This document shows positions 1 through 64,000 of a DNA stretch of 64,000 nt, one piece after another. Source of the stretch: Candidatus Bathyarchaeia archaeon (GTDB lineage Archaea > Thermoproteota > Bathyarchaeia > Bathyarchaeales > Bathycorpusculaceae); the NCBI GenBank assembly GCA_038882975.1, contig JAVZNE010000002.1:96001-160000 (forward strand), written 5' to 3'. The translations under genes were made by a program, and so were the position numbers. Below the pieces are notes generated by a model. It saw nothing but the letters and a program-made list of their open reading frames with translations. It was not told the DNA's origin and made no database searches. Within the stretch, counting starts at the first letter, position 1, and every line of letters starts with the position of its first letter.

Positions 1-937
1 CACCAAGCACTTCAAACCTAAACAAAGCCGATTTATACCAGTTAATTCCCGGATTTTTGCTCACTTTAAAGCCCAAATCATAGGCGAATTCTTCGTAGTT
101 GGCAGTGCCATAATCCATCGGGTACACGGAAAAGCCTTGAATAATGTCCGTGATTACACATTTCATTTTGGCAAGCAACTTCTGAACAACCAGCCACTTT
201 TTCAACGAGGCTTCGTAATGGGTTAAACCAAAATATCCCACGCCGCTTTCTTTGAGGCAAGCTACACCCCTCGTTATAAAGGCCTTTAAGCCAGAAACCG
301 TTTCGAGAGGCTCCGAAGAGAATACATCGAATTTCCTTCGAAGCTCCTTCGGCAACGGTTCAGCCACATTGTATTCAACAAATTCTATGTTAAAGCCATA
401 ATCCTTATTGACTTCTTGCAAGAAATCGCCCAACCGCTTGTCAATGTCTAAGACAGTTATGCGGGAAGGCAAACCAGTTAGAGCTAAGGCAATGCTCAAT
501 AGGTCGTCATCACCAATCAAAACGATTTCTTTTTGATCTAGGTCCCCATAATAGTGCATTAGGGCTGCCCGCGCAACCACATCTTGCTCAAGCATGTAAC
601 CCTGGAAAAAGTTAAGGGAAGGACTTGGCCTTTTTTCAGCAATCTTCTTGAACTTTTCGAGAACTTCCTTGAACTTTGCCTCGGGAATTATCCGCTTGCC
701 AAGGCATGAAGGGCAGATTTTTCCCTCAAAGTCTAGGCTTCTTGGGCTGATTTTTTCTTTGCCCTTCTCGGTTATATAGAAGCCGTTTTCATCAGTGGCG
801 ATAAGCCTTTCGCTATTTAGTCTTTTAAGCGCTGCTACAAAGTCCTTCAAGGGGCTGTTAATCTTGTCCAGAAGCTCCCAGAAGGTTTTCCTTGAAACTG
901 CAAGTTCACGAAGTATTCTGGCTTCCAACCTCTCCAA
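1..937 (-). CDS. bpsA: N4-bis(aminopropyl)spermidine synthase (branched-chain polyamine synthase, DUF43 family), 3' end runs off the window
   Basis: Absent from ORF track. Manual translation from TTG at 937 (SD-like AGGAGG upstream) gives MERLEARILRELA...FFQGYMLEQDVVARAALMHYYGDLDQKEIVLIGDDDLLSIALALTGLPSRITVLDIDKRL...NWYKSALFR. GDDD and LDID are characteristic of BpsA; it lies directly downstream of AdoMetDC. Confidence 0.88.
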   Translation of the reverse strand, partial: MERLEARILRELAVSRKTFWELLDKINSPLKDFVAALKRLNSERLIATDENGFYITEKGKEKISPRSLDFEGKICPSCLGKRIIPEAKFKEVLEKFKKIAEKRPSPSLNFFQGYMLEQDVVARAALMHYYGDLDQKEIVLIGDDDLLSIALALTGLPSRITVLDIDKRLGDFLQEVNKDYGFNIEFVEYNVAEPLPKELRRKFDVFSSEPLETVSGLKAFITRGVACLKESGVGYFGLTHYEASLKKWLVVQKLLAKMKCVITDIIQGFSVYPMDYGTANYEEFAYDLGFKVSKNPGINWYKSALFRFEVLG

Positions 938-1271
938 TAATATCCCTCCTAATAACACGTTTCTCAACACTTTTGGGCTGAAACTCCTCCAGCAACAATT
1001 CAAAAGCCTTCAAGGCCGGACCGTCATCACCACATGTGAAAATATCTAAAGCTACATAACCATACTCAGGCCATGTGTGAACACTCAAGTGCGACTCACT
1101 TAGGAGATAAATGGCGGAAACCCCATAAGGCTCAAACTGATGAAAACTTGAAGAAATAACATGCAAACCAGATTTAGCAACTACCCTATCCAAAACCACC
1201 CGAAGCTCTTCCGCTCTTGAAATCTTCCGGGGATCCACACCCCGAAATTCGGCGATAATGTGGATGCCCAT
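906..1271 (-). CDS. speD: S-adenosylmethionine decarboxylase proenzyme (pyruvoyl-dependent)
   Basis: LSESHLSVHTWPE self-cleavage motif and LDIFTCG; ATG at 1271 preceded by GGGTG; coupled to bpsA. Confidence 0.93.
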   Translation of the reverse strand: MGIHIIAEFRGVDPRKISRAEELRVVLDRVVAKSGLHVISSSFHQFEPYGVSAIYLLSESHLSVHTWPEYGYVALDIFTCGDDGPALKAFELLLEEFQPKSVEKRVIRRDIIGEVGSQNTS

Positions 1272-1436
1272 ATCGAACACCCAGCATTATCGTCGAACTC
1301 GGAAGCATGTTCCGCATGGTTTTAGGCCAACTATGCATACGTTTTCTATCCTCTGAGATTTTCCCGAAAATTTTCCTTTTATAAATTTTTTGCTGCCTAA
1401 ACCTCAACATTAAAGATACACAATAACCTTATCGCT

Positions 1437-1916
1437 TCAAATTTTGGGCATAGACTCCTTAAACTTTTGCAAATTCATCGGGATGAGAACCTCCCTCTTT
1501 AACAGTTCGCATGGCCAATGTTTACATTCATCACAGTATTTAATTCCCCTCTTTGCGGCACACACTCTTCTTTTCGTCAACCACTTTTCCTTAGCTTTAA
1601 GAAACTTTGAAATACCCTTTTCTTTTATTTGCTTCATGTTACACCAAACGTCTAAAAACCATGCACTTGACTCTAATGTTTCTGCTTTGAAGAAATCGAA
1701 AGGCTTGCATGGGAAACTTTTGCAGTCTAAACATATTGTAAGGTTTTTGCTAGCTGCACATTTGTAGATCTTGCAGTATTTTTGATATTCTTTGCTTAAG
1801 CCTTTACCGCTTCTGCAACCCTCACACTCGCCTCTGAGTAAGCCAGTACACTCGCCACAGTAAAGACCACAGGGAGCAACAAGATTCCAATCTGTTGTTT
1901 TCAAGTTGTCAACCAC
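1437..1916 (-). CDS. Cys-rich DUF3795-like metal-binding protein
   Basis: APCGLYCGEC...CEGC...CKIYKCA...CLDCKSFPC pattern with a second YCDECKHWPC unit; GTG at 1916 chosen to avoid overlap with argF. Confidence 0.7.
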   Translation of the reverse strand: MVDNLKTTDWNLVAPCGLYCGECTGLLRGECEGCRSGKGLSKEYQKYCKIYKCAASKNLTICLDCKSFPCKPFDFFKAETLESSAWFLDVWCNMKQIKEKGISKFLKAKEKWLTKRRVCAAKRGIKYCDECKHWPCELLKREVLIPMNLQKFKESMPKI

Positions 1917-1929
1917 ATGGTGCTCTAAC

Positions 1930-2844
1930 TTAGAATTTTTCAAGCAGTTTAAGCAATATAGCTTTCGCTGAGTAGAGGCGATTCTCGCTTTGCTCATAGA
2001 TAATCGAGTTTGGGCTCTCTATGATGTCTGCGCTTATCTCGTAGCCTCTGTGGATTGGCATGTCATGCATTATGTAGGCGCCGCTTCCCCGCAGTAGCTC
2101 CTTATTTATTTGATATGGCATCATAAGTTTGATGCGCTTTTCCTTTTCAGCGGCGAACTTCGGATCTGTGAAAAATTCCATGTCAACCCATGTGTCAGTG
2201 TAAACGAAGTCCGCGTCCTTTACGGCTTCCTTAACGTCCAATGTGGTCTCATAAAGTCCGGTTTTCTTAGCCTCCTCTAAAAGTTCATCGTCCCTTGAAG
2301 GTTCATTGAAAATTGGCGTTACAGTGGTTATTTTCACACCTGTTTTTGTGCATCCTTCAATGAGGGAGTTGCAGACGTTGTTATGAACCCCTATGTAAAC
2401 AAGCTTTAAACCCTTCAGCTTGCCTTTCTTCTCCTTCATGGTCATTAGGTCTGCTATTGCTTGGCTTGGATGATATTTTTCATCGCAACCATTTATTACC
2501 GGAACACGGGAGGCTTTAGCCATTACTTGTAGGTCGGCGTTTCGCAGAAGCCTTGCCATTATGCAGTCAACATTTCGAGACAAGTATTGTGTTTCGTCGC
2601 ATATGTCGGCTATTGTAAAGTTTGTTGTTCTCCAATCGATGTAAAGTGCATGGCCCCCAAGCTGTGTCATGGCAACCTCAAAAGAGACCCTGGTTCGTGT
2701 GGAGGTTTTCTGAAATATCATGGCCAGTGATTTGCCATCTAAAGCCCTTCGATATTTTTCTGGGTTTTGCTTCACCTCAATGGCCTTATCAATTATCTCC
2801 AAAAGTTGTTGCCCAGACAAATTTTTGAAGTTAATTAGATGCAT
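1930..2844 (-). CDS. argF: Ornithine carbamoyltransferase-family enzyme
   Basis: STRTRVSFE and HPSQ carbamoyl-phosphate motifs, EQSENR; variant HDMP/DTWVDME motifs. Confidence 0.8.
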   Translation of the reverse strand: MHLINFKNLSGQQLLEIIDKAIEVKQNPEKYRRALDGKSLAMIFQKTSTRTRVSFEVAMTQLGGHALYIDWRTTNFTIADICDETQYLSRNVDCIMARLLRNADLQVMAKASRVPVINGCDEKYHPSQAIADLMTMKEKKGKLKGLKLVYIGVHNNVCNSLIEGCTKTGVKITTVTPIFNEPSRDDELLEEAKKTGLYETTLDVKEAVKDADFVYTDTWVDMEFFTDPKFAAEKEKRIKLMMPYQINKELLRGSGAYIMHDMPIHRGYEISADIIESPNSIIYEQSENRLYSAKAILLKLLEKF

Positions 2845-2947
2845 TTTGTTTTCACCAGCTTAAACCTAAGGCTTCAACAGTTTTAAGCATTATAAGTTTT
2901 ATGGAAACCTTTATCTCTAAACGGGACATCTTGCAGTTGAGAATGAG

Positions 2948-3757
2948 ATGATTTTGATAGTTGCTTCGACAAAGGATTTGGCAAGCGTAAACATTACAAA
3001 ACAGATTTTAGGCAACTACCCTTTTAAGCTGGTCAAAAAAGGAGTTTACAACGCCGAAGTTCATGGTCGAAAAGTTGAACTTGTAATACTGAATGAGGAG
3101 TTAGTTTATGCACAGAACATCGCAATACTTCACCCTTCAATAGACCTTGTTATTTTTGTTTCAAGGCATAGTAGTCTAAGTGGGACACCAACGCTGTCGG
3201 TGCATACCCCCGGAAACCTTGGAGATGCGGACTTGGGGGGAATCCCGAGAAAGGTGTCCATAGCTCCGGCCGCCGCTATGAAAACGGCGCTGAGCACTAT
3301 GGCGCAGCTCGTTGAAGAAAGGCGTTTAAATTATAAAGTCTCCTACGAGTGTACCCACCATGGTCCATCATTGGATGTGCCGGCAATGTTCGCCGAATTA
3401 GGAAGCACCCCAAAAGACTGGGAAGATCTAAAGGCGGCGGAAGTTGTTGCACACGCCACTATGAGGGCAGTAGCAGATTTTGACAAGCAGACCAGCAGGG
3501 TTGTACTTGGCATCGGAGGACCACATTACAACGAAAAATTTACTAAAATGGCTTTAAAGGATGATATAGCCTTTGGTCACATCGTGCCAAAATATGCTGC
3601 TGCCAAGATTGATGAGGCTATTTTGAGGCAGTGTGCTGAAAGAACTTTGGAAAAGGTTGAGTTTGCTGTTTTGGACTGGAAGGGAATAAAGGGCGAAGAC
3701 AAGCCGAATATTGTTCAGCTGCTTAATAAGATAGGGCTGAAATTCCAAAAAGTTTAA
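2948..3757 (+). CDS. dtdA: D-aminoacyl-tRNA deacylase (archaeal DTD2)
   Basis: SRHSS, LSVHTPGN, ECTHHGPS, GGPHY motifs; position upstream of secE. Confidence 0.92.
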   Translation: MILIVASTKDLASVNITKQILGNYPFKLVKKGVYNAEVHGRKVELVILNEELVYAQNIAILHPSIDLVIFVSRHSSLSGTPTLSVHTPGNLGDADLGGIPRKVSIAPAAAMKTALSTMAQLVEERRLNYKVSYECTHHGPSLDVPAMFAELGSTPKDWEDLKAAEVVAHATMRAVADFDKQTSRVVLGIGGPHYNEKFTKMALKDDIAFGHIVPKYAAAKIDEAILRQCAERTLEKVEFAVLDWKGIKGEDKPNIVQLLNKIGLKFQKV

Positions 3758-3849
3758 CAACCCTGCGGCTTTTACATTAACGCTTGGATAGAAAGGTTAA
3801 TAGAAATGCGTGTTTATCTGTATCAAATCGCAATTTGCTGGTTGGCGAA

Positions 3850-4017
3850 ATGGGTTTAAGGTCCTTCCTATCCCAATGCGCAAGAACATTAAAACTTGCA
3901 GTCAAGCCGGGAAGAAGCGAGCTGTGGCTATCGATAAAAATATGCTTCTTAGGCATAGGAGCCGTTGGACTAATAGGCTTTATAATAGCCATGCTGACGA
4001 GGCTAATACCGTTTTAA
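3850..4017 (+). CDS. secE: Protein translocase subunit SecE/Sec61-gamma
   Basis: LKLAVKPGRSE followed by one TM helix (GIGAVGLIGFII); directly upstream of spt5. Confidence 0.88.
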   Translation: MGLRSFLSQCARTLKLAVKPGRSELWLSIKICFLGIGAVGLIGFIIAMLTRLIPF

Positions 4018-4023
4018 ACTAAA

Positions 4024-4512
4024 ATGGAGCTGAAAACCTTGGAAAAATTACCCACAAAAATTTTCGCCGTAAGAACCACGACTGGCCAAGAAAGAAATGT
4101 AGCCAAGCTCGTTGCAGCGAGAATAGAAATGAACAAAATACCAATAAAAGCCATTCTCGTTCCAGACACGTTGAGGGGTTATATTTTCATGGAGGCAGAA
4201 GGCCCCCACTTTGTTGAGCAAGCCATAGCTGGCATAAAGCACGTAAGATCAAGAGTTCCGGACTTCGTTAGCTTTTCTGAAATTGAAAAGTATGTTGTTA
4301 GAAAACCCATCATAGAAGAGTTACATGAAAACGACATAGTTGAAGTTACAGACGGCCCCTTCAAAGGGATGCGGGCTAAAATCACACGCATCGACAGAAC
4401 AAAGGAGGAAGTAACGCTGGAACTTCTTGAAGCCACTTTTACGCTTCCAATAACTGTTCATTCAGATTATGTGAAGCTTATTGAAAAAGCAAAGACTGAG
4501 GGAGGCGCATAA
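4024..4512 (+). CDS. spt5: Transcription elongation factor Spt5/NusG
   Basis: NGN domain ([13 protein letters not shown]) plus KOW (GPFKG). Confidence 0.95.
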
Positions 4513-4514
4513 AC

Positions 4515-5009
4515 ATGAGCGAGAAAAAGGTTGTGGAGCTGCTTGTAAGCGGAGGCCAAGCAACGGCTGGTCCGCCATTAGGTCCGGCGCTGGGACCTCT
4601 TGGCGTTAACGTCATGGCTGTGGTGAACAAGATTAATGAGCTTACAAAGGATTATGCCGGAATGAAGGTTCCAGTGAAGGTCACCGTTGACCCTGAAACA
4701 AAAACCTTCGAAGTTAGTGTCGGAACGCCTACAGCCTCAGCCCTCATTGTCAGCGAGTTAAAAATTGAGAAAGGTTCTGGAAACCCAAAGGCACAGAAGG
4801 TTGGAAATTTAACAATGCAGCAGCTTATCCGCATAACGAAGATAAAGCGTCCAGAGCTGCTTTCGAAGACGCTGAAATCTGCGGCTAAGGAAATCCTTGG
4901 AACATGCGTCAGTATGGGTGTAACCGTAGAGGGGAAGGACCCGAAAGAGGTTATGCGGGAAATCGACGAGGGGAAATATGACAAAATATTTGCTGAGAGC
5001 GAAGCGTAA
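4515..5009 (+). CDS. rpl11: 50S ribosomal protein uL11
   Basis: [12 protein letters not shown]; GTCVSMGV. Confidence 0.97.
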
Positions 5010-5062
5010 AGGAACATTTTTATAAGGGCTTTATAATCCATCAATGGCACGGAGCCAGCAAA

Positions 5063-5716
5063 ATGCCAATAGAACAGAAAACACTGCTTTCAGCCTTAAA
5101 AGAGGCAAAAGAGAAAAGCGGTAAGAGAAACTTCACCCAGTCAGTTGAGCTTATCTTGAACTTACAAGACATTGACATGAAATCCCCGGAAGGAAGGCTT
5201 CAAGAAAACGTGGAGTTGCCCTATCCGCCACCAGAGAAAACAAACAAGATCTGCGTAATTGCCACTGGCGAACTTGCTCTTAAAGCGAAAAGGGCTAATG
5301 CAGACCTGGTGCTGGATAGGGCTGAACTTGAAGGATTAGCTGGAAAGAAGAAGGACTTGCGGAAACTAGCCAATGAATACGACTTCTTCATAGCTGAAGC
5401 CCCCCTAATGCCACTGGTAGGTAAGGTTTTAGGCCCCGCCCTTGGACCGAGAGGGAAAATGCCCATACCAGTTCCGCCAACAGCAGACATTGAAAGTTTG
5501 CTAAACAAGTACCGCAGAACAATCGTTGTTAGAATGCGCAACCAGCCAGTAATCCAGTGCCGAGTTGGAACGGAAAACATGAAAGAGGAAGAGCTAGCTG
5601 AAAACATACAAGCAGTCTTAAGGGTTGTTGAGGGGAAACTGAAAAGGGGAATGAAAAACATTAAATCAGTCTGCATAAAAACAACCATGGGCACACCAGT
5701 AAAGATTAAGCTATAA
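5063..5716 (+). CDS. rpl1: 50S ribosomal protein uL1
   Basis: KRNFTQSVEL, LGPRGKMP, KTTMG. Confidence 0.97.
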   Translation: MPIEQKTLLSALKEAKEKSGKRNFTQSVELILNLQDIDMKSPEGRLQENVELPYPPPEKTNKICVIATGELALKAKRANADLVLDRAELEGLAGKKKDLRKLANEYDFFIAEAPLMPLVGKVLGPALGPRGKMPIPVPPTADIESLLNKYRRTIVVRMRNQPVIQCRVGTENMKEEELAENIQAVLRVVEGKLKRGMKNIKSVCIKTTMGTPVKIKL

Positions 5717-5729
5717 AGAGGGGAAGCGT

Positions 5730-6605
5730 CTGCCGTCCCAACAAGTTTTGAAAGAAAAAATCGACGAGGTCGAAGAAATAACAAAAATTCTTAACCAATA
5801 TAGAGTGGTGGGCATAGCAAGCCTCCAGAAGGTTAGGGCTTCCCAGCTTCAAGAGTTTAAGAAAAAGTTGGCGGCAGACGTTTACATGCGAGTCGTAAAG
5901 AACACATTAATGAAAAGAGCTATTGAAAACTGTAAAGAAAAACAGGGACTGGAAAAACTGGAGAAATACTTGACAGGACCAAACGTCTTCCTCTTCACAA
6001 ACTTAAACCCATTTAAATTGGCGTTGCTTCTTGAAAAGGGAAAAGTTCGCCTAACAGCAAAGGCGGGTGATATAGCTTCTTTCGATGTCATAGTTCCAGC
6101 GGGAAATACTGGACAACCTCCAGGACCAATAATAAGCCAGTTGAACGCTGTGGGTTTGCCGACAAGAATTGAGGCTGGAAGCGTGTGGATAACAAAAGAC
6201 ACTTTGGTGGCGCGCAAAGGCGAAGTAATTTCCGACAAACTTGCAAGCGTTTTGTCGAAACTTGGAATAAAACCCGTTGAAGCAGGTCTCATAATGAAGG
6301 CTGTATACGACGAAGGCTTAATCATAGAAGGAGAACAGCTCAAGATAGATTTAGAGGAAACCAAGAAACAGTTTGAATCTGCCCATGCTGAAGCCTTTAA
6401 ACTGTCAATAGGTGTGGCTTACCCGACAAAGGAAAATGTACAAGTCTTAATCCACATCGCCCACCAAGAGGCATATTCTCTCTCGCTAGGTGCAGCTATA
6501 CCAACCAAAGAAACAATAAAAGACCTTATCAGGAAGGCTTATGCCGAAATGTTAAGCTTAAGTATGAGAATTCCCAATTTGGGAGAGGAAACGAAGCAAA
6601 GTTAA
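5730..6605 (+). CDS. rpl10: 50S ribosomal protein uL10 (P0)
   Basis: VVKNTLM, GNTGQPPGP, KLGIKP motifs. Start is either TTG 5748 (track) or in-frame CTG 5730 behind GAGGGG. Confidence 0.95.
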   Translation: MPSQQVLKEKIDEVEEITKILNQYRVVGIASLQKVRASQLQEFKKKLAADVYMRVVKNTLMKRAIENCKEKQGLEKLEKYLTGPNVFLFTNLNPFKLALLLEKGKVRLTAKAGDIASFDVIVPAGNTGQPPGPIISQLNAVGLPTRIEAGSVWITKDTLVARKGEVISDKLASVLSKLGIKPVEAGLIMKAVYDEGLIIEGEQLKIDLEETKKQFESAHAEAFKLSIGVAYPTKENVQVLIHIAHQEAYSLSLGAAIPTKETIKDLIRKAYAEMLSLSMRIPNLGEETKQS

Positions 6606-6632
6606 AATGGTTTAGGTAGAGGTGAAAAATGT

Positions 6633-6959
6633 ATGGAATACATTTACGCTGCAATGCTCCTCCACAAAGCTGGAAAACAAATAAACGAAGAAAACCTAAC
6701 ACAGGTTCTGACCGCAGCAGGAATAAATGTTGACGCCGTCAGAGTTAAAGCCCTAGTAGCCTCACTCTCAGAGGTCAACATAGACGAAGTTATAAAGGCA
6801 GCACCAACAATGATGGCAGCACCAGCCGCTGTACCAGCAGCCGCAGCACCAGCAGCAGCAGAAGCTAAACCTAAAGAGGAAGAGAAGAAAAAGAAGGAAG
6901 AAGAGGAGAAAGCCAGAGAAGAAGCAGCGCTTGAGGGGCTTGGAGCACTCTTCGGCTAA
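6633..6959 (+). CDS. rpl12: 50S ribosomal protein P1/L12
   Basis: [11 protein letters not shown], Ala-rich hinge, C-terminal GLGALFG. Confidence 0.97.
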
Positions 6960-7048
6960 ACACGCCTTTTATTTTTGCAGATTACTAGAAAACCAGTTTA
7001 TAGAAGCCTAGTAATGGATATAAACTTCGTTCCAAATAAACGGCTATC

Positions 7049-7462
7049 ATGAAGCTCTGCAGCGCCTGCTTGTTAGGTATAAGATGCAGATACGACGGAA
7101 GAGACGCCCTCAACGAAAAAGTTATCACGCTATTGAAAAAGGAAATTCTCATACCGGTATGCCCAGAACAGCTCGGCGGCTTACCAACGCCAAGGGAACC
7201 AGCGGAAATCAGAGGTGAAAAAGTAATCACTAGATTTGGAAAGGATGTAACAGAGAACTTTAAGCGTGGGGCTGAAGAGGTTTGGAAAATCGCGAAATTG
7301 TTCGGTGTGAGGGAGGCGGTTTTAAAACAGGGAAGCCCGTCATGTGGTTGCGGGCGCATTTATGATGGCACGTTTTCTGGCAAGATTATAGAAGGTGATG
7401 GTATCACCGCAGCCATGCTCAAAAAGCATGGAATTAAGGTGATAACTGAAGAAGACCTATAG
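7049..7462 (+). CDS. DUF523 family (2-thiouracil desulfurase-like) Fe-S protein
   Basis: SACLLG-CRYDG, PVCPEQLGGLPTPR, SPSCG motifs. Confidence 0.85.
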   Translation: MKLCSACLLGIRCRYDGRDALNEKVITLLKKEILIPVCPEQLGGLPTPREPAEIRGEKVITRFGKDVTENFKRGAEEVWKIAKLFGVREAVLKQGSPSCGCGRIYDGTFSGKIIEGDGITAAMLKKHGIKVITEEDL

Positions 7463-7485
7463 ATTCTGATTTGCGCTATACATTT

Positions 7486-8481
7486 TTATGTTTTTAAGTC
7501 TTTCAGTAACAGCAGAGGCAGCCATCCACAAATAATCATTAAGGTTCCGGGAAACGCCCTCAAGTTGAAATTCAATATTACTGCCTCAAAAATAAAGAAG
7601 GATGTCGCCATCGCAACAGCCGCCAGTAATGCAAGTTGTCGCCCATATTTCTTGCAGGTTTGCACGGTAATAAGTCCGGCAAAAAAGAAGTCTCCTAAAC
7701 CAAGTGACATGTAAAGGATTCCCCAGCTCGTCGTTATCACCGGAACTGTTGGCATGATAACAAGTACAGGTAGCCTTAAAGCGGAAACATGTGTCGCTGC
7801 CGAAACCATAGTTCCAGTTATAAGGACAAGAATTACATCTGCAACCGTTAAAAGCCCGGCAAAAATAAGTGTTGTTTTCCATGTGAAAAGTGTTCCCAGA
7901 TAAAGGGTTATTAAAATGGCGAACAATATGCCGTACATGTTAAGAAGGAATGGAAACCATATTGGGCTTCCGCTGTAGAAGACGTAGAGGATTATAAATA
8001 GGGCGGATGGTAGAAAAGCCAAATACCACCGCCGCCCAGTCTTCGTCCTTGTTTCTTCATAGGTTAGGGCTATGAAAGAAAAGCCAAGCATGCAATAGAA
8101 TGCCGCAGCCCCGTAAGCGGATAGCCCCCCTAATACGCTCATGTTGAAGAGGCTGACCGTCGCGGCTATAAAGCTGACTGTAAAAAAGCCAGCACAGAAG
8201 AGTTGGGCTTTGATTCTTCTTAAATCTGAAAAGATATATGTGAATATAAATAAAAGAGCAGCATAGGCGAACAGAAACATTGTCATAATAGCCATCTGCG
8301 GAACAAAAACCATAAGCGACACAGCTACACTTATAGCGGTTACGAGCAGAACAGCATCCTTAACGCCGAATTCCCTTTCCTCAAAAGTTATCTTCAGCTT
8401 TCTCTCAACCTTATCGTTTAGAAACGTTGCTGCTAAGGTGACCGCAAAAAGCGTTAGCGGCATGGCAAAGTCAAAGTACAT
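7486..8481 (-). CDS. GxGD-type intramembrane aspartyl protease (presenilin/SPP-like)
   Basis: Multi-TM protein with TM Asp (LTVADVIL), LGLGDFF and C-terminal FPGT in place of PAL; start uncertain (8481-8532). Confidence 0.7.
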   Translation of the reverse strand: MYFDFAMPLTLFAVTLAATFLNDKVERKLKITFEEREFGVKDAVLLVTAISVAVSLMVFVPQMAIMTMFLFAYAALLFIFTYIFSDLRRIKAQLFCAGFFTVSFIAATVSLFNMSVLGGLSAYGAAAFYCMLGFSFIALTYEETRTKTGRRWYLAFLPSALFIILYVFYSGSPIWFPFLLNMYGILFAILITLYLGTLFTWKTTLIFAGLLTVADVILVLITGTMVSAATHVSALRLPVLVIMPTVPVITTSWGILYMSLGLGDFFFAGLITVQTCKKYGRQLALLAAVAMATSFFIFEAVILNFNLRAFPGTLMIICGWLPLLLLKDLKT

Positions 8482-8513
8482 GAGCGCAAATAGGCTAAAC
8501 AAACATTTAAACC

Positions 8514-9368
8514 TTAAACCGTGAAAGTGCAATTAAAAACCGCCAAAGAAGCAATTAGTGCCTCTTCGGTTCGTACGGTTTCCGTCCACTGCCCCGGAAT
8601 GGTGTTAACGACAAAATCTACGATTTGGTCAAGTTTTAGTCCTTCTTGTTTCGCTACTTCATACAGCCCCTTTGCCGGCGCCCCGAAGGCTATTAATATT
8701 TTTTCCGCTTTTTCCCACTTTTCAGTGATTACGTCTTTAACATAGGTGAAGAGAGCTCCGTATTTTGATGTGGCTATTTTCAGGTCAAATTTTCTATCCT
8801 TTACCAGTTTTCCGAACGGGTCTTCCCAAATGGTTACTGTGTACCCCCAATAGTGTGGGACATCGCTGCGGTTTGCGAGGCTTGTCACAATATGCTTGTT
8901 TACGCCAGTTACCTTTACGGTTACCCGCTTTCCGAGAGGCAAACGTACGTCTGGAATTAGTGCAAGTTTATCCACGCCCACATCCACGAGCGTGCCTTTC
9001 TCCGACTTCGCCACCGTAACACCCTCTCGGTAGTCGCCAACTCTTAGGTCTGCTGCCCTTTTGCCTAAGGGATGGTGTGGTGTTCTTAAAGGTGGAAGAA
9101 TACCAGCATAGCGCAGTTCGGGTTTCAACTTGAACAGTTTCTTGCGCAAATACTGCGGAGTTTCCATGTAACTTAGTAGCGTAGCGATTAAATCTATGTC
9201 TGCCTTCTGGTTTAGTTTTAAGTCGTCCTTGTAAATTATTATTTCTTCAACTCCAAAAATGGCGGCTGCCCTCCCAATCAAGCCTATTTTTGAGGTTTTT
9301 TCTCGAAGATGTGGTGTGTCGGAAACAACAGATGCTGGAATGGCTATCGCGATACTTTTCCTTTGCAA
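8514..9368 (-). CDS. SPOUT-class RNA methyltransferase (DUF171/MTH1-like)
   Basis: YMETPQYLRK, GILPPLRTPHH, NTIPGQ-TETVRTEEA. Confidence 0.9.
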   Translation of the reverse strand: MQRKSIAIAIPASVVSDTPHLREKTSKIGLIGRAAAIFGVEEIIIYKDDLKLNQKADIDLIATLLSYMETPQYLRKKLFKLKPELRYAGILPPLRTPHHPLGKRAADLRVGDYREGVTVAKSEKGTLVDVGVDKLALIPDVRLPLGKRVTVKVTGVNKHIVTSLANRSDVPHYWGYTVTIWEDPFGKLVKDRKFDLKIATSKYGALFTYVKDVITEKWEKAEKILIAFGAPAKGLYEVAKQEGLKLDQIVDFVVNTIPGQWTETVRTEEALIASLAVFNCTFTV

Positions 9369-9452
9369 CTTTTACACCTTTCCGTTTTACTGTATGATGG
9401 CTTTTGCTTAAAAGCTAAAAGCAGACGGCCACTAACTGCATACCGATGCAAG

Positions 9453-10595
9453 ATGCCAAAAACATCAATTCTGGACAACCCAGACAAGATTAGAAGGGTA
9501 GATAAAAGCGGCATGCTTTCATTTTATGTTGACGCTGCAAAACATTATGAAAAAGCTGTCCAAATGGCCGAAAAAGTTGTGGTTAATTATCTAAAACCAA
9601 CATCGATAATTGTGGCCGGCATGGGCGGCTCAGCAATAGGCGGGGAACTCCTAAAAGACTGGGCGAGTGACGTGCTAAAAATTCCAGTGGAGGTTTGCAG
9701 GGAGTACATGCTGCCAGCCTATGCTAACAAGCACACATTGGCGTTCATTGTAAGCTACTCTGGAGAAACCGAAGAAACCCTAAGCGCCTTTCTTGAAGCA
9801 GTTAAGCAGAATTGCATGATAATCTGCATAAGCTCCGGGGGCGCCCTCTTAGATTTTGCGGAAAAATTAAAAATTCCAAGCGTTCGCATCCCAAAGGGAA
9901 TTCCGCCCAGGGCAGCCCTTCCATATCTTTTCACTCCGAAACTAATAATCTTGGAAAAACTTGGCTTAGTGGCGGAAGTTGGAGCTGAAATCTCTGAAGC
10001 CATTACGGTGTTAAGGCAAGTCTGCAGCGAAAATGCGCCGGAAACACCGTTCGAAGAAAACTTTTCCAAAAAACTCGCCGCTGACATTTGCGGAACATTT
10101 CCTGTTGTCTATGGCTTTGGATTCTACCGCTCAGTGGCGCAACGTTTCAAACAGCAATTCAACGAGAACAGCAAGATTCCAGCAAAATGGGATTTTTTCC
10201 CAGAGCTAAACCACAACGAGATTGTGGGTTGGGACGAAGCTGAGAAACTAGCAAGCTATTTCTCGGCGATAATTATGCGAGATAGAAGTGAGCCAGAGCC
10301 CATCAGATGCAGAATAGAGGCGACAAAGGAATTGCTAAGCAGCAAGACGAAGGGAATCTACGAGGTCTGGAGCCGAGGCGGGGGAAAGTTGGCTAGGATG
10401 TTGTCCGCAACTATCATTGGAGATTTTACAAGTGTTTATCTTGCAATCTTACGGGGCGTTGACCCGACACCAGTAAAGACAATTACCATGTTAAAGGATA
10501 AAATTGCTAAAACTGGTCTAAAAGAAAGAACAATTAGCGAACTGCAAAGCCTTGTTAAGAAAAGGGTTTATAGAACTAAAGCCTTTGAGCGATAA
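9453..10595 (+). CDS. Bifunctional phosphoglucose/phosphomannose isomerase
   Basis: GMGGSAIGG, SYSGETEET, QFNENSK, PELNHNEI; ATG at 9453. Confidence 0.92.
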   Translation: MPKTSILDNPDKIRRVDKSGMLSFYVDAAKHYEKAVQMAEKVVVNYLKPTSIIVAGMGGSAIGGELLKDWASDVLKIPVEVCREYMLPAYANKHTLAFIVSYSGETEETLSAFLEAVKQNCMIICISSGGALLDFAEKLKIPSVRIPKGIPPRAALPYLFTPKLIILEKLGLVAEVGAEISEAITVLRQVCSENAPETPFEENFSKKLAADICGTFPVVYGFGFYRSVAQRFKQQFNENSKIPAKWDFFPELNHNEIVGWDEAEKLASYFSAIIMRDRSEPEPIRCRIEATKELLSSKTKGIYEVWSRGGGKLARMLSATIIGDFTSVYLAILRGVDPTPVKTITMLKDKIAKTGLKERTISELQSLVKKRVYRTKAFER

Positions 10596-11673
10596 ATTCT
10601 TCAAACATTCTTTCAGCTATTTCCAAAGACAGCAGTTGTGGGGGGCGTTTAAAGGCGTACACGCATATTGGGAGAATTGCCCCTTTCAATTTTCTGTTTA
10701 ATGCAATTTTAACAGCCCTTATAACGTCCAGCAACACTGAGCCCGCATTTGGCGCATCCACCGTTGAGAGGCGCATGTCTATCTGCATGGGCGTCCCGCA
10801 GAAGTATAGCCCCCTAATCCAGAAATAACTGTCGCGTCTGTTCTGCAAGAAATCCACATAATCCGTTGAACCCGCAATAACCTCCGCTTCGTATGGAAGT
10901 GCCGCCTTAACGGTTTCAGTTTTAACGGACCTTTTCAGCTCACGTGTCCTATCCAACGTGTCAAGCGACTCGGTACCTCCGCCAACGTCAAGCTGGTAAG
11001 TCTCAGTTATGCGCACACCATGCCTTGTAAGAAGCCTGAGCAACGTTTTGTGCAGTGTTGTGGCGCCTATCTGATCTACGAGGTCATCACCAACAAGAGG
11101 TAATCCTGCCTCTTCAAAGCGTCTAGCCCAAGCAGAGTCGCTTGCTATAAAGGTAGGTGTAGTGTTTATAAAGGCGCATCCCGCCTCCAAGGATTGGCTG
11201 GCATACCATTCAGAGGCTTTTACAGCACCGCTTGGGAGTAGGTTAAGTACAATTTCCGCCCCGCTTTCTTTTAGCACATTGGCAACCTTAACTTCATTTG
11301 AATCGTTTACTTGGATAACTTCTTTTGTATATTCGCCCACGCCATCTAAAACTGGCCCTTTCTGGACAATTACATCACATAGTGGCACATCCACAAGTTT
11401 TGGGACATTGTTCGGCGGGGCAAATATGGCTTCTGAAAGGTCTCGCCCAACTTTCCTGCTGTCAATGTCAAAGGCTGCAACTACTTGGATGTCTTTTGGG
11501 TGTAAGCCTCCCAAGAAGAGGTTGCGTAAACCCACACACTCATCACTGCTATTGAAGTTCTTATAGTACTGCAAGCCCTGTACAAGGGCAGATGCACAAT
11601 TTCCGACGCCGACAATGGCAACTTTTATTTTTGGCAAGCCTAAGCCACCACTTTTGTTCCTTTCATATTGCAT
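10576..11673 (-). CDS. ino1: Myo-inositol-1-phosphate synthase
   Basis: VAIVGVGNCASALVQG, GDD-x-DQIGAT, DAPNAG, FKRPP; true start probably about 11637. Confidence 0.88.
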   Translation of the reverse strand: MQYERNKSGGLGLPKIKVAIVGVGNCASALVQGLQYYKNFNSSDECVGLRNLFLGGLHPKDIQVVAAFDIDSRKVGRDLSEAIFAPPNNVPKLVDVPLCDVIVQKGPVLDGVGEYTKEVIQVNDSNEVKVANVLKESGAEIVLNLLPSGAVKASEWYASQSLEAGCAFINTTPTFIASDSAWARRFEEAGLPLVGDDLVDQIGATTLHKTLLRLLTRHGVRITETYQLDVGGGTESLDTLDRTRELKRSVKTETVKAALPYEAEVIAGSTDYVDFLQNRRDSYFWIRGLYFCGTPMQIDMRLSTVDAPNAGSVLLDVIRAVKIALNRKLKGAILPICVYAFKRPPQLLSLEIAERMFEEFIAQRL

Positions 11674-11723
11674 ACGGATTTATAAAGCTCTATGCCAATC
11701 CATTAGCGTTAAGCGTGGTAAAA

Positions 11724-11963
11724 ATGAAAACATGGTTAGATGTTTCAGTTCTGCGCTGTCCAAACTGCGGACGCCACTATGTTGAAGCGTCATGGTATGT
11801 TGTTGAGATGGAGGCGGACATTGAATGCGGAGAGTGCGGGAAAGAATTTAACAGCAAAAAGAACGCATTGGACAGAGTTCTCCTAGGATTTGAAATAGGT
11901 GAAGATGGCAAACTCCAAAAAGTTGAAGTTGCTAAACACTTTAAAATAGAGAAAAACGAATAA
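11724..11963 (+). CDS. Small zinc-ribbon protein (CPNC...CGEC)
   Basis: ATG at 11724; two CxxC pairs; divergent from ino1. Confidence 0.7.
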   Translation: MKTWLDVSVLRCPNCGRHYVEASWYVVEMEADIECGECGKEFNSKKNALDRVLLGFEIGEDGKLQKVEVAKHFKIEKNE

Positions 11964-12034
11964 ATTGGTTCGCATCGTCACACAAGCATCATCATTTGGG
12001 AAGCCTTAAAGATTTCGAAGCCTCAACATAGAAG

Positions 12035-13804
12035 GTGGTTAAGAACTTGAAAAACCAAGCGCCGGACAAGTTCACAATAATCAACGAGTTAGCCCGCCGA
12101 AGAGGTTTCTTTTGGCAATCTTACGAAATATACGGGGGCGTAAGCGGTTTTGTGACCTATGGCTTTTTGGGTTCAAAGCTAAAACAAAACATTGAAAATA
12201 AGCTTAGGGAAATCTTCGTCAACAAACTTGGAATAATGGAGATAGAAGCCCCAATCATCGCGCCAAGCAAAGTTTTCGAGGCGTCAGGCCACGTTGACCA
12301 TTTCAAAGAGCCCATGGTTGAATGCCTAAAATGCAAAAGGCGGTTTCGAGCAGACCACTTGCTTGAAGAAACAGCGGGGCTGAGAGCCTCAGACGTCGAA
12401 AAATTAAGCCTAGAAGAGCTGAAAGAAGCTATTGAAAAACATGACGCACGATGCCCAGAATGCGGAGGCACCTTCAGCGAACCAAAGCATTTCCTAACAA
12501 TGTTTAAGACCACTATAGGCCCGTACTCAGAAGCTGTTGGATATGGCCGCCCAGAGGCTGCCCAAAGCATTTTCGTAGAGTTTAGACGCTTATACGAGAT
12601 GGCACGGGAGAAACTGCCCTTCGGTGTGATGCAAATCGGCCATGCATTGCGAAACGAGATTTCGCCGAGGCAAGGTTTGATAAGGCTCAGGGAATTCACT
12701 ATTATTGATATAGAGTTTTTCTTTGACCCAGAAGATCCAGGCTGTTTCTTGTTGGAAGAGGTGGGAGACGAGACTTTAAGGCTTGTTTTAGCCGAAAGCA
12801 AGCTTCGCGGTTCAGAAGAAATAGTGGAGGTCACGGTTAAAGAGGCTCTTGATAGAGGCTACATTAAAGTTTCTTGGCAAGCGGCTTTCATGGCGCTAGC
12901 CAAAAGATTGCTAATGGAATTGGGTGTGCCAGCTGAAAATCAAAGGTTTATCGAGAAATTGCCATGGGAGCGGGCACACTATTCCCTTCAAAGCTTCGAC
13001 CAAGAAGTTTACGTTGACCGCTGGGGATGGATTGAAGTTTCTGGACATGCCTACAGAACGGATTACGATTTAAAACAACACATGCAATTTAGCGGGACAG
13101 ACACAAGGGTGTTTAAAGAGTACGAAAAGCCTATAGTGAAAGAGAAAAAAGTTGTTAAGCCTTTGATGGCGAAGCTTGGACCAACTTTTAAGGGAGAGGC
13201 ACAAAAAATTTCTGAGATGCTATCTGAAGTTAACCCTGAAGAAATTGAAAGCGCATTTGAGGCGAAAGGCTACTTCATGCTTGGGGAATACAAAATTTTG
13301 CCTGAACATGTGGAGATTATAACGTGTAAAGTGAAGGAAAGGGGTAGACGTTTCATACCTCATGTTGTAGAGCCTAGTTTCGGCTCTGATAGGCTTGTTT
13401 ACGTGGCTCTTGAGTATGCATACCACGTGAAAGACGACAGAGTAGTGCTTAGTTTTCCAAGGGATATAGCGCCAATACAGGTTGGAGTTTACCCACTCGT
13501 AAGCAAGGATGGCTTGCCAGAGAAGGCTTTGCAAGTTTACAAAATGCTGGTCAATGAAGGCTTCACAGCAGAATATGATGAGGCGGGCTCCATTGGGAGA
13601 CGCTACGCCAGAGCGGATGAGGCGGGCATACCGTTGGGGATAACGATTGATTATGATACTTTGAAGGACGACACTGTCACCATTCGAGACCGAGACACTT
13701 GGAGGCAGGTTAGAAACCGCATAGATGCCTTACCAGAACTTTTGCACAAATATTTCCACAAAAAAATCGAGTTCGAAGATTTAGGCACCCTTGTCAAGGA
13801 ATAG
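12035..13804 (+). CDS. glyS: Glycine--tRNA ligase (alpha2 type)
   Basis: RPEAAQSIF, RNEISPRQGLIRLREF, VVEPSFG, SIGRRYARADE. Confidence 0.97.
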   Translation: MVKNLKNQAPDKFTIINELARRRGFFWQSYEIYGGVSGFVTYGFLGSKLKQNIENKLREIFVNKLGIMEIEAPIIAPSKVFEASGHVDHFKEPMVECLKCKRRFRADHLLEETAGLRASDVEKLSLEELKEAIEKHDARCPECGGTFSEPKHFLTMFKTTIGPYSEAVGYGRPEAAQSIFVEFRRLYEMAREKLPFGVMQIGHALRNEISPRQGLIRLREFTIIDIEFFFDPEDPGCFLLEEVGDETLRLVLAESKLRGSEEIVEVTVKEALDRGYIKVSWQAAFMALAKRLLMELGVPAENQRFIEKLPWERAHYSLQSFDQEVYVDRWGWIEVSGHAYRTDYDLKQHMQFSGTDTRVFKEYEKPIVKEKKVVKPLMAKLGPTFKGEAQKISEMLSEVNPEEIESAFEAKGYFMLGEYKILPEHVEIITCKVKERGRRFIPHVVEPSFGSDRLVYVALEYAYHVKDDRVVLSFPRDIAPIQVGVYPLVSKDGLPEKALQVYKMLVNEGFTAEYDEAGSIGRRYARADEAGIPLGITIDYDTLKDDTVTIRDRDTWRQVRNRIDALPELLHKYFHKKIEFEDLGTLVKE

Positions 13805-13880
13805 TTTTCGTTACCTTTTTTAATACTTCCACAATATTATTGTTGACGGCTATTAATACAGTTTTGCGGCGGGAAGAAGC

Positions 13881-14540
13881 TTGGTGCTTCCGGCAGAAAC
13901 AGAGGAACGCGTTAAACGCAGAGCATTAAGCGTGTGCCAAGAGCACCTAAGAAAAGTATTAGATTTAACGCGGAAAGTTCCTCAAATGATTGAATGCTTC
14001 ATAAAAAACGATAAGGCGCGCGCAAAGCAAATTTACAATGAAATAAGAATGGGCGAGGAAGACGTTGACAACGCTAGGCGCCTGGTTTCCCGCGAGTTGG
14101 CAGAGATAGGCGCCATCCTATTAAGCCGCGAAGACTTCTTAAGATTCACAAATTTGGCTGGGGAGATTGCTGACTTCTCCGAAGGAATAGCCTTCCGCAT
14201 CCTCGAGATAATGGAGCACAACTGGAACGTACCAACAGAGATTAAAAGGGACCTCTTGAAGCTTTCAGAAGCCTCGCTGGAAACTGTACTTAAACTGAGG
14301 GAAACGATGATGGTTTTGGCTTATGGTTCAGAGAAGGCTATGGAAAAAGCCAGCGAGGTTGAGTCGGCGGAACGAGTCGTTGACGAGCTTTATCGAACCC
14401 TTGAAATAAAACTTCTAAATAGCAAATTGGAAATTCCTGCACTAATACTTTTGAGGGATATTCTACAACTTTTGGAGGATTCCGCTGACAAAGCAGAGGA
14501 TGCTGCAGACGCCGCAAGGGTCTTATCCTTCATAATGTAA
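13881..14540 (+). CDS. DUF47/PhoU-like helical-bundle protein
   Basis: Duplicated E-x-x-x-D and D-x-x-ED metal motifs (EEDVD, ERVVD, DSADKAED). Confidence 0.8.
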   Translation: MVLPAETEERVKRRALSVCQEHLRKVLDLTRKVPQMIECFIKNDKARAKQIYNEIRMGEEDVDNARRLVSRELAEIGAILLSREDFLRFTNLAGEIADFSEGIAFRILEIMEHNWNVPTEIKRDLLKLSEASLETVLKLRETMMVLAYGSEKAMEKASEVESAERVVDELYRTLEIKLLNSKLEIPALILLRDILQLLEDSADKAEDAADAARVLSFIM

Positions 14541-14561
14541 ATGCAAAGCGAAGGACAACAC

Positions 14562-15119
14562 ATGCCAAGAAAAATACCAGTAGAATTCATCGAAAACTTT
14601 CTGGTGGTTTGGAACCCAAGTGACGGGTCTGAACTTTACAAAATAGGGTTTTATGGCAAGCCGCTTGGCATACCGAAACCAAAAATTCCAGAGTTTAATG
14701 TCCCATTAATTCTAGATTTAATGGAGGGTTTATACCTCGCTGAAAAAGGTGTAATAACGGTTTACGAGGGCGCGGAAAAAACCCGTGTAAGCCTTAAGAA
14801 ACTGCGGCAGAAAGCTCGAACATTATATGAAGAGTTTGACGAGAAATACGCGGTTTACCGCGACTTGCGGGACAGCGGGCTAGTTGTCACGCCGGGGATA
14901 AAGTTTGGATGCGACTTCGCAGTTTACAAGCATGGACCAGGATTGGAACACGCGCCATACATGGTTTCAGTTAAGAAGGCTTCATCCGAGTTAACAGCCA
15001 CAGAAATAGTTAAGGCGGGAAGATTAGCGACAACTGTGCGCAAAAGGTTCATAATAGCAGTGCCAGACATGGAAAAGGGGAAAATAAGGTACCTAATCTT
15101 CAAATGGTTTAAGGCATAG
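14562..15119 (+). CDS. endA: tRNA-splicing endonuclease, catalytic subunit
   Basis: VYRDLR, GIKFGCDFAVY, EHAPY, GRLATTVRK (Tyr/His/Lys triad present). Confidence 0.93.
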   Translation: MPRKIPVEFIENFLVVWNPSDGSELYKIGFYGKPLGIPKPKIPEFNVPLILDLMEGLYLAEKGVITVYEGAEKTRVSLKKLRQKARTLYEEFDEKYAVYRDLRDSGLVVTPGIKFGCDFAVYKHGPGLEHAPYMVSVKKASSELTATEIVKAGRLATTVRKRFIIAVPDMEKGKIRYLIFKWFKA

Positions 15120-15123
15120 CCTC

Positions 15124-15606
15124 CTACGCTTTACCAGCGCTTTTCAGAATTATTTGAAGAATTTCTTCTTCTAGGGTTAGTCCTTCCCTCGGATTCTCAA
15201 CTATTTTTCCCAATTCTACGCCTTTCTTGTTAAAAACAAGGATTAAGGGGATTTTGTCCACATGAAATTTCTCAACTTCCGATGGCGATGGTGGAATGCT
15301 CCACTTTCGGCTAGGATTTAACGGATCTCTCTTCAACCCTCCGAAAATTCTCACCTCTAATCCTGTGGCTTCTGAAATTAATGCCAATACCGGGATGTTT
15401 GCGGCGCAATCTTTGCACCATTCAGCGGAAAAAGCAACCACCACAACGTTGTCTACGATATGCTTTAATTTACCAATCACCTCCCAGTTTAACTTGTATG
15501 TTTCCTTCCGCTCAAGAAACTTTGCACGATAGGGTTCGCTAATGCTTGCGATATACCGGTTTACGGGCATCGTTCTTAGTTTGATTTCTTCCAAATCAAT
15601 TTTCAT
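15124..15606 (-). CDS. Thioredoxin-family protein
   Basis: WCKDC active site and cis-Pro (KIPL), GKIVENP. Confidence 0.85.
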   Translation of the reverse strand: MKIDLEEIKLRTMPVNRYIASISEPYRAKFLERKETYKLNWEVIGKLKHIVDNVVVVAFSAEWCKDCAANIPVLALISEATGLEVRIFGGLKRDPLNPSRKWSIPPSPSEVEKFHVDKIPLILVFNKKGVELGKIVENPREGLTLEEEILQIILKSAGKA

Positions 15607-15608
15607 TG

Positions 15609-16889
15609 TTAGCCCGGCGCTATTGTCTGGTTTGCAAATTCACCTTTAACGTACTGGTGGGGATAAATCTTTGTCGCTTTGAGAATACACCCCTCTGCTA
15701 TTGTGACGTCGTCGGCTATCACTGATGTTTCGCTTATCTTTGTTGGCTTCCTTGCATTGGAGTGTATTGTCACATGTCTCCCTACGATGCAGTCTTTTAT
15801 TTCGGATTTTGCTTCTATTATGACTCTATCCATTATAGCCGAGTTTTCTATGGTTACACCGTTCTCTATTTTAGTGTAGTTGTCGATGCACGAGTTTGCA
15901 ATGCGAACCCCGTCGCCTATCTCACAGTGTCTTCCGATCAAAACTGAACCTTCAACTTCGATTCTACCTTCTTTAATTTTCCTTATGATTTCCTTCCTAC
16001 GCCTTATGGATTCCGGGCTTTCACCTTGAACCCAAACCCTTGCCTTTTCGTCTATTCTCCCGCCAAAATCCGTAAGCGAAGAGAAGCGTCCTTCAAGCAT
16101 GTCCCTCATGGCTTCCAAATAGCGTTTTGGAGTGCCAACATCATACCAGCTTCCTTTCAGAACATAACCATAAACCGGTCTGCCAGTTTCAATCACGTAT
16201 GGAATAAAATCGTAACCGAAGTCCAAGCGTTTCCGCTCCTTCATCAGCTTTTTAACACCCTTTTCTTTGAAGATCTTTCTTATTTCAGGGGAAACCATGT
16301 ACAAGCCAGTGTTAGCCAAATTTGACGGTGCCTCCTTAGGCGTTGGCTTTTCCACAAACTTGCGAATTCTCATGCCTTTGTCTATGTCGGCTATTCCATA
16401 ACCCTCGACGTTCTCAACTTCGCGAAGTGCTATTGTTATGACGGCTTCTTTTTCACGGTGAAATTCGATGAGCTCCTTTAAATTGACGTCAAATATGTTA
16501 TCTCCTTGCACTGCAAACACGGGGTCCCTAACGTTATAGTATTCTATGTTTATTCTTGCCGAGTCGGCGCTTCCTAAATCGTCTATGTTTGGTTGGTATT
16601 TGATGTGTACACGGGGCGTTATACCATAACGGGCTGAAAATCCATAACCAGACTCAAAGTAGTCATGTAAATCCCTATAATTCGTGTAGCCTTTAACACC
16701 GAAAATGAAGTTTCTTATCCCTTGACGGGCAAGAGACAATAGCGAAAACTCTATTAAGGGTCTGTTTAGTAGGCGGATGCACGCCTTGCTAGTCTCAGCT
16801 GTTAGGGGCAGGAGTCTAGTGGCTTTGCCTCCCACCGGGATTATTACCCTTAGTCTTTCTGGTTCATAGTTGTGGCGCAAAAGCCTCAC
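15609..16889 (-). CDS. Sugar-phosphate nucleotidyltransferase with C-terminal left-handed beta-helix
   Basis: VGGKATRLLPLT, FVEKP, WYDVGT, hexapeptide repeats. Confidence 0.88.
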   Translation of the reverse strand: MRLLRHNYEPERLRVIIPVGGKATRLLPLTAETSKACIRLLNRPLIEFSLLSLARQGIRNFIFGVKGYTNYRDLHDYFESGYGFSARYGITPRVHIKYQPNIDDLGSADSARINIEYYNVRDPVFAVQGDNIFDVNLKELIEFHREKEAVITIALREVENVEGYGIADIDKGMRIRKFVEKPTPKEAPSNLANTGLYMVSPEIRKIFKEKGVKKLMKERKRLDFGYDFIPYVIETGRPVYGYVLKGSWYDVGTPKRYLEAMRDMLEGRFSSLTDFGGRIDEKARVWVQGESPESIRRRKEIIRKIKEGRIEVEGSVLIGRHCEIGDGVRIANSCIDNYTKIENGVTIENSAIMDRVIIEAKSEIKDCIVGRHVTIHSNARKPTKISETSVIADDVTIAEGCILKATKIYPHQYVKGEFANQTIAPG

Positions 16890-16986
16890 CAGCTTTTACA
16901 ATGCATATTATGGTTAAGCGTATTAAACTTTCTAAAGGAAACGTGAATTTTATAACCAAAGCCCAATTTATCTTAATACAAAAGGT

Positions 16987-17862
16987 TTGGGCTTCATGAA
17001 AAAAATCGTTGGCTTTGTTCGTCTAATGCGACCCCTAAACTGTTCGATGATGGGCTTCGCAGTTATAGTTGGAGCTACCATCGCAAATTCAAAGGCTTTG
17101 GCAGATTCGTGGAGCAACCTAATTTATGGGTTCTTTACCGGTTTTCTACTGACGGCGGCCGCCATGGCCGTAAACGACTACTATGATAGGGAGATAGACG
17201 CCATAAACGAGCCTTCCAGACCCATTCCAAGCGGCGCGGTTAAACCGAAAGAAGCGCTGGTCTTCTCCTTCACACTTACAGCGTTAGGTTTGGCTGTAGC
17301 TGCCCTTACATGTATCAACACAATGTCCATTCACTGTTTTTTAACAGCCCTAATTTTTTGGCTCATTTCAGTGGCGTATGCCACAGCTGGAAAGCGGACA
17401 GGGCTTTTGGGAAACTTTTTAGTTAGCTCTTGTGTTTCAGCTCCTTTCATTTACGGAAGCTTGACGGTGACCAGTAATGTTGAACTGAGCATTTTGATTT
17501 TTGTCTCTATGGTTTTCCTATCAAACACCGGGAGGGAGATAACTAAGGGAATAGTTGACATTGAAGGCGACAGAAAACGCAACGTTAAGACTTTAGCCGT
17601 ACGTTATGGACCACGAAAAGCTGCAATCACAGCGGCAATTTTTTATCTAACTGCAGTGGCGCTAACCCCTATGCCGCCGATATTAAATCTTGTTACTTTT
17701 TGGTTTATCCCATTGGTGGCTATAACGGATGCGGGGCTTGCAGCATCCTCAATAATGCTTTTAATGAACTATTCGAGGGAAAATGCACGAAAGGTAAAAA
17801 ATCACGTTTTGATATGGTTCCTTGCGGGACTGGGAGCCTTTGTAGCTGGAAGCTTACGTTAG
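16987..17862 (+). CDS. Digeranylgeranylglyceryl-phosphate synthase (UbiA family)
   Basis: NDYYDREIDAINEPSRPIPSG and REITKGIVDIEGD motifs. Confidence 0.88.
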   Translation: MGFMKKIVGFVRLMRPLNCSMMGFAVIVGATIANSKALADSWSNLIYGFFTGFLLTAAAMAVNDYYDREIDAINEPSRPIPSGAVKPKEALVFSFTLTALGLAVAALTCINTMSIHCFLTALIFWLISVAYATAGKRTGLLGNFLVSSCVSAPFIYGSLTVTSNVELSILIFVSMVFLSNTGREITKGIVDIEGDRKRNVKTLAVRYGPRKAAITAAIFYLTAVALTPMPPILNLVTFWFIPLVAITDAGLAASSIMLLMNYSRENARKVKNHVLIWFLAGLGAFVAGSLR

Positions 17863-17957
17863 GTGCTGGCATTGTGTTTTGACCTCGTCCTAAAAGTTGG
17901 AATTAATAAGCAGTTAATAACGTTATTAGATTGACAAAACCCGTGAAGTGCCCTTAA

Positions 17958-18404
17958 TTGAACGGTGAAGATGAAGATAAACTTGAATATGCCCTTCGAG
18001 GAAAAGCCTGGAAGGTTTACTGGCTTCTATTAAAGAACGGCCGGCCTATGAGTGTACGGGAAGTGCAGAAGGCTTTGCATTTCAGCAGTCCCAGCGTGGC
18101 GCAACACCATCTTGAACAGCTTCGTGAAATGGGCCTAGTTCAGAAACAGGATGTAGGTGGTCACTATTATCTTGTCAGTGAAGTTAAGATTGGTGTGCTC
18201 CGCCACTTTGTTAAATTGGGTAGGCTTCTCTTTCCAAGATATTTGTTTTATGCAGTTTTCTCCACAACCTTCTTTGCGACTTACCTTGTACTTACAATGC
18301 CCAATTTCACAAGGGAAAGCTTATTCCTAATAGTTTTCGGAGCCATTGTCGCGACAATATTCTGGTATGAAACTATCCGGGTATGGTCTTTGAAGCCATT
18401 CTAA
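17958..18404 (+). CDS. Winged-helix regulator with two C-terminal TM helices
   Basis: SVREVQKALHFSSPSVAQHHLEQL HTH followed by two hydrophobic segments. Confidence 0.75.
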   Translation: MNGEDEDKLEYALRGKAWKVYWLLLKNGRPMSVREVQKALHFSSPSVAQHHLEQLREMGLVQKQDVGGHYYLVSEVKIGVLRHFVKLGRLLFPRYLFYAVFSTTFFATYLVLTMPNFTRESLFLIVFGAIVATIFWYETIRVWSLKPF

Positions 18405-18475
18405 TCGTTAGACGAGGTGTACTAAAAATTAGGATAAAATAAAAGGATAAGGACTATCTTAAGCGGTGAAATGAG

Positions 18476-20374
18476 TTGTTAAGGGAAGTTAAGCGGCAGT
18501 CGGCAACTTATGGGTTAACAGCAGTCTTAATCGCTCTAATACTAGGGGCACTGTGCTACAACCTTAAAATACAACCAAATGGAAGCAAAAACCAAAATCA
18601 GCCTCCACCACAACCCTCTCCGCAACCATCTCCACAGCCATCTCCCCAACCTTCACCACAACCATCGCCAGAACCAATACCAGAGCCAACACCCCAGCCC
18701 CCACCACAACCCCTAAAAACCTTCTCGTCATATGAAGAGCTGTTAAACTTTCTATCGGCAAACACAAACATTACAGGGCCTCCTCTATATTTGGGACCGT
18801 TAGACAGAGATGTTTTGGCGGAGATAACAGGCTTGCGCATACTTGGCGGTGAAGGCGCATATTCGACGACAAATGTGCAAGTTGCAGGTGTTGATGAAGC
18901 TGATATCGTAAAGACTGACGGCGAATATGTATACGCAATAGCTAAGAACAACATCTATATTGTGAAAGCATACCCGCCAGAAAATATAACTATAATGTCA
19001 AAAATAGCGTTTGAAAATTGCACGTTTCCCGCTGGGCTATTCATAAGTGCAGACGGCAATAAACTAGCAGTTCTGGGAGGCACATATCGCCCAATTCGAT
19101 TGCCACCCCTTCCATGGACATATGATTACGTATGGCTAGATATTTACGGTTACAACCTATACTACGCTATGGATGTAAAAGCGTTTATCCACGTCTACGA
19201 CGTTTCAAGCAAGTCAAGCCCGATCTTGATAAGAAATTTCACAATGAGTGGAAGCTATTTTAACTCGCGAATGATAGGCGAATATGTGTACGCTGTTATA
19301 AGTCAGCCAGTCTACATAATCAACAGTACTGTTATTCTCCCGCAAATATATTTGGAAGACGGTGTTAGAGAAATTGAAGCGACAAAAATATACTATTCAA
19401 ATGTTTCCGAGAATTTCTACACCTTTACAACAATTGTCGCTTTAAACATAATGAACTCGACTGAGGAGCCAAACACTTTAACCCTACTGATTGGAGGGAC
19501 AAGCACCTTATACGTTTCATTAAACAACATCTACATAACATTCCACAACTTTAACTGGCAAACGACAACAATCTACAGAATAAAAATAGAAAATGGAACC
19601 ATGAGTTGGAAAGCAACAGGAACTGTGCTAGGACATGAACGTAACCAATTTTCCATGGATGAATATGACGGCTATTTTAGAATTGCAACAGCACATTGGG
19701 TGAACGGGACGCGGCGGAACGACTTATATATATTGGATATGAATTTAGCCATCGTTGGAAACTTAACAAACATTGCACCTGGCGAAAGCTTAGACTCAAC
19801 AAGGTTCATTGGAAACCGTTGCTACCTCACAACATCGGTTGTGCGGAAAGATCCATTCTTTGTAATAGATATCGAAAACCCAAGAGAACCAAAGCTATTA
19901 GGCAAACTGGAATTTCCAGGGTTTACTCAATATTTACATCCATACGACGAAAACCATCTAATAGGCGTCGGTATAGATGTAAACAGAAGAGTTCAAATAC
20001 TAATGTTTGACGTAAGTAACGTTAGTAATCCAATTGTAATGAACAACTTTACGGTTCCGGATTGTTCGGAAACACCAGTTCTATGGGAGCATAAGGCGTT
20101 TCTCTTTGATAAGGCAAAAGAGTTGCTAGTTATACCAGTGTCTATATATGACTGTTCGTGGCAAGGAGTCTACGTGTTTAACATAGCAAACTATGCACTT
20201 ACGCTTAAAGGAAATGTTACGCATCTCGAAAGCGGCGTTGATGAATGGAATTACGTTTACTGGATTAAAAGAGTCCTATACATTGAAGACATGCTTTACA
20301 CGATATCTGAAATGAAGCTAAAGATAAACTGGTTGGAAGACCTTTCGCCAAAAGGGGAAATATTCTTTCCCTAA
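18476..20374 (+). CDS. Secreted/membrane-anchored beta-propeller domain protein with Pro/Gln/Ser linker
   Basis: N-terminal TM; YSTTNVQVAGVDEADIVKTDG, NQFSMDEYDGYFRIAT, YLHPYDENHLIGVG, HKAFLF motifs; many N-x-S/T sequons. Confidence 0.85.
   Translation: MLREVKRQSATYGLTAVLIALILGALCYNLKIQPNGSKNQNQPPPQPSPQPSPQPSPQPSPQPSPEPIPEPTPQPPPQPLKTFSSYEELLNFLSANTNITGPPLYLGPLDRDVLAEITGLRILGGEGAYSTTNVQVAGVDEADIVKTDGEYVYAIAKNNIYIVKAYPPENITIMSKIAFENCTFPAGLFISADGNKLAVLGGTYRPIRLPPLPWTYDYVWLDIYGYNLYYAMDVKAFIHVYDVSSKSSPILIRNFTMSGSYFNSRMIGEYVYAVISQPVYIINSTVILPQIYLEDGVREIEATKIYYSNVSENFYTFTTIVALNIMNSTEEPNTLTLLIGGTSTLYVSLNNIYITFHNFNWQTTTIYRIKIENGTMSWKATGTVLGHERNQFSMDEYDGYFRIATAHWVNGTRRNDLYILDMNLAIVGNLTNIAPGESLDSTRFIGNRCYLTTSVVRKDPFFVIDIENPREPKLLGKLEFPGFTQYLHPYDENHLIGVGIDVNRRVQILMFDVSNVSNPIVMNNFTVPDCSETPVLWEHKAFLFDKAKELLVIPVSIYDCSWQGVYVFNIANYALTLKGNVTHLESGVDEWNYVYWIKRVLYIEDMLYTISEMKLKINWLEDLSPKGEIFFP
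18597..18713 (+). repeat. In-frame degenerate 12-bp tandem repeat encoding (PQPS)n linker
   Basis: QPPPQPSPQPSPQPSPQPSPQPSPEPIPEPTPQPPPQP with synonymous variation between units. Confidence 0.85.
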
Positions 20375-21738
20375 ACTCCTTCCTTTTTCGGCTCTACGTG
20401 AACGGTGACTATGGTTTCCGTAAACTTGCGTTTTACCCCGTTTTCGATTTTTGATGCCACTTTATGGGCTTCCTCTATTGTTATTTGGCTTGTGAAACAG
20501 CAGTCTATGTTTATGTAGCGCTTTCCGCCAACAACGTATGTGACTATTCGCTTAACCGAGAACACTTGTTGCAGGCTTTCAGCCGTTTTATAGATTACTT
20601 GCTGAATTTCCCTTTCATCCACTACTGGGCCTCGCTGTTTCATGTCAAATGGTTCGATGTGGACTGTTACGTTGCCGATGTTTTCCAGTTTTTCGCTTAG
20701 CCTACCCTCTATCTTCTCAGCAAGCTCATGAGCTTCACTTACAGACAAGGAAGGATCAACATACGCGTGCAATGTAACGTAGAGTTTGCCATGAGAATAA
20801 ACAACGTTTACTTCGTGAACCTCTTTGACGCCCTCAACTTCCTCAGCCAACTTTTCCACAAGTTTGGAGGTTAAAATTTCCTTTTCTGGTGGCTCCACGT
20901 GGATTGTGACTTCAGCGTTCCCCAAAGCGTTCTTCAGCTTATCTTCAACCTGTGATGCAAGTGCGTGGGCTTCCTCTAGCCCCATATAATCTGGAACTTG
21001 TATGGCGGCTTCAACAAAGGTTTTGTCTCCAGCCCTTCTAACCCTCAACCCTTTAACGCTGGAAACGCCTATTGTTGAGGCTATTTCCTTCCGCACCTTA
21101 TCTGCAACATCCCTTGAGATTGCGTCGCTTAGCTCCATTCCACTTGTTTTAACCAGCCTAATGCTTAGGTAGCCTATGGCGGCGCTTAGAATAAGAGAGG
21201 CTGCTGCGTCTGATATTGGAAAGCCTATTGTTGCGAGTCCAAATCCTAAGAGGGCGATAAGCGTCGAGCCTAAATCTGCCAGGGCATGGTAAAATCCCGC
21301 TTTTACTGTGACGCTTTCCATTTCCACAGAGTGCAGCACTTTAACCCTTAAAATGTCTATGCAGAAAGTATAGCCAATCGCGGCAAAACCAGCCATCTCC
21401 CACTCTTGATTTAAGGGTTCGCCATGTAACAGTCTTTGAACAGCCCTGATAATTAAGAATATGGCTGTGCCGAGGAGTATGACCCCGCCGATGAGCCCGC
21501 CTAGCGGCTCAATTTTCTCGTGCCCGTACATGTGTTCCTCGTCAGGCGGTTTAATGGCAGCCCTAGCTGCCACTAATAAAATGAACATGGTTACAGCGTC
21601 TAGCAGAGCGTGCATGCCGTCGCTTAGAATGGCTAGGCTGCCAACAGCCAAACCCAAAACAACTTCTACGATTACCACGCTGGATATGGCGATAGCTGAA
21701 ATTTTTAGGCTTCTAAGTCCAGTCTCTTTTAAAGGCAT
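20371..21738 (-). CDS. Cation diffusion facilitator (FieF-like) with three tandem C-terminal metal-binding domains
   Basis: SDGMHALLD, HMYGHEKIE, HALAD; three repeats of AH..A..IE...VTxHxEP. Confidence 0.9.
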   Translation of the reverse strand: MPLKETGLRSLKISAIAISSVVIVEVVLGLAVGSLAILSDGMHALLDAVTMFILLVAARAAIKPPDEEHMYGHEKIEPLGGLIGGVILLGTAIFLIIRAVQRLLHGEPLNQEWEMAGFAAIGYTFCIDILRVKVLHSVEMESVTVKAGFYHALADLGSTLIALLGFGLATIGFPISDAAASLILSAAIGYLSIRLVKTSGMELSDAISRDVADKVRKEIASTIGVSSVKGLRVRRAGDKTFVEAAIQVPDYMGLEEAHALASQVEDKLKNALGNAEVTIHVEPPEKEILTSKLVEKLAEEVEGVKEVHEVNVVYSHGKLYVTLHAYVDPSLSVSEAHELAEKIEGRLSEKLENIGNVTVHIEPFDMKQRGPVVDEREIQQVIYKTAESLQQVFSVKRIVTYVVGGKRYINIDCCFTSQITIEEAHKVASKIENGVKRKFTETIVTVHVEPKKEGV

Positions 21739-21941
21739 TATCCATCAAATAGATTGCCCAGCCCTCGGGATTTAAGGATTGTGAAACAAGGCTTAGCAAA
21801 ACATTTAAAACAATAGCCTTACATGATTATGTGGGTATCAAAGTGCAAGGTGAACACTTTAACCCAACATAGCCCCTTAAAAAGCTTCACTCAACCCTTT
21901 AGATTTGTTTCTCATGAAATTTTTGAAGGAGGCACAAAACA

Positions 21942-23234
21942 GTGAGCGTAAGCGACATTCTAGATGGAAAACTGACCGAACGCGAGGTTGAGATAAAAGG
22001 CTGGCTTGTCAACAAACGCTCAAGCGGTGGAGTCCAATTCCTAATAGTACGCGACGGGACAGGCTTCATACAGGCAACAATCCACAAAGATGAGGTTTCC
22101 GCGAAAGTTTTTGAAAACACAGAAAAGTTGACGCAGGAATCCTCTATAGTATTGAAGGGCGTCGTTAAAGAGGATAAACGTGCACCTGGAGGCTACGAGA
22201 TAAGGGTTAAGGACTTGCAGGTTGTGCATTTGGCGGAACGTGAATACCCATTGGCGAAAAAGGAGCATGGCATCGACTTCCTAATGAATTATAGGCAGTT
22301 GTGGATCAGAAGCCCAAGGCAGACAGCCATCTTAAGGATTAGGGCTGAAGTGATTAAGGCTTGCAGAGACTTTCTTGACAGCAGAGGCTTCGTCTTAACA
22401 GACGCCCCAATATTCACGCCCGCCGCTGTTGAAGGAACAACAACCCTTTTTGAAGTCCCATATTTTGGTGAAAAGGCTTACCTAACCCAAAGCGGGCAAC
22501 TTTATGTTGAAGCCACCATAGCCGCCTTTGGAAAAGTCTACTGTTTCGGCCCAACATTTAGGGCTGAAAAGTCCAAAACGCCCAGACACTTAACAGAGTT
22601 TTGGATGGTTGAACCGGAGATAGCCTTCTGCGACTTTGAGGAAAACTTGAAAATTCAAGAGGAAATGGTAACCTACATTGTTAAAACCGTTCTAGAGAAG
22701 CGGCGAAGAGAGCTTGAAACCCTCAAGCGGGACATAACACCTTTAAAGAAGGTTGAGCCTCCCTTCGAGAGAATAAGCTACACAGAGGCTGTGGAAATGC
22801 TGCAGAAGGCTGGCTTCCCTATCCAATGGGGAGAAGACCTTGGAGCACCCCACGAACGGCACATTTCCCTTCAGTTTGAAAAGCCAGTTTTTGTACACAG
22901 ATACCCAGCCAAGGCTAAAGCCTTCTACATGCAGCCAGACCCAGAAAACCCAGAAGTCGTATTATGCGCCGATTTGATGGCGCCGGAAGGCTATGGAGAA
23001 ATAATAGGCGGAAGCCAACGCATCCACGACCTCAAACTACTGGAAAAACGCCTAGAGGAGTTTGGCTTGCCAAAACAAGCCTACGAATGGTACCTGGATT
23101 TGCGGAGGTATGGCTCAGTGCCGCATTCAGGCTTTGGACTGGGAATTGAGCGAACAGTCATGTGGATTTGCAAGCTAAAGCATATAAGAGAAACAATACC
23201 CTTCCCAAGAACATTAACCCGTATATACCCGTAG
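21942..23234 (+). CDS. asnS: Asparagine--tRNA ligase
   Basis: [50 protein letters not shown]. Confidence 0.93.
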
Positions 23235-23249
23235 AGTTTTAGTTTCTTG

Positions 23250-26072
23250 TTATTTCCACTTCCAAACTTTTCTACCCATGAATATCTCCGGGAATATCAA
23301 AAGTCCCCAGCTAGCTACTCCAGCAACATATGCGAGGTCGGTTAGGCTTAAGCCCGTTAGATGGAACAATTGCTGTGTGATTGGTATGTAAGTTATTCCA
23401 AGGGTTAATGCTACAGATGCCAAATCAGCTATAACGAAAAACTTGTTTTCAAAGGCTTTCCTGCCCATTCTCCAAACGCTACGCTTTTCCGAACGGCAAT
23501 TCCAGACAACAAAAAGTTCAAACAGCGCTGCTTGGACGAATGCTGTTGTGGTGGCTTCTCGATAGGTAAGCTGCCTTGCTACCTCATCAATTGTCCCATC
23601 TGGGCGAATCCACGGGTGAGATGGCCAGACGTAATATTCTAAGCAGAAGACAAGGAAAGTTCCGGTTGCTTGCAGTATGAAGGAGGCTATTATGAATGCT
23701 CCCATTCCGTGGAGGATGCCTTCTTCGGGTTTACGTGGCGGTCTATCCATGACATCAATATCTGGTGGATCTGTTGCAAGGGCTACTGCGGGAGCGCCAT
23801 CTGTTACAAGGTTTATCCACAGTATCATTGCTGGCAATAGTGGAAGTGGAAACAGTTCTGGTGAGAATATTCCCCCTAGAATGGCAAATGTGCCTATAAC
23901 TAGCAGTTCATCGAAGTTGCATGATATTAGAAAACGTGCGTATTTCCTTATATTGTCGTAGATAACCCTTCCTTGCTCCACAGCCTTAACTATTGTTGCG
24001 AAGTTGTCGTCTGTGAGAACAAGGTCCGACGCTTCCCGCGTAACGTCTGTGCCGCTAATGCCCATCGCGACACCAACATCGGCGGCTTTAACAGCTGGCG
24101 CATCATTAACGCCGTCACCAGTCATTGCCACTATGTGACCTTTCTTTTTCAAAGCATTGACAATCTTTAGCTTGTGTTCCGGTGAAACGCGAGCATAGAC
24201 TGTTACTTTTTCAACTATTTCTTCAAATTCCTCGTCGCTTAGCTGGTCCATTTCAGCGCCAGTTAAGACCATGTCTCCTTCCTTGTATATTCCAACCTCC
24301 TTTGCAACAGCAATGGCGGTCAGCTTGTGGTCGCCTGTTATCATAACCGTTTTTATGCCAGCCTTTTGGCATTTCTTGTTGGCTTCTATGGCTTCCTCTC
24401 TTGGAGGGTCTATCATTCCTTGAAGCCCAACAAAAACCATTCCCCTTTCAACAGTTTCAGCATCATACTTTGTCATGGTTGGCGGCAAGCGCTTATACGC
24501 CGTAGCAAGAACTCTGAGAGCGTTTCCAGCCAATTGCTCGTTCACAGCCAGAACCTCTTTTTTCCGTTCTTCTGTAAGCCTCCTTTCTTTTCCTCCCTCA
24601 AATACGTGGGTACATCTTTCCAGAACGACTTCAGGCGCGCCCTTCATGTAGGCGTGAACCTCGCCTTCCGGAGTCTTGTGGATTGTGGTCATGCGTTTCC
24701 TTTCAGAAGTGAAGGGTATTTCACCAACGCGTGGATAACTATTTTCTAAAGCCTCCTTGCTAAGTCCAGCCTTGGTAGCCGCTACAACAAGTGCTCCTTC
24801 TGTCGGATCGCCGAAGATTTCCCAACTGTTGTTTTGCTCGTTTTTTCTTAAGCTGGCATTGTTGCATAGGGCACCTATTCTTAAAACAAATTCAAGACTG
24901 CTATCAGGCTTTACAGGGTCTCCGTCAATGCGAAACTCACCCTTAGGCTCATAACCAACCCCAGTCACTTCAACAAGTTTTCCATCAACATAGATTTGGC
25001 GAACAGTCATTTCGCCTTTAGTTATCGTCCCGGTTTTGTCAGAGCATATGACCGTCACCGCGCCGAGGCTTTCTGCTGATGAAAGCCGCCTCACTATAGC
25101 GTTGCGCTTTGCAAATTCCCTCGCCCCTAGGGCCAGCGCTATAGTAACAATGGCTGGTAGGCCCTCAGGAACTGCGGATATTGCCAATGAGATTGAGGAC
25201 ATAAAAGCTTGAATGAAGCCTTCGGGTTCAAAGTGCATCTTCATTATTACCTCAAACGCTTCCAGTGCAAAAATGAGTACACAGACAGCTATCACGACCT
25301 TGGCAATTTTGCTGGCAAACCTATCCAATTTCTTCTGAAGGGGTGTTTCTTCCTCCTCAGCGGTCTGAACCATCTCGGCGATTTTGCCGAACTCGGTGTT
25401 CATTCCTGTGGCGGTTACAACAGCTTTGCCCCTGCCGTAAACAATGTGGGTTGCGGAGAAAACCATATTTCTCTTTTCTGAAACGGGAGTATCCTCCCTC
25501 AAAACCACTAACTCTTTCTCGACTGGTGTGGATTCTCCGGTTAGAACAGCCTCATTCGCCTTTAACTCAACAACTTCAATGAGCCGCGCGTCTGCTGGAA
25601 CATGGTCGCCTTCCTCAAGTGCTAAAATGTCGCCGGGAACAACCTCACTTGCCGGAATAATAATCTCTTTTCCATCTCTTATTACACGGGCTTTTGGAGC
25701 TGCCAACTTTTTGAGGGCTTCAACAGCCTTTTCAGCCCTATATTCTTGAACAAATCCTGTAATTGCACATAAAAGGACTATGGCACCTATCGTTATAGAG
25801 TCTGCGTAGGCCTCAAGAAACTCGCCTTGCAGCATTTCGTAGTATCCAACAATAGCTGAGAATATGGTGGCCGCAATCAACAACAAAATGAAGACGTCTT
25901 TGAACTCATCCAAAAACATGTGGAGAGCTGTCCGACGCTTTACCTTCTTAATTTCGTTTGGTCCATATTTTTTAAGTCTTTCAAGGGCTTCAGATGATGA
26001 TAAACCGTTATGACTTACTCCTAACTCCTTAAAGACTTCGTCAACTTCCATTGCATGCCAAGGCTTCGACAT
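23250..26072 (-). CDS. P2-type cation (Ca2+-like) transporting ATPase
   Basis: TGES, PEGL, DKTGT, KGAPE, TGDGVNDAP, WINLVTD. Confidence 0.93.
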   Translation of the reverse strand: MSKPWHAMEVDEVFKELGVSHNGLSSSEALERLKKYGPNEIKKVKRRTALHMFLDEFKDVFILLLIAATIFSAIVGYYEMLQGEFLEAYADSITIGAIVLLCAITGFVQEYRAEKAVEALKKLAAPKARVIRDGKEIIIPASEVVPGDILALEEGDHVPADARLIEVVELKANEAVLTGESTPVEKELVVLREDTPVSEKRNMVFSATHIVYGRGKAVVTATGMNTEFGKIAEMVQTAEEEETPLQKKLDRFASKIAKVVIAVCVLIFALEAFEVIMKMHFEPEGFIQAFMSSISLAISAVPEGLPAIVTIALALGAREFAKRNAIVRRLSSAESLGAVTVICSDKTGTITKGEMTVRQIYVDGKLVEVTGVGYEPKGEFRIDGDPVKPDSSLEFVLRIGALCNNASLRKNEQNNSWEIFGDPTEGALVVAATKAGLSKEALENSYPRVGEIPFTSERKRMTTIHKTPEGEVHAYMKGAPEVVLERCTHVFEGGKERRLTEERKKEVLAVNEQLAGNALRVLATAYKRLPPTMTKYDAETVERGMVFVGLQGMIDPPREEAIEANKKCQKAGIKTVMITGDHKLTAIAVAKEVGIYKEGDMVLTGAEMDQLSDEEFEEIVEKVTVYARVSPEHKLKIVNALKKKGHIVAMTGDGVNDAPAVKAADVGVAMGISGTDVTREASDLVLTDDNFATIVKAVEQGRVIYDNIRKYARFLISCNFDELLVIGTFAILGGIFSPELFPLPLLPAMILWINLVTDGAPAVALATDPPDIDVMDRPPRKPEEGILHGMGAFIIASFILQATGTFLVFCLEYYVWPSHPWIRPDGTIDEVARQLTYREATTTAFVQAALFELFVVWNCRSEKRSVWRMGRKAFENKFFVIADLASVALTLGITYIPITQQLFHLTGLSLTDLAYVAGVASWGLLIFPEIFMGRKVWKWK

Positions 26073-26183
26073 CTAAACGCCTCTTCCAAGCTTGCAAATT
26101 TAAAAGACTCATACCGCAACTTACTTATAAAATTCGCTATTTACCAGCCTTTTTAAAGCATGTTTCAGAAAAAGGGAGGGAGC

Positions 26184-28271
26184 TTAAGCGATTAGCAGGA
26201 GAATCAGTGGAGCGAAGACTTCGGCTACCAGCGACATAACTGTAATCATTGTGTTTAGTGATGGCCCAGCTGTGTCCTTGAAGGGGTCTCCGACAGTGTC
26301 GCCAGTCACAGCAGCCTTGTGGGCTTCTGAACCTTTTCCGCCATGCGCTCCAGCCTCAATATATTTTTTGGCGTTGTCCCAAAGCCCGCCAGCATTAGCC
26401 ATAAACAAGGCGAAGATTATGCCAGTAACAATGCTTCCAGCCAAGAATCCCGCCAAAGCCTCTTTTCCAAGCGCAATCAATGTTATGATGGGAACGATTA
26501 TGGCTAGTAGGCACGGAAGCATAAGCTCTTTTATGGCGCCTTTAGTAGCTATGTCCACACATCGGGCGTAGTCAGGCTTGGCTTTGCCCTCCATAAGCCC
26601 TGGAATCTCCTTGAACTGGCGCCTAACCTCCTCAACCATTCTCTCGGCATTTCGTCCCACAGCCAAAATTAGTAAGGCTGATAGAAGCGGGGGCATCATA
26701 CCACCCAAGAAAATGCCAGCAACCATTTTTGGATCCATTAAATTAAGAGTTAACTCTGTATTAAGTAGGTGCTCGACTAGCTCTTTGTAGGCACCAAAAA
26801 GCGCAAGAACCGTTAGAGCTGCGGCACCTATGGCGAAGCCCTTGGTTATGGCTTTTGTTGTATTCCCTGCCGCGTCTAACCTATCTGCAACTTCGATAAC
26901 CTCTTCACCTAAACCTGACTGTTCAGCTATGCCTTTTGCATTATCGGAAACTGGTCCGTAAGCATCTGCCGATATCGTCATTCCAACAGTTGCAAGCATT
27001 CCTACAGCAGCTATTGCAATGCCATAGACAACATCGACCCCAAAGGCTGCAGCCAAGTTCCACGCGGCAATAGTGGCAGCGCAGATGCCAATTACGGGTG
27101 GAACTATGCTCACAACACCGTAGGAAAATCCTGTAAGTATGTTTATCGCGGCACCGGTTGTTGAGGCTCTCGCCACCTTCTGTGCTGGCGCCCTATCAAT
27201 GGACGTGAAGTAGTCAGAGGTTATACCAATTATTACCCCAGCGACTAACCCAGCAACCGTTGGAAGAAACACCCCAAGCCATTGATTGTCCGGCAGTCCT
27301 GAAAACCGGGTAACAACAAATAGGAAGACAGCAAAGATTATCCATGTAGCGAATGATCCTCTGTTAAGGGCGGCTCCAGGATTTCCTTTAATACTTAACT
27401 TTACAATAAAAGCGCCTATTATTGAAGCGAAAAGTCCAACGGCAGCGATTAAAAGAGGCAATGCCACTAAGCTGCTCATGCCCATTGTTGCACCAATCAT
27501 CATAGCCGCCACGATGCTGGCAATGTATGAGTCAATTAAGTCAGCACCCATCCCCGCAACATCCCCAACATTATCCCCAACATTGTCTGCAATAACCGCT
27601 GGATTTCTCGGGTCATCCTCCGGAATCCCAAGCTCAACCTTCCCCACAAGATCTGCACTAATATCCGCAGTCTTAGTGTATATGCCTCCACCGGCTTTTG
27701 CAAAAAGCGCTAAAGCGCTAGCTCCAAAACTAAAACCCAAAACCATATGAGTAGCGTTGACTTGGATCTTTTCCGGTATCCAACCCAGCACTGGCGGCAG
27801 AACCATACTAAAAAGGTAATAGAGTAGACTTACTCCTAAAAGGGCTAAACCAACAATGAATAAGCCCATGACCGCACCGCCGTAAAAGGCCACAGGGAAA
27901 GCCTTTTTTAATCCTTGCCTCGCCGCATTGGCCGTCCTAACATTGGCCTCAACAGCCGCTATCATGCCTATATATGCAGCAACAGTTGTACAAAGAGAGC
28001 CGAAAAGATAGGCAACAGCCATACTTAGTCCAAATGTAAAACTTTCATAAAGAGTGTATAGCACTCCAAGAACAGCTGCCATTATGACGGCAAAGACAGC
28101 CAATGTCATATTCTGCCTTCTCAAATATGCTTTTGCGCCCTCTTTTATGGCGCTGGCAATCTCCCGCATGCGTTCAGTGCCACAATCTTGGCTGGCAACA
28201 TACTTGTATAGGTAAATAGCCAAGCCAACAGCAGCCAATCCGGCTATCGGCGTAACATAAAACCACTCCAT
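26184..28271 (-). CDS. hppA: Membrane-bound proton-translocating pyrophosphatase (predicted K+-independent)
   Basis: [35 protein letters not shown]. Confidence 0.93.
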
Positions 28272-28409
28272 ACACCGAACCTCTGCAAGCCGCTCCTTTT
28301 ACAAACCGTCTGAAATGAAACCCCAAGCTTATAAATTTACTGCAAAAACCTAGAAGGCTAGCGTATTTGTAAAGCAAAAGCAAGCACAAATATGACCTTG
28401 CCGGTAAAT

Positions 28410-28533
28410 TGGCGCCGGGGAGGGGATTCGAACCCCTGCGAGCCCGAAGGCCCACTGGCTCCCTTGTCAAAGCCCCTTCTAAACGGTTAGGCGGATCTCG
28501 AGGCCAGCGCGTTAACCACTCCGCCACCCCGGC
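28410..28533 (-). tRNA. tRNA-Ser(CGA) with 36-nt intron at 37/38 (intron 28461-28496), CCA encoded
   Basis: GCCGGGG/CCCCGGC acceptor stem, G73, CTGGC/GCCAG anticodon stem with CT-CGA-G^A loop, long variable arm, GTTCGAATC T-loop; mature length 88 nt. Confidence 0.93.
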
Positions 28534-28568
28534 CTCACAAATTAAGAAGGCATTTATTCTAAAAGGGT

Positions 28569-29372
28569 TTATGCCTTTAAAAGCGACGGGAAAAACCACT
28601 TTTTGCCTTCGACTTTCTTCTTTCCATCCCATTCATGTAAGATTCTAACGGCTTCGTTGGCTACTTTTATGACGTTTTCCTCGCCTTCGCCGGGTTTAAA
28701 TTCGCCAGTGCAGCGGTTAGCGTATACTGCGCAGACCGCCCCAGCCCTTAGTCCGTAAAGATTCGCAAGCGTGTAGAGGGTTGCGGTTTCCATTTCAAAG
28801 TTGAGGACGCCAGCCTTTTGCAAGGCTGGGATCATTTTGGCTGCTTCGGTTTTGGTTGGGCGGTTCTGTCCAGCGTAAAAGTCTGATGTTGTGGCTGTCA
28901 CGCCAACATGATAGTTGCCAATGCCGAGGCTTTCAGCCGCTTCAATCAGCGCTAAAAGAACTTCGTAATTGGCTGTGGCGGGGTATTCTGGCATTACGTA
29001 ACAGTTGCTTGTGCCGTCAAGGCGAACGGCAGCCGATGAAATAACGATGTCACCGCATTTCACACTTTTTTGAATGGCTCCACAGCTTCCAACACGGATA
29101 AAAGTGTGAACTCCTATGGCTGAAGCCTCATTAACAACTATTGCCATGCACGCTGGCCCAATACCGCTTGAAATGGCGGATATTGGAACCCCCCTATAAG
29201 TGCCAGTGAAACTCCGAAACTCTCTGTGGCATGAAACTTCTCTGGCTGAATCCCAGAATCCAGTTATTTTTGGAACACGGTCTGGGTCGCCTGGAACAAG
29301 CAGATACTCTGTCAAATCGCCTTTTCCACACGCTATGTGATACTGCTTGCCACTTGCTCCGGCTTGGTGCAT
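28569..29372 (-). CDS. udp: Uridine/nucleoside phosphorylase
   Basis: PGDPDRV, GIGPA, IRVGSCG, DFYAGQ, NFEME. Confidence 0.85.
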   Translation of the reverse strand: MHQAGASGKQYHIACGKGDLTEYLLVPGDPDRVPKITGFWDSAREVSCHREFRSFTGTYRGVPISAISSGIGPACMAIVVNEASAIGVHTFIRVGSCGAIQKSVKCGDIVISSAAVRLDGTSNCYVMPEYPATANYEVLLALIEAAESLGIGNYHVGVTATTSDFYAGQNRPTKTEAAKMIPALQKAGVLNFEMETATLYTLANLYGLRAGAVCAVYANRCTGEFKPGEGEENVIKVANEAVRILHEWDGKKKVEGKKWFFPSLLKA

Positions 29373-29376
29373 GAGG

Positions 29377-30405
29377 TTACCTCCCAGTTTGTAGTTTCTT
29401 GGGCATTGCCAAGTCCGCTATGTCGACACTATGCTCGTATATTTGATGGAGAGTTGAAATCGCAGCCAGAAGATGAGGCATTATCTCGAGACTTTGCGCT
29501 TTGGCATTTTTTTCAATGGCTGCTAAGGCTTTTTCTATTTTCTCCCTCATGTTCCGCACATCTTCTGCCAAGCCAGCATCACCAGCAAAGAAAGCCTTTA
29601 AAGCGTTTTCATGAGCCTCAAAACAGAGGGAATGAAATTCAACAATAAGCTTCTTCAATGTTTCATCCAGCTTTGCCCCCTTCAACTCTGCCACTTTAAA
29701 GGCCGTGCGCACACACTCGTCTCCAATGGTTTCTACAAGACTTGCGGCTAAACGGTAGTCGAGACATTCGATTGGCTGAACCCCAAGCTTTTCACTTAGA
29801 CTTGGATTCTGGATAATCGTTCTAAGAATCCTTACAAGGAGGAAGTAGAGCCTATTGACCTCCTCGTCGCGGGCTATTACACTTTTTGCCATAGACAAAT
29901 CGCCGTCAATAAGCGCATTTACAACATCCCGGTGCATACCCGCAACAATCGAGTAGCCCCTTCTTAAGATCTTTTCAGGTGGAAAACTGGAAGGCTCAAG
30001 CAAGCACTGCAAAACAATTTTTGAATAGTCCTCTTCAACTATTTCAAGGCCCACTAGGCGGCTGGCCGTCTTTTTAACACTCTCGCGAATCTCAAAGTTT
30101 ATGGGTTCTTTACCCTCCACGCGGATAATGTCGAATCCGAGCAAATATTTCCCAATGATTTCTCGGCTTAAATATGGCCCAGGCTTTAAAATAATAGTGC
30201 GGGGGGAGGGAGCTGCCCCATATTCCGGGTCTATAAGAAGTTTGCCATCGCTGGTTTCGTTTACCGCCACAACAGATCCGCGTTTCAATCCATATCGTTC
30301 AGCCCAATCCTTAGGGATGCAGACGAAGAAAGTGCCGCTTGGCGTCCGCTGAATCTTGCGAATGGTGCCCAATTTACACCACACCATAATGCGTGTATGC
30401 AACAA
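29377..30405 (-). CDS. PhoU-family phosphate uptake regulator with N-terminal AbrB domain
   Basis: RKIQRTPSGTFFVCIPKDWA (AbrB) and PhoU repeats (RDEEVNRLY, ETIGD, DIADL); start probably about 30372. Confidence 0.88.
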   Translation of the reverse strand: MLHTRIMVWCKLGTIRKIQRTPSGTFFVCIPKDWAERYGLKRGSVVAVNETSDGKLLIDPEYGAAPSPRTIILKPGPYLSREIIGKYLLGFDIIRVEGKEPINFEIRESVKKTASRLVGLEIVEEDYSKIVLQCLLEPSSFPPEKILRRGYSIVAGMHRDVVNALIDGDLSMAKSVIARDEEVNRLYFLLVRILRTIIQNPSLSEKLGVQPIECLDYRLAASLVETIGDECVRTAFKVAELKGAKLDETLKKLIVEFHSLCFEAHENALKAFFAGDAGLAEDVRNMREKIEKALAAIEKNAKAQSLEIMPHLLAAISTLHQIYEHSVDIADLAMPKKLQTGR

Positions 30406-30455
30406 CGCGTATTAACAGATTTAAACAAAACTTCAATATATAAACTTAAGCATAA

Positions 30456-31052
30456 GTGTTGAAATTGAAGGACAAAGTTATAATTGGTATAGACTTGGCG
30501 GGCAAAGAGGAAAATCCAACGGGATTGGCAATTTGGCGAAATAAAACTGTGGAAACATGCCTAATTTACACAAACAAAGAAATTTTGGAAGAAGTATTTC
30601 AAGTAAACCCAAAAATTGTGGCAATAGATGCTCCACTAAAACTTCCAAAAAGTGGAATTTTTAGAAAAGCGGACAAGGAGCTCATCAAAAGGGGTTACCG
30701 CGTTTTTCCACCAGGCTTGCCAGCTATGAAAAAGCTAACCCTTCGGGCAATTGAGCTAAATAGGTTAATAATAAAGGGAGGCATACAAACAATAGAAGTG
30801 CACCCAACCTCAACAAGAAAGGCTTTGGGCATGCCGACAAAAGATTGGGAAGTCATTCAAAACATCCTAAAGTGCATAGGCCTAGCCGGGTCTCTAACCG
30901 AACATAGGCTAACGCCGCATGAAATAGACGCCATAACCGCAGCCCTAACGGGCGCGCTCTACATGGAAGACTTAACGGAATTTGTAGGTGACCATGAGGA
31001 AGGCTACATTGTAATTCCAATCAAACAAGATTGGAGGGAGATAAGGCTGTGA
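30456..31052 (+). CDS. DUF429 family predicted RNase H-like nuclease
   Basis: IGIDLA, AIDAPL, IEVHP, HEIDA motifs; stop overlaps DP1 start. Confidence 0.8.
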   Translation: MLKLKDKVIIGIDLAGKEENPTGLAIWRNKTVETCLIYTNKEILEEVFQVNPKIVAIDAPLKLPKSGIFRKADKELIKRGYRVFPPGLPAMKKLTLRAIELNRLIIKGGIQTIEVHPTSTRKALGMPTKDWEVIQNILKCIGLAGSLTEHRLTPHEIDAITAALTGALYMEDLTEFVGDHEEGYIVIPIKQDWREIRL

Positions 31053-32629
31053 GCTCTTCGGAGAAGCTTCAAAAAGCTGTGGAACTCACCATCGCAGCGG
31101 GATACCAGCTTAACAAAGAGGCGTTTGAGTTCTTAAACGAGGCATCTGCCACCGAAGATCCCATTGAAATTATGAGTAAAGCTTTAGCCAAAATAGAAAC
31201 ATTGAAGGATAAGCCACTTTTTATCGAAAGAAGCCTTCTAGAAGAGCTTGTAAGAAAGGCTGAACGGATTGAAGGCTCTCCTTTAACACCACAACTAAAA
31301 GAAGCCCCTTCACAATCAATCCTTCAAGAACAGCTTGTACAGCCACAACTAATCATTGAAGGAAAGAGGCTTTTCCGCCCCTACGCCAAAGAAGTGGAAG
31401 CCGAAATCGAAGTTATTGAAGATGCTGGCAGTAAACTAAGCTCAAGCGGAACATTGGAGGATTACCTTGAATACTTTCGAGACAGATTTAACCGAATTGA
31501 AAAGTTGCTAAGACAGAGGATAGACGTGCGAGGAGCGGTTTCAATTGCTGAAGCGGCAAGGGCTCCGCCCAACACAAAACTCAAAGTAATCGGCATGATA
31601 ACAGAGAAAAGAGAGGCTAAACAAAAAATTCTCTTAACATTGGAAGATCTCAGCGCAAGCGCCACTGTTCTGGTGCCGCAAAATGCTCCCTCCGACCTTT
31701 TAACCAAGGCAAGAGCCCTTTTGTTGGATGAGATTATTTGTGTTAGCGTAACTAAAACTCGCGGAAAATTGTTAATAGCAGAAGACATAATCCTTCCAGA
31801 TGTTGCCCCCAAAAATCAGAATAAGGCTCCTGTACCTGTTTATGCTGTGCTCACCTCAGATCTGCACGTGGGCAGCTTAAAATTCCGGGAAGAGTTTTTC
31901 AATAGGTTTGTTTTGTGGCTGAAGGGCGAATACGGAAATAGGCAAATGCAGGAAATAGCCAGCCACGTAAAATATGTTTTGATAGCCGGTGACATCGTTG
32001 ACGGTATAGGTGTATACCCAAATCAAGTTAAGGAACTTGCAATGAGGGACATTTATGGGCAATACAGGTTAGCCTCAAAGCTCATCGCACAAATCCCAGA
32101 CTACATTGAAGTGATAATTATTCCGGGAAACCACGACGCCCCCCGAAAGGCTTTACCCCAACCGCCGATTTCCGACGCGTTTTTGGAAACTCTGCATAAT
32201 TCACCTAATGTGCACTCCTTTGGAAATCCGTGTCGTCTAAGCCTCCACGGTGTTGAAGTTCTCATGTACCATGGGCGAAGCCTCGATGACATAATCTCCA
32301 CAGTCCCGGGAATAAATTATACCCAGCCGGAAAAAGCAATGACTCTACTTTTGCAGTGTCGCCACTTGGCGCCAGTTTATGGTGGAAAAACGCCGCTTGC
32401 GCCTGAGAGTAAAGACTGCCTTGTTATAGAACGTGTGCCTGACATTTTCCACGCCGGCCACATCCACACAGTCGGGCATGCAAACTATAGAGGTGTCACC
32501 GTCGTTAACTCTGGTTGTTGGCAAGAGCAGACGGAGTACATGCGGAGGCAAGGGTTCACTCCAATGCCGGGCTTGGTTCCAGTGGTAAATCTCCAAACAC
32601 TAGATGTTAGAATCCTTTCATTTGCCTAG
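31049..32629 (+). CDS. polD1: DNA polymerase D small (exonuclease) subunit DP1
   Basis: SDLHVGS, AGDIVDGIGVYP, PGNHD, YHGRSLDD, RHLAP, GHIH, NSGCWQ. Confidence 0.95.
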   Translation: MSSSEKLQKAVELTIAAGYQLNKEAFEFLNEASATEDPIEIMSKALAKIETLKDKPLFIERSLLEELVRKAERIEGSPLTPQLKEAPSQSILQEQLVQPQLIIEGKRLFRPYAKEVEAEIEVIEDAGSKLSSSGTLEDYLEYFRDRFNRIEKLLRQRIDVRGAVSIAEAARAPPNTKLKVIGMITEKREAKQKILLTLEDLSASATVLVPQNAPSDLLTKARALLLDEIICVSVTKTRGKLLIAEDIILPDVAPKNQNKAPVPVYAVLTSDLHVGSLKFREEFFNRFVLWLKGEYGNRQMQEIASHVKYVLIAGDIVDGIGVYPNQVKELAMRDIYGQYRLASKLIAQIPDYIEVIIIPGNHDAPRKALPQPPISDAFLETLHNSPNVHSFGNPCRLSLHGVEVLMYHGRSLDDIISTVPGINYTQPEKAMTLLLQCRHLAPVYGGKTPLAPESKDCLVIERVPDIFHAGHIHTVGHANYRGVTVVNSGCWQEQTEYMRRQGFTPMPGLVPVVNLQTLDVRILSFA

Positions 32630-33183
32630 GATAGACCACGAGCAATTAATCTAACAACACGGAGGGGTTCTGGCACCCGGCCACAAACAGTGGAACCCAC
32701 TATAAGGCGGATGGCCCATTCAGGTTCCGCTCCAACAACTTCAAAATATAATGGAGGCTCTCCATCTAGCACTTTCACCTCATGGATAGGCCCTAATCTT
32801 TCAAAAACTTTCCACCGTTCCCTCCAGTCTTTAAAATGTCGAATAAGTGCCCACTTTACCGCCTTATTATCGGGCTTCGTCCTTGCCACAACAATAACGG
32901 GTTTCCGAAACTTTTCATAGAGAACTAAAGGATCTATAATGTTAAAACCGGCAAAGGACACCCCAGCAAGCATAACAGCCTCAAAGTCCCATTGCTTAAG
33001 GAGGCCCGTGACTTTTTCCGTCGCATTGAAGCCGTCAACGGCTATCCACTCGAAAGCCACATCCTCAATTTTAAAGCCCTTGAAAAGAGCGGCGGCTAAA
33101 AGAGCCTTTCTATTAACACCTTTTACAAAGCTTCCATCTTCAATTCCTACTACCCGCATCCTTTGAAAGGCATTTAGGCTCAT
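32626..33183 (-). CDS. DUF99 family endonuclease V-like protein
   Basis: GIEDG, VDGFNAT, GVSFAGFNIID, PEPLRV motifs; coupled to cdc6. Confidence 0.85.
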   Translation of the reverse strand: MSLNAFQRMRVVGIEDGSFVKGVNRKALLAAALFKGFKIEDVAFEWIAVDGFNATEKVTGLLKQWDFEAVMLAGVSFAGFNIIDPLVLYEKFRKPVIVVARTKPDNKAVKWALIRHFKDWRERWKVFERLGPIHEVKVLDGEPPLYFEVVGAEPEWAIRLIVGSTVCGRVPEPLRVVRLIARGLS

Positions 33184-34387
33184 AATCGATCAAGCGTCCG
33201 AGCCTACTGTCATTAGAGAAGGCTTCTTTAATAAGGGTGCGTGTCACCTCCATGCGGATTTTTTTCGTACGTCCATAACGCCCCATACTTACAACCTGTG
33301 CGTTCAATAGTCCCAAAGCGTCAAGCTCGTTGACCAAAGTGCTTACGCGTCTTTGCGTTAGAGGTGTCACAGCCAATTCGCTGCAGAGCTCATTGTATAC
33401 CTCATATATTTCGCCAGTTACTGCACGGTAACCATTCGCCCTAACAAGATGGTAGACGCTCAACATTACAAGCTTCGAGTGTAAGGTCAAATTCGCTAAG
33501 GCATCAACAACTCTATTATGTTCTATGAGCCTCTCAGCCTCGCGGACGTGCTCTTCGGTTATGGCGCTTGCGCCTTTACGTTCTGCAACTTCACCAGCAA
33601 CCCTAAGCAGATCTAAAGCCCTTCGAGCATCACCATGCTCAGCAGCGGCCAAGGCGGCACAGAGGCTTAGTGCGCCTTCACTAAGCGCCCCTTCATGGAA
33701 CGCCATCTGTGCCCGCTCAGCTAAAATATTACGCAGTTCAGACGCATTGTAGGGCCGAAAGACAATTTCTTCCTCACTTAGCGAGCTTAAAACTCGGGGG
33801 TCTAAGAACTCTTTTAGGCGTAGATCGTTGGAAATGCCGATTATAGAGACTTTACTGCGAGCTAATGTTTCGTTAATTCTTGTAAGCTCGTATAAGAGAA
33901 TGTCGCTTCGCGCCTTTATTATAGCGTCTACTTCATCGAGGCCTATAATAAGTATCCTTTTAGCCACATCCAAGCCTTGCTTAAACCTATCAAAAACCTC
34001 GCCTAAAGATAGTCCAGTAAATGGAACGGCAAGGCGAATGCTCTGGCATAAGTTCGCGAGAACGCGGTACTCTGTCCCAGCTAAACGACAATTTACATAA
34101 CAAAAACTGACGGCGGCCCCTATCTCCTTTGCTTTTGCGTCCAAGCGATTCAGAACATACTTTGTCACAGCCGTCTTACCAGTCCCTGTTTTCCCATAGA
34201 CAAAGATATTAGAACACCTTGCACCCTTCAAAACTGGCGCTATTGCCTCTCCAAGTCGTCGAATCTGCTCTTCACGATGAGGAAGTCTTTCAGGCAAGTA
34301 GTCATGACGGAGAACCTCCCGGTCTTTAAACACCCCCGCAGCATTACAGAACCTATCAAAGACATCATCAAGTATAGCATCTTTCAT
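33140..34387 (-). CDS. cdc6: Orc1/Cdc6 replication initiator
   Basis: LPHREEQ, Walker A GKTGTGKT, LDEVD, GDARRALDLLR, wHTH wing GRYGRTK; ATG at 34387. Confidence 0.96.
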   Translation of the reverse strand: MKDAILDDVFDRFCNAAGVFKDREVLRHDYLPERLPHREEQIRRLGEAIAPVLKGARCSNIFVYGKTGTGKTAVTKYVLNRLDAKAKEIGAAVSFCYVNCRLAGTEYRVLANLCQSIRLAVPFTGLSLGEVFDRFKQGLDVAKRILIIGLDEVDAIIKARSDILLYELTRINETLARSKVSIIGISNDLRLKEFLDPRVLSSLSEEEIVFRPYNASELRNILAERAQMAFHEGALSEGALSLCAALAAAEHGDARRALDLLRVAGEVAERKGASAITEEHVREAERLIEHNRVVDALANLTLHSKLVMLSVYHLVRANGYRAVTGEIYEVYNELCSELAVTPLTQRRVSTLVNELDALGLLNAQVVSMGRYGRTKKIRMEVTRTLIKEAFSNDSRLGRLIDYEPKCLSKDAGSRN

Positions 34388-34528
34388 TAGCACTCCTTCC
34401 TCCTGTTTGTCACATAGTATTTGCCCTTTACTCCAAGAGTGGAAAAATAAGGCATACCATATAGAAAAGTGAACAAGCAACAGAAAAATTCTAAAAATTA
34501 ATGAACAGTCCGCATTAGAAAAAGAGAG

Positions 34529-34554
34529 ACACCCCCCGATTTCAACTGGAAAAC
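34529..34554 (-). promoter_or_regulatory. Origin recognition box ORB1
   Basis: Minus strand GTTTTCCAGTTGAAATCGGGGGGTGT matches TCCA-N3-GAAA plus G-string ORB pattern. Confidence 0.85.
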
Positions 34555-34715
34555 TCTTAAGCTTTTAGGTGTAGCTTGTTTCTTCTAAGGAAAAGAAAAT
34601 ACTCTGAAAGGTTAGAGCATCACCAAAAGTAAAAAGCTTCACATAGAAGTTTTTATACCAAAGCTTCAAATGATTAGCACACGACTTTTAACAAGATTTT
34701 AACTTTTTAATATTC

Positions 34716-34740
34716 CTCCAGCGGAAATAATGGGGTGGTG
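34716..34740 (+). promoter_or_regulatory. Origin recognition box ORB2
   Basis: CTCCAGCGGAAATAATGGGGTGGTG. Confidence 0.88.
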
Positions 34741-34939
34741 GGCTACATCCCTTCTTACCATGGTGAACTAATAAAATACTTGAAATTTCAGTTTTGTAGT
34801 GTAACCGCCATAATGGAGTAAGTGACCCATAATTTTGTTCACGCTTTGTGAAAACCTTGTGAAGTTTATTTAGTTTTGGTATTTTTATTTTCTCCTTTTC
34901 CATAATTGTTGCTATTTTTATGTCTCTTTTCTGTGAAAA

Positions 34940-34965
34940 CACCACCCCATCTTTTCTATTGGAAG
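34940..34965 (-). promoter_or_regulatory. Origin recognition box ORB3 (inverted relative to ORB2)
   Basis: Minus strand CTTCCAATAGAAAAGATGGGGTGGTG; shares ATGGGGTGGTG with ORB2; the two flank a T-rich tract at about 34865-34930. Confidence 0.83.
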
Positions 34966-35163
34966 CCGCAAGTATTGTTTGTTATTCTGTCCGTTTTCAC
35001 AAAGATCACTTTTGTGAAGTACGTTATTTAGAATCTTTGGAAATATAGCTTCTTATACTCTTTTCGGCTTTTAATTGCCTTTTTTATTTCCTTAGGTTCA
35101 CCGTAATAGCTATATCTTGTGAAGTGTAAAACTTGTGAAAAGAATTTACAGGTGCCAGTAATA

Positions 35164-35598
35164 GTGCCAGCTAGGAAAATGCGAATCGAAGTATTCGACA
35201 ATGAGGGCAACAAATATAGCATAGCCTTTGAAGGGCAGATTACACGAGATAAAGCCCTTCGCCTTTTAGATTTGGTGGAGTTACTGGGTGGAGTTGCATC
35301 AAGCGGAACCAACTCGGGGGTCAGTGTTACGACTATTGAAAAGTCAAAATATGATAGGCTCTTGGCTGTCCTTCAGAAGCATTTTCCGATAGTTTGGTTT
35401 TCGTCAAAAGAGGTTCAAGCGGTCTACGAGCAAGAGTTTAAGGAGCCTATAAACCTAAGCACGGTGGCCACATACCTTTCCCGGATGGCTAACAAAGGGT
35501 TTCTTATCAAAGCCGGGGCCTCTAACCGTCTTAAATACAAAATAGCGCCCAGTCTGCCACAAGTTGTGGTAAAACATTACGCATCAAACGAGGGTTAG
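35164..35598 (+). CDS. Uncharacterised protein with small N-terminal beta domain and C-terminal winged helix
   Basis: WFSSKEVQAVYEQEF-EPINLSTVATYLSRMANKGFL looks like wHTH; GTG at 35164 behind AGGTG. Confidence 0.75.
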   Translation: MPARKMRIEVFDNEGNKYSIAFEGQITRDKALRLLDLVELLGGVASSGTNSGVSVTTIEKSKYDRLLAVLQKHFPIVWFSSKEVQAVYEQEFKEPINLSTVATYLSRMANKGFLIKAGASNRLKYKIAPSLPQVVVKHYASNEG

Positions 35599-35606
35599 CT
35601 TGTTTC

Positions 35607-36320
35607 TTAAGCGGTCTCCGTCTCTGCTTTCTTCAAAAATTTTTCCATTTCCTTCTTCACGTTATACCTAAAGGGAATTTTACTAGAATCCCTTTCCAAA
35701 TAACCTTCCTCATAAAGCTTCTTCATAAGCCTGGCTGTGTGCTCTCTGCTAAGCCCAATTCTTTCCTTAATCTCCGGAGCTGTTTTAGGGCCCTCGGCAG
35801 CCAGCATCTCCAACACCGCTAACTCTGTTTCCGTTAACTTTGCTAACGCTTTTTCCCTTTTTATTGGTATGACAGTTTCAACTCTAAGCTCGGGTAAAGT
35901 TGGCACATTTTGAGTTCGCTCTTCAATAATTGAAACTTTGGCGAGGATCTCCTTATGAGACTCGACGATGTCACGCGTCTGCCTTTCTAAATCACTTAGC
36001 CGAGTTAACAGATGCTCCCTATCCTCCAAGATTCCCTTTGCTTTGCCTTCCAAAAGTTTTAGCCGATTCTCTAACTCTTTAACAGCCTTTAATGCATCGC
36101 TACCCTTAGCGGAAGCGGCCTCAACTTTGTAAGAAAATGCTTGCAAGCTTTCCGTTGCACGCTTAAGCTCCCTACTAAAACTTAAGATTATATCATTAAA
36201 AGCTTCCTTAGCCTTCCCATACTCTTTCCTAATTTTGACAAGATTCTTGTAATATCCGACCGCAGCACCAACAGCCACGGCTAAGAAAGCACATGAGACA
36301 AAGATTAAAAGGTCAATCAT
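35607..36320 (-). CDS. Membrane-anchored coiled-coil protein with C-terminal winged-helix DNA-binding domain
   Basis: N-terminal hydrophobic helix, heptad-rich middle, then LTETELAVLEML-GPKTAPEIKERIGLSREHTARLMKKLYEEGYLER. Confidence 0.8.
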   Translation of the reverse strand: MIDLLIFVSCAFLAVAVGAAVGYYKNLVKIRKEYGKAKEAFNDIILSFSRELKRATESLQAFSYKVEAASAKGSDALKAVKELENRLKLLEGKAKGILEDREHLLTRLSDLERQTRDIVESHKEILAKVSIIEERTQNVPTLPELRVETVIPIKREKALAKLTETELAVLEMLAAEGPKTAPEIKERIGLSREHTARLMKKLYEEGYLERDSSKIPFRYNVKKEMEKFLKKAETETA

Positions 36321-36370
36321 GTGATATCCCCCGTGACTTCCTTAAAGTAACGTGTGACCTTATCATGTTG

Positions 36371-36587
36371 CATCACAAATCACACTTTTAACACTAAACC
36401 TTTTAAAGATTATGGTCCCTCATGGAACATATGACATCACAAATCACAGAAACTTCTATCCACACGAATACAAATATTGTTGCGAGAAAAGTACATTTTC
36501 CACTTCTTTTAGCTATTTAGCCTTATTCTATGCCTTATTTTTCTACCTGGAATGATCGTGGTTTTTGCTATGTGATTTGTGATGTCA
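36371..36587. repeat. Three copies of CATCACAAATCACA; two form a perfect 17-bp inverted repeat
   Basis: 36371-36384 CATCACAAATCACA; 36432-36448 TGACATCACAAATCACA; 36571-36587 TGTGATTTGTGATGTCA (exact reverse complement). Confidence 0.9.
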
Positions 36588-37061
36588 CGTGAAGCCCTCC
36601 GACGGGTTTGAGAGCGCTTTTAAGCTATTTTCGAGTTCTTCTCTTAACATTTTAAGGAATTTTATTTGCTCCTCTGGTTGTTCAGGTTTATTCGGCAAGT
36701 CTTTGTGGGCTTCTATGTATTCTTGTAGTTTGTTTGCGATTTCAAGATACTGGTCAAGAGTTGTGCTTTCGAAGATTCCTAAATACCCTAAAAGCAGCAC
36801 GGTGTAGATCGCCTTTATAACGTTTTCCTGAGCCTGTTTTAAAGTTCTGTTAAAGGCGCCTCGGCTTATTTTTGCCTTTGTTAGTCGTAATCTGGCTTTT
36901 TCATCGTATTTTAATGGTTTTCCCAAAATATTTTCGGCTAAAACGTCTATTAGCAATGTTTCTAGCTGCGTTTTTGTTAAGTGGCTGTTTTTTGCCAGTA
37001 TTTTGACTATGGGGTCTTCTAAAGATTTTTTTAGCCATAATTGCACGCTGTTTTTTAACAT
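36585..37061 (-). CDS. Uncharacterised helical protein with probable HTH
   Basis: SHLTKTQLETLL...KISRGAFNRTLKQAQENV resembles a sigma-region-4-like HTH; C-terminal coiled coil. Confidence 0.65.
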   Translation of the reverse strand: MLKNSVQLWLKKSLEDPIVKILAKNSHLTKTQLETLLIDVLAENILGKPLKYDEKARLRLTKAKISRGAFNRTLKQAQENVIKAIYTVLLLGYLGIFESTTLDQYLEIANKLQEYIEAHKDLPNKPEQPEEQIKFLKMLREELENSLKALSNPSEGFT

Positions 37062-37208
37062 CTCCGCTTTTCTCCCATAAGGTTGTGCTTGTTGAATACA
37101 TTTTTGTATACGGCCCTTTTAAAAGAGTTTTGCCCAAACATTAAAAACCGTGCCTTCTAGTCGCAACCATTATATGCTCATCCGTGTAACGCGTAATGAG
37201 GAGCGCAT

Positions 37209-38390
37209 TTGAAGTTGCAATTTAAGGCAGCCGAACGCCTGAAATGCATAAAGCCCTCTGGAATTCGCCGATTTTTTGCTTTGGCCCAAGAAATTCCCGA
37301 TATAATTAATTTAAGTGTGGGGGAGCCGGATTTTACGCCGCCCATACACGCCCTAGAGGGAGGTTGGAAGGCCACATTAGCGGGTAAAATACACTACGCT
37401 CCAACAAATGGTATCCCAGAACTTAGAGAGGCTCTAGCTGAGAAGGCTCGTGTGGAATACGGCCTTCAATATGACCCAAAATCTGAGGTATTAGTAACTG
37501 TTGGCGGGACAGAGGCGATTTCCCTTGCCTTGATGGCGCTAGTTAATCCTGGTGATGAAGTGTTGATACCTAATCCTGGTTTTGTCTGTTATGAGCCTAG
37601 CGTTAGATTGGCGGGCGGCATTCCCGTTTCAATCCCCATTTTGGAGAAAAATGGGTTTAAGCCCTCTATTGATGATGTGACGTCACTTATCACGGAAAAA
37701 TCACGTGTGATGATTCTAAACTATCCAAACAATCCGACAGGGACGATTCTATCATACAATGAGCTTAAGGCGTTAGCCAAAATTGCTGTTGAACGTGATT
37801 TGATTGTGATTTCGGATGAAGTCTACGAGAAAATAATATACGATGGAGAAAAGCACCACTGCGTGGCGACTTTTCCGGAAATGCGGGAGCGCACATTAGT
37901 TGTAAACTCTTTTTCTAAAACCTATGCAATGACCGGTTTAAGGGTTGGTTATGTTTACGGTCCTAAGGAGCTTATCGCCCCTCTATGGCTCTGCCACCAG
38001 TATTTTGTTGCTTGTGTAGATACTTTTGCGCAGTATGCCGCGTTAGCCGCCTTAGAAGGGCCACAGGGCTTCGTTAAGGAGATGGTAGCTGAATTTAATA
38101 GGCGAAGACTTTTTGTTTTTAAGAGACTGAATGAGATTGGTGGATTTAGCTGTGTCCTTCCGAAAGGCGCTTTTTACATGTTCCCAAGCATAAAGGCCTT
38201 TAACATGTCTTCAGAGGATTTTGCCCAATTCCTACTTAAAGAGGCACGAGTTGCCACCGTTCCGGGTTCTGCTTTCGGTTCTTATGGTGAAGGGTACATT
38301 AGAATTTCCTATGCCGCAGCTTATGAACAGTTGGAAGAGGCTTTCAACAGCATAGAGAAAGCCGTTAAAAAAATCAAGGGCCATTTTTAG
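37209..38390 (+). CDS. PLP-dependent aminotransferase class I/II (aspartate aminotransferase-like)
   Basis: GEPDF, NYPNNPTG, SDEVY, SFSKTYAMTGLRVG. Confidence 0.92.
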   Translation: MKLQFKAAERLKCIKPSGIRRFFALAQEIPDIINLSVGEPDFTPPIHALEGGWKATLAGKIHYAPTNGIPELREALAEKARVEYGLQYDPKSEVLVTVGGTEAISLALMALVNPGDEVLIPNPGFVCYEPSVRLAGGIPVSIPILEKNGFKPSIDDVTSLITEKSRVMILNYPNNPTGTILSYNELKALAKIAVERDLIVISDEVYEKIIYDGEKHHCVATFPEMRERTLVVNSFSKTYAMTGLRVGYVYGPKELIAPLWLCHQYFVACVDTFAQYAALAALEGPQGFVKEMVAEFNRRRLFVFKRLNEIGGFSCVLPKGAFYMFPSIKAFNMSSEDFAQFLLKEARVATVPGSAFGSYGEGYIRISYAAAYEQLEEAFNSIEKAVKKIKGHF

Positions 38391-39220
38391 AATTCTTCCG
38401 CCTTTTCTTTTAATTTGGCGAAGAGGTCCGGGCGCAAGTCCTTTAATGTTGGGACGAAGGCTTCTACAGGTTTTATGTCAGCGTAGTCCACTTCGCCTAC
38501 CACAAGATCTTCCTCATCGTATTTCGCTTTTGCAATGATCTTTCCGTTGGGAGCTATTAGCCTGCTTCCACCCCAGAACTGCAACCCGTCTTCTATACCC
38601 ACAAGGTTAACATATGCCAGAAATGCGGCGTTTTCGATAGCTCTTGCAACCGTTAGAGTTTCAAAGAATGATTTGCGAACAGCTGGTGAAGCTGAAATAC
38701 AAACAATTAGTTGTGCACCTTCGAGGCGTGTTAGCCGACAAACTTCTGGAAAGAAGATGTCATAACATATGATTAGCCCAACTTTCCCGATGTTCGTATC
38801 AAATGTGCCAACATGATAGCCTGGCCTAAAATACCTTTTTTCTTCAAAAACGCTGTGGGTTGGTAAGTACATCTTCCTATATTTCCCAATGTAGCCTTCC
38901 GGTCCCACAAGAACCGCGGAATTATAAATTGTTGCCTGCGCCTTTTCGCTGAGTTCCGGCATTCCAAACACTATATGGGCTTCGTGTTTTTTTGCGATTT
39001 TTTCTATGGCGTTTGTTGATGGCCCAGGAATTTTTTCTGCTAGTTCATAAAGCTCGTCCCTTATTGTATAGCCTGTCACTGAGAGTTCAGGGAAAATAAC
39101 AAGTTCTGCGCCTTGCTGTTTTGCTCTTACCGTGTATTCTTCAATTTTTTGTATGTTTGACTTTTTATCTCCCCTTTGGCAGCTTATTTGGGCAAGAGCA
39201 GTTAAGAATTTCTCTTTCAA
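38387..39220 (-). CDS. Carbon-nitrogen hydrolase (nitrilase superfamily)
   Basis: Glu-Lys-Cys triad: IFPEL, YRKMYLP, ICYDIFFPE; RAIEN. Confidence 0.9.
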   Translation of the reverse strand: MKEKFLTALAQISCQRGDKKSNIQKIEEYTVRAKQQGAELVIFPELSVTGYTIRDELYELAEKIPGPSTNAIEKIAKKHEAHIVFGMPELSEKAQATIYNSAVLVGPEGYIGKYRKMYLPTHSVFEEKRYFRPGYHVGTFDTNIGKVGLIICYDIFFPEVCRLTRLEGAQLIVCISASPAVRKSFFETLTVARAIENAAFLAYVNLVGIEDGLQFWGGSRLIAPNGKIIAKAKYDEEDLVVGEVDYADIKPVEAFVPTLKDLRPDLFAKLKEKAEEF

Positions 39221-39232
39221 ATTTCCCCTTCC

Positions 39233-40087
39233 TTATCGTGCGAACGGTATCCTAAAATCAAACCCAACAGTCCTATATTGAAGTTTTGTTGCAAGCGGCA
39301 TTCTTCTCTTATGCTCCATTTTTCGCCAACGCTCTTTCACCCTTTCCACCAAGCCTTTTTGTATGCCCAACTGTTCTGCTATTTCTTCTGTTTTCATGAA
39401 GTGCTCAAGCCCGTATAAGATAAGGTCCAATGTTTCATATTTTATCCCTAATTCCTCCTCTGCTGTTTGCCCCGGCCACAATGTTGGGGATGGTGGTTTT
39501 TCCACGATTTCTTTTGGTATGCCCAAATGCCTTGCGAGTTTTTTCACTTGCGTTTTGTATAGGTCCATTATTGGGGATATGTCTGCTGCGGCGTCCCCCC
39601 ATTTTGTGAAGTAGCCCATTAGAGTTTCTGATTTGTCAGAGCTCCCGCATACTATCAGGTTTAGCTTGTTGGCGTAATAATAAAGGTAGAGCATTCGCGT
39701 TCGCGCCTTTAGGTTTCCTTTTGAAAGTTTATCTTCAGCATCAAAAATTGGTATTGTTTTTTGAAGAGCCTCCAATGCCGGTGTAATATCTATAGTCTCC
39801 GTTCTCAGTCCAAACTTCTCTGTCACAAGCCTTGCGTGTTCCATGTCTCTAGGGTTATAGGTTTCCTTCTCTGGAAGCATGAGCCCCAAAACCTTGTTTC
39901 CTCCGATGGCTTTTGCGGATAGTGCTGCTACAGTGCTGCTGTCTATGCCTCCAGAAAGCCCTAAAACTATGCCGTTAGCCTTTGCCTTTTCCACATAACC
40001 CTTTATAAAATGCTTTATTTTTTCTTCCACTTCCGCCCAATCTAACTCCAAAGCTGATGGTGTTAGTTTCAAGGTTTTCATCCTCAA
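39233..40087 (-). CDS. nadE: NH3-dependent NAD+ synthetase
   Basis: LGLSGGIDS, NLKARTRM, GYFTKWGD, DLYKTQV, HKRR. Confidence 0.95.
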   Translation of the reverse strand: MRMKTLKLTPSALELDWAEVEEKIKHFIKGYVEKAKANGIVLGLSGGIDSSTVAALSAKAIGGNKVLGLMLPEKETYNPRDMEHARLVTEKFGLRTETIDITPALEALQKTIPIFDAEDKLSKGNLKARTRMLYLYYYANKLNLIVCGSSDKSETLMGYFTKWGDAAADISPIMDLYKTQVKKLARHLGIPKEIVEKPPSPTLWPGQTAEEELGIKYETLDLILYGLEHFMKTEEIAEQLGIQKGLVERVKERWRKMEHKRRMPLATKLQYRTVGFDFRIPFAR

Positions 40088-40173
40088 TGTTTATGGGATT
40101 AGGCAAGTATTTAAGGACGAAGATGGGATAATGAATAGTGTAGCCTTAAACACTCTACATGAAGGATTGGTGT

Positions 40174-40443
40174 ATGGGGCGTAGAAGGCGGAAGGTTGTC
40201 CGTATTCCAAAGAAACGTTTGCCAAAATTCTTTTCCTGCCCTATCTGTGGAAAGGCGTCAGTTCGTGTGGAAATGTTCCGAGAAGAAGGGAGAGCCGTTG
40301 TAAGCTGCGGTAACTGCGGCGCGAAGGAAGAATTTCCAGTTAAGGGTGCCCTCGGTGAGATAGACGTGTACTGCATGTTCACCGACAAAATTTACACAGG
40401 TGTCAGAAGGCTACCCGCCCCAGAGGTTAAAGAAGCAGCGTGA
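40174..40443 (+). CDS. elf1: Transcription elongation factor Elf1
   Basis: MGRRRRK basic N-terminus, FSCPICG...[14 protein letters not shown]. Confidence 0.88.
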
Positions 40444-40458
40444 AAGGATGGATAGCCC

Positions 40459-41211
40459 TTGATAGGAGTTGTTGAAAAATATTTGCTGGATAAAATCAGC
40501 TCGGAAGGCTCAATCCACATAACCCTAATCGACCCCGAAAAAGTCACGCCTTCCCAAGCTTCAGCAATCGCCAGAAGGGCGAGGGCAAGTGGGACGTCGG
40601 CAATTATGATAGGCGGCTCCACCTTCATCTCAGCTAAGCATCTGGACGATGTTGTTAAGACTGTTAAGCGGGCTGTAGACATTCCGATAATCCTATTTCC
40701 CAACAACATCACTAGTATAAGCCGTTATGCGGACGCCATATGGTTCATGTCTCTCCTAAACTCCCTCGACCCATACTTCATAGTGGGTGCGCAAGTTTTA
40801 GGTGCACCCTTAATCAAGCGGTATCGCTTAGAACCAATTCCGCTGGGCTACATTATTGTTGGCGAAGGTGGAACAGCTGGCATTGTGGGGAAGGCGGTTC
40901 CAATACCCTATGACAAGCCAGAATTGGCTGTTGCCCATGCTTTGGCAGGGCAGTATTTGGGTATGCGTTTCATCTACCTTGAGGCGGGTTCAGGTGCTAA
41001 AAAGCCTGTTCCCAAAGAAATGATAGGCGCCGTGAAGAAAAACATAGATGTTCCTTTAATTGTTGGTGGAGGGATAAGAACAAGAGCGCAGGCACTGATG
41101 GCGGCGTCGGCGGGCGCTGATATCATTGTTACCGGTAATGTTGTTGAGAACGGTCATGTTAGAGATAAGGTTTCAGAGATTGTTGAGGGCTTGAAGAACT
41201 GTAAAGTGTGA
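40459..41211 (+). CDS. Geranylgeranylglyceryl phosphate synthase
   Basis: TLIDPEK, IMIGGS, YLEAGSGA, VGGGIR, IVTGN. Confidence 0.92.
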   Translation: MIGVVEKYLLDKISSEGSIHITLIDPEKVTPSQASAIARRARASGTSAIMIGGSTFISAKHLDDVVKTVKRAVDIPIILFPNNITSISRYADAIWFMSLLNSLDPYFIVGAQVLGAPLIKRYRLEPIPLGYIIVGEGGTAGIVGKAVPIPYDKPELAVAHALAGQYLGMRFIYLEAGSGAKKPVPKEMIGAVKKNIDVPLIVGGGIRTRAQALMAASAGADIIVTGNVVENGHVRDKVSEIVEGLKNCKV

Positions 41212-41345
41212 TATTCCTTAAAGGGTTGCATTTTCTTGTATAAAACTTGATAGCCTTGATGCATTAAGACGTTGGAGACTTTGCTTTTTACGTGTTAGAA
41301 AACAAAAATATGCAAACGTTGCCAAATGAGGTACCGAGTGATTAA

Positions 41346-44300
41346 TTGGGCATACAGATGAGCAAAACCTACGAGGAATACGTTGAGGCTTTAGAAAAGC
41401 AACTCGAGCAGTTGTATAGCATAGCCACTAAAGCCCGAGAAAGGGGTTTTGACCCCGAATTTGAGCCAGAATGCACTGTTGCAAGGGACATGGCTGACCT
41501 TATTGAGGGGCTTGTTGGTCCAAAAGGTGTTGCAGAAAGAATTCGAGAGTTAAGCTCAAAACTTTCAAGGGAGGAGCTTGCCTTCAAAATTGCTGAGGAA
41601 ATTGTCTATGGAAAGTTTGGACATTTGGAGCCGGAGGCTGCTGCTGAACAAGCCATTCGCACAGCCTTAGCCATTCTCACGGAAGGCGTCACCGCCGCCC
41701 CAATACAAGGAGTCGCGCAGGTCAAGATAAAAACCAACCATGATAGGTCAAAGTATTTGGCTATATACTTTGCCGGTCCTATACGCTCTGCCGGTGGCAC
41801 AGACCAAGCACTTACACTTGTTATTGGTGATTTTGTCCGTAAGATTCTGGGGCTTGACCGTTATAAGCCCACTGAGGAGGAAATTGCTCGCTTCATTGAG
41901 GAGATTAGGCTTTACGAGCGCAATGTAAGCCGCTTCCAATATCACGTTTCAGATGAAGAGTTGCAGAGGGCTCTTCGCTGGTTGCCCGTAGAAGTTACTG
42001 GCACGGAATCCAATCTTGTGGAAGTTTCCTCCTACCGCAACCTGCCCCGTATCGAAACTAATAGGGTTCGCGGTGGGGCGCTTCGCGTAGTTAATGATGG
42101 AGTTGTTGGGCGAGCTTCTAAGGTTTGGGCTATTGTGGAGAAACTTGGGATTCAAGGCTGGGATTGGCTCAAGGAAATTCGAAAAATGTCTGAGAAGAAG
42201 CCAGCCGGTTTTATGGATGACATTGTTGCAGGGCGTCCCATATTCTCCTTCCCAAGTAGGCGGGGCGGTTTTCGCTTGCGCTATGGAAGGGCAAGAAACA
42301 CGGGATTGACCGCCGTGGGCGTCCATCCAGCTGCAATGCTCGTCCTTCAAGGCTTCATTGCAGCTGGGACCCAACTTCGCCTTGAGCTTCCGGGAAAAGG
42401 CGGCATCGCGGTACCTGTTGATACTTTAGAGCCTCCAATAGTTAAATTAAGAGATGGTTCTGTTGTGCGCGTCACCGTGGAAAACTTCAGCGATGTTAAA
42501 GATAAAATTGAGAAAATCTTGTTTTTGGGCGATATCCTCATCAGTTTTGGTGATTTCCTTTACCAAGGAAAAAGCCTTGTTCCCACCGGGTATGTTGAAG
42601 AGTGGTGGGTTGAAGATTTAAGAAAAGCCATTACTGAAAGATTTGGAGGAGATTTAGAAAAAGCAGTGGCAGCCACCCGAATATCCGGCGAGAGGCTTAG
42701 AAGATTTCTCGAAAACCCGTTTGTTAATAAGCCGACGTGCAAAGAGGCTATAACGCTTTCCTTGAGCGTTGGAATTCCGCTTCATCCCACCTTCACTTTT
42801 TTCTGGTCTGGTTTAGGTTCTGTTGAAGAGCTTAAGCTTCTTAGGGATTGGCTGGCTTCAGCTGAAGTGGAGCATGATGGGGATTACGCCCGATGCATAG
42901 TTGGCAAGATGGAAAAGAATGTTAAAAAGGCTTTAGAGGCGATATGCCTACCCCATAAAGTGATAGGGGACAAAATAGTTGTTGAAGGGGATGACGCGTG
43001 TGCCTTCGCCTTCTGCCTTGGCATCAAAAATTCCAGCAACGATTTTCGCTCATCTGGAGATATTTTGGAGGCTATTAGAGGGCTCTGTAGCATAGTTGTT
43101 AAGGATAAGGCTTCAACCTTTGTTGGAGCAAGAATGGGACGTCCTGAAAAGGCTAAGAGGCGGGAGATGAAGCCCCTCGTGCATGTTTTGTTCCCAGTGG
43201 GTTTGGCTGGCGGTTCTCAAAGGGATATCTTGGAGGCTGCTGAACATGAAAATGTTTACGTGGAAGTTGTCAAACGCAGATGCCCATCATGTAAAACAAA
43301 CACCCTTGGAATAAGGTGTCCTGCATGTGGTTCTGAAACTGTTCTAGAGTATGCTTGCCCAAGGTGTGGTAGGTCGCTTAACGATGGTGGTGAATGCCCA
43401 GTTTGCAACGTGCCAGCGGTTCCTTATCAGAGGCAGAATATTAACATAAAGGAGTTACTTGATCAAGCATGTTCTCGTCTAAGTGTTTCAGCACTAAAGA
43501 TTTTGAAGGGTGTTAAGGGCTTAACCAACGAGACCAAAACTCCTGAAACTCTCGAGAAGGGTGTTTTGCGGGCGAAGTACGACTTGTCCGTTTACAAGGA
43601 TGGAACTGTTCGCTTTGATGCCACCAATGCCCCATTAACACATTTTAAACCGTCAGAGGTAGGAGTCTCGGTGGAAAAACTTGTTAAGCTTGGCTACACG
43701 ACCGACGCTTATGGCAATCCCTTAACAAGACCTGACCAAATATGCGAACTGAAAATGCAGGACGTTATCATCCCGATTAAATGTGCGGAATACTTTGTCC
43801 GTGTGGCAAACTTTGTTGACGAACTTCTGGTGAAGGTTTATGGATTGCCACCATTCTACAATGTTAGGCGGGTTGAAGACCTTGTTGGGCATCTAGTCGT
43901 TGGTTTGGCGCCTCACACGTCTGTTGGTATCCTAGGTCGGATAATTGGTTTTACAAATTTGAATGTTTGTTATGCCCATCCAATTTGGCATTCTGCCAAG
44001 CGTAGGGACTGCGACGGCGACGAGGACGCCCTAATGCTTGCATTAGATACGCTGCTAAACTTTTCAAGGGTTTTCTTGCCATCGCAGATTGGGGGGATAA
44101 TGGACGCGCCCTTGCTGTTAATCTCTGTTGTTAACCCAAGAGAGGTGCAAAGACAGGCGCACGATTTTGATGTGGCTGATAGCTATCCCTTAGAGTTTTA
44201 CCTGAAAACTTTGGAAAGGGCAGAGGCGCGACATGTTAGTCAACTGATAGACCTTATTGAGTACCGCCTTGGAACAGAAGCACAGTTTGAGGGCTACCGC

Positions 44301-44762
44301 TTCACAATACCTGTTTCAAACATTAATGTGGGGAATGAAGAAAGCGCTTACAAACGTTTCAAAACTATGGTGGAAAAACTTAACGGTCAGTTGGCGCTTG
44401 CGGAGAAACTAGAAGCTGTGGACGCCAAAAAGGTCGCCTTGAAAGTTTTAACAAAACATTTCATCCGCGACATCGCTGGAAACCTTAGAGCCTTCTCAAT
44501 GCAGGGTTTCCGCTGCAAATCCTGTAATAAGCGTTTTCGCCGCTTGCCGCTGCGAGGCAGGTGTCCAACATGTGGCGGCGAGCTAACCTTAACAGTTTAT
44601 CGCGGCGGTATAGAAAAGTATCTTGAGGCTGCCGAGCACATAATTAAGAAGTATGATTTGCCGCGCTACTATAGCCAACGGATTCTGCTTGTGAGGGAGG
44701 AGATTAACTCACTCTTTGAGGGTAAAAAGCCGAAGCAAATTAGCCTAACAGACTTCGCTTAA
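41346..44762 (+). CDS. polD2: DNA polymerase D large subunit DP2
   Basis: YFAGPIRSAGGT, GFRLRYGR, RMGRPEKA, KRRDCDGDED catalytic motif, Zn fingers, C-terminal PIP-like QISLTDF; no intein. Confidence 0.97.
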   Translation: MGIQMSKTYEEYVEALEKQLEQLYSIATKARERGFDPEFEPECTVARDMADLIEGLVGPKGVAERIRELSSKLSREELAFKIAEEIVYGKFGHLEPEAAAEQAIRTALAILTEGVTAAPIQGVAQVKIKTNHDRSKYLAIYFAGPIRSAGGTDQALTLVIGDFVRKILGLDRYKPTEEEIARFIEEIRLYERNVSRFQYHVSDEELQRALRWLPVEVTGTESNLVEVSSYRNLPRIETNRVRGGALRVVNDGVVGRASKVWAIVEKLGIQGWDWLKEIRKMSEKKPAGFMDDIVAGRPIFSFPSRRGGFRLRYGRARNTGLTAVGVHPAAMLVLQGFIAAGTQLRLELPGKGGIAVPVDTLEPPIVKLRDGSVVRVTVENFSDVKDKIEKILFLGDILISFGDFLYQGKSLVPTGYVEEWWVEDLRKAITERFGGDLEKAVAATRISGERLRRFLENPFVNKPTCKEAITLSLSVGIPLHPTFTFFWSGLGSVEELKLLRDWLASAEVEHDGDYARCIVGKMEKNVKKALEAICLPHKVIGDKIVVEGDDACAFAFCLGIKNSSNDFRSSGDILEAIRGLCSIVVKDKASTFVGARMGRPEKAKRREMKPLVHVLFPVGLAGGSQRDILEAAEHENVYVEVVKRRCPSCKTNTLGIRCPACGSETVLEYACPRCGRSLNDGGECPVCNVPAVPYQRQNINIKELLDQACSRLSVSALKILKGVKGLTNETKTPETLEKGVLRAKYDLSVYKDGTVRFDATNAPLTHFKPSEVGVSVEKLVKLGYTTDAYGNPLTRPDQICELKMQDVIIPIKCAEYFVRVANFVDELLVKVYGLPPFYNVRRVEDLVGHLVVGLAPHTSVGILGRIIGFTNLNVCYAHPIWHSAKRRDCDGDEDALMLALDTLLNFSRVFLPSQIGGIMDAPLLLISVVNPREVQRQAHDFDVADSYPLEFYLKTLERAEARHVSQLIDLIEYRLGTEAQFEGYRFTIPVSNINVGNEESAYKRFKTMVEKLNGQLALAEKLEAVDAKKVALKVLTKHFIRDIAGNLRAFSMQGFRCKSCNKRFRRLPLRGRCPTCGGELTLTVYRGGIEKYLEAAEHIIKKYDLPRYYSQRILLVREEINSLFEGKKPKQISLTDFA

Positions 44763-44763
44763 A

Positions 44764-45072
44764 GTGAAACCTTTTCTACCTCTCATTGTAAAATTGCTTT
44801 TGATGGGCATGCCACGGGAAGAGTATCACCCTAACGCTTACCTTATAGACTTTAGAAACGTTAGGTTGGGCTTGAAGGCGCGAACCTTAATACTGAATTT
44901 TCTTGAGAAGTCCACTGCTGATGCTAGAACTGTTGCTAAAGAAACCGGCTTGCCCTATAATGTGGTTGTGCATCACCTTAAACTTCTGGAAGCAAGAGGA
45001 ATCGTGAAAAGGGGAGGCAAACGCCCATCTGTTTGGGCTTTAACTGGGCTTGGGCAAAAACGTTTAGGCTAA
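44764..45072 (+). CDS. Small winged-helix (ArsR-like) protein
   Basis: ARTVAKETGLPYNVVVHHLKLLEARGIV; true start probably about 44803-44809. Confidence 0.75.
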   Translation: MKPFLPLIVKLLLMGMPREEYHPNAYLIDFRNVRLGLKARTLILNFLEKSTADARTVAKETGLPYNVVVHHLKLLEARGIVKRGGKRPSVWALTGLGQKRLG

Positions 45073-45076
45073 CCAC

Positions 45077-45382
45077 TTAAAAAGTACATTGACACGGTGA
45101 GTACCCACATTTTGGGCACTTTCCATCATATTTGCCGAGGGCAGCCTTTTCCAAGTTTACACCTGTTATGTTGGCTAGTGAAGCCAACCAAGCAATGACG
45201 TCTGCAAACTCATCTTCTAATGCCTTTTTATCGTCAGTTTTTAGTGCTTCGCCCAGCTCTGCCACTTCTTCTACTAGCCATTCGAAGGTTTTTTCTACAC
45301 CTCGCTGTGAGTCTCTATGGAAGTAAAGGATTCTCATCAACTCCTGAAATTTATGTATGTGCATTTTCGTGACACCAGACAA
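45077..45382 (-). CDS. MazG-like nucleotide pyrophosphohydrolase
   Basis: LVEEVAEL...EDEFADV EEXXE/EXXD motif; C-terminal CPKC-PCQC. Confidence 0.85.
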   Translation of the reverse strand: MSGVTKMHIHKFQELMRILYFHRDSQRGVEKTFEWLVEEVAELGEALKTDDKKALEDEFADVIAWLASLANITGVNLEKAALGKYDGKCPKCGYSPCQCTF

Positions 45383-45400
45383 TCCGAGTTTGTGTTACTT

Positions 45401-45847
45401 TTAGCTTTTAAAGTTAAGTAGGGCTTTCTGTCCCTTGGTGGTTATGTGAATGACTTTTACGCCTTTCCTTTCAAGGTGGGAGGCGATGAAACGCCTATGA
45501 CAGTATTTTGGGTTTGGCTCCATGCACATGAGGCATGTCCTCTTTTGACCGGCTACCTCCAGAAGCCTCTTTATGCCTTCTCTGAAAAGTTTAGTTCGCA
45601 TGTGTCTCTTATAGCCGCCCTTTCGGTAGCCTCCTAGTTCTTTTCCAAGCCACATATATTCTATTCCATTTTCTGGCAACCACTTTTCCATTTTTTCTTT
45701 TTTGAAGTGCTCAATTTTTGAAGTTGGAAAGTGGCGGATATCTACCAGTACTTGTATTTCATGCTGCCTTAGCATTTCAAGGAAGGCATTTGTAGAGCGG
45801 TTGCTATGTCCAATGGTCCAGACGGTTACCTGTTTTCCCATCTGCAA
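45401..45847 (-). CDS. DUF488 family protein
   Basis: TIGHSNR, LVDIRHFP, ELGG, LMCME-CHRRFI. Confidence 0.88.
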   Translation of the reverse strand: MQMGKQVTVWTIGHSNRSTNAFLEMLRQHEIQVLVDIRHFPTSKIEHFKKEKMEKWLPENGIEYMWLGKELGGYRKGGYKRHMRTKLFREGIKRLLEVAGQKRTCLMCMEPNPKYCHRRFIASHLERKGVKVIHITTKGQKALLNFKS

Positions 45848-45849
45848 GC

Positions 45850-47172
45850 CTAGCGGATTTTTATGTACTGATAGGCTTCTGTTGCATTCTCGAAACAGTA
45901 GTGCACTTTCTGGTAGCCTTTTCGGAACTCCGCCACGTCAGAGGCGACTCTTACTGGCGGCTCCTTATCTATTACCACACGTTTTATGAACTCGGCTATT
46001 TCCACCATTTCTGACTCTCGCATTCCAAGCCTTGTGACCTCTGATACGCCTAGTCTTATGCCGCCTGGATGCTGGAAGTGGCGTCCTTCCTTAATGTCCC
46101 ATGGCAAGAGATTCCTATTGATTATTATGTTCGCTTTTTCCAGAGTTTCTTCTATGGTGCCCCCATCACCATACCTTGTTATGTCTATCAGAATTACGTG
46201 AGACTCTGTAAAACCTTTATGCTCAGCTAGGACATTGAAGCCTCTTTCATACAATGCTTGGGCTAAAGCCTTGGCATTCCTAACAACTTGGCGTGCATAC
46301 TCTCTTCCAAACTCAAGCAGCTCAGCAGCCGCAATCGCCACACCAGCCACTGCATGCAAGTGGTGGTTGCTCACCATTCCGGGGAAAGTGGCACGCTTTA
46401 TCTTATCGGCGTACTTCTCCCATGATAAGACTCCACCGTGTTGAGGGCCGAAAAACGTTTTGTGGGTGCTTAAGCTTACAACATCAGCGCCTTCGCGAAG
46501 TGGGTCTTGGAAGCATTTCCCAGCGATCAAACCAGCAACGTGGGCAGCATCATAACCGACGGTTCCGCCCACCGCATGTATAGTTTCCGCCAGTTCTTTC
46601 ACCGGGTGGGGAAATGGGAAGACGCTGGCTCCAAACATCACGAGTTTTGGAGGCTTTCCTTCAGCTGCAAGCTTCTCTATGCGCTGCTTCGCCTTATCCA
46701 CGTCAATGTTCAACTCCTTATAGTCCAGAGGCAGGTATTCAACCACTAAACCGTGAACCGCGCCCGCTGTGCCTCCAAGTTCTTTCTTTCCCATTGTTAT
46801 ATGTCCACCGCAAGGTATGGACAAAGCCATCATCACGTCGCCAGGCTCGGTGAAAGCTGTATAGACAACGAGGTTTGCCACGACGCCAGAAATGGGCCGC
46901 ACATCAACAAACTCGGCGTTAAACAGCCTTTTCATGAGTTCAATGCATTTAAACTCAACTTGGTCTATGAAGCGGCATCCAGCATAAACGCGTTCTCCCG
47001 GCCAGCCCTCGGCATATCTGTTTCCAAAATCTGTTGTTAATGCCTCGCGTACCGCTGGGCTTGGTATGTTTTCGCTTGCTATTAAAGGTATACATTCCCG
47101 AAACCACGCATGATGCTTCTGCAGAACATCCAACACGTATTGATATTCCTCACGTGGAGTTGGCATCGGCAT
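45850..47172 (-). CDS. glyA: Serine hydroxymethyltransferase
   Basis: LIASEN, YAEGWPGERVYAGC, DAAHVAGL, STHKTFFGPQHG. Confidence 0.96.
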   Translation of the reverse strand: MPMPTPREEYQYVLDVLQKHHAWFRECIPLIASENIPSPAVREALTTDFGNRYAEGWPGERVYAGCRFIDQVEFKCIELMKRLFNAEFVDVRPISGVVANLVVYTAFTEPGDVMMALSIPCGGHITMGKKELGGTAGAVHGLVVEYLPLDYKELNIDVDKAKQRIEKLAAEGKPPKLVMFGASVFPFPHPVKELAETIHAVGGTVGYDAAHVAGLIAGKCFQDPLREGADVVSLSTHKTFFGPQHGGVLSWEKYADKIKRATFPGMVSNHHLHAVAGVAIAAAELLEFGREYARQVVRNAKALAQALYERGFNVLAEHKGFTESHVILIDITRYGDGGTIEETLEKANIIINRNLLPWDIKEGRHFQHPGGIRLGVSEVTRLGMRESEMVEIAEFIKRVVIDKEPPVRVASDVAEFRKGYQKVHYCFENATEAYQYIKIR

Positions 47173-47288
47173 ACCTCGCTCGCATTATCGCCCTTACTAA
47201 AATAAAACTGTTTTGAGCGACAACGCAAGGTTAATAATGAAGGGGGACCACATGTTAAAATGCAAAAGCTGTTTGGAGAACGCTTCAA

Positions 47289-47468
47289 ATGAGTATTAAG
47301 AAAAAGAGGAAGAAAAGTGAGTCTTCGCCTATGCCGGCTGCAAGCGCTGGACTGCTACGATTCTTTGAAGAGGAAACAGAAGGTGTCAAAGTTAGACCAG
47401 AAATTCTAATAGCTGCAGCCATAGCCCTAATTGTGATATGCATCCTAGCACGCGTATTCTTCCGTTAA
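47289..47468 (+). CDS. secG: Preprotein translocase Sec61-beta/SecG
   Basis: Below ORF-track cutoff. Manual translation MSIKKKRKKSESSPMPAASAGLLRFFEEETEGVKVRPEILIAAAIALIVICILARVFFR (AGLLRF motif plus C-terminal TM). Confidence 0.9.
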   Translation: MSIKKKRKKSESSPMPAASAGLLRFFEEETEGVKVRPEILIAAAIALIVICILARVFFR

Positions 47469-47752
47469 CGGCGAGAAGCCGAATGTAAAATCTCTATCCT
47501 TTGGACAGAATTCAAGTGGATAAATATTTCACTGCGCTCCTCTCTACTTGCAACTTGTGGGATAGGCTGAGCAATTGTTGCACGTAGGACTATGGCTTCC
47601 GCATTTGAAAGCCATATTCCGGCTGGCTCGCGGGTTACCGCCGCCAAAGTGCCTTCAAAGCCATAGGAGGGGTCTAAAATAACGCGGACGCTTTTCCCAA
47701 GGTTTTTCTCGAGCATGTGGAATATTGTTGGGGGCAAGGTTTGCTCGGGCAT
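47465..47752 (-). CDS. Divergent Sm/Lsm-fold protein
   Basis: LEKNLGKSVRVIL...FEGTL...IWLSNAE...EIFIHLNSVQRIE resembles Sm1/Sm2 motifs. Confidence 0.55.
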   Translation of the reverse strand: MPEQTLPPTIFHMLEKNLGKSVRVILDPSYGFEGTLAAVTREPAGIWLSNAEAIVLRATIAQPIPQVASREERSEIFIHLNSVQRIEILHSASRR

Positions 47753-47924
47753 AGCACCAGCAAAACCTATAAGTGGTGGTTCAAGGATAAAACACTTGCC
47801 CCTCAAAGCAACATTCGGTGCAACCTTAAGGCAACTTTCTTTTAAACTACTTTATTTTTTCTCCCAATTTATGCAACACTTTAATATGCCTATGCGCCTT
47901 CAGAAACTCTTTGAGCGGGTATAC

Positions 47925-49742
47925 GTGGCCAACGATGCCTCTTTCAACCAGTATTTAGATAGGGCAATTAAGCATTACAAATCGCTTTTCAGACTCCCAT
48001 CATACAAGAGAATAATTCTACTTCTAGCCGTGTTATGCATCTTCTGTGGCCTTTTATCAACTTTTAACTTCTCCCTCTCACCTGTAGGGCTGGCCTACGG
48101 GCTGCTTCTCGGTTTCGCACTTTTTTCCGTAACGCTACTTACAGATCGTTTTACGCTGTTTCTTTTTAAAGGAGATCCAATTTACGACCGGAGAAGAACT
48201 GCTGCTCTTTCCTTATTTTGTTGGGCTTTGTGGCTTCTTTTCATTTTTATAGGCTATGTTGTGTCTTCTTTCGCGGTTTTTCCCCGATGGACGATTAGAC
48301 TTTGCCTCCTAGGTTTTTCTGCTGTTTTAACATTCCGCGTCATCGTCTTATACTCAACATCTTCCGTGAATCATCAACGCTTTTTGTTAGTCTCTATTCT
48401 CCAGCCATTTCTATCTCTCATTCCATTTACCTTATCATGGTGGCTGAACGGCACTAATATTACGGCTATCTTGGGCTTTTCAGCTATTGCCTTAGCCGCG
48501 GCTTTCACCTCAAGCTTCTCTTTCATTTTTCTCTTGAATCTTGTTGGAAAACGCTCCGTCGGTGAGGAATCAATCCCCATTTTTAAAGCTTTTCTGCTGA
48601 ACTGGGTTACGGACTTAAACGTCCCCTTTGAGACTTTCCTTGAAAAGTTAAGCGAAGAACATGATGTTGAGGTTTCAATATTAAAGTTTGAGGGCTCAAA
48701 CTCTAGAACGTTCATGGTTGTTCCGTCGGTGCATCCCGGCCCGTTTAAAAATGTCGGGAGCAGCCTTTTGCCTTTCATGCTTAAAGTGGCTTTGGAGCAA
48801 AAATTTGGCGGCGTTGCATGTGTGCCGTTGGGATTGCTGGGTCACGAGCTTGATGCGGCATCCCAAAGTCAAGTTCAGCGGATAATTGCTGGTGCCCTTG
48901 AATCGGCAAACTTTAGAGTGAAAGAGGCTAAAGCCACGCCTTTCATTAAGGTCAGCGATGGCTTAGCCACTGTCTGCTGCCAAATTTTCGGTAAAACCGC
49001 CTTAATTTCGTTTTCTCTGGCTCCAAAAACAACTGAAGATTTCCCCAAAGAATTAGGCGACGCGGTTCGGAAAGAAGCCGAAAAACTTGGTTTGGAATCA
49101 TGCATTACCATCAACGCGCATAACAGCATAGACGGTATTATAAATGTGCAGACGGCATTAGATGCTTTGAAAAACGTTGCGACTGTTTGTCTAAAAAAGG
49201 CATCTTCTGCACGCTTTGCCCCATTTAAAATGGGTGCTTCAACCGTTATGCCAAAAGAGTTCAGCCTAAAGGATGGTATGGGCCCGGGTGGCATAACGGT
49301 GGTGGCTGTTGAGGTTGGCTCTCAGAGAATTGCCTACGTGGTTGTTGATGGCAACAACATGGTTTCTGGTTTGCGGGAAAAAATTTTGGATGCCCTTAAG
49401 CCTTTGGGCTTTTCTGATGGTGAAGTTTTCACTACGGATACTCATGCTGTTAATGCTGTTACGTTTAATAGGCGTGGATATCATCCCGTCGGCGAGGCTA
49501 TTAGCCACGAGAAGCTTGTTGGCTACATTGTTGAAGCTGCAAAGGGCGCGGTGGCAGGCATAGAACCAGTTAGGTCTGGGCACAGAAGCACGCTTATTCT
49601 GAAGGTAAGGGTCATCGGGCAGAGACCACTGGAGAAATTATGTATGCTTACTGACAAGGTTATTCAAACTGCAAAGAGGATAATTGTTCCCTTATTTGGT
49701 GCAACTTTTCTAGTTTTGATGTTGATTTTGCTTCATATCTAG
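47925..49742 (+). CDS. DUF2070 family membrane protein
   Basis: N-terminal TM helices; VHPGPF, HELD, AHNS, DGNNM, TTDTH motifs; start uncertain (47870-47925). Confidence 0.8.
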   Translation: MANDASFNQYLDRAIKHYKSLFRLPSYKRIILLLAVLCIFCGLLSTFNFSLSPVGLAYGLLLGFALFSVTLLTDRFTLFLFKGDPIYDRRRTAALSLFCWALWLLFIFIGYVVSSFAVFPRWTIRLCLLGFSAVLTFRVIVLYSTSSVNHQRFLLVSILQPFLSLIPFTLSWWLNGTNITAILGFSAIALAAAFTSSFSFIFLLNLVGKRSVGEESIPIFKAFLLNWVTDLNVPFETFLEKLSEEHDVEVSILKFEGSNSRTFMVVPSVHPGPFKNVGSSLLPFMLKVALEQKFGGVACVPLGLLGHELDAASQSQVQRIIAGALESANFRVKEAKATPFIKVSDGLATVCCQIFGKTALISFSLAPKTTEDFPKELGDAVRKEAEKLGLESCITINAHNSIDGIINVQTALDALKNVATVCLKKASSARFAPFKMGASTVMPKEFSLKDGMGPGGITVVAVEVGSQRIAYVVVDGNNMVSGLREKILDALKPLGFSDGEVFTTDTHAVNAVTFNRRGYHPVGEAISHEKLVGYIVEAAKGAVAGIEPVRSGHRSTLILKVRVIGQRPLEKLCMLTDKVIQTAKRIIVPLFGATFLVLMLILLHI

Positions 49743-49793
49743 CTAAACACTAATAAGGGGAGCTATTCAAACCTTCCAATTCTCAAGAAAGGG

Positions 49794-50360
49794 TTGAAAA
49801 GCTTGCTTAGGGAAATTAGAATACATGGTCGAGGCGGGCAAGGCGCCGTCACTGCTGCACAACTGTTAGCCCACGCGGCTCACATCGAGGGTAAGCATGT
49901 TCAAGCCTTCCCATATTTTGGGGCTGAACGCAGAGGCGCCCCAGTTAAAGCCTTTGCCAGAATAAGTGACGCACCCATTCTTCTTCACAGCCAAGTTTAC
50001 AACCCAGACTATGTGGTGGTTTTAGACTCGCAGCTTTACAAAATAATAGATGTTGTTGAAGGTCTAAAAAAGGAAGGGGTTATAGTTATAAACACGACGA
50101 AGAAGCCAGACGAGTTAGGTTTGAAGGACTGGCGGGTTGCCACCGTTGACGCTACTGGTATTGCTCTGGAACTGAATCTCCGTGTGGCTGGTTTACCAGT
50201 GGTTAACACTTCAATTTTGGGGGCTTTTGCGGGGGCAACCGGTGAGGTTCGGTTGGAAAGTGTTTTAAAAGCTATAAAGGAGAATTGGCGGGGCAGCGCT
50301 GGGGAGAAGAATGCCCGTGCCGCTGAGCTTGCCTACGAGCGCCTAATTAAAGGATGGTGA
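49794..50360 (+). CDS. porC: Pyruvate/2-oxoacid:ferredoxin oxidoreductase gamma subunit
   Basis: [20 protein letters not shown]. Confidence 0.92.
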
Positions 50361-50364
50361 AAAG

Positions 50365-50646
50365 ATGATTGTTCCCAAATCGCGTAAAGACATGCCTCTC
50401 ACGCCAATATCTTATCCAACCTTTGGAAGTATGGGAAAAACCGGGTCTTGGAGAACCTTCCGCCCCATAATAGACTATTCAAAATGCACAAAATGCACAC
50501 TCTGCTGGGTTTACTGTCCAGACGCGGCCATAACAAGACGTGATGACGACTCTCCGGAAATTGACTACGAATATTGTAAGGGTTGTGGCATATGCGCAAA
50601 CGAATGCCCAGTTAAAGCAATAACGATGAAGAGGGAGGAGGAATAA
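50365..50646 (+). CDS. porD: 2-oxoacid:ferredoxin oxidoreductase delta subunit (2x[4Fe-4S])
   Basis: TGSWRTFRP, CTKCTLCWVYCPD, CKGCGICANECP. Confidence 0.93.
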   Translation: MIVPKSRKDMPLTPISYPTFGSMGKTGSWRTFRPIIDYSKCTKCTLCWVYCPDAAITRRDDDSPEIDYEYCKGCGICANECPVKAITMKREEE

Positions 50647-51824
50647 TGGCGCAAATCATAATTGACACAGCAAACCACATTGCTGGCTACGCTGCCAAAG
50701 CCGCAAGAGTCAAAGTTGTTGCCGCATACCCCATAACCCCACAAACAACCGTTGTGGAGAAAATCGCCGAATTTGTTGAAAGTGGCCAAATGGACGCCGA
50801 ATACATTCGAGTGGAATCTGAGCACAGCGCCATGGCCGCTTGCATAGGCGCCGCAGCAGCCGGTGTCAGGACGTTTACGGCGACTTCAGCTCACGGATTG
50901 GCTTTGATGCATGAGGCTTTACACTGGGCTTCTGGTGCTCGTTTGCCAATTGTTATGGCTGTTGTTAATCGTGCAATGGGGGCGCCTTGGAGCATCTGGC
51001 CTGACCTCAGCGATTCACTTTCGCAACGAGACACTGGGTGGATTCAGTTTTATTGTGCTGACAACCAAGAGGTTTTCGACACCATTATTCAAGCTTATAG
51101 AATATGCGAGGATGAGCGGGTTTTTCTGCCAGCCATGGTCTGCCTCGAAGGATTTCTCTTATCCCATACATACATGCCTGTAAAAATTCATGACCAGGAG
51201 GAGATAGACGCCTTTCTGCCACCCTACAAGTCAGGGTGGATTTTAGACGTAAACAACCCATTCTCTCATGCGAATCTCGTTTCACCAGAATGGTATATGG
51301 AGTTCCGCTATATGATACAAGAGGCTATGGAAAATGCCAAACAGCTGATACCCAAAGTTGACAAGGAGTATGGAAGACGCTTCGGCCTCCAATATGGCGG
51401 GCTCATTGACAAATACAAGTGTGAAGATGCGGATTTAATCATCTGCACAATGGGGACTATGGGGAGCGAAGCCAAAATAGCCGTTGACCACCTTAGAGAA
51501 GAGGGCTTAAAAGTTGGAGCTGCGAGAATTAGGGTTTACCGCCCCTTCCCGGTTGAAGAAGTCAGAAAGCTTGCCGAGCAAGCCAGCATCATTGCCGCAA
51601 TAGACCGCCACATATCCTTCGGGATGGAAGGCTTTCTCGCGTCAGAAATTAAGGCTTCGCTTTACCACATGGAGGACAAGCCTCTGCTAGCTGGCTTCAT
51701 CGCAGGTTTAGGTGGGCGGGATGTGACGTTCAAAACCATCGAGGAAATTGCCGGAAAATCGCTGAAGTGGATGAAAGCGGGGAGGGTTGAGAAAGAAACT
51801 GTATGGGTTGATTTGAGGGAGTGA
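50646..51824 (+). CDS. porA: 2-oxoacid:ferredoxin oxidoreductase alpha subunit
   Basis: AYPITPQT, VESEHSA, GLGGRD. Confidence 0.93.
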   Translation: MAQIIIDTANHIAGYAAKAARVKVVAAYPITPQTTVVEKIAEFVESGQMDAEYIRVESEHSAMAACIGAAAAGVRTFTATSAHGLALMHEALHWASGARLPIVMAVVNRAMGAPWSIWPDLSDSLSQRDTGWIQFYCADNQEVFDTIIQAYRICEDERVFLPAMVCLEGFLLSHTYMPVKIHDQEEIDAFLPPYKSGWILDVNNPFSHANLVSPEWYMEFRYMIQEAMENAKQLIPKVDKEYGRRFGLQYGGLIDKYKCEDADLIICTMGTMGSEAKIAVDHLREEGLKVGAARIRVYRPFPVEEVRKLAEQASIIAAIDRHISFGMEGFLASEIKASLYHMEDKPLLAGFIAGLGGRDVTFKTIEEIAGKSLKWMKAGRVEKETVWVDLRE

Positions 51825-52732
51825 AGATTATGGTTACAATTAAAGAGTTTCCGAAGGAGGAGTATCTGCTTAAAGGACATGCGGCTTGCGCTGGATGCGG
51901 TCCATCAATAGCTCTTCGCCTCCTTTTCAAAGCCCTTGGAAACAAGGTCATCATGGTTGTGCCTGCGTGCTGTACCACAGTTATCCAAGGGCCATATCCA
52001 TATACTTCCTTTGCAGTCCCCCTTCAGAACATGCTTTTTGAGGCTACTGGTGCCACTTGTTCTGGGATAGTGGCAGCTCTAAAAATTCGAGGTTTGGAAG
52101 ACATAACGGTGGTGGGGTGGGCTGGTGACGGGGGAACGGTTGACATAGGCATACAAGCCCTATCTGGTGCTGCTGAGCGGGAAACCAACTTCATTTACAT
52201 ATGCTATGACAATGAGGCTTATGGGAATACGGGGCTTCAAAGGAGTGGAGCCACACCTTATGGTGCTTGGACAACCACGACGCCCACTGGTAAGAGGGAG
52301 AGGAAGAAGAACATGCCCCTAATAATGGCTGCTCATAAGATACCTTATGTCGCCACTGCATGTCCCTCCTATCCAGTGGATTTCGTTAACAAGTTGAGGA
52401 AAGCTAGAGAAATTAGGGGAACCAAGTACATCCATGTTTTGACTCCTTGCCCCACTGGTTGGCGCTACGACACCAGCAAAACTGTGGAAATTGGACGGCT
52501 TGCTGTTCAAACCGGCATATGGGCTCTTTACGAGATTGAAAATGGAAGGTTTAGGCTTAACTCTCCCAGCGACCGCTTAATTGATAAGTCGAAACGTAAG
52601 CCGGTTAGGGAATATTTGGCTATGCAGGATAGATTCCGCCACTTAACAGAGGCTGACATTGAAAAGATTCAGCAATGGGTTGACGAAGACTGGGAATACT
52701 ACCGAAAATTAGCCTCCAACGAGTGTGTCTGA
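51821..52732 (+). CDS. porB: 2-oxoacid:ferredoxin oxidoreductase beta subunit
   Basis: ACAGCG, GDGG...DNEAYGNTG TPP motif, PCPTGW. Confidence 0.93.
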   Translation: MKIMVTIKEFPKEEYLLKGHAACAGCGPSIALRLLFKALGNKVIMVVPACCTTVIQGPYPYTSFAVPLQNMLFEATGATCSGIVAALKIRGLEDITVVGWAGDGGTVDIGIQALSGAAERETNFIYICYDNEAYGNTGLQRSGATPYGAWTTTTPTGKRERKKNMPLIMAAHKIPYVATACPSYPVDFVNKLRKAREIRGTKYIHVLTPCPTGWRYDTSKTVEIGRLAVQTGIWALYEIENGRFRLNSPSDRLIDKSKRKPVREYLAMQDRFRHLTEADIEKIQQWVDEDWEYYRKLASNECV

Positions 52733-52822
52733 TTTAACCGCGCACGGAAAAATATAAGAACTCCAACATAATAATGATACCATTACACAACTGCCATCAT
52801 AGAGTTTAGATGCAGAAGGAGG

Positions 52823-53161
52823 TTGGATATGTCGGAGGAAAAACCTAAGAAAGCCGCCAAAGAAGAAAAAGCCGCCAAACCAGCACAAGCAAACGAGAAC
52901 ACTGTGCTGATCGGCAAAAAACCAATAATGAACTACGTGGTCGCCTGCCTAACCTTTTTCAATTCTGGTGCTCAAAAAATTGTTGTAAAGGCTAGGGGGC
53001 GGGCGATCAGCAGAGCAGTCGACACCGTTGAATTGTTGAGGAGGGCTTTCATGAAAGACCTGCAGCTGAAAGAGATCAAGATAGGCACAGAGGAAGTCGC
53101 TCGCGGCGAGGGACAGAAAACCAACGTTTCAACCATCGAAATAACCGTTGCAAAGCCATAA
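52823..53161 (+). CDS. albA: DNA/RNA-binding protein Alba with Lys/Glu/Ala-rich N-terminal extension
   Basis: IGKKPIMNYV, KARGRAISRAVD, VSTIEI. Confidence 0.95.
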   Translation: MDMSEEKPKKAAKEEKAAKPAQANENTVLIGKKPIMNYVVACLTFFNSGAQKIVVKARGRAISRAVDTVELLRRAFMKDLQLKEIKIGTEEVARGEGQKTNVSTIEITVAKP

Positions 53162-53296
53162 GAGGCTTACAAAACCCGCTCATATTCGCGCAAAACCATA
53201 CGCTGTGTTAACTGACTATTTTGTATTGTAAATGATTTTTGGCAAGATTTACAGATAGTTATATATAACTTATTCTGGCTAAATGGGTAATCCCAC

Positions 53297-54643
53297 TTGG
53301 TGAGGCGTATGGCTGGTTATCCGAAAATTGTTGTAACCCCACCGGGACCAAAGGCGAGGGAACTTGTGAAAAAGGATGAGAGGTTTATTTCGCCTTCCTA
53401 TGTGCGTTTCTATCCTCTTGTGGTTGAGTCTGGCAAAGGCTGCATTGTCCGCGACGTCGACGGAAATGAGTACATCGATTTTAACTCTGGGCTGGCGTGC
53501 TTAAACGTTGGGCATAACCATCCAAAAGTGATTGAAGCCATTAAAAGGCAGTGCGACCGCTTCCTTCATTACTCAAACACAGACTTCTACTATAACGAGG
53601 TTATCGCGCTTGCTGAAAGGCTTGCGGAAATCACACCGGGAAACTTTGAGAAAAAAGTTTACTTCGGCAACAGCGGAACAGAAGCTATTGAAGCGGCTAT
53701 TAAGCTGGCAAAGTGGCACACGCGGAAACAGCTTTTCATAGCTTTCATTAACGCCTTTCACGGGCGGACAATCGGCTCATTGTCTTTAACGGCGAGTAAG
53801 CCAGCTCAAAGACGGTACTTCTTCCCCTTAATGCCAGGCGTAAACCATGTTCCATACCCGTACTGTTACCGTTGCCCCTTTAAACAGACCTATCCTGACT
53901 GCCACTACTGGTGTGTCGACTTCATAGACGAGTTTGTACTGCAAAAATATGCACCACCAGAAGATGTAGCAGCAATTGTTTTCGAGCCAATTCAAGGTGA
54001 AGGCGGATATGTTGTTCCACCACCAGAATACTTCCAACGCCTAAAGAAGCTTGCCGACAAATATGGCATCTTGTTAATAGATGATGAGGTTCAGTCTGGA
54101 ATGGGTAGAACTGGAAAATGGTTCGCCATTGAGCACTGGAATGTTGAGCCGGACATTGTATGCAGCGCTAAGGCATTAGCTTCTGGTCTGCCACTCGGTG
54201 CAACCATTGCAAAGGCGAAAATCATGGATTGGGTTGGCGGCTCCCACGCCAGCACTTTCGGCGGAAACCCGCTATCATGTGTTGCAGCAATAGCGGTTAT
54301 AGACGCCATTAAAGAGGAACGGCTGTTGGAGAACGCCATCAAACAGGGAACTTATATCCTCAAAAGACTTGAGGAGTTGAAGGAGAAAAGCGAAATAGTT
54401 GGAGACGTCAGAGGCAAGGGCTTAATGATTGGCATCGAATTTGTGGAAGACAAAGACGGCAAGAAACCAGCGCCCCAAAAGGCAAGTGAAATTATGATGC
54501 GGTCATGGAAACGCGGAGTAGCCGTTATAACATGCGGGATTTCAACACTGCGGATTATGCCACCCCTCAACATTACAAGGGAGCTTGTAGACGCTGGGCT
54601 GGAGATAATTGAAGACGTTGTAAAGGAAGTTGAAAAGGAATAG
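53297..54643 (+). CDS. Class III PLP aminotransferase (acetylornithine/4-aminobutyrate type)
   Basis: NSGTEA, FHGRT, EPIQGEGG, DEVQSGMGRTG, SAKALASG, STFGGNP. Confidence 0.92.
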   Translation: MVRRMAGYPKIVVTPPGPKARELVKKDERFISPSYVRFYPLVVESGKGCIVRDVDGNEYIDFNSGLACLNVGHNHPKVIEAIKRQCDRFLHYSNTDFYYNEVIALAERLAEITPGNFEKKVYFGNSGTEAIEAAIKLAKWHTRKQLFIAFINAFHGRTIGSLSLTASKPAQRRYFFPLMPGVNHVPYPYCYRCPFKQTYPDCHYWCVDFIDEFVLQKYAPPEDVAAIVFEPIQGEGGYVVPPPEYFQRLKKLADKYGILLIDDEVQSGMGRTGKWFAIEHWNVEPDIVCSAKALASGLPLGATIAKAKIMDWVGGSHASTFGGNPLSCVAAIAVIDAIKEERLLENAIKQGTYILKRLEELKEKSEIVGDVRGKGLMIGIEFVEDKDGKKPAPQKASEIMMRSWKRGVAVITCGISTLRIMPPLNITRELVDAGLEIIEDVVKEVEKE

Positions 54644-54661
54644 TAGAGGCCAAACCTTTCC

Positions 54662-55090
54662 ATGGAAATTCGAGAATTAACAATAGACTACTATGAAGAG
54701 CTTATCAATCTTTGGCGTAGGGCAGGTTTACCTTTCAAACCAAAGGGGAGAGACAGCAAAGAAGCCATAGCGAAGCAGATAAGCGCAACCCCGGAATTCT
54801 TCTTGGGGGCATTTGAAAATGGACGGTTGATCGGTGCAGTTATTATCAGTTCCGATGGGCGAAAAGGTTGGATAAACCGCCTTGCTGTAGACCCAGATTT
54901 TAGGCGTCGCGGTGTCGCTAGTGCCTTAATTGCCGAGGCTGAAAGGATTCTCAGAAATCAAGGCATCAAAATTTTCTGTGCACTAATTGAGGATGAGAAT
55001 AGGGCTTCTAAAAGGCTTTTCAGAAAATGTGGGTATGTGGAGCATCGCGATATAATCTACTTTAGCAAGCGCGAATCCGATGATGTCTAG
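54662..55090 (+). CDS. GNAT acetyltransferase
   Basis: LAVDPDFRRRGVA acetyl-CoA motif; DGRKGWI. Confidence 0.88.
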   Translation: MEIRELTIDYYEELINLWRRAGLPFKPKGRDSKEAIAKQISATPEFFLGAFENGRLIGAVIISSDGRKGWINRLAVDPDFRRRGVASALIAEAERILRNQGIKIFCALIEDENRASKRLFRKCGYVEHRDIIYFSKRESDDV

Positions 55091-55662
55091 AAGCTGGAAG
55101 GCTTTGCTATAACTTCTTTTATTTTTAAATCGAAGAATCTTGCACTGTTCGCTGGCTGTATACGCAGCGCTGTGTCAGCACCCTTGCCAGTTCCAGCTAT
55201 GGCTATAACGTCTCTGTCAACCGGAATTAGCCCAGCATCGGCCGCCATGAGAACAATTTCCACGCCCACCTTAGTTCCTTCACCCATAAGCCTAAGAACA
55301 TTCGCGATAAGCTCAAGGGGCTGAAGGGTTCCAAAATCCTTCCGTATGGCTCGCTCAGCACTGCTGAGGGCGTGGGTCCCCGTGAAAATTTTACCTCCAT
55401 TTTTTAGGATTTCTTTTTTAAACTCCTCCCTTAGTTCACTTTCTCCCGGTTTTTGGAAGCCAACATGGTGGGTTACAACAACAATATTGTAGCCCTTGAA
55501 AATTTTTGAGGCTTTTGCTCCAGTTTCGCCTGTTGTTGATGCAACAACGATGTCTCTTATGCCCTCTTTTTCAGCATACTCCTTAACGATTTCCAGCAGC
55601 GTGTCCGTGTTCGCCTTCCCAACACTTTTGAAATATGCAACTTTTCTTTCAATGTAACTCAT
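55087..55662 (-). CDS. Pyruvate-kinase C-terminal-like domain protein
   Basis: VVASTTGETG, VVVTHH, GTKVGVEIVLMAADAG, GTGKGADTA. Confidence 0.8.
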   Translation of the reverse strand: MSYIERKVAYFKSVGKANTDTLLEIVKEYAEKEGIRDIVVASTTGETGAKASKIFKGYNIVVVTHHVGFQKPGESELREEFKKEILKNGGKIFTGTHALSSAERAIRKDFGTLQPLELIANVLRLMGEGTKVGVEIVLMAADAGLIPVDRDVIAIAGTGKGADTALRIQPANSARFFDLKIKEVIAKPSSF

Positions 55663-55672
55663 TTCATCTCAC

Positions 55673-56212
55673 CTAATCAGCCTTACTCTTTTGTGAAGTT
55701 CTTCTTAGCGGTTTCCTTTTAAGCTCTGTGCCGCAGACTTGGCATTTCCTTGACTTGTAATCTGAAGGATATTTTCTGTGGCATGCGGGACAGTATCTCA
55801 CCCATTTCAGCATTGTGCGTATGCCAAAGGTTGCGAGGGATGCAAACTCTATGCCTAAATATCGAGCAACATTTTGGATGGAATAATCGTCCGTAGCCAC
55901 CAGTGGCGTGTAACCCCGCGTTTTTAACTGTAAAGCCAAAGCCAAAACTTGTACGTCTGTTTCAGAAAGCCAGAAAGCATCACCAACGGCTTCAGACACC
56001 GCCTTAACCTTGTCAATAAAGGCTTCTCCTGGCGTCTGAATTTTTAATCGTCCACTTTCGATGGCTATTTTGAACCTTATTCTGGCTATGTGGCTTCCTG
56101 CCACTTCATCCCTAACCATTGGAACCGTATATTGCTCTTCACTTATCAAGAATGGGTCAAAGCCAGCCACAAAAGCCGAGGTGTCTAAAACAACAACTCT
56201 TTTGCCAGCAAT
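55673..56212 (-). CDS. nob1: Nob1-like PIN-domain rRNA maturation endonuclease with Zn ribbon
   Basis: VVVLDTSAF (upstream of track start), LSETD, TDDYSIQNVA, CPAC...CQVCG; needs a non-canonical start (ATT at 56212 proposed). Confidence 0.85.
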   Translation of the reverse strand: MAGKRVVVLDTSAFVAGFDPFLISEEQYTVPMVRDEVAGSHIARIRFKIAIESGRLKIQTPGEAFIDKVKAVSEAVGDAFWLSETDVQVLALALQLKTRGYTPLVATDDYSIQNVARYLGIEFASLATFGIRTMLKWVRYCPACHRKYPSDYKSRKCQVCGTELKRKPLRRTSQKSKAD

Positions 56213-56217
56213 TACCG

Positions 56218-57066
56218 TTAGATTTTTCCCCCAAACCCGCGAAAGACGAGCCTACTTCTTAAACGGTTGTAGAAGTTTTCCCTAAACCTGATGAAGGCTG
56301 TCTCATTTTTTGAGCGTGTGACCGTTATGCATGGATTTTTGGAATCCAAAACATGCTTATGTGCTCCGTCAACAACAACCATTATCCTTTTAGGTCTTAA
56401 AACGGTCACCGTGATTTTTGAGTCGCTTGGGAAAACCAGCGAGCGTAAAACGCTTAGGGAACATATCGGCGTCAAAACAAAAGCATCAACGTTTGGGTCT
56501 AGAACCGGTCCTCCGGCTGAAAGTGAATAACCCGTCGACCCCGTTTGGGTGGCTACCATTAACCCATCTGCTTGGCAGTCTAAAACGTGCTCACCATTCT
56601 TTGAAACTTTGGCGTATAGTAGTTTTACTGGCTCGTCTACGGCTATGAGAACCTCATTTAATGCGTCAGGAATTTTTACATCGTCCGCTGTTATGGCGAG
56701 TTTTGAACATTTTTCCATTATATAGTCGCCTTTGAGGCATCTTTCAACAGCCGTATAAGCCTCTTTTGGCGCGACTTCTGTTAAGAAGCCTCTGACACCC
56801 ATATTTATTGCCAAAATTGGGGGTTCAGGTTTTGGAATTGCGACACATGTCCTTAAAATTGTTCCGTCTCCGCCAATAGTGATTATAAGATCTGTTTTCA
56901 TGTCTTCTAGTGGGCGGAAGTTCCCCCCCTTTTTTACCTTTCCCTTCAACGTTTCCTCAATGTAGACTTCTAAACCTTTTTTTCCTATATACTTCGCTAG
57001 TTCTTCTGCGAGTTTTATGGCTCTTCGCTTGTCGTAGCGGGCCACTATGCCGACGCTTTTGAACAT
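56218..57066 (-). CDS. nadK: NAD kinase
   Basis: GGDGT, GFLTE, ALNE, DGLMVATQTGSTGYSLSAGGP. Confidence 0.95.
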   Translation of the reverse strand: MFKSVGIVARYDKRRAIKLAEELAKYIGKKGLEVYIEETLKGKVKKGGNFRPLEDMKTDLIITIGGDGTILRTCVAIPKPEPPILAINMGVRGFLTEVAPKEAYTAVERCLKGDYIMEKCSKLAITADDVKIPDALNEVLIAVDEPVKLLYAKVSKNGEHVLDCQADGLMVATQTGSTGYSLSAGGPVLDPNVDAFVLTPICSLSVLRSLVFPSDSKITVTVLRPKRIMVVVDGAHKHVLDSKNPCITVTRSKNETAFIRFRENFYNRLRSRLVFRGFGGKI

Positions 57067-57159
57067 TTTTCTCCCTTCGACAGCGAAATCTTTAAACTCA
57101 ACTTATATATGGGTGTTGTTTAAAATTGCTTTGGTGGGGACGTTTAAGCTGGTGATAAT

Positions 57160-57552
57160 GTGAGCAAGCCTGTCGATGTTGGGAGCCTCCGTGAGGGCGG
57201 CTACCTAATAGTTGATGGGGAACCATGCAGAATTGTTGAAATAACAAAATCCAAGCCTGGAAAACATGGCTCTGCGAAGGCGCGGATAGTTGCCATAGGC
57301 GTTTTTGACGGAGTTAAAAGAAGCATTGTTAAGCCAGTGGATGCAACAGCTGAAGTGCCAATAATTGAAAAGAGAAGCGGGCAAATTTTTGCTGTTACAC
57401 CCACAAGTGTCCAAATTATGGACTTAGAAACGTATGAATATTTGGATGCGCCTTACCCGGAAGAAGAGGAGCTTAAGGCTAAGCTGACTCCTGGTGTTGA
57501 AATAGAGTATTGGCGGATACTGGGCAAAGTGAAAATTGTAAGGACAAAATAG
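57160..57552 (+). CDS. eif5a: Translation factor aIF5A
   Basis: SKPGKHGSAK hypusine motif; QIMDLETYE. Confidence 0.97.
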   Translation: MSKPVDVGSLREGGYLIVDGEPCRIVEITKSKPGKHGSAKARIVAIGVFDGVKRSIVKPVDATAEVPIIEKRSGQIFAVTPTSVQIMDLETYEYLDAPYPEEEELKAKLTPGVEIEYWRILGKVKIVRTK

Positions 57553-57588
57553 GCTAGCTACCCTTTTAGATTACCGAGGTCTAGGTTT

Positions 57589-58113
57589 TTGGAGACTTTT
57601 ACTGTAAAGTTAAAGGATGGAAGAACTGTTCAAATTAAAATGTTTCAACCACAAGACAAGGACAAACTTATCGAAATGTATGAATCTCTTTCCAGAGACG
57701 CTGTACGCTGGGGCATGCCCCCTTACACAAGGGAAAGATTAGAAGAAGGCTGGTTTAGAAACCTCCAAAACATAACGGCAATAGTAGCTTTTTACGGGGA
57801 TAAAATTGTTGGGCATGCCCAAATTTTTAAATTCCCTCACCCAAGACGAAAGGGAACAGCGGACCTTCTCACGTATATTCACCAGGACTTTCAAGGTGTA
57901 GGTTTAGGCACTCTGATGCTCGACAAATTAATAGAACTTGCAAAGAAAGAAGGACTGCATAGGATAGGCTTGTATGTGGTGGCAGATAATAAGCCTGCTA
58001 TCCGTCTATACCAGAAAATGGGCTTTAAAGTAGAAGGAGTTATGAAAGACGCTTATTTCGGCGAGGATGGGAAATACCACGACATGCTTGTTATGGGTTT
58101 GCTGCTTGAGTAA
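57589..58113 (+). CDS. GNAT acetyltransferase
   Basis: HQDFQGVGLG, DNKPAIRLYQKMGF. Confidence 0.88.
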   Translation: METFTVKLKDGRTVQIKMFQPQDKDKLIEMYESLSRDAVRWGMPPYTRERLEEGWFRNLQNITAIVAFYGDKIVGHAQIFKFPHPRRKGTADLLTYIHQDFQGVGLGTLMLDKLIELAKKEGLHRIGLYVVADNKPAIRLYQKMGFKVEGVMKDAYFGEDGKYHDMLVMGLLLE

Positions 58114-58121
58114 GGGGCAAG

Positions 58122-58322
58122 TTATCTCCACCATTCCCAGTCAAGCTTTTTGAAGCCTATGTATAGGATTAGGAGGATGACGCCCCAGCTTAGGGCTATT
58201 GCCGCAGCCTCTAGGATTATGTTTCCGCTTAGGTAGGTGTAGCTTGCCCAAGCGCTCAATCCACATAAGCCAACAAGAATTAGGATGAACATGGCACACT
58301 GTATTGCCCGTTCCGCAGTCAT
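58122..58322 (-). CDS. Small two-TM membrane protein
   Basis: 66 aa, two hydrophobic helices, GGTGA SD upstream. Confidence 0.6.
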   Translation of the reverse strand: MTAERAIQCAMFILILVGLCGLSAWASYTYLSGNIILEAAAIALSWGVILLILYIGFKKLDWEWWR

Positions 58323-58413
58323 ATAAGAGTCACCAGCAAACCTAAGGTTTTAGCTGGTTTTTGTTTTAAGGTTTTTCATTAAGCTTATTTGGCAGTTTTG
58401 TCCCATTAACTTT

Positions 58414-58478
58414 TGAAGCCGATGATGCGAGAAGAGCCGTCTGAATTATGACGACGTCTGAGGAGAGCTGAGGCTTCA
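58414..58478 (+). ncRNA. Box C/D methylation guide sRNA
   Basis: Terminal stem TGAAGCC/GGCTTCA; box C ATGATGC (58422-28), D' CTGA (58441-44), C' ATGACGA (58448-54), D CTGA (58468-71); 12-13-nt guides. Confidence 0.85.
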
Positions 58479-58925
58479 TTCTATTGGAATTTCATACTCA
58501 CGCTTTCTTGGCAAACGAATTTCCAGTATGCCTCTCTTGAAGCGGATTTCCATTCGGTCCATGTAAACTGGCACTGGAATTCGCGTTTGACAGTGGAATC
58601 TTTGGAATTCGCCCTTATGGTGGGTTATGCCGAAGTCGTCAAAACTTATTTTGCGTCTCATTTTCGCCGAAATTTCAATGGTGTCTTTGCCTATGGGTTT
58701 AACCTCTATTGTGTTTTGCTCAGCGTAGGGAAGGTCAACGGTTACTATGACTTCGTCAGCTGTCACCATAATGTCTCGTAATGGTTCCATGGTGCATGTC
58801 CTACAGTTCCAGCTGGGCCTCTCCATTATGATTTCTCGGACTCTTTCAGCCCAAGCTTCAAGGTTTTCAAAATACTCGTCTATTATGTCGAAGATTGAGC
58901 GTCTTCTTCGACTGTAGTCCGACAT
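58476..58925 (-). CDS. Small heat-shock protein (Hsp20/alpha-crystallin)
   Basis: VTVDLP...FKRGILEIRLP alpha-crystallin signature and C-terminal IPI motif. Confidence 0.85.
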   Translation of the reverse strand: MSDYSRRRRSIFDIIDEYFENLEAWAERVREIIMERPSWNCRTCTMEPLRDIMVTADEVIVTVDLPYAEQNTIEVKPIGKDTIEISAKMRRKISFDDFGITHHKGEFQRFHCQTRIPVPVYMDRMEIRFKRGILEIRLPRKREYEIPIE

Positions 58926-58939
58926 CTTTCATCAGCCTC

Positions 58940-59686
58940 CTATGAAATGTATAATGGTATGTCGTATTCCTGTGTCTTCCGCATTTTCGCCAGTTCCTGC
59001 TGTGTTCTCTTCATCATGTCTCTTGCCTTTAGGCGTATTTCCTCACCTTTTTCCAAAAGCTTTGAAACATCCACCTTGACTCCCGTTAGATTCGCCAACT
59101 GTTCTAATGCTTTGGCTGCGGCTTCTGGGTCTGGGTAGTTGAAAAAGCACTGTGCCAAGAGCGTTAGGGCTGGTACTCCAAGTGTGGCGCAATATTGGAG
59201 CATAACTGCTTGGGGACCAACCATGTAGCCTTCCCTCAAAATCTCCAATCCCTTATCTTGAACCTCTTTCAGCATTTCAGGGCTTGAGGCCGCCGCAAAG
59301 ACCTTTAATTCGTCAAGGTCTTGCCTATCCTGAACTGGTATGCCGCTCAGTGAAATCATCATTTTAGCCCCCTTGGTTTTTCCCCAGTCGATTAGTGCAT
59401 GCATTATTGGGTAAATTAGGTCTTCCCTTAGGGCTGTTTCTGAAACAGCCAAGAGGATTTGGTGGTTTCCAAAAATCCTTATGGGCGAGTGGGGTAGTCC
59501 CTCGTGTAGGACTATTACTGGGGGTAGAAGCCTCGAATCCATGTAGGCAACCTCCTCTAAATTTAGCTCCGAAATTAAGTGGGAAGCCGCTATAACGCCG
59601 ACAAGTCCAACATCTGGGAAGCCGAAAATCATAACAGCCCCTTTTGGGATCTCCTTCCTCTCAATAATTTTGATTTCTTCACTCAA
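58940..59686 (-). CDS. Proteasome assembly chaperone (PAC2) family protein
   Basis: GFPDVGLVGVIA, PIRIF, YPDPEAAA. Confidence 0.88.
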   Translation of the reverse strand: MSEEIKIIERKEIPKGAVMIFGFPDVGLVGVIAASHLISELNLEEVAYMDSRLLPPVIVLHEGLPHSPIRIFGNHQILLAVSETALREDLIYPIMHALIDWGKTKGAKMMISLSGIPVQDRQDLDELKVFAAASSPEMLKEVQDKGLEILREGYMVGPQAVMLQYCATLGVPALTLLAQCFFNYPDPEAAAKALEQLANLTGVKVDVSKLLEKGEEIRLKARDMMKRTQQELAKMRKTQEYDIPLYIS

Positions 59687-59766
59687 AACCTAACCCTCTT
59701 GAAGTGTTTTGTTAGGCAAGCTGTAAAAACCTTGCGGATAAAGTTCCCGAAGGCTTTAGTGAATTA

Positions 59767-61872
59767 TTAATTATTAAATTGCTCTATTCTCTCGAGGATT
59801 TTTTCTATATGTAAATGAGCCTTCATCTCGTTTTGCCACTCTACCGGAAGCTTACGTTTGAATCTTCCAGCTGCACGCCTATCCATAAGGATTATTATGC
59901 CCCTATCTTCTGGGCTGCGGAGGAGTCTGCCAGCGGACTGGGCTAGCGCGTTTAAACATGGCATGTTGTTGGCATATTCTATAGCTTTGGCTCCAAACTT
60001 TTCTTTAAAATACTTGTATAGGGCTGCTTGTAGCTCCGTCTTCTTTGGAAATGGCAGCCCAACAATGACGACAGCGGAAAGTAGGCTTTTTCCCTCCATT
60101 GTCATGTCAACGCCTTCGCTTATTTTGCCTCTTGCCACGCCGAAAACAACGCAGCTTCCATTTTCTTGTAAAAACTTTAGAACGTCTAGAATTTTTGTTC
60201 TCTTCTCTTCTATCAGCAGTGGCTGTTCCAGCTTAATTATTTGGGCTATTTCCCGCATAACCTCGTATGATGGAAAGTATACGGCGACTCTTCCACAAAC
60301 CTTTTGTATTATTTGGCTGAGGTGGGCTGCTATACGCTTCCATTGTATTTCGTTGCGTTTTTCAAACTTTGTTGTAACCGCCTCATCCACGAGTAGAAGT
60401 CTATTCTCTGATGGGAAGGGGTTTGGAAGATCTAGACTTTGACAGCGACTTCTGTCGAGCCCCAAAACATCAATGTAGTAATCCATGTTCCATAAAGTGC
60501 CTGACATGAGTATGGTGGAGCGGAGTTCATTGATTATGCCAGCCGCTAATGAGGGGTCGAGGCATCTGATTCCAAGCCTAACACGTTTTTTCTGTTCTCT
60601 GTCCGCTTCGACCTTAACATATCGCACATGGCTTGAACCAGTCAAACTCATCCAATTGGAGAGAAACTCCACACAACGTGAAAGATATGATACTGGGCTT
60701 TTTCCCATCTCGCTTCTTTTGACGCGGATTTGTTCGCCTTTATCAGCCAGTTCTTGCAGTATCTCGCCCAGTTTTTCATGGTTGACTTTGAGTTTCTCGG
60801 CTAATGCTCTGGTTAGCTCTTCTTCACCAATTATGTGTTCGACATCCAATCCATAGTTTCTATAAACCTTTTTCCCAAAATTCACCATGACTGTGTATAA
60901 GGCTTCCAAAAAGCCCAAATCGTCAATGTCGAAGTTTTTTACCTCTTTGTAAGCTCTTCTAACAGATCTTGATGAAAGCTCTTCTGAAGATATGCCGCTT
61001 GCGTAGTATGGTAGGCTATGCGCCTCATCGAAGACGCAGTTAATGGCTTTTGTGCGTATTCCAGCCTTTCCTAAAATTGAGCCGCGTATGGCGTCCACCA
61101 AGATGTAGTTGTAATTGCCTATGACAATGTCGGCGTAACGCGTCAGAATCTTTGTAACTTCGTAGGGGCATAAACCAGCGTCATGGCATATTTCATAGGT
61201 CTCTTCTGGAAGGAGGGGTCCAATCTTCTTTATCTTGCCCACCAGATTGTAGGCTTGCCAGCTTGGCTTCCAACCATCATATGTTCTTTCATAATATTCG
61301 CATGTTTTGCCGAACAAGCCTTCCTTCAATCCCTTGCAATAGTAGAGGAAGTCTCTGTAGGCTATGTCCTTAAGCTTGGGGTCTTCGAAGGTGTGGGGGC
61401 ACATTTCCTTCTTGCTTTTGAAAATTGATGCAGCAAAGCTTACGCCACAATGATCTTTTATGTTTTTCAGCTCTCTTGAGTAGATTTCAAGCTGATTTTT
61501 CGTTCTAGTTAGGGCTATAAGCCTTCTAATGGATGGATTTTGTTCTTTAGCCACGAAAAAAGCTGTTAAAACAGAGATGGATTTTCCAGTGCCACAGGGA
61601 GAGCAGAGCAAACCGATTTTTCCGTCTTTAATCACTTGGTAGGCAAATTTTATGGCTTTAATCTGGAATGGGCGAAAACTCTGATACGGGAAGAACTCCT
61701 TAACCAAATCCTCAAAGCCTTCTTCACCCTTAGCAGCTTCCTTTTCCACTGCGGCTTGGTGCGCAGTTGTCCTTGTCAAAAAAGTTCCACAGCTTCCACA
61801 GAAATGGCTCCTCAAATATTCCTCAGCGGTGTAGGTTTTCCCACATCGGCGGCAAATGTAAACCGTTTCCAT
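59767..61872 (-). CDS. XPD/Rad3-like Fe-S DNA helicase with N-terminal Zn ribbon
   Basis: ATG 61872; CRRC/CGSC; Walker A SPCGTGKS; Fe-S Cys (CP..C..C..CPY); DEAH; SGTL; FPSY; QSAGRLLR. Confidence 0.9.
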   Translation of the reverse strand: METVYICRRCGKTYTAEEYLRSHFCGSCGTFLTRTTAHQAAVEKEAAKGEEGFEDLVKEFFPYQSFRPFQIKAIKFAYQVIKDGKIGLLCSPCGTGKSISVLTAFFVAKEQNPSIRRLIALTRTKNQLEIYSRELKNIKDHCGVSFAASIFKSKKEMCPHTFEDPKLKDIAYRDFLYYCKGLKEGLFGKTCEYYERTYDGWKPSWQAYNLVGKIKKIGPLLPEETYEICHDAGLCPYEVTKILTRYADIVIGNYNYILVDAIRGSILGKAGIRTKAINCVFDEAHSLPYYASGISSEELSSRSVRRAYKEVKNFDIDDLGFLEALYTVMVNFGKKVYRNYGLDVEHIIGEEELTRALAEKLKVNHEKLGEILQELADKGEQIRVKRSEMGKSPVSYLSRCVEFLSNWMSLTGSSHVRYVKVEADREQKKRVRLGIRCLDPSLAAGIINELRSTILMSGTLWNMDYYIDVLGLDRSRCQSLDLPNPFPSENRLLLVDEAVTTKFEKRNEIQWKRIAAHLSQIIQKVCGRVAVYFPSYEVMREIAQIIKLEQPLLIEEKRTKILDVLKFLQENGSCVVFGVARGKISEGVDMTMEGKSLLSAVVIVGLPFPKKTELQAALYKYFKEKFGAKAIEYANNMPCLNALAQSAGRLLRSPEDRGIIILMDRRAAGRFKRKLPVEWQNEMKAHLHIEKILERIEQFNN

Positions 61873-62001
61873 CTTTGAGGCTTCACTAATTCCACTAATG
61901 CCTTTCGCGGTAAAAGAAGTTTGCCCAGCGAGGCGAGACGCGGCGGAGATGTTAGGTTTAAGTTCTGCATGAAGCAATACTTTGATTGAGGCGTATAGGC
62001 G

Positions 62002-62667
62002 ATGGCGAACGAGTTTAAGCCAACAGTTTTCGCCGACGTCCGCGAAAGCATGGACGTGAAAGACCATTTGAAGGAGCTTGGCTGCGATGTTGTGGAGAAG
62101 GCTTTGGCTCCAGCGGACTATGTGGTGGCTGAAGACTACGCCGTTGAAAGGAAAGAGCTCCATGATTTTTTCCGCTCGGTCTTTGACGGTAGGCTTTTCG
62201 AGCAGGCTGAAAGGCTTGCAAAAACCTATGAAAACGCCTGCCTCATTGTTGAGGGAGACTTTGTCAACGCTGTAAAGTATGTTCGCACTCCGCAAGCTTT
62301 CTGGGGAGCACTGTCTAAGGTTATGGCTGACCATGGCATATCGGTGGTGTTTACTCCAAATGAGGCGCACACTGCTATGTTCCTATGCGCTCTAGCCAAA
62401 AAACTGCAAGAAGAGGAAAGACGGAAGATAGCAGTTAAGCACAAGCCTAAAACCTACACGTTGAGGCAGAGGCAACTCCTTGCAGTGCAAAGTCTGCCAA
62501 AGATAGGTCCGGAACGGGCAGAAGAACTTTTAAGACGTTTTGGAAGTGTGCGCCGCGTTTTCCAAGCCTCAAAAAGGGAACTGCTATCCGTTAAGGGTTT
62601 AGGCGAGAAGACTGTTCAAGCCATAATAGAGGTTTTAGACACAAAATATCCAGGCTTAGAACAGTAA
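62002..62667 (+). CDS. xpf: Short XPF/ERCC4 nuclease with (HhH)2 domain
   Basis: ADVRE, ADY, VERK...DGRLFEQ, LIVEG, LPKIGP and VKGLG HhH motifs. Confidence 0.92.
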   Translation: MANEFKPTVFADVRESMDVKDHLKELGCDVVEKALAPADYVVAEDYAVERKELHDFFRSVFDGRLFEQAERLAKTYENACLIVEGDFVNAVKYVRTPQAFWGALSKVMADHGISVVFTPNEAHTAMFLCALAKKLQEEERRKIAVKHKPKTYTLRQRQLLAVQSLPKIGPERAEELLRRFGSVRRVFQASKRELLSVKGLGEKTVQAIIEVLDTKYPGLEQ

Positions 62668-62759
62668 TTTCGCACTTCCGCCGTATTTTCTCTCTAGGAT
62701 TGGAACTGATTTCTTAAATGTATTTAAGTGTGTAAGCGGTCTTAAATCTGGAGAATGTC

Positions 62760-64000
62760 ATGGCTTTAGAAAGGCTTGGCGCTTCGCTTCACGAGGCTTT
62801 AAGGAAGCTTTTTAGAGCCGTCGTCGTCGACGAAGCCGCTGTTAAAGAGCTTGTGAGGGACGTGCAGCGGGCACTGCTGCAGGCGGACGTGAACGTTCAG
62901 CTAGTCTTGGATATTTCTAAGCGCATAGAGGAGAGAGCCCTCAAAGAGAAGGTTCCACCCGGAATTTCACGCCGCGAGCACGTAATTAAAGTTGTTTATG
63001 AAGAGTTAACACGCTTTCTAGGAGAAAAGCCTGTTCCGTTGAAGGTTGAGCCTGGCAAAAGGAAGGTTTTGATGCTTGTTGGCATTCAAGGTTCTGGAAA
63101 AACCACTGCTGCAGCCAAGCTTGCAAGATACTTTCAGAAGAGAGGTTTAAAACCAGCCTTAATATGTGCCGACACCTACCGCCCGGGCGCCTTTGACCAG
63201 CTTCAGCAACTTGCCAACAGAATAAATGTGCCAATTTACGGCGATCCAAAATCTAAGGACCCTGTTAAAATAGCGCTTGAGGGGTTGAAGCAGTTTAGTG
63301 ACAAGGACATAGTTATAGTTGACACGGCTGGACGCCACAAGGAGGAACGTGAGCTTATTAAAGAGATGAAAATGCTTGAGGAGAAAATTAAGCCGGACGA
63401 GGTTATGCTTGTCATTGACGGAACTATTGGTCAGCAAGCCCTTGTGCAAGCAAAAGCCTTCAACGAGGCAACATCCATAGGCTCCATACTTGTGACAAAA
63501 CTTGACGGTTCAGCTAGGGGTGGGGGCGCCTTGTCCGCTGTTGTGGCCACCGGCGCGCCGATAAAGTTCATAAGTACCGGCGAAAAGGTTGAGGACATTG
63601 AGCCTTTTGTTCCATCCCGATTTGTGGGTAGACTCCTAGGCATGGGTGACTTGGAAACCCTCATCGAAAAGGTTCGTGAAGCCGAAATCAAGGTTCCGGA
63701 GAAGAAGGCCAAGGCAATTTTAAGCGGCAAATTCACTTTGACGGACATGTATGAACAGTTTGAAGCCATGAAAGGCATGGGGCCCTTCCGTAAACTCTTG
63801 AAGATGCTTCCAGGCATGTCCTACGATGTGCCAGAAGAAATGCTTGACATGGCTGAGGACAAACTGGAAAAGTGGCGTGTCATAATCCAGTCAATGACTC
63901 CGGCGGAGCGGGAAAACCCCAAAATCTTTAACGCTTCGAGGATTAGACGTGTGGCGCGGGGCTCCGGAACAAGCGAGAAGGATGTGAAGGAACTTTTGAA
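62760..64000 (+). CDS. srp54: Signal recognition particle GTPase SRP54, truncated by window end
   Basis: Absent from ORF track. ATG 62760 MALERLGASLHEALRK; ALLQADVNV, GIQGSGKTT, DTAGRH, TKLDGSARGGGA, SMTPAERENP. Confidence 0.96.
   Translation, partial: MALERLGASLHEALRKLFRAVVVDEAAVKELVRDVQRALLQADVNVQLVLDISKRIEERALKEKVPPGISRREHVIKVVYEELTRFLGEKPVPLKVEPGKRKVLMLVGIQGSGKTTAAAKLARYFQKRGLKPALICADTYRPGAFDQLQQLANRINVPIYGDPKSKDPVKIALEGLKQFSDKDIVIVDTAGRHKEERELIKEMKMLEEKIKPDEVMLVIDGTIGQQALVQAKAFNEATSIGSILVTKLDGSARGGGALSAVVATGAPIKFISTGEKVEDIEPFVPSRFVGRLLGMGDLETLIEKVREAEIKVPEKKAKAILSGKFTLTDMYEQFEAMKGMGPFRKLLKMLPGMSYDVPEEMLDMAEDKLEKWRVIIQSMTPAERENPKIFNASRIRRVARGSGTSEKDVKELL

Follow-up and report, generated by a model that had tools for sequence, protein, structure and literature searches.

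The locus analysed here raises the question of what three small genes, encoded directly beyond a replication origin as seen from the initiator gene orc1/cdc6, do at this place, and which proteins read the TGTGA/TCACA repeats that accompany them. It lies in a stretch of DNA of 64,000 nucleotides from an uncultured Bathyarchaeia archaeon, referred to below as the window. Archaeal origin regulation beyond Orc1/Cdc6 is largely unknown outside Sulfolobus, and how origins are positioned and segregated in archaea without SegAB is an open question. We give even chances to the reading that the three genes (P1, P2 and P3) form an ancient, self-contained module of small DNA-binding proteins beside an Orc1/Cdc6 origin, which would control or anchor that origin.

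The origin and the three genes beside it

Judging from its sequence, the region between 34.4 and 37.1 kb of the window holds an Orc1/Cdc6-linked chromosomal origin with three ORBs. The features of the origin and the neighbouring genes are as follows.

33140..34390, minus strand: orc1/cdc6 initiator gene (NCBIfam ORC1-type 9.3e-152; Pfam Cdc6_C 1.8e-28; Pfam Cdc6_lid)
34531..34551, minus strand: ORB1, dyad and G-string (pattern scan and sequence; kept in orthologous spacers)
34717..34740, plus strand: ORB2, one arm of inverted pair I2, TCCAGCGGAAATAATGGGGTGGTG
34860..34930, no strand: AT-rich, T-rich stretch, candidate unwinding element, with the G-strings of ORB2 and ORB3 facing each other across it
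34940..34964, minus strand: ORB3, the other arm of inverted pair I2 (pattern scan)
35164..35598, plus strand: P1, N-terminal beta-hairpin and helix, linker, C-terminal winged helix (model pLDDT 70.5)
35607..36320, minus strand: P2, predicted N-terminal membrane anchor, coiled-coil-like spacer of about 130 residues, C-terminal MarR/TrmB-type winged helix (Pfam and hydropathy)
36585..37061, minus strand: P3, all-helical, residues 25-99 a probable sigma-4/LuxR-like HTH and 100-158 a helical hairpin (model pLDDT 86.8)

The initiator gene, which has an orthologue in 41 of 41 related genomes, directly adjoins the origin, the first ORB lying 141 nt upstream of it. ORB2 and ORB3 have 79% complementary arms and are inverted on either side of the AT-rich stretch, where the AT content of the cdc6-P1 spacer reaches its maximum (80% at 34860-34920, in 40-nt windows), and the dyad and G-string of the ORBs are conserved in orthologous spacers. 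The cumulative GC skew of contig C2 shows only a local dip, near 130 kb at the locus, and is not decisive. An Rfam scan of 34300-37300 gave a sole row at chance level (bxd_6, E 0.16), so no known RNA accounts for the conserved spacers. The genome encodes a second Orc1/Cdc6 paralogue (G000:C1:67043-68146), where neither an ORB nor a TGTGA cluster was found.

The three open reading frames that the preliminary description had placed beside the origin are indeed present there, and its overall observation was confirmed. The start of P1 is a GTG at 35164, backed by comparison with 20 orthologues and preceded by a Shine-Dalgarno GGTG at 35150-35154. In the model of P1 only one winged helix is seen (residues 62-127), and a fold comparison matched residues 59-130 to the Fur DNA-binding domain (Z 10.6, rmsd 2.5, 70 aligned); a PadR-family chain (Z 8.2) was one of many generic winged-helix fold matches. 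Some sources name P1 a BlaI/MecI/CopY repressor. We rejected this name, since Penicillinase_R scored 18.7 bits, below its cut-off of 22.6, and the winged helix is C-terminal in P1 and N-terminal in that family.

P2 had been described as a protein with a transmembrane segment, a coiled coil and a winged helix, and this description held up: the anchor recurs in 20 of 20 orthologues, with a 19-residue hydropathy maximum of 1.87-2.75 at residues 1-5 followed by K/R, and Pfam MarR (2.8e-08, 33.9 bits vs a cut-off of 24.6) and TrmB (30.6 bits vs 25.6) are both above threshold. The winged-helix domain is confined to residues 162-213 of 237, and just 1-5 residues stand ahead of the membrane helix, which leaves P2 without an outside sensor part. 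The assignment of P3 residues 25-99 as a sigma-4/LuxR-like HTH is probable, its basis being weak fold matches to the EsrB DNA-binding domain (Z 7.2, 63 aligned) and to sigma region 4 (1ku7_A, TMt 0.64, E 5.9), along with weak Sigma70_r4 hints in distant members (E 0.044 in one). A sequence profile search of the PDB with P3 returned nothing meaningful, and Foldseek with the P3 model gave no match at E <= 0.001.

No match to a characterised metabolic regulator emerged, P2 carrying a generic MarR/TrmB winged helix and P1 and P3 of the window having no Pfam family above cut-off. The genes had also been called orphans. They do lack a described family, but they are not rare: the protein collection holds 2519 relatives of P1 and 3231 of P3.

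Conservation of the trio beside cdc6

The trio is conserved as a block beside cdc6/oriC throughout Bathyarchaeia, and this conservation reaches other classes of the same phylum. The order cdc6-ori-P1-P2-P3 is held in 20/20 order-level loci, in 68 of 80 Bathyarchaeia species loci (contig ends cut the other 12) and in 27 of 40 loci from distant members of the phylum, ammonia-oxidiser-type genomes included, so that the linkage suspected by the preliminary description extends far beyond this genus. All three genes are single copy, found in 33 (P1), 32 (P2) and 36 (P3) of 41 related genomes; P3 was also found in 99 of the 201 genomes of a phylum sample. A mobile element or defence island was rejected on the grounds of single-copy genes, vertical inheritance and fixed order. 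The flank beyond P3 varies among relatives. PolD small subunit, cdc6 and the trio are syntenic as one neighbourhood, and part of the linkage may therefore reflect inheritance rather than selection. In five families all three genes, or two of them, are located away from cdc6; where the trio does not adjoin cdc6, the latter is still on the same contig, 14-60 kb off, in 4/4 cases.

The locus had further been proposed to be a ParA-less system. This stands for the genome under study, where the cluster encodes no Walker ATPase and no P-loop gene was found between cdc6 and the aminotransferase gene. It does not extend to the relatives, as a HerA-like P-loop ATPase gene and a NurA-like gene lie between P1 and P2 in 30/80 species loci and 11/20 order-level loci, and 'motor-less' is thus valid for this genus only. 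The ATPase at these loci is HerA-like (DUF87), not ParA. The pair follows P1 in the same direction, as would be expected if the trio were regulators or accessories of a DNA-end-processing or defence-like motor-nuclease module, left as a remnant in this genus after loss of the pair. We consider this highly improbable: a protein query did not find the pair in this genome, nor was it detected in the 40 distant loci, all of which keep the trio, and decay of the trio would be expected in lineages without the pair, where the opposite is seen, the genes being strongly conserved (P3 has a mean column identity of 69%).

Repeats at the origin and at the promoters of P1 and P2

Within 34430-37200 lie 16 of the 92 TGTGA/TCACA copies of the window. 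When the 1.42 Mb genome was divided into 14,180 overlapping 400-nt windows, the three densest were all at this locus, with 8, 8 and 7 copies vs a mean of 0.55; other dense windows (C7:37.5 kb, C2:42 kb) consist largely of coding sequence and have no motif in common. The preliminary description had treated the repeats as one family. They proved to be enriched, conserved cis elements interleaved with the ORBs, as it had implied, but to fall into two sub-families with a TGTGA core: TGTGAA accompanies the origin and the P1 promoter, ATCACA-N-ATCACA the P2 promoter.

34847..34863, plus strand: TGTGAA-N5-TGTGAA pair flanking the AT-rich stretch towards ORB2 (boxes at 34847 and 34858; genome-unique pattern)
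34932..34937, plus strand: TGTGAA box abutting ORB3, at a fixed 7-nt distance from the ORB3 ACCC
34996..35018, no strand: TTCACA (34996) and TGTGAA (35013) boxes beyond ORB3, inverted pair I11
35097..35139, plus strand: putative P1 core promoter, with a conserved TTCACCGTAATAGCTATATC (TATA-like) followed by TTGTGAA-N9-TTGTGAA (genome-unique two-box pattern)
36368..36384, plus strand: predicted P2 operator site 1, ATCACA-A-ATCACA, in the interval from the TATA-like box to the P2 start (direct pair D6; 29.2 bits)
36400..36416, minus strand: TATA-like box of P2 (CTTTTAAAGATTATGGT on the plus strand), a TTTAA[AG] motif with a putative promoter role
36432..36448, plus strand: predicted P2 operator site 2, TGACATCACAAATCACA, on the upstream side of the TATA-like box (D6, I5; 30.3 bits, the genome's best match)
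36571..36587, minus strand: predicted P2 operator site 3, in inverted orientation and sharing positions with the P3 stop codon (29.7 bits)

Three composite TGTGAC-ATCACA-N-ATCACA sites bracket the P2 promoter, site 3 being 100% complementary to site 2 (inverted pair I5). Genome-wide, the sequence TCACAnnTCACA has three copies, each of them located between P2 and P3, and a weight matrix derived from 20 other loci, with the window's own locus left out, put the three P2-P3 sites at the top of the genome (29-30 bits; the next matches reached 21.7 and 18.2). In the P2-P3 spacers of relatives ATCACA occurs 114 times vs 4 expected, at least twice per locus in 21/21, and at least one TCACAnnTCACA is present in 78/78 species loci; the TTTAA[AG] motif is present in 19/21 loci. 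Both the recognition helix of P2, SREHT[AS]RLMKKLY, and ATCACA persist from Bathyarchaeia through to ammonia-oxidiser-type loci, which have 35 copies of the motif vs 1.3 expected (9/9 loci). Lineage L128 has an altered P2 recognition helix, and there TTTACA repeats replace ATCACA.

At the origin side, TTGTGAA-N9-TTGTGAA and TGTGAA-N5-TGTGAA occur once each genome-wide, both at this locus. The first pattern (boxes at 35117-35139) follows the TATA-like box and precedes the expected P1 start, within a promoter that we infer from archaeal TATA-to-start spacing; a two-site pattern at most 110 nt from the P1 start was found in 15/21 order-level and 61/69 species loci. The boxes at 34847, 34858 and 34932 constitute a non-ORB motif between the inverted ORB2 and ORB3, and the origin boxes are 200-300 nt away from the P1 promoter. 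In the cdc6-P1 spacers TGTGAA was observed 114 times vs 11 expected, with at least two per locus in 21/21 and at least four in 69/69 species loci. A TGTGA pair with a gap of 4-7 nt recurs in 15/21 order-level and 46/69 species loci, and TGTGA exactly 7 nt from the ORB3 ACCC in 16/21 and 41/69, respectively, the sequence of this 7-nt spacer itself being variable. Cdc6-proximal origins with the trio elsewhere carry 8-13 GTGAA per 750 nt vs a background of 1.2-1.7 (4/4). Upstream of cdc6 in three genomes without P1/P3 (G033, G043, G061) and one with a remote P1 (G048) there was no TGTGAA enrichment; in these the ORB cluster is absent or a contig end cuts the DNA.

Since predicted sites lie over the core promoters of P1 and P2, plain autoregulation is at least part of the job of these proteins, and it accounts for much of the pattern without an origin function. 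It is possible, if on the whole unlikely, that the trio are nothing but ordinary autoregulated transcription factors, each repressing its own promoter through private operators, with the origin TGTGAA boxes tuning P1 and perhaps cdc6, and with a position that reflects inherited order or a dosage tie to replication and no direct action on initiation or origin position. The operators that separate the P1 TATA-like box from the start, and those that flank the TATA-like box of P2, fit this explanation, as do the generic MarR/TrmB winged helix of P2, the synteny that includes PolD small subunit and the persistence of the trio away from cdc6 in some families. However, regulators with strong sites only at their own genes have no output, and the explanation does not predict TGTGAA at a fixed distance from ORB3 and flanking the AT-rich stretch, so far from the P1 promoter, nor the retention of boxes at origins 14-60 kb from the trio, nor an anchor in P2 without an outside sensor part.

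The reader of the TGTGAA boxes is a separate matter. Ammonia-oxidiser-type origins have GTTAAC rather than TGTGAA, though their P1 recognition helix is nearly unchanged, and in L128 a Bathyarchaeia-type P1 helix is paired with GTTAACA boxes; because of this mismatch of helix and box, the assignment of P1 to TGTGAA is weak. The boxes might be origin elements read by another factor, such as the genome's second Orc1/Cdc6 paralogue or some unrelated nucleoid protein, with a motif core common to the trio by descent or chance. The imperfect co-variation of P1 helix and motif is in line with this, as are the presence of that paralogue without an ORB or TGTGA cluster of its own and the promoters of P1 genes unlinked from cdc6, which carry GTGAA/TGTGA boxes in just 2-3 of 7 genomes examined. 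We nevertheless judge it improbable, as the same box lies over the P1 core promoter in 61/69 species loci and related boxes surround the P2 promoter, which is the usual signature of a locally encoded binder.

Proposed function and comparison with known systems

In the reading that the module controls or anchors the origin, a membrane-anchored dimeric winged-helix P2 would bind the ATCACA array, repress its own promoter through it and thereby keep at the cell membrane a piece of DNA that lies 1.5 kb from the ORBs. The TGTGAA boxes would be bound by P1, perhaps together with P3, and P1 would repress its own promoter; at the origin it would adjoin Orc1 at ORB3, flank the unwinding region on both sides and modulate helicase loading or origin firing, as an analogue of Sulfolobus UBP at ucm. 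The module would in this way tie the origin to origin-binding proteins whose supply is autoregulated. The fullest version, which we put forward tentatively and consider rather unlikely as a whole, is an origin-organising system ancestral to Bathyarchaeia and ammonia-oxidising Nitrososphaeria, in which P2 pins DNA to the membrane via its private ATCACA array, and P1 with P3 gates helicase loading or firing on lineage-specific ORB-interleaved boxes (TGTGAA/GTTAAC).

The module supplies three concrete conserved candidate proteins together with exact DNA sites. It occurs in thousands of environmental genomes, and, judging by the names that sources give to the relatives, culturable ammonia oxidisers also carry it. 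The tether, if true, would be the first archaeal origin-to-membrane tether. If the proteins are plain autoregulators, they still represent two or three new DNA-binding families with operators, and the trio is still a reliable oriC marker for Bathyarchaeia bins. A limited literature search, in which subscription papers were outside the scope, found no paper describing the P1-P2-P3 trio; the Nitrosopumilus origin mapping of Pelve et al. (2013; cited in PMC4010727) may describe origin repeats.

The known segregation systems SegAB and AspA-ParB-ParA rely on a protein that recognises specific DNA sites, clustered in cis close to the gene that encodes it, and the locus has a predicted arrangement of this kind. 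In those systems the binder, of the ribbon-helix-helix, ParB or PadR-like type, depends on a Walker ATPase partner. The cluster here, unlike ParABS, SegAB and AspA-ParBA, encodes no such ATPase, and the ParB, ribbon-helix-helix and PadR families were absent from the Pfam lists of P1 and P3 (E up to 1) and from the best 25 of 29 matches of P2. The MarR/TrmB regulators (Lrs14, Sta1, TrmB) resemble P2 in its C-terminal domain and in the predicted operators around its own promoter. The known members are soluble, however, and their core is flanked by dimerising helices, whereas P2 has a predicted membrane anchor, a long coiled-coil spacer and a domain limited to 162-213; its scores are below the NCBIfam cut-offs (Lrs14 26.4 bits vs 90; Sta1 22.2 vs 80). 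WhiP, a Cdt1-like initiator with tandem winged helices at Sulfolobus oriC3, an origin without ORBs, is likewise a winged-helix protein adjoining an origin, but P1 combines just one winged helix with a beta-hairpin domain and is encoded at an ORB/Orc1 origin.

In Bacillus, Noc and RacA attach to particular chromosomal sites and keep the bound DNA at the membrane. RicO of S. aureus is presented as a further site-specific DNA-binding protein that holds DNA at the membrane (bioRxiv 10.64898/2026.03.06.710092). The locus shares with these proteins clustered specific sites near the origin and a membrane-binding part (predicted in P2). No homology links them: P2 is built from a transmembrane helix at the N-terminus, an extended coiled coil and a winged helix of MarR type, and its tethering role is predicted from sequence.

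The closest analogue of the module is UBP/ucm of Sulfolobus. In the portions of Dhanaraju et al. (2025; PMC12141716) drawn on here, ucm is a short non-ORB motif between two inverted ORBs inside the unwinding region of Sulfolobales/Desulfurococcales origins, and UBP, which reads it, is a small non-initiator protein, beta-rich, saddle-shaped and restricted to two orders; it binds >300 sites as a nucleoid protein and, in those portions, is not described as origin-encoded. The TGTGAA motif likewise sits between inverted ORBs, but the candidate proteins here are winged-helix/HTH proteins encoded at the origin, and the composite sites are private to the locus, single 6-nt boxes being too short to assess in this respect. 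A UBP fold was considered and rejected, the P1 model being a beta-hairpin and a winged helix, the P3 model all-helical and UBP not among the listed fold matches. Tethering or gating by the module, if true, would be a second, unrelated solution to the job of UBP in Sulfolobus, and the question of UBP analogues in other lineages, raised by Dhanaraju et al. (2025; PMC12141716), becomes directly testable with it.

Anatomy and conservation of the locus

P1, P2 and P3, the genes for three predicted DNA-binding proteins beside oriC, are carried by a host genome of 1.42 Mb (94.7% complete; window at G000:C2:96001-160000), where the cdc6-P1 spacer measures 773 nt and the P2-P3 spacer 264 nt.

Genes, origin elements and repeats at the locus (window positions)
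31031-32629, +, DNA polymerase D small-subunit-like gene
32626-33183, -, endonuclease dU
33140-34390, -, orc1/cdc6 (NCBIfam, 9.3e-152)
34531-34551, ORB1
34717-34740, ORB2
34847 and 34858, TGTGAA pair on one side of the AT-rich stretch
34932, TGTGAA box that with this pair brackets the AT-rich stretch
34940-34963, ORB3
35117 and 35133, two TGTGAA boxes after the conserved TATA-like element of P1 (putative promoter)
35164-35598, +, P1
35607-36320, -, P2
36368-36384, site 1, between the TATA-like box and the P2 start
36400-36416, conserved TATA-like box of P2 (putative promoter)
36432-36448, site 2, directly upstream of that box
36571-36587, site 3, inverted, over the P3 stop codon
36585-37061, -, P3
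37209-38390, +, aminotransferase

ORB2 and ORB3 point their G-strings towards one another, with AT content peaking between them (80% at 34860-34920), and the three-ORB arrangement recurs in the corresponding spacers of 20 relatives. GC skew at contig scale has only a local dip at this locus. Between ORB1 and ORB2, an order-wide conserved block (34578-34612) consists of ATACTC..AAAGGT preceded by the inverted repeat TTTCTT...AAGAAA, and contains a TATA-like GAGTATTTTC when read on the cdc6 strand. This block may be the cdc6 promoter, in which case ORB1 would lie just downstream of the cdc6 transcript start. The genome also encodes a second Orc1/Cdc6 paralogue (G000:C1:67043-68146, 34% identity); neither of its flanks, taken as 750 nt each, has a cluster of TGTGA or of ORB-like elements.

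Among 41 genomes of the same order, P1 was present in 33, P2 in 32, P3 in 36 and a cdc6 orthologue or paralogue in all 41; each trio gene gave a single strong full-length match per genome, and one genome (G027) had a weak second P1 match besides the main one. The preliminary description had placed the trio together beside cdc6 and the origin, and this was borne out in relatives: the order cdc6-origin-P1-P2-P3 is retained in 20/20 fetched order-level regions, 11 of them with an insert of 2.6-3 kb between P1 and P2, and a survey in which each species was represented by a single genome gave 453 stretches encoding P3 relatives, of which the best 80 comprised 68 with the complete block, 12 cut by contig ends and none with another arrangement, although such counts overstate statistical weight because related genomes are non-independent samples. 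The gene past P3 was variable among these best 80.

A NurA-like and HerA-like pair, in P1 direction, lies between P1 and P2 in 11/20 order-level and 30/80 species loci (for example L017:3554-6137 and L030:3618-6195). The HerA-like gene matches DUF87 (E 1e-11 to 1e-13), and the NurA-like gene matched Pfam NurA in one of two tested (E 9.4e-4). The pair is absent from the window between 35598 and 35607 and was not found in the genome by protein query; another DUF87 gene lies at G000:C3:78512-79111. That the trio is a remnant of such a pair seems to us very improbable.

Farther away, a P3 profile search matched 99 of 201 phylum-sample genomes, once in each except G188, which has two fragments at contig ends. 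Of 40 distant loci fetched, 27 had cdc6 together with at least two of the three genes, including nine from one family with complete genomes of 1.6-1.9 Mb, in which sources name the P1 relatives Nitrosarchaeum or Nitrosopumilales. Two more had ORB-like elements at the locus end, adjoining P1/P2; five families had P3 with P2 and/or P1 and no cdc6 within the fetched DNA; one locus had P3 alone and another was cut by a contig end. Where the trio lies away from cdc6, the cdc6 orthologue was found 14-60 kb off in 4/4 genomes whose contig allows it. Some distant lineages have an additional gene between P2 and P3 (L118:8927-9562, L129:9030-9614), whose sequence suggests a fusion of an XRE-type HTH with a CBS pair, in L118 with TGTGA...TCACATGTGA sites at its start region; the host genome has two homologues outside the cluster (C8:6615 and C10:25313).

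Repeats in the two spacers

The TGTGA/TCACA repeats of the preliminary description proved to be conserved in both spacers at 21/21 order-level loci (those of 20 relatives and that in the window). Unbiased k-mer counts over these loci gave ATCACA as the top word of the P2-P3 spacer (114 copies against 4 expected) and the ORB words and TGTGAA as those of the cdc6-P1 spacer (TGTGAA: 114 seen, 11 expected), each motif with at least two copies in every locus.

The P2-P3 site has the consensus TGTGACATCACAnATCACA, and TCACAnnTCACA occurs in the whole genome at sites 1-3 only, which are also the three best genome matches of a matrix from which the window was left out. Among the 80 species loci, this spacer has one or more composite sites (ATCACA-N-ATCACA type) in all 78 that could be evaluated, at least two in 76 and at least three in 61. 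The fourth-best matrix match (21.7 bits, ATGTGACGTCACTTATCACGG, 37675-37702) sits within the aminotransferase gene, about 600 nt past the P3 start.

In the cdc6-P1 spacer, at least four TGTGAA copies are present in 69/69 species loci and the putative two-box P1 promoter in 61/69. In 16/21 order-level and 41/69 species loci, the distance between ORB3 and a box placed like that at 34932 is exactly 7 nt, the letters between being variable. Among windows dense in TGTGA, the only other non-coding cluster is an intergenic TGTGAtgtTGTGA pair with another TGTGA 40 nt further (G000:C7:31290-31330).

The three proteins and their candidate sites

P2 begins with a hydrophobic segment followed by K/R in 20/20 orthologues; since just 1-5 residues precede the membrane helix, it would have no outside sensor part. 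A poorly conserved spacer of ~130 residues, with weak Pfam coiled-coil-type matches, leads to a C-terminal MarR/TrmB winged helix above the Pfam cut-off. The P1 model (pLDDT 70.5, 20 sequences) has a beta-hairpin and helix (residues 3-41), joined by a linker of low confidence to a winged helix (62-127) resembling Fur-type DNA-binding domains (Z 10.6, rmsd 2.5, 70 aligned residues). Its best Foldseek matches were RosR, Fur and MecI, none better than E about 3e-3, and its Pfam matches, Penicillinase_R (18.7 bits, cut-off 22.6) and MCM_C, were below threshold; many invariant columns fall in the N-terminal part. P3 is modelled as all-helical (pLDDT 86.8, 39 sequences), with a weak likeness of residues 25-99 to LuxR/sigma-4 HTH domains (Z 7.2, 7vim_A; E 5.9, TMt 0.64, 1ku7_A) and a generic helical hairpin at 100-158; distant members have sub-threshold Sigma70_r4 matches. 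Relatives of P1 and P3 are labelled 'hypothetical protein' by their sources, a few of P1 'BlaI/MecI/CopY'.

The P2 recognition helix is almost identical between Bathyarchaeia and ammonia-oxidiser-type loci, where ATCACA is again the top word of the P2-P3 spacer (35 versus 1.3 expected, 9/9 loci). One lineage, L128, has a differing helix and TTTACA repeats at this position, and two other families have TGTGA palindromes ahead of a P3-P2 pair. Binding of ATCACA by P2, with repression of its own gene, would fit this pattern.

For the origin boxes the picture is less clear. Ammonia-oxidiser-type origins (cdc6-P1 spacers of L130, L131 and L144-L150) have GTTAAC instead of TGTGAA (33 versus 1.6 expected, at least two copies in 9/9 loci) with an almost unchanged P1 helix, and L128 has GTTAACA boxes with a Bathyarchaeia-type P1 helix. 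P1 is a tentative candidate for the reader of the boxes, and we consider it improbable that a different protein reads them. TGTGAA itself is an origin feature in several families. Origins 14-60 kb off the trio keep GTGAA (8-13 per 750 nt versus a background of 1.2-1.7, 4/4); P1 promoters unlinked from the origin have a box in just 2-3/7 genomes. We consider rather unlikely the main alternative, in which the trio are plain autoregulated transcription factors and the origin link is only historical.

A possible role at the origin and known systems

Locus anatomy, conservation and site uniqueness are established directly. From them we infer, with about an even chance of being right, that membrane-anchored P2 acts on the ATCACA array and P1, perhaps with P3, on the boxes. 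By binding the array, P2 dimers would shut off their own promoter and hold at the membrane a segment that is 1.5 kb away from the ORBs. P1, alone or together with P3, would bind at its own promoter and also on the boxes that flank the unwinding region, beside Orc1 at ORB3, where it could modulate helicase loading.

No description of the trio was among the papers listed by literature searches. Identity with the partition systems SegAB and AspA-ParBA was rejected, as the ATPase of those systems is missing from the cluster, and identity with WhiP was rejected on differing domain make-up. P2 shares its domain with MarR/TrmB proteins, but its architecture is atypical. According to PMC12141716, the small protein UBP acts at the motif ucm of Sulfolobus oriC1, between ORB2 and ORB3, and the motif is essential for firing. 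As described there, UBP differs from the trio in fold, distribution and its many genomic sites, yet by analogy UBP/ucm would be the trio's nearest functional counterpart.
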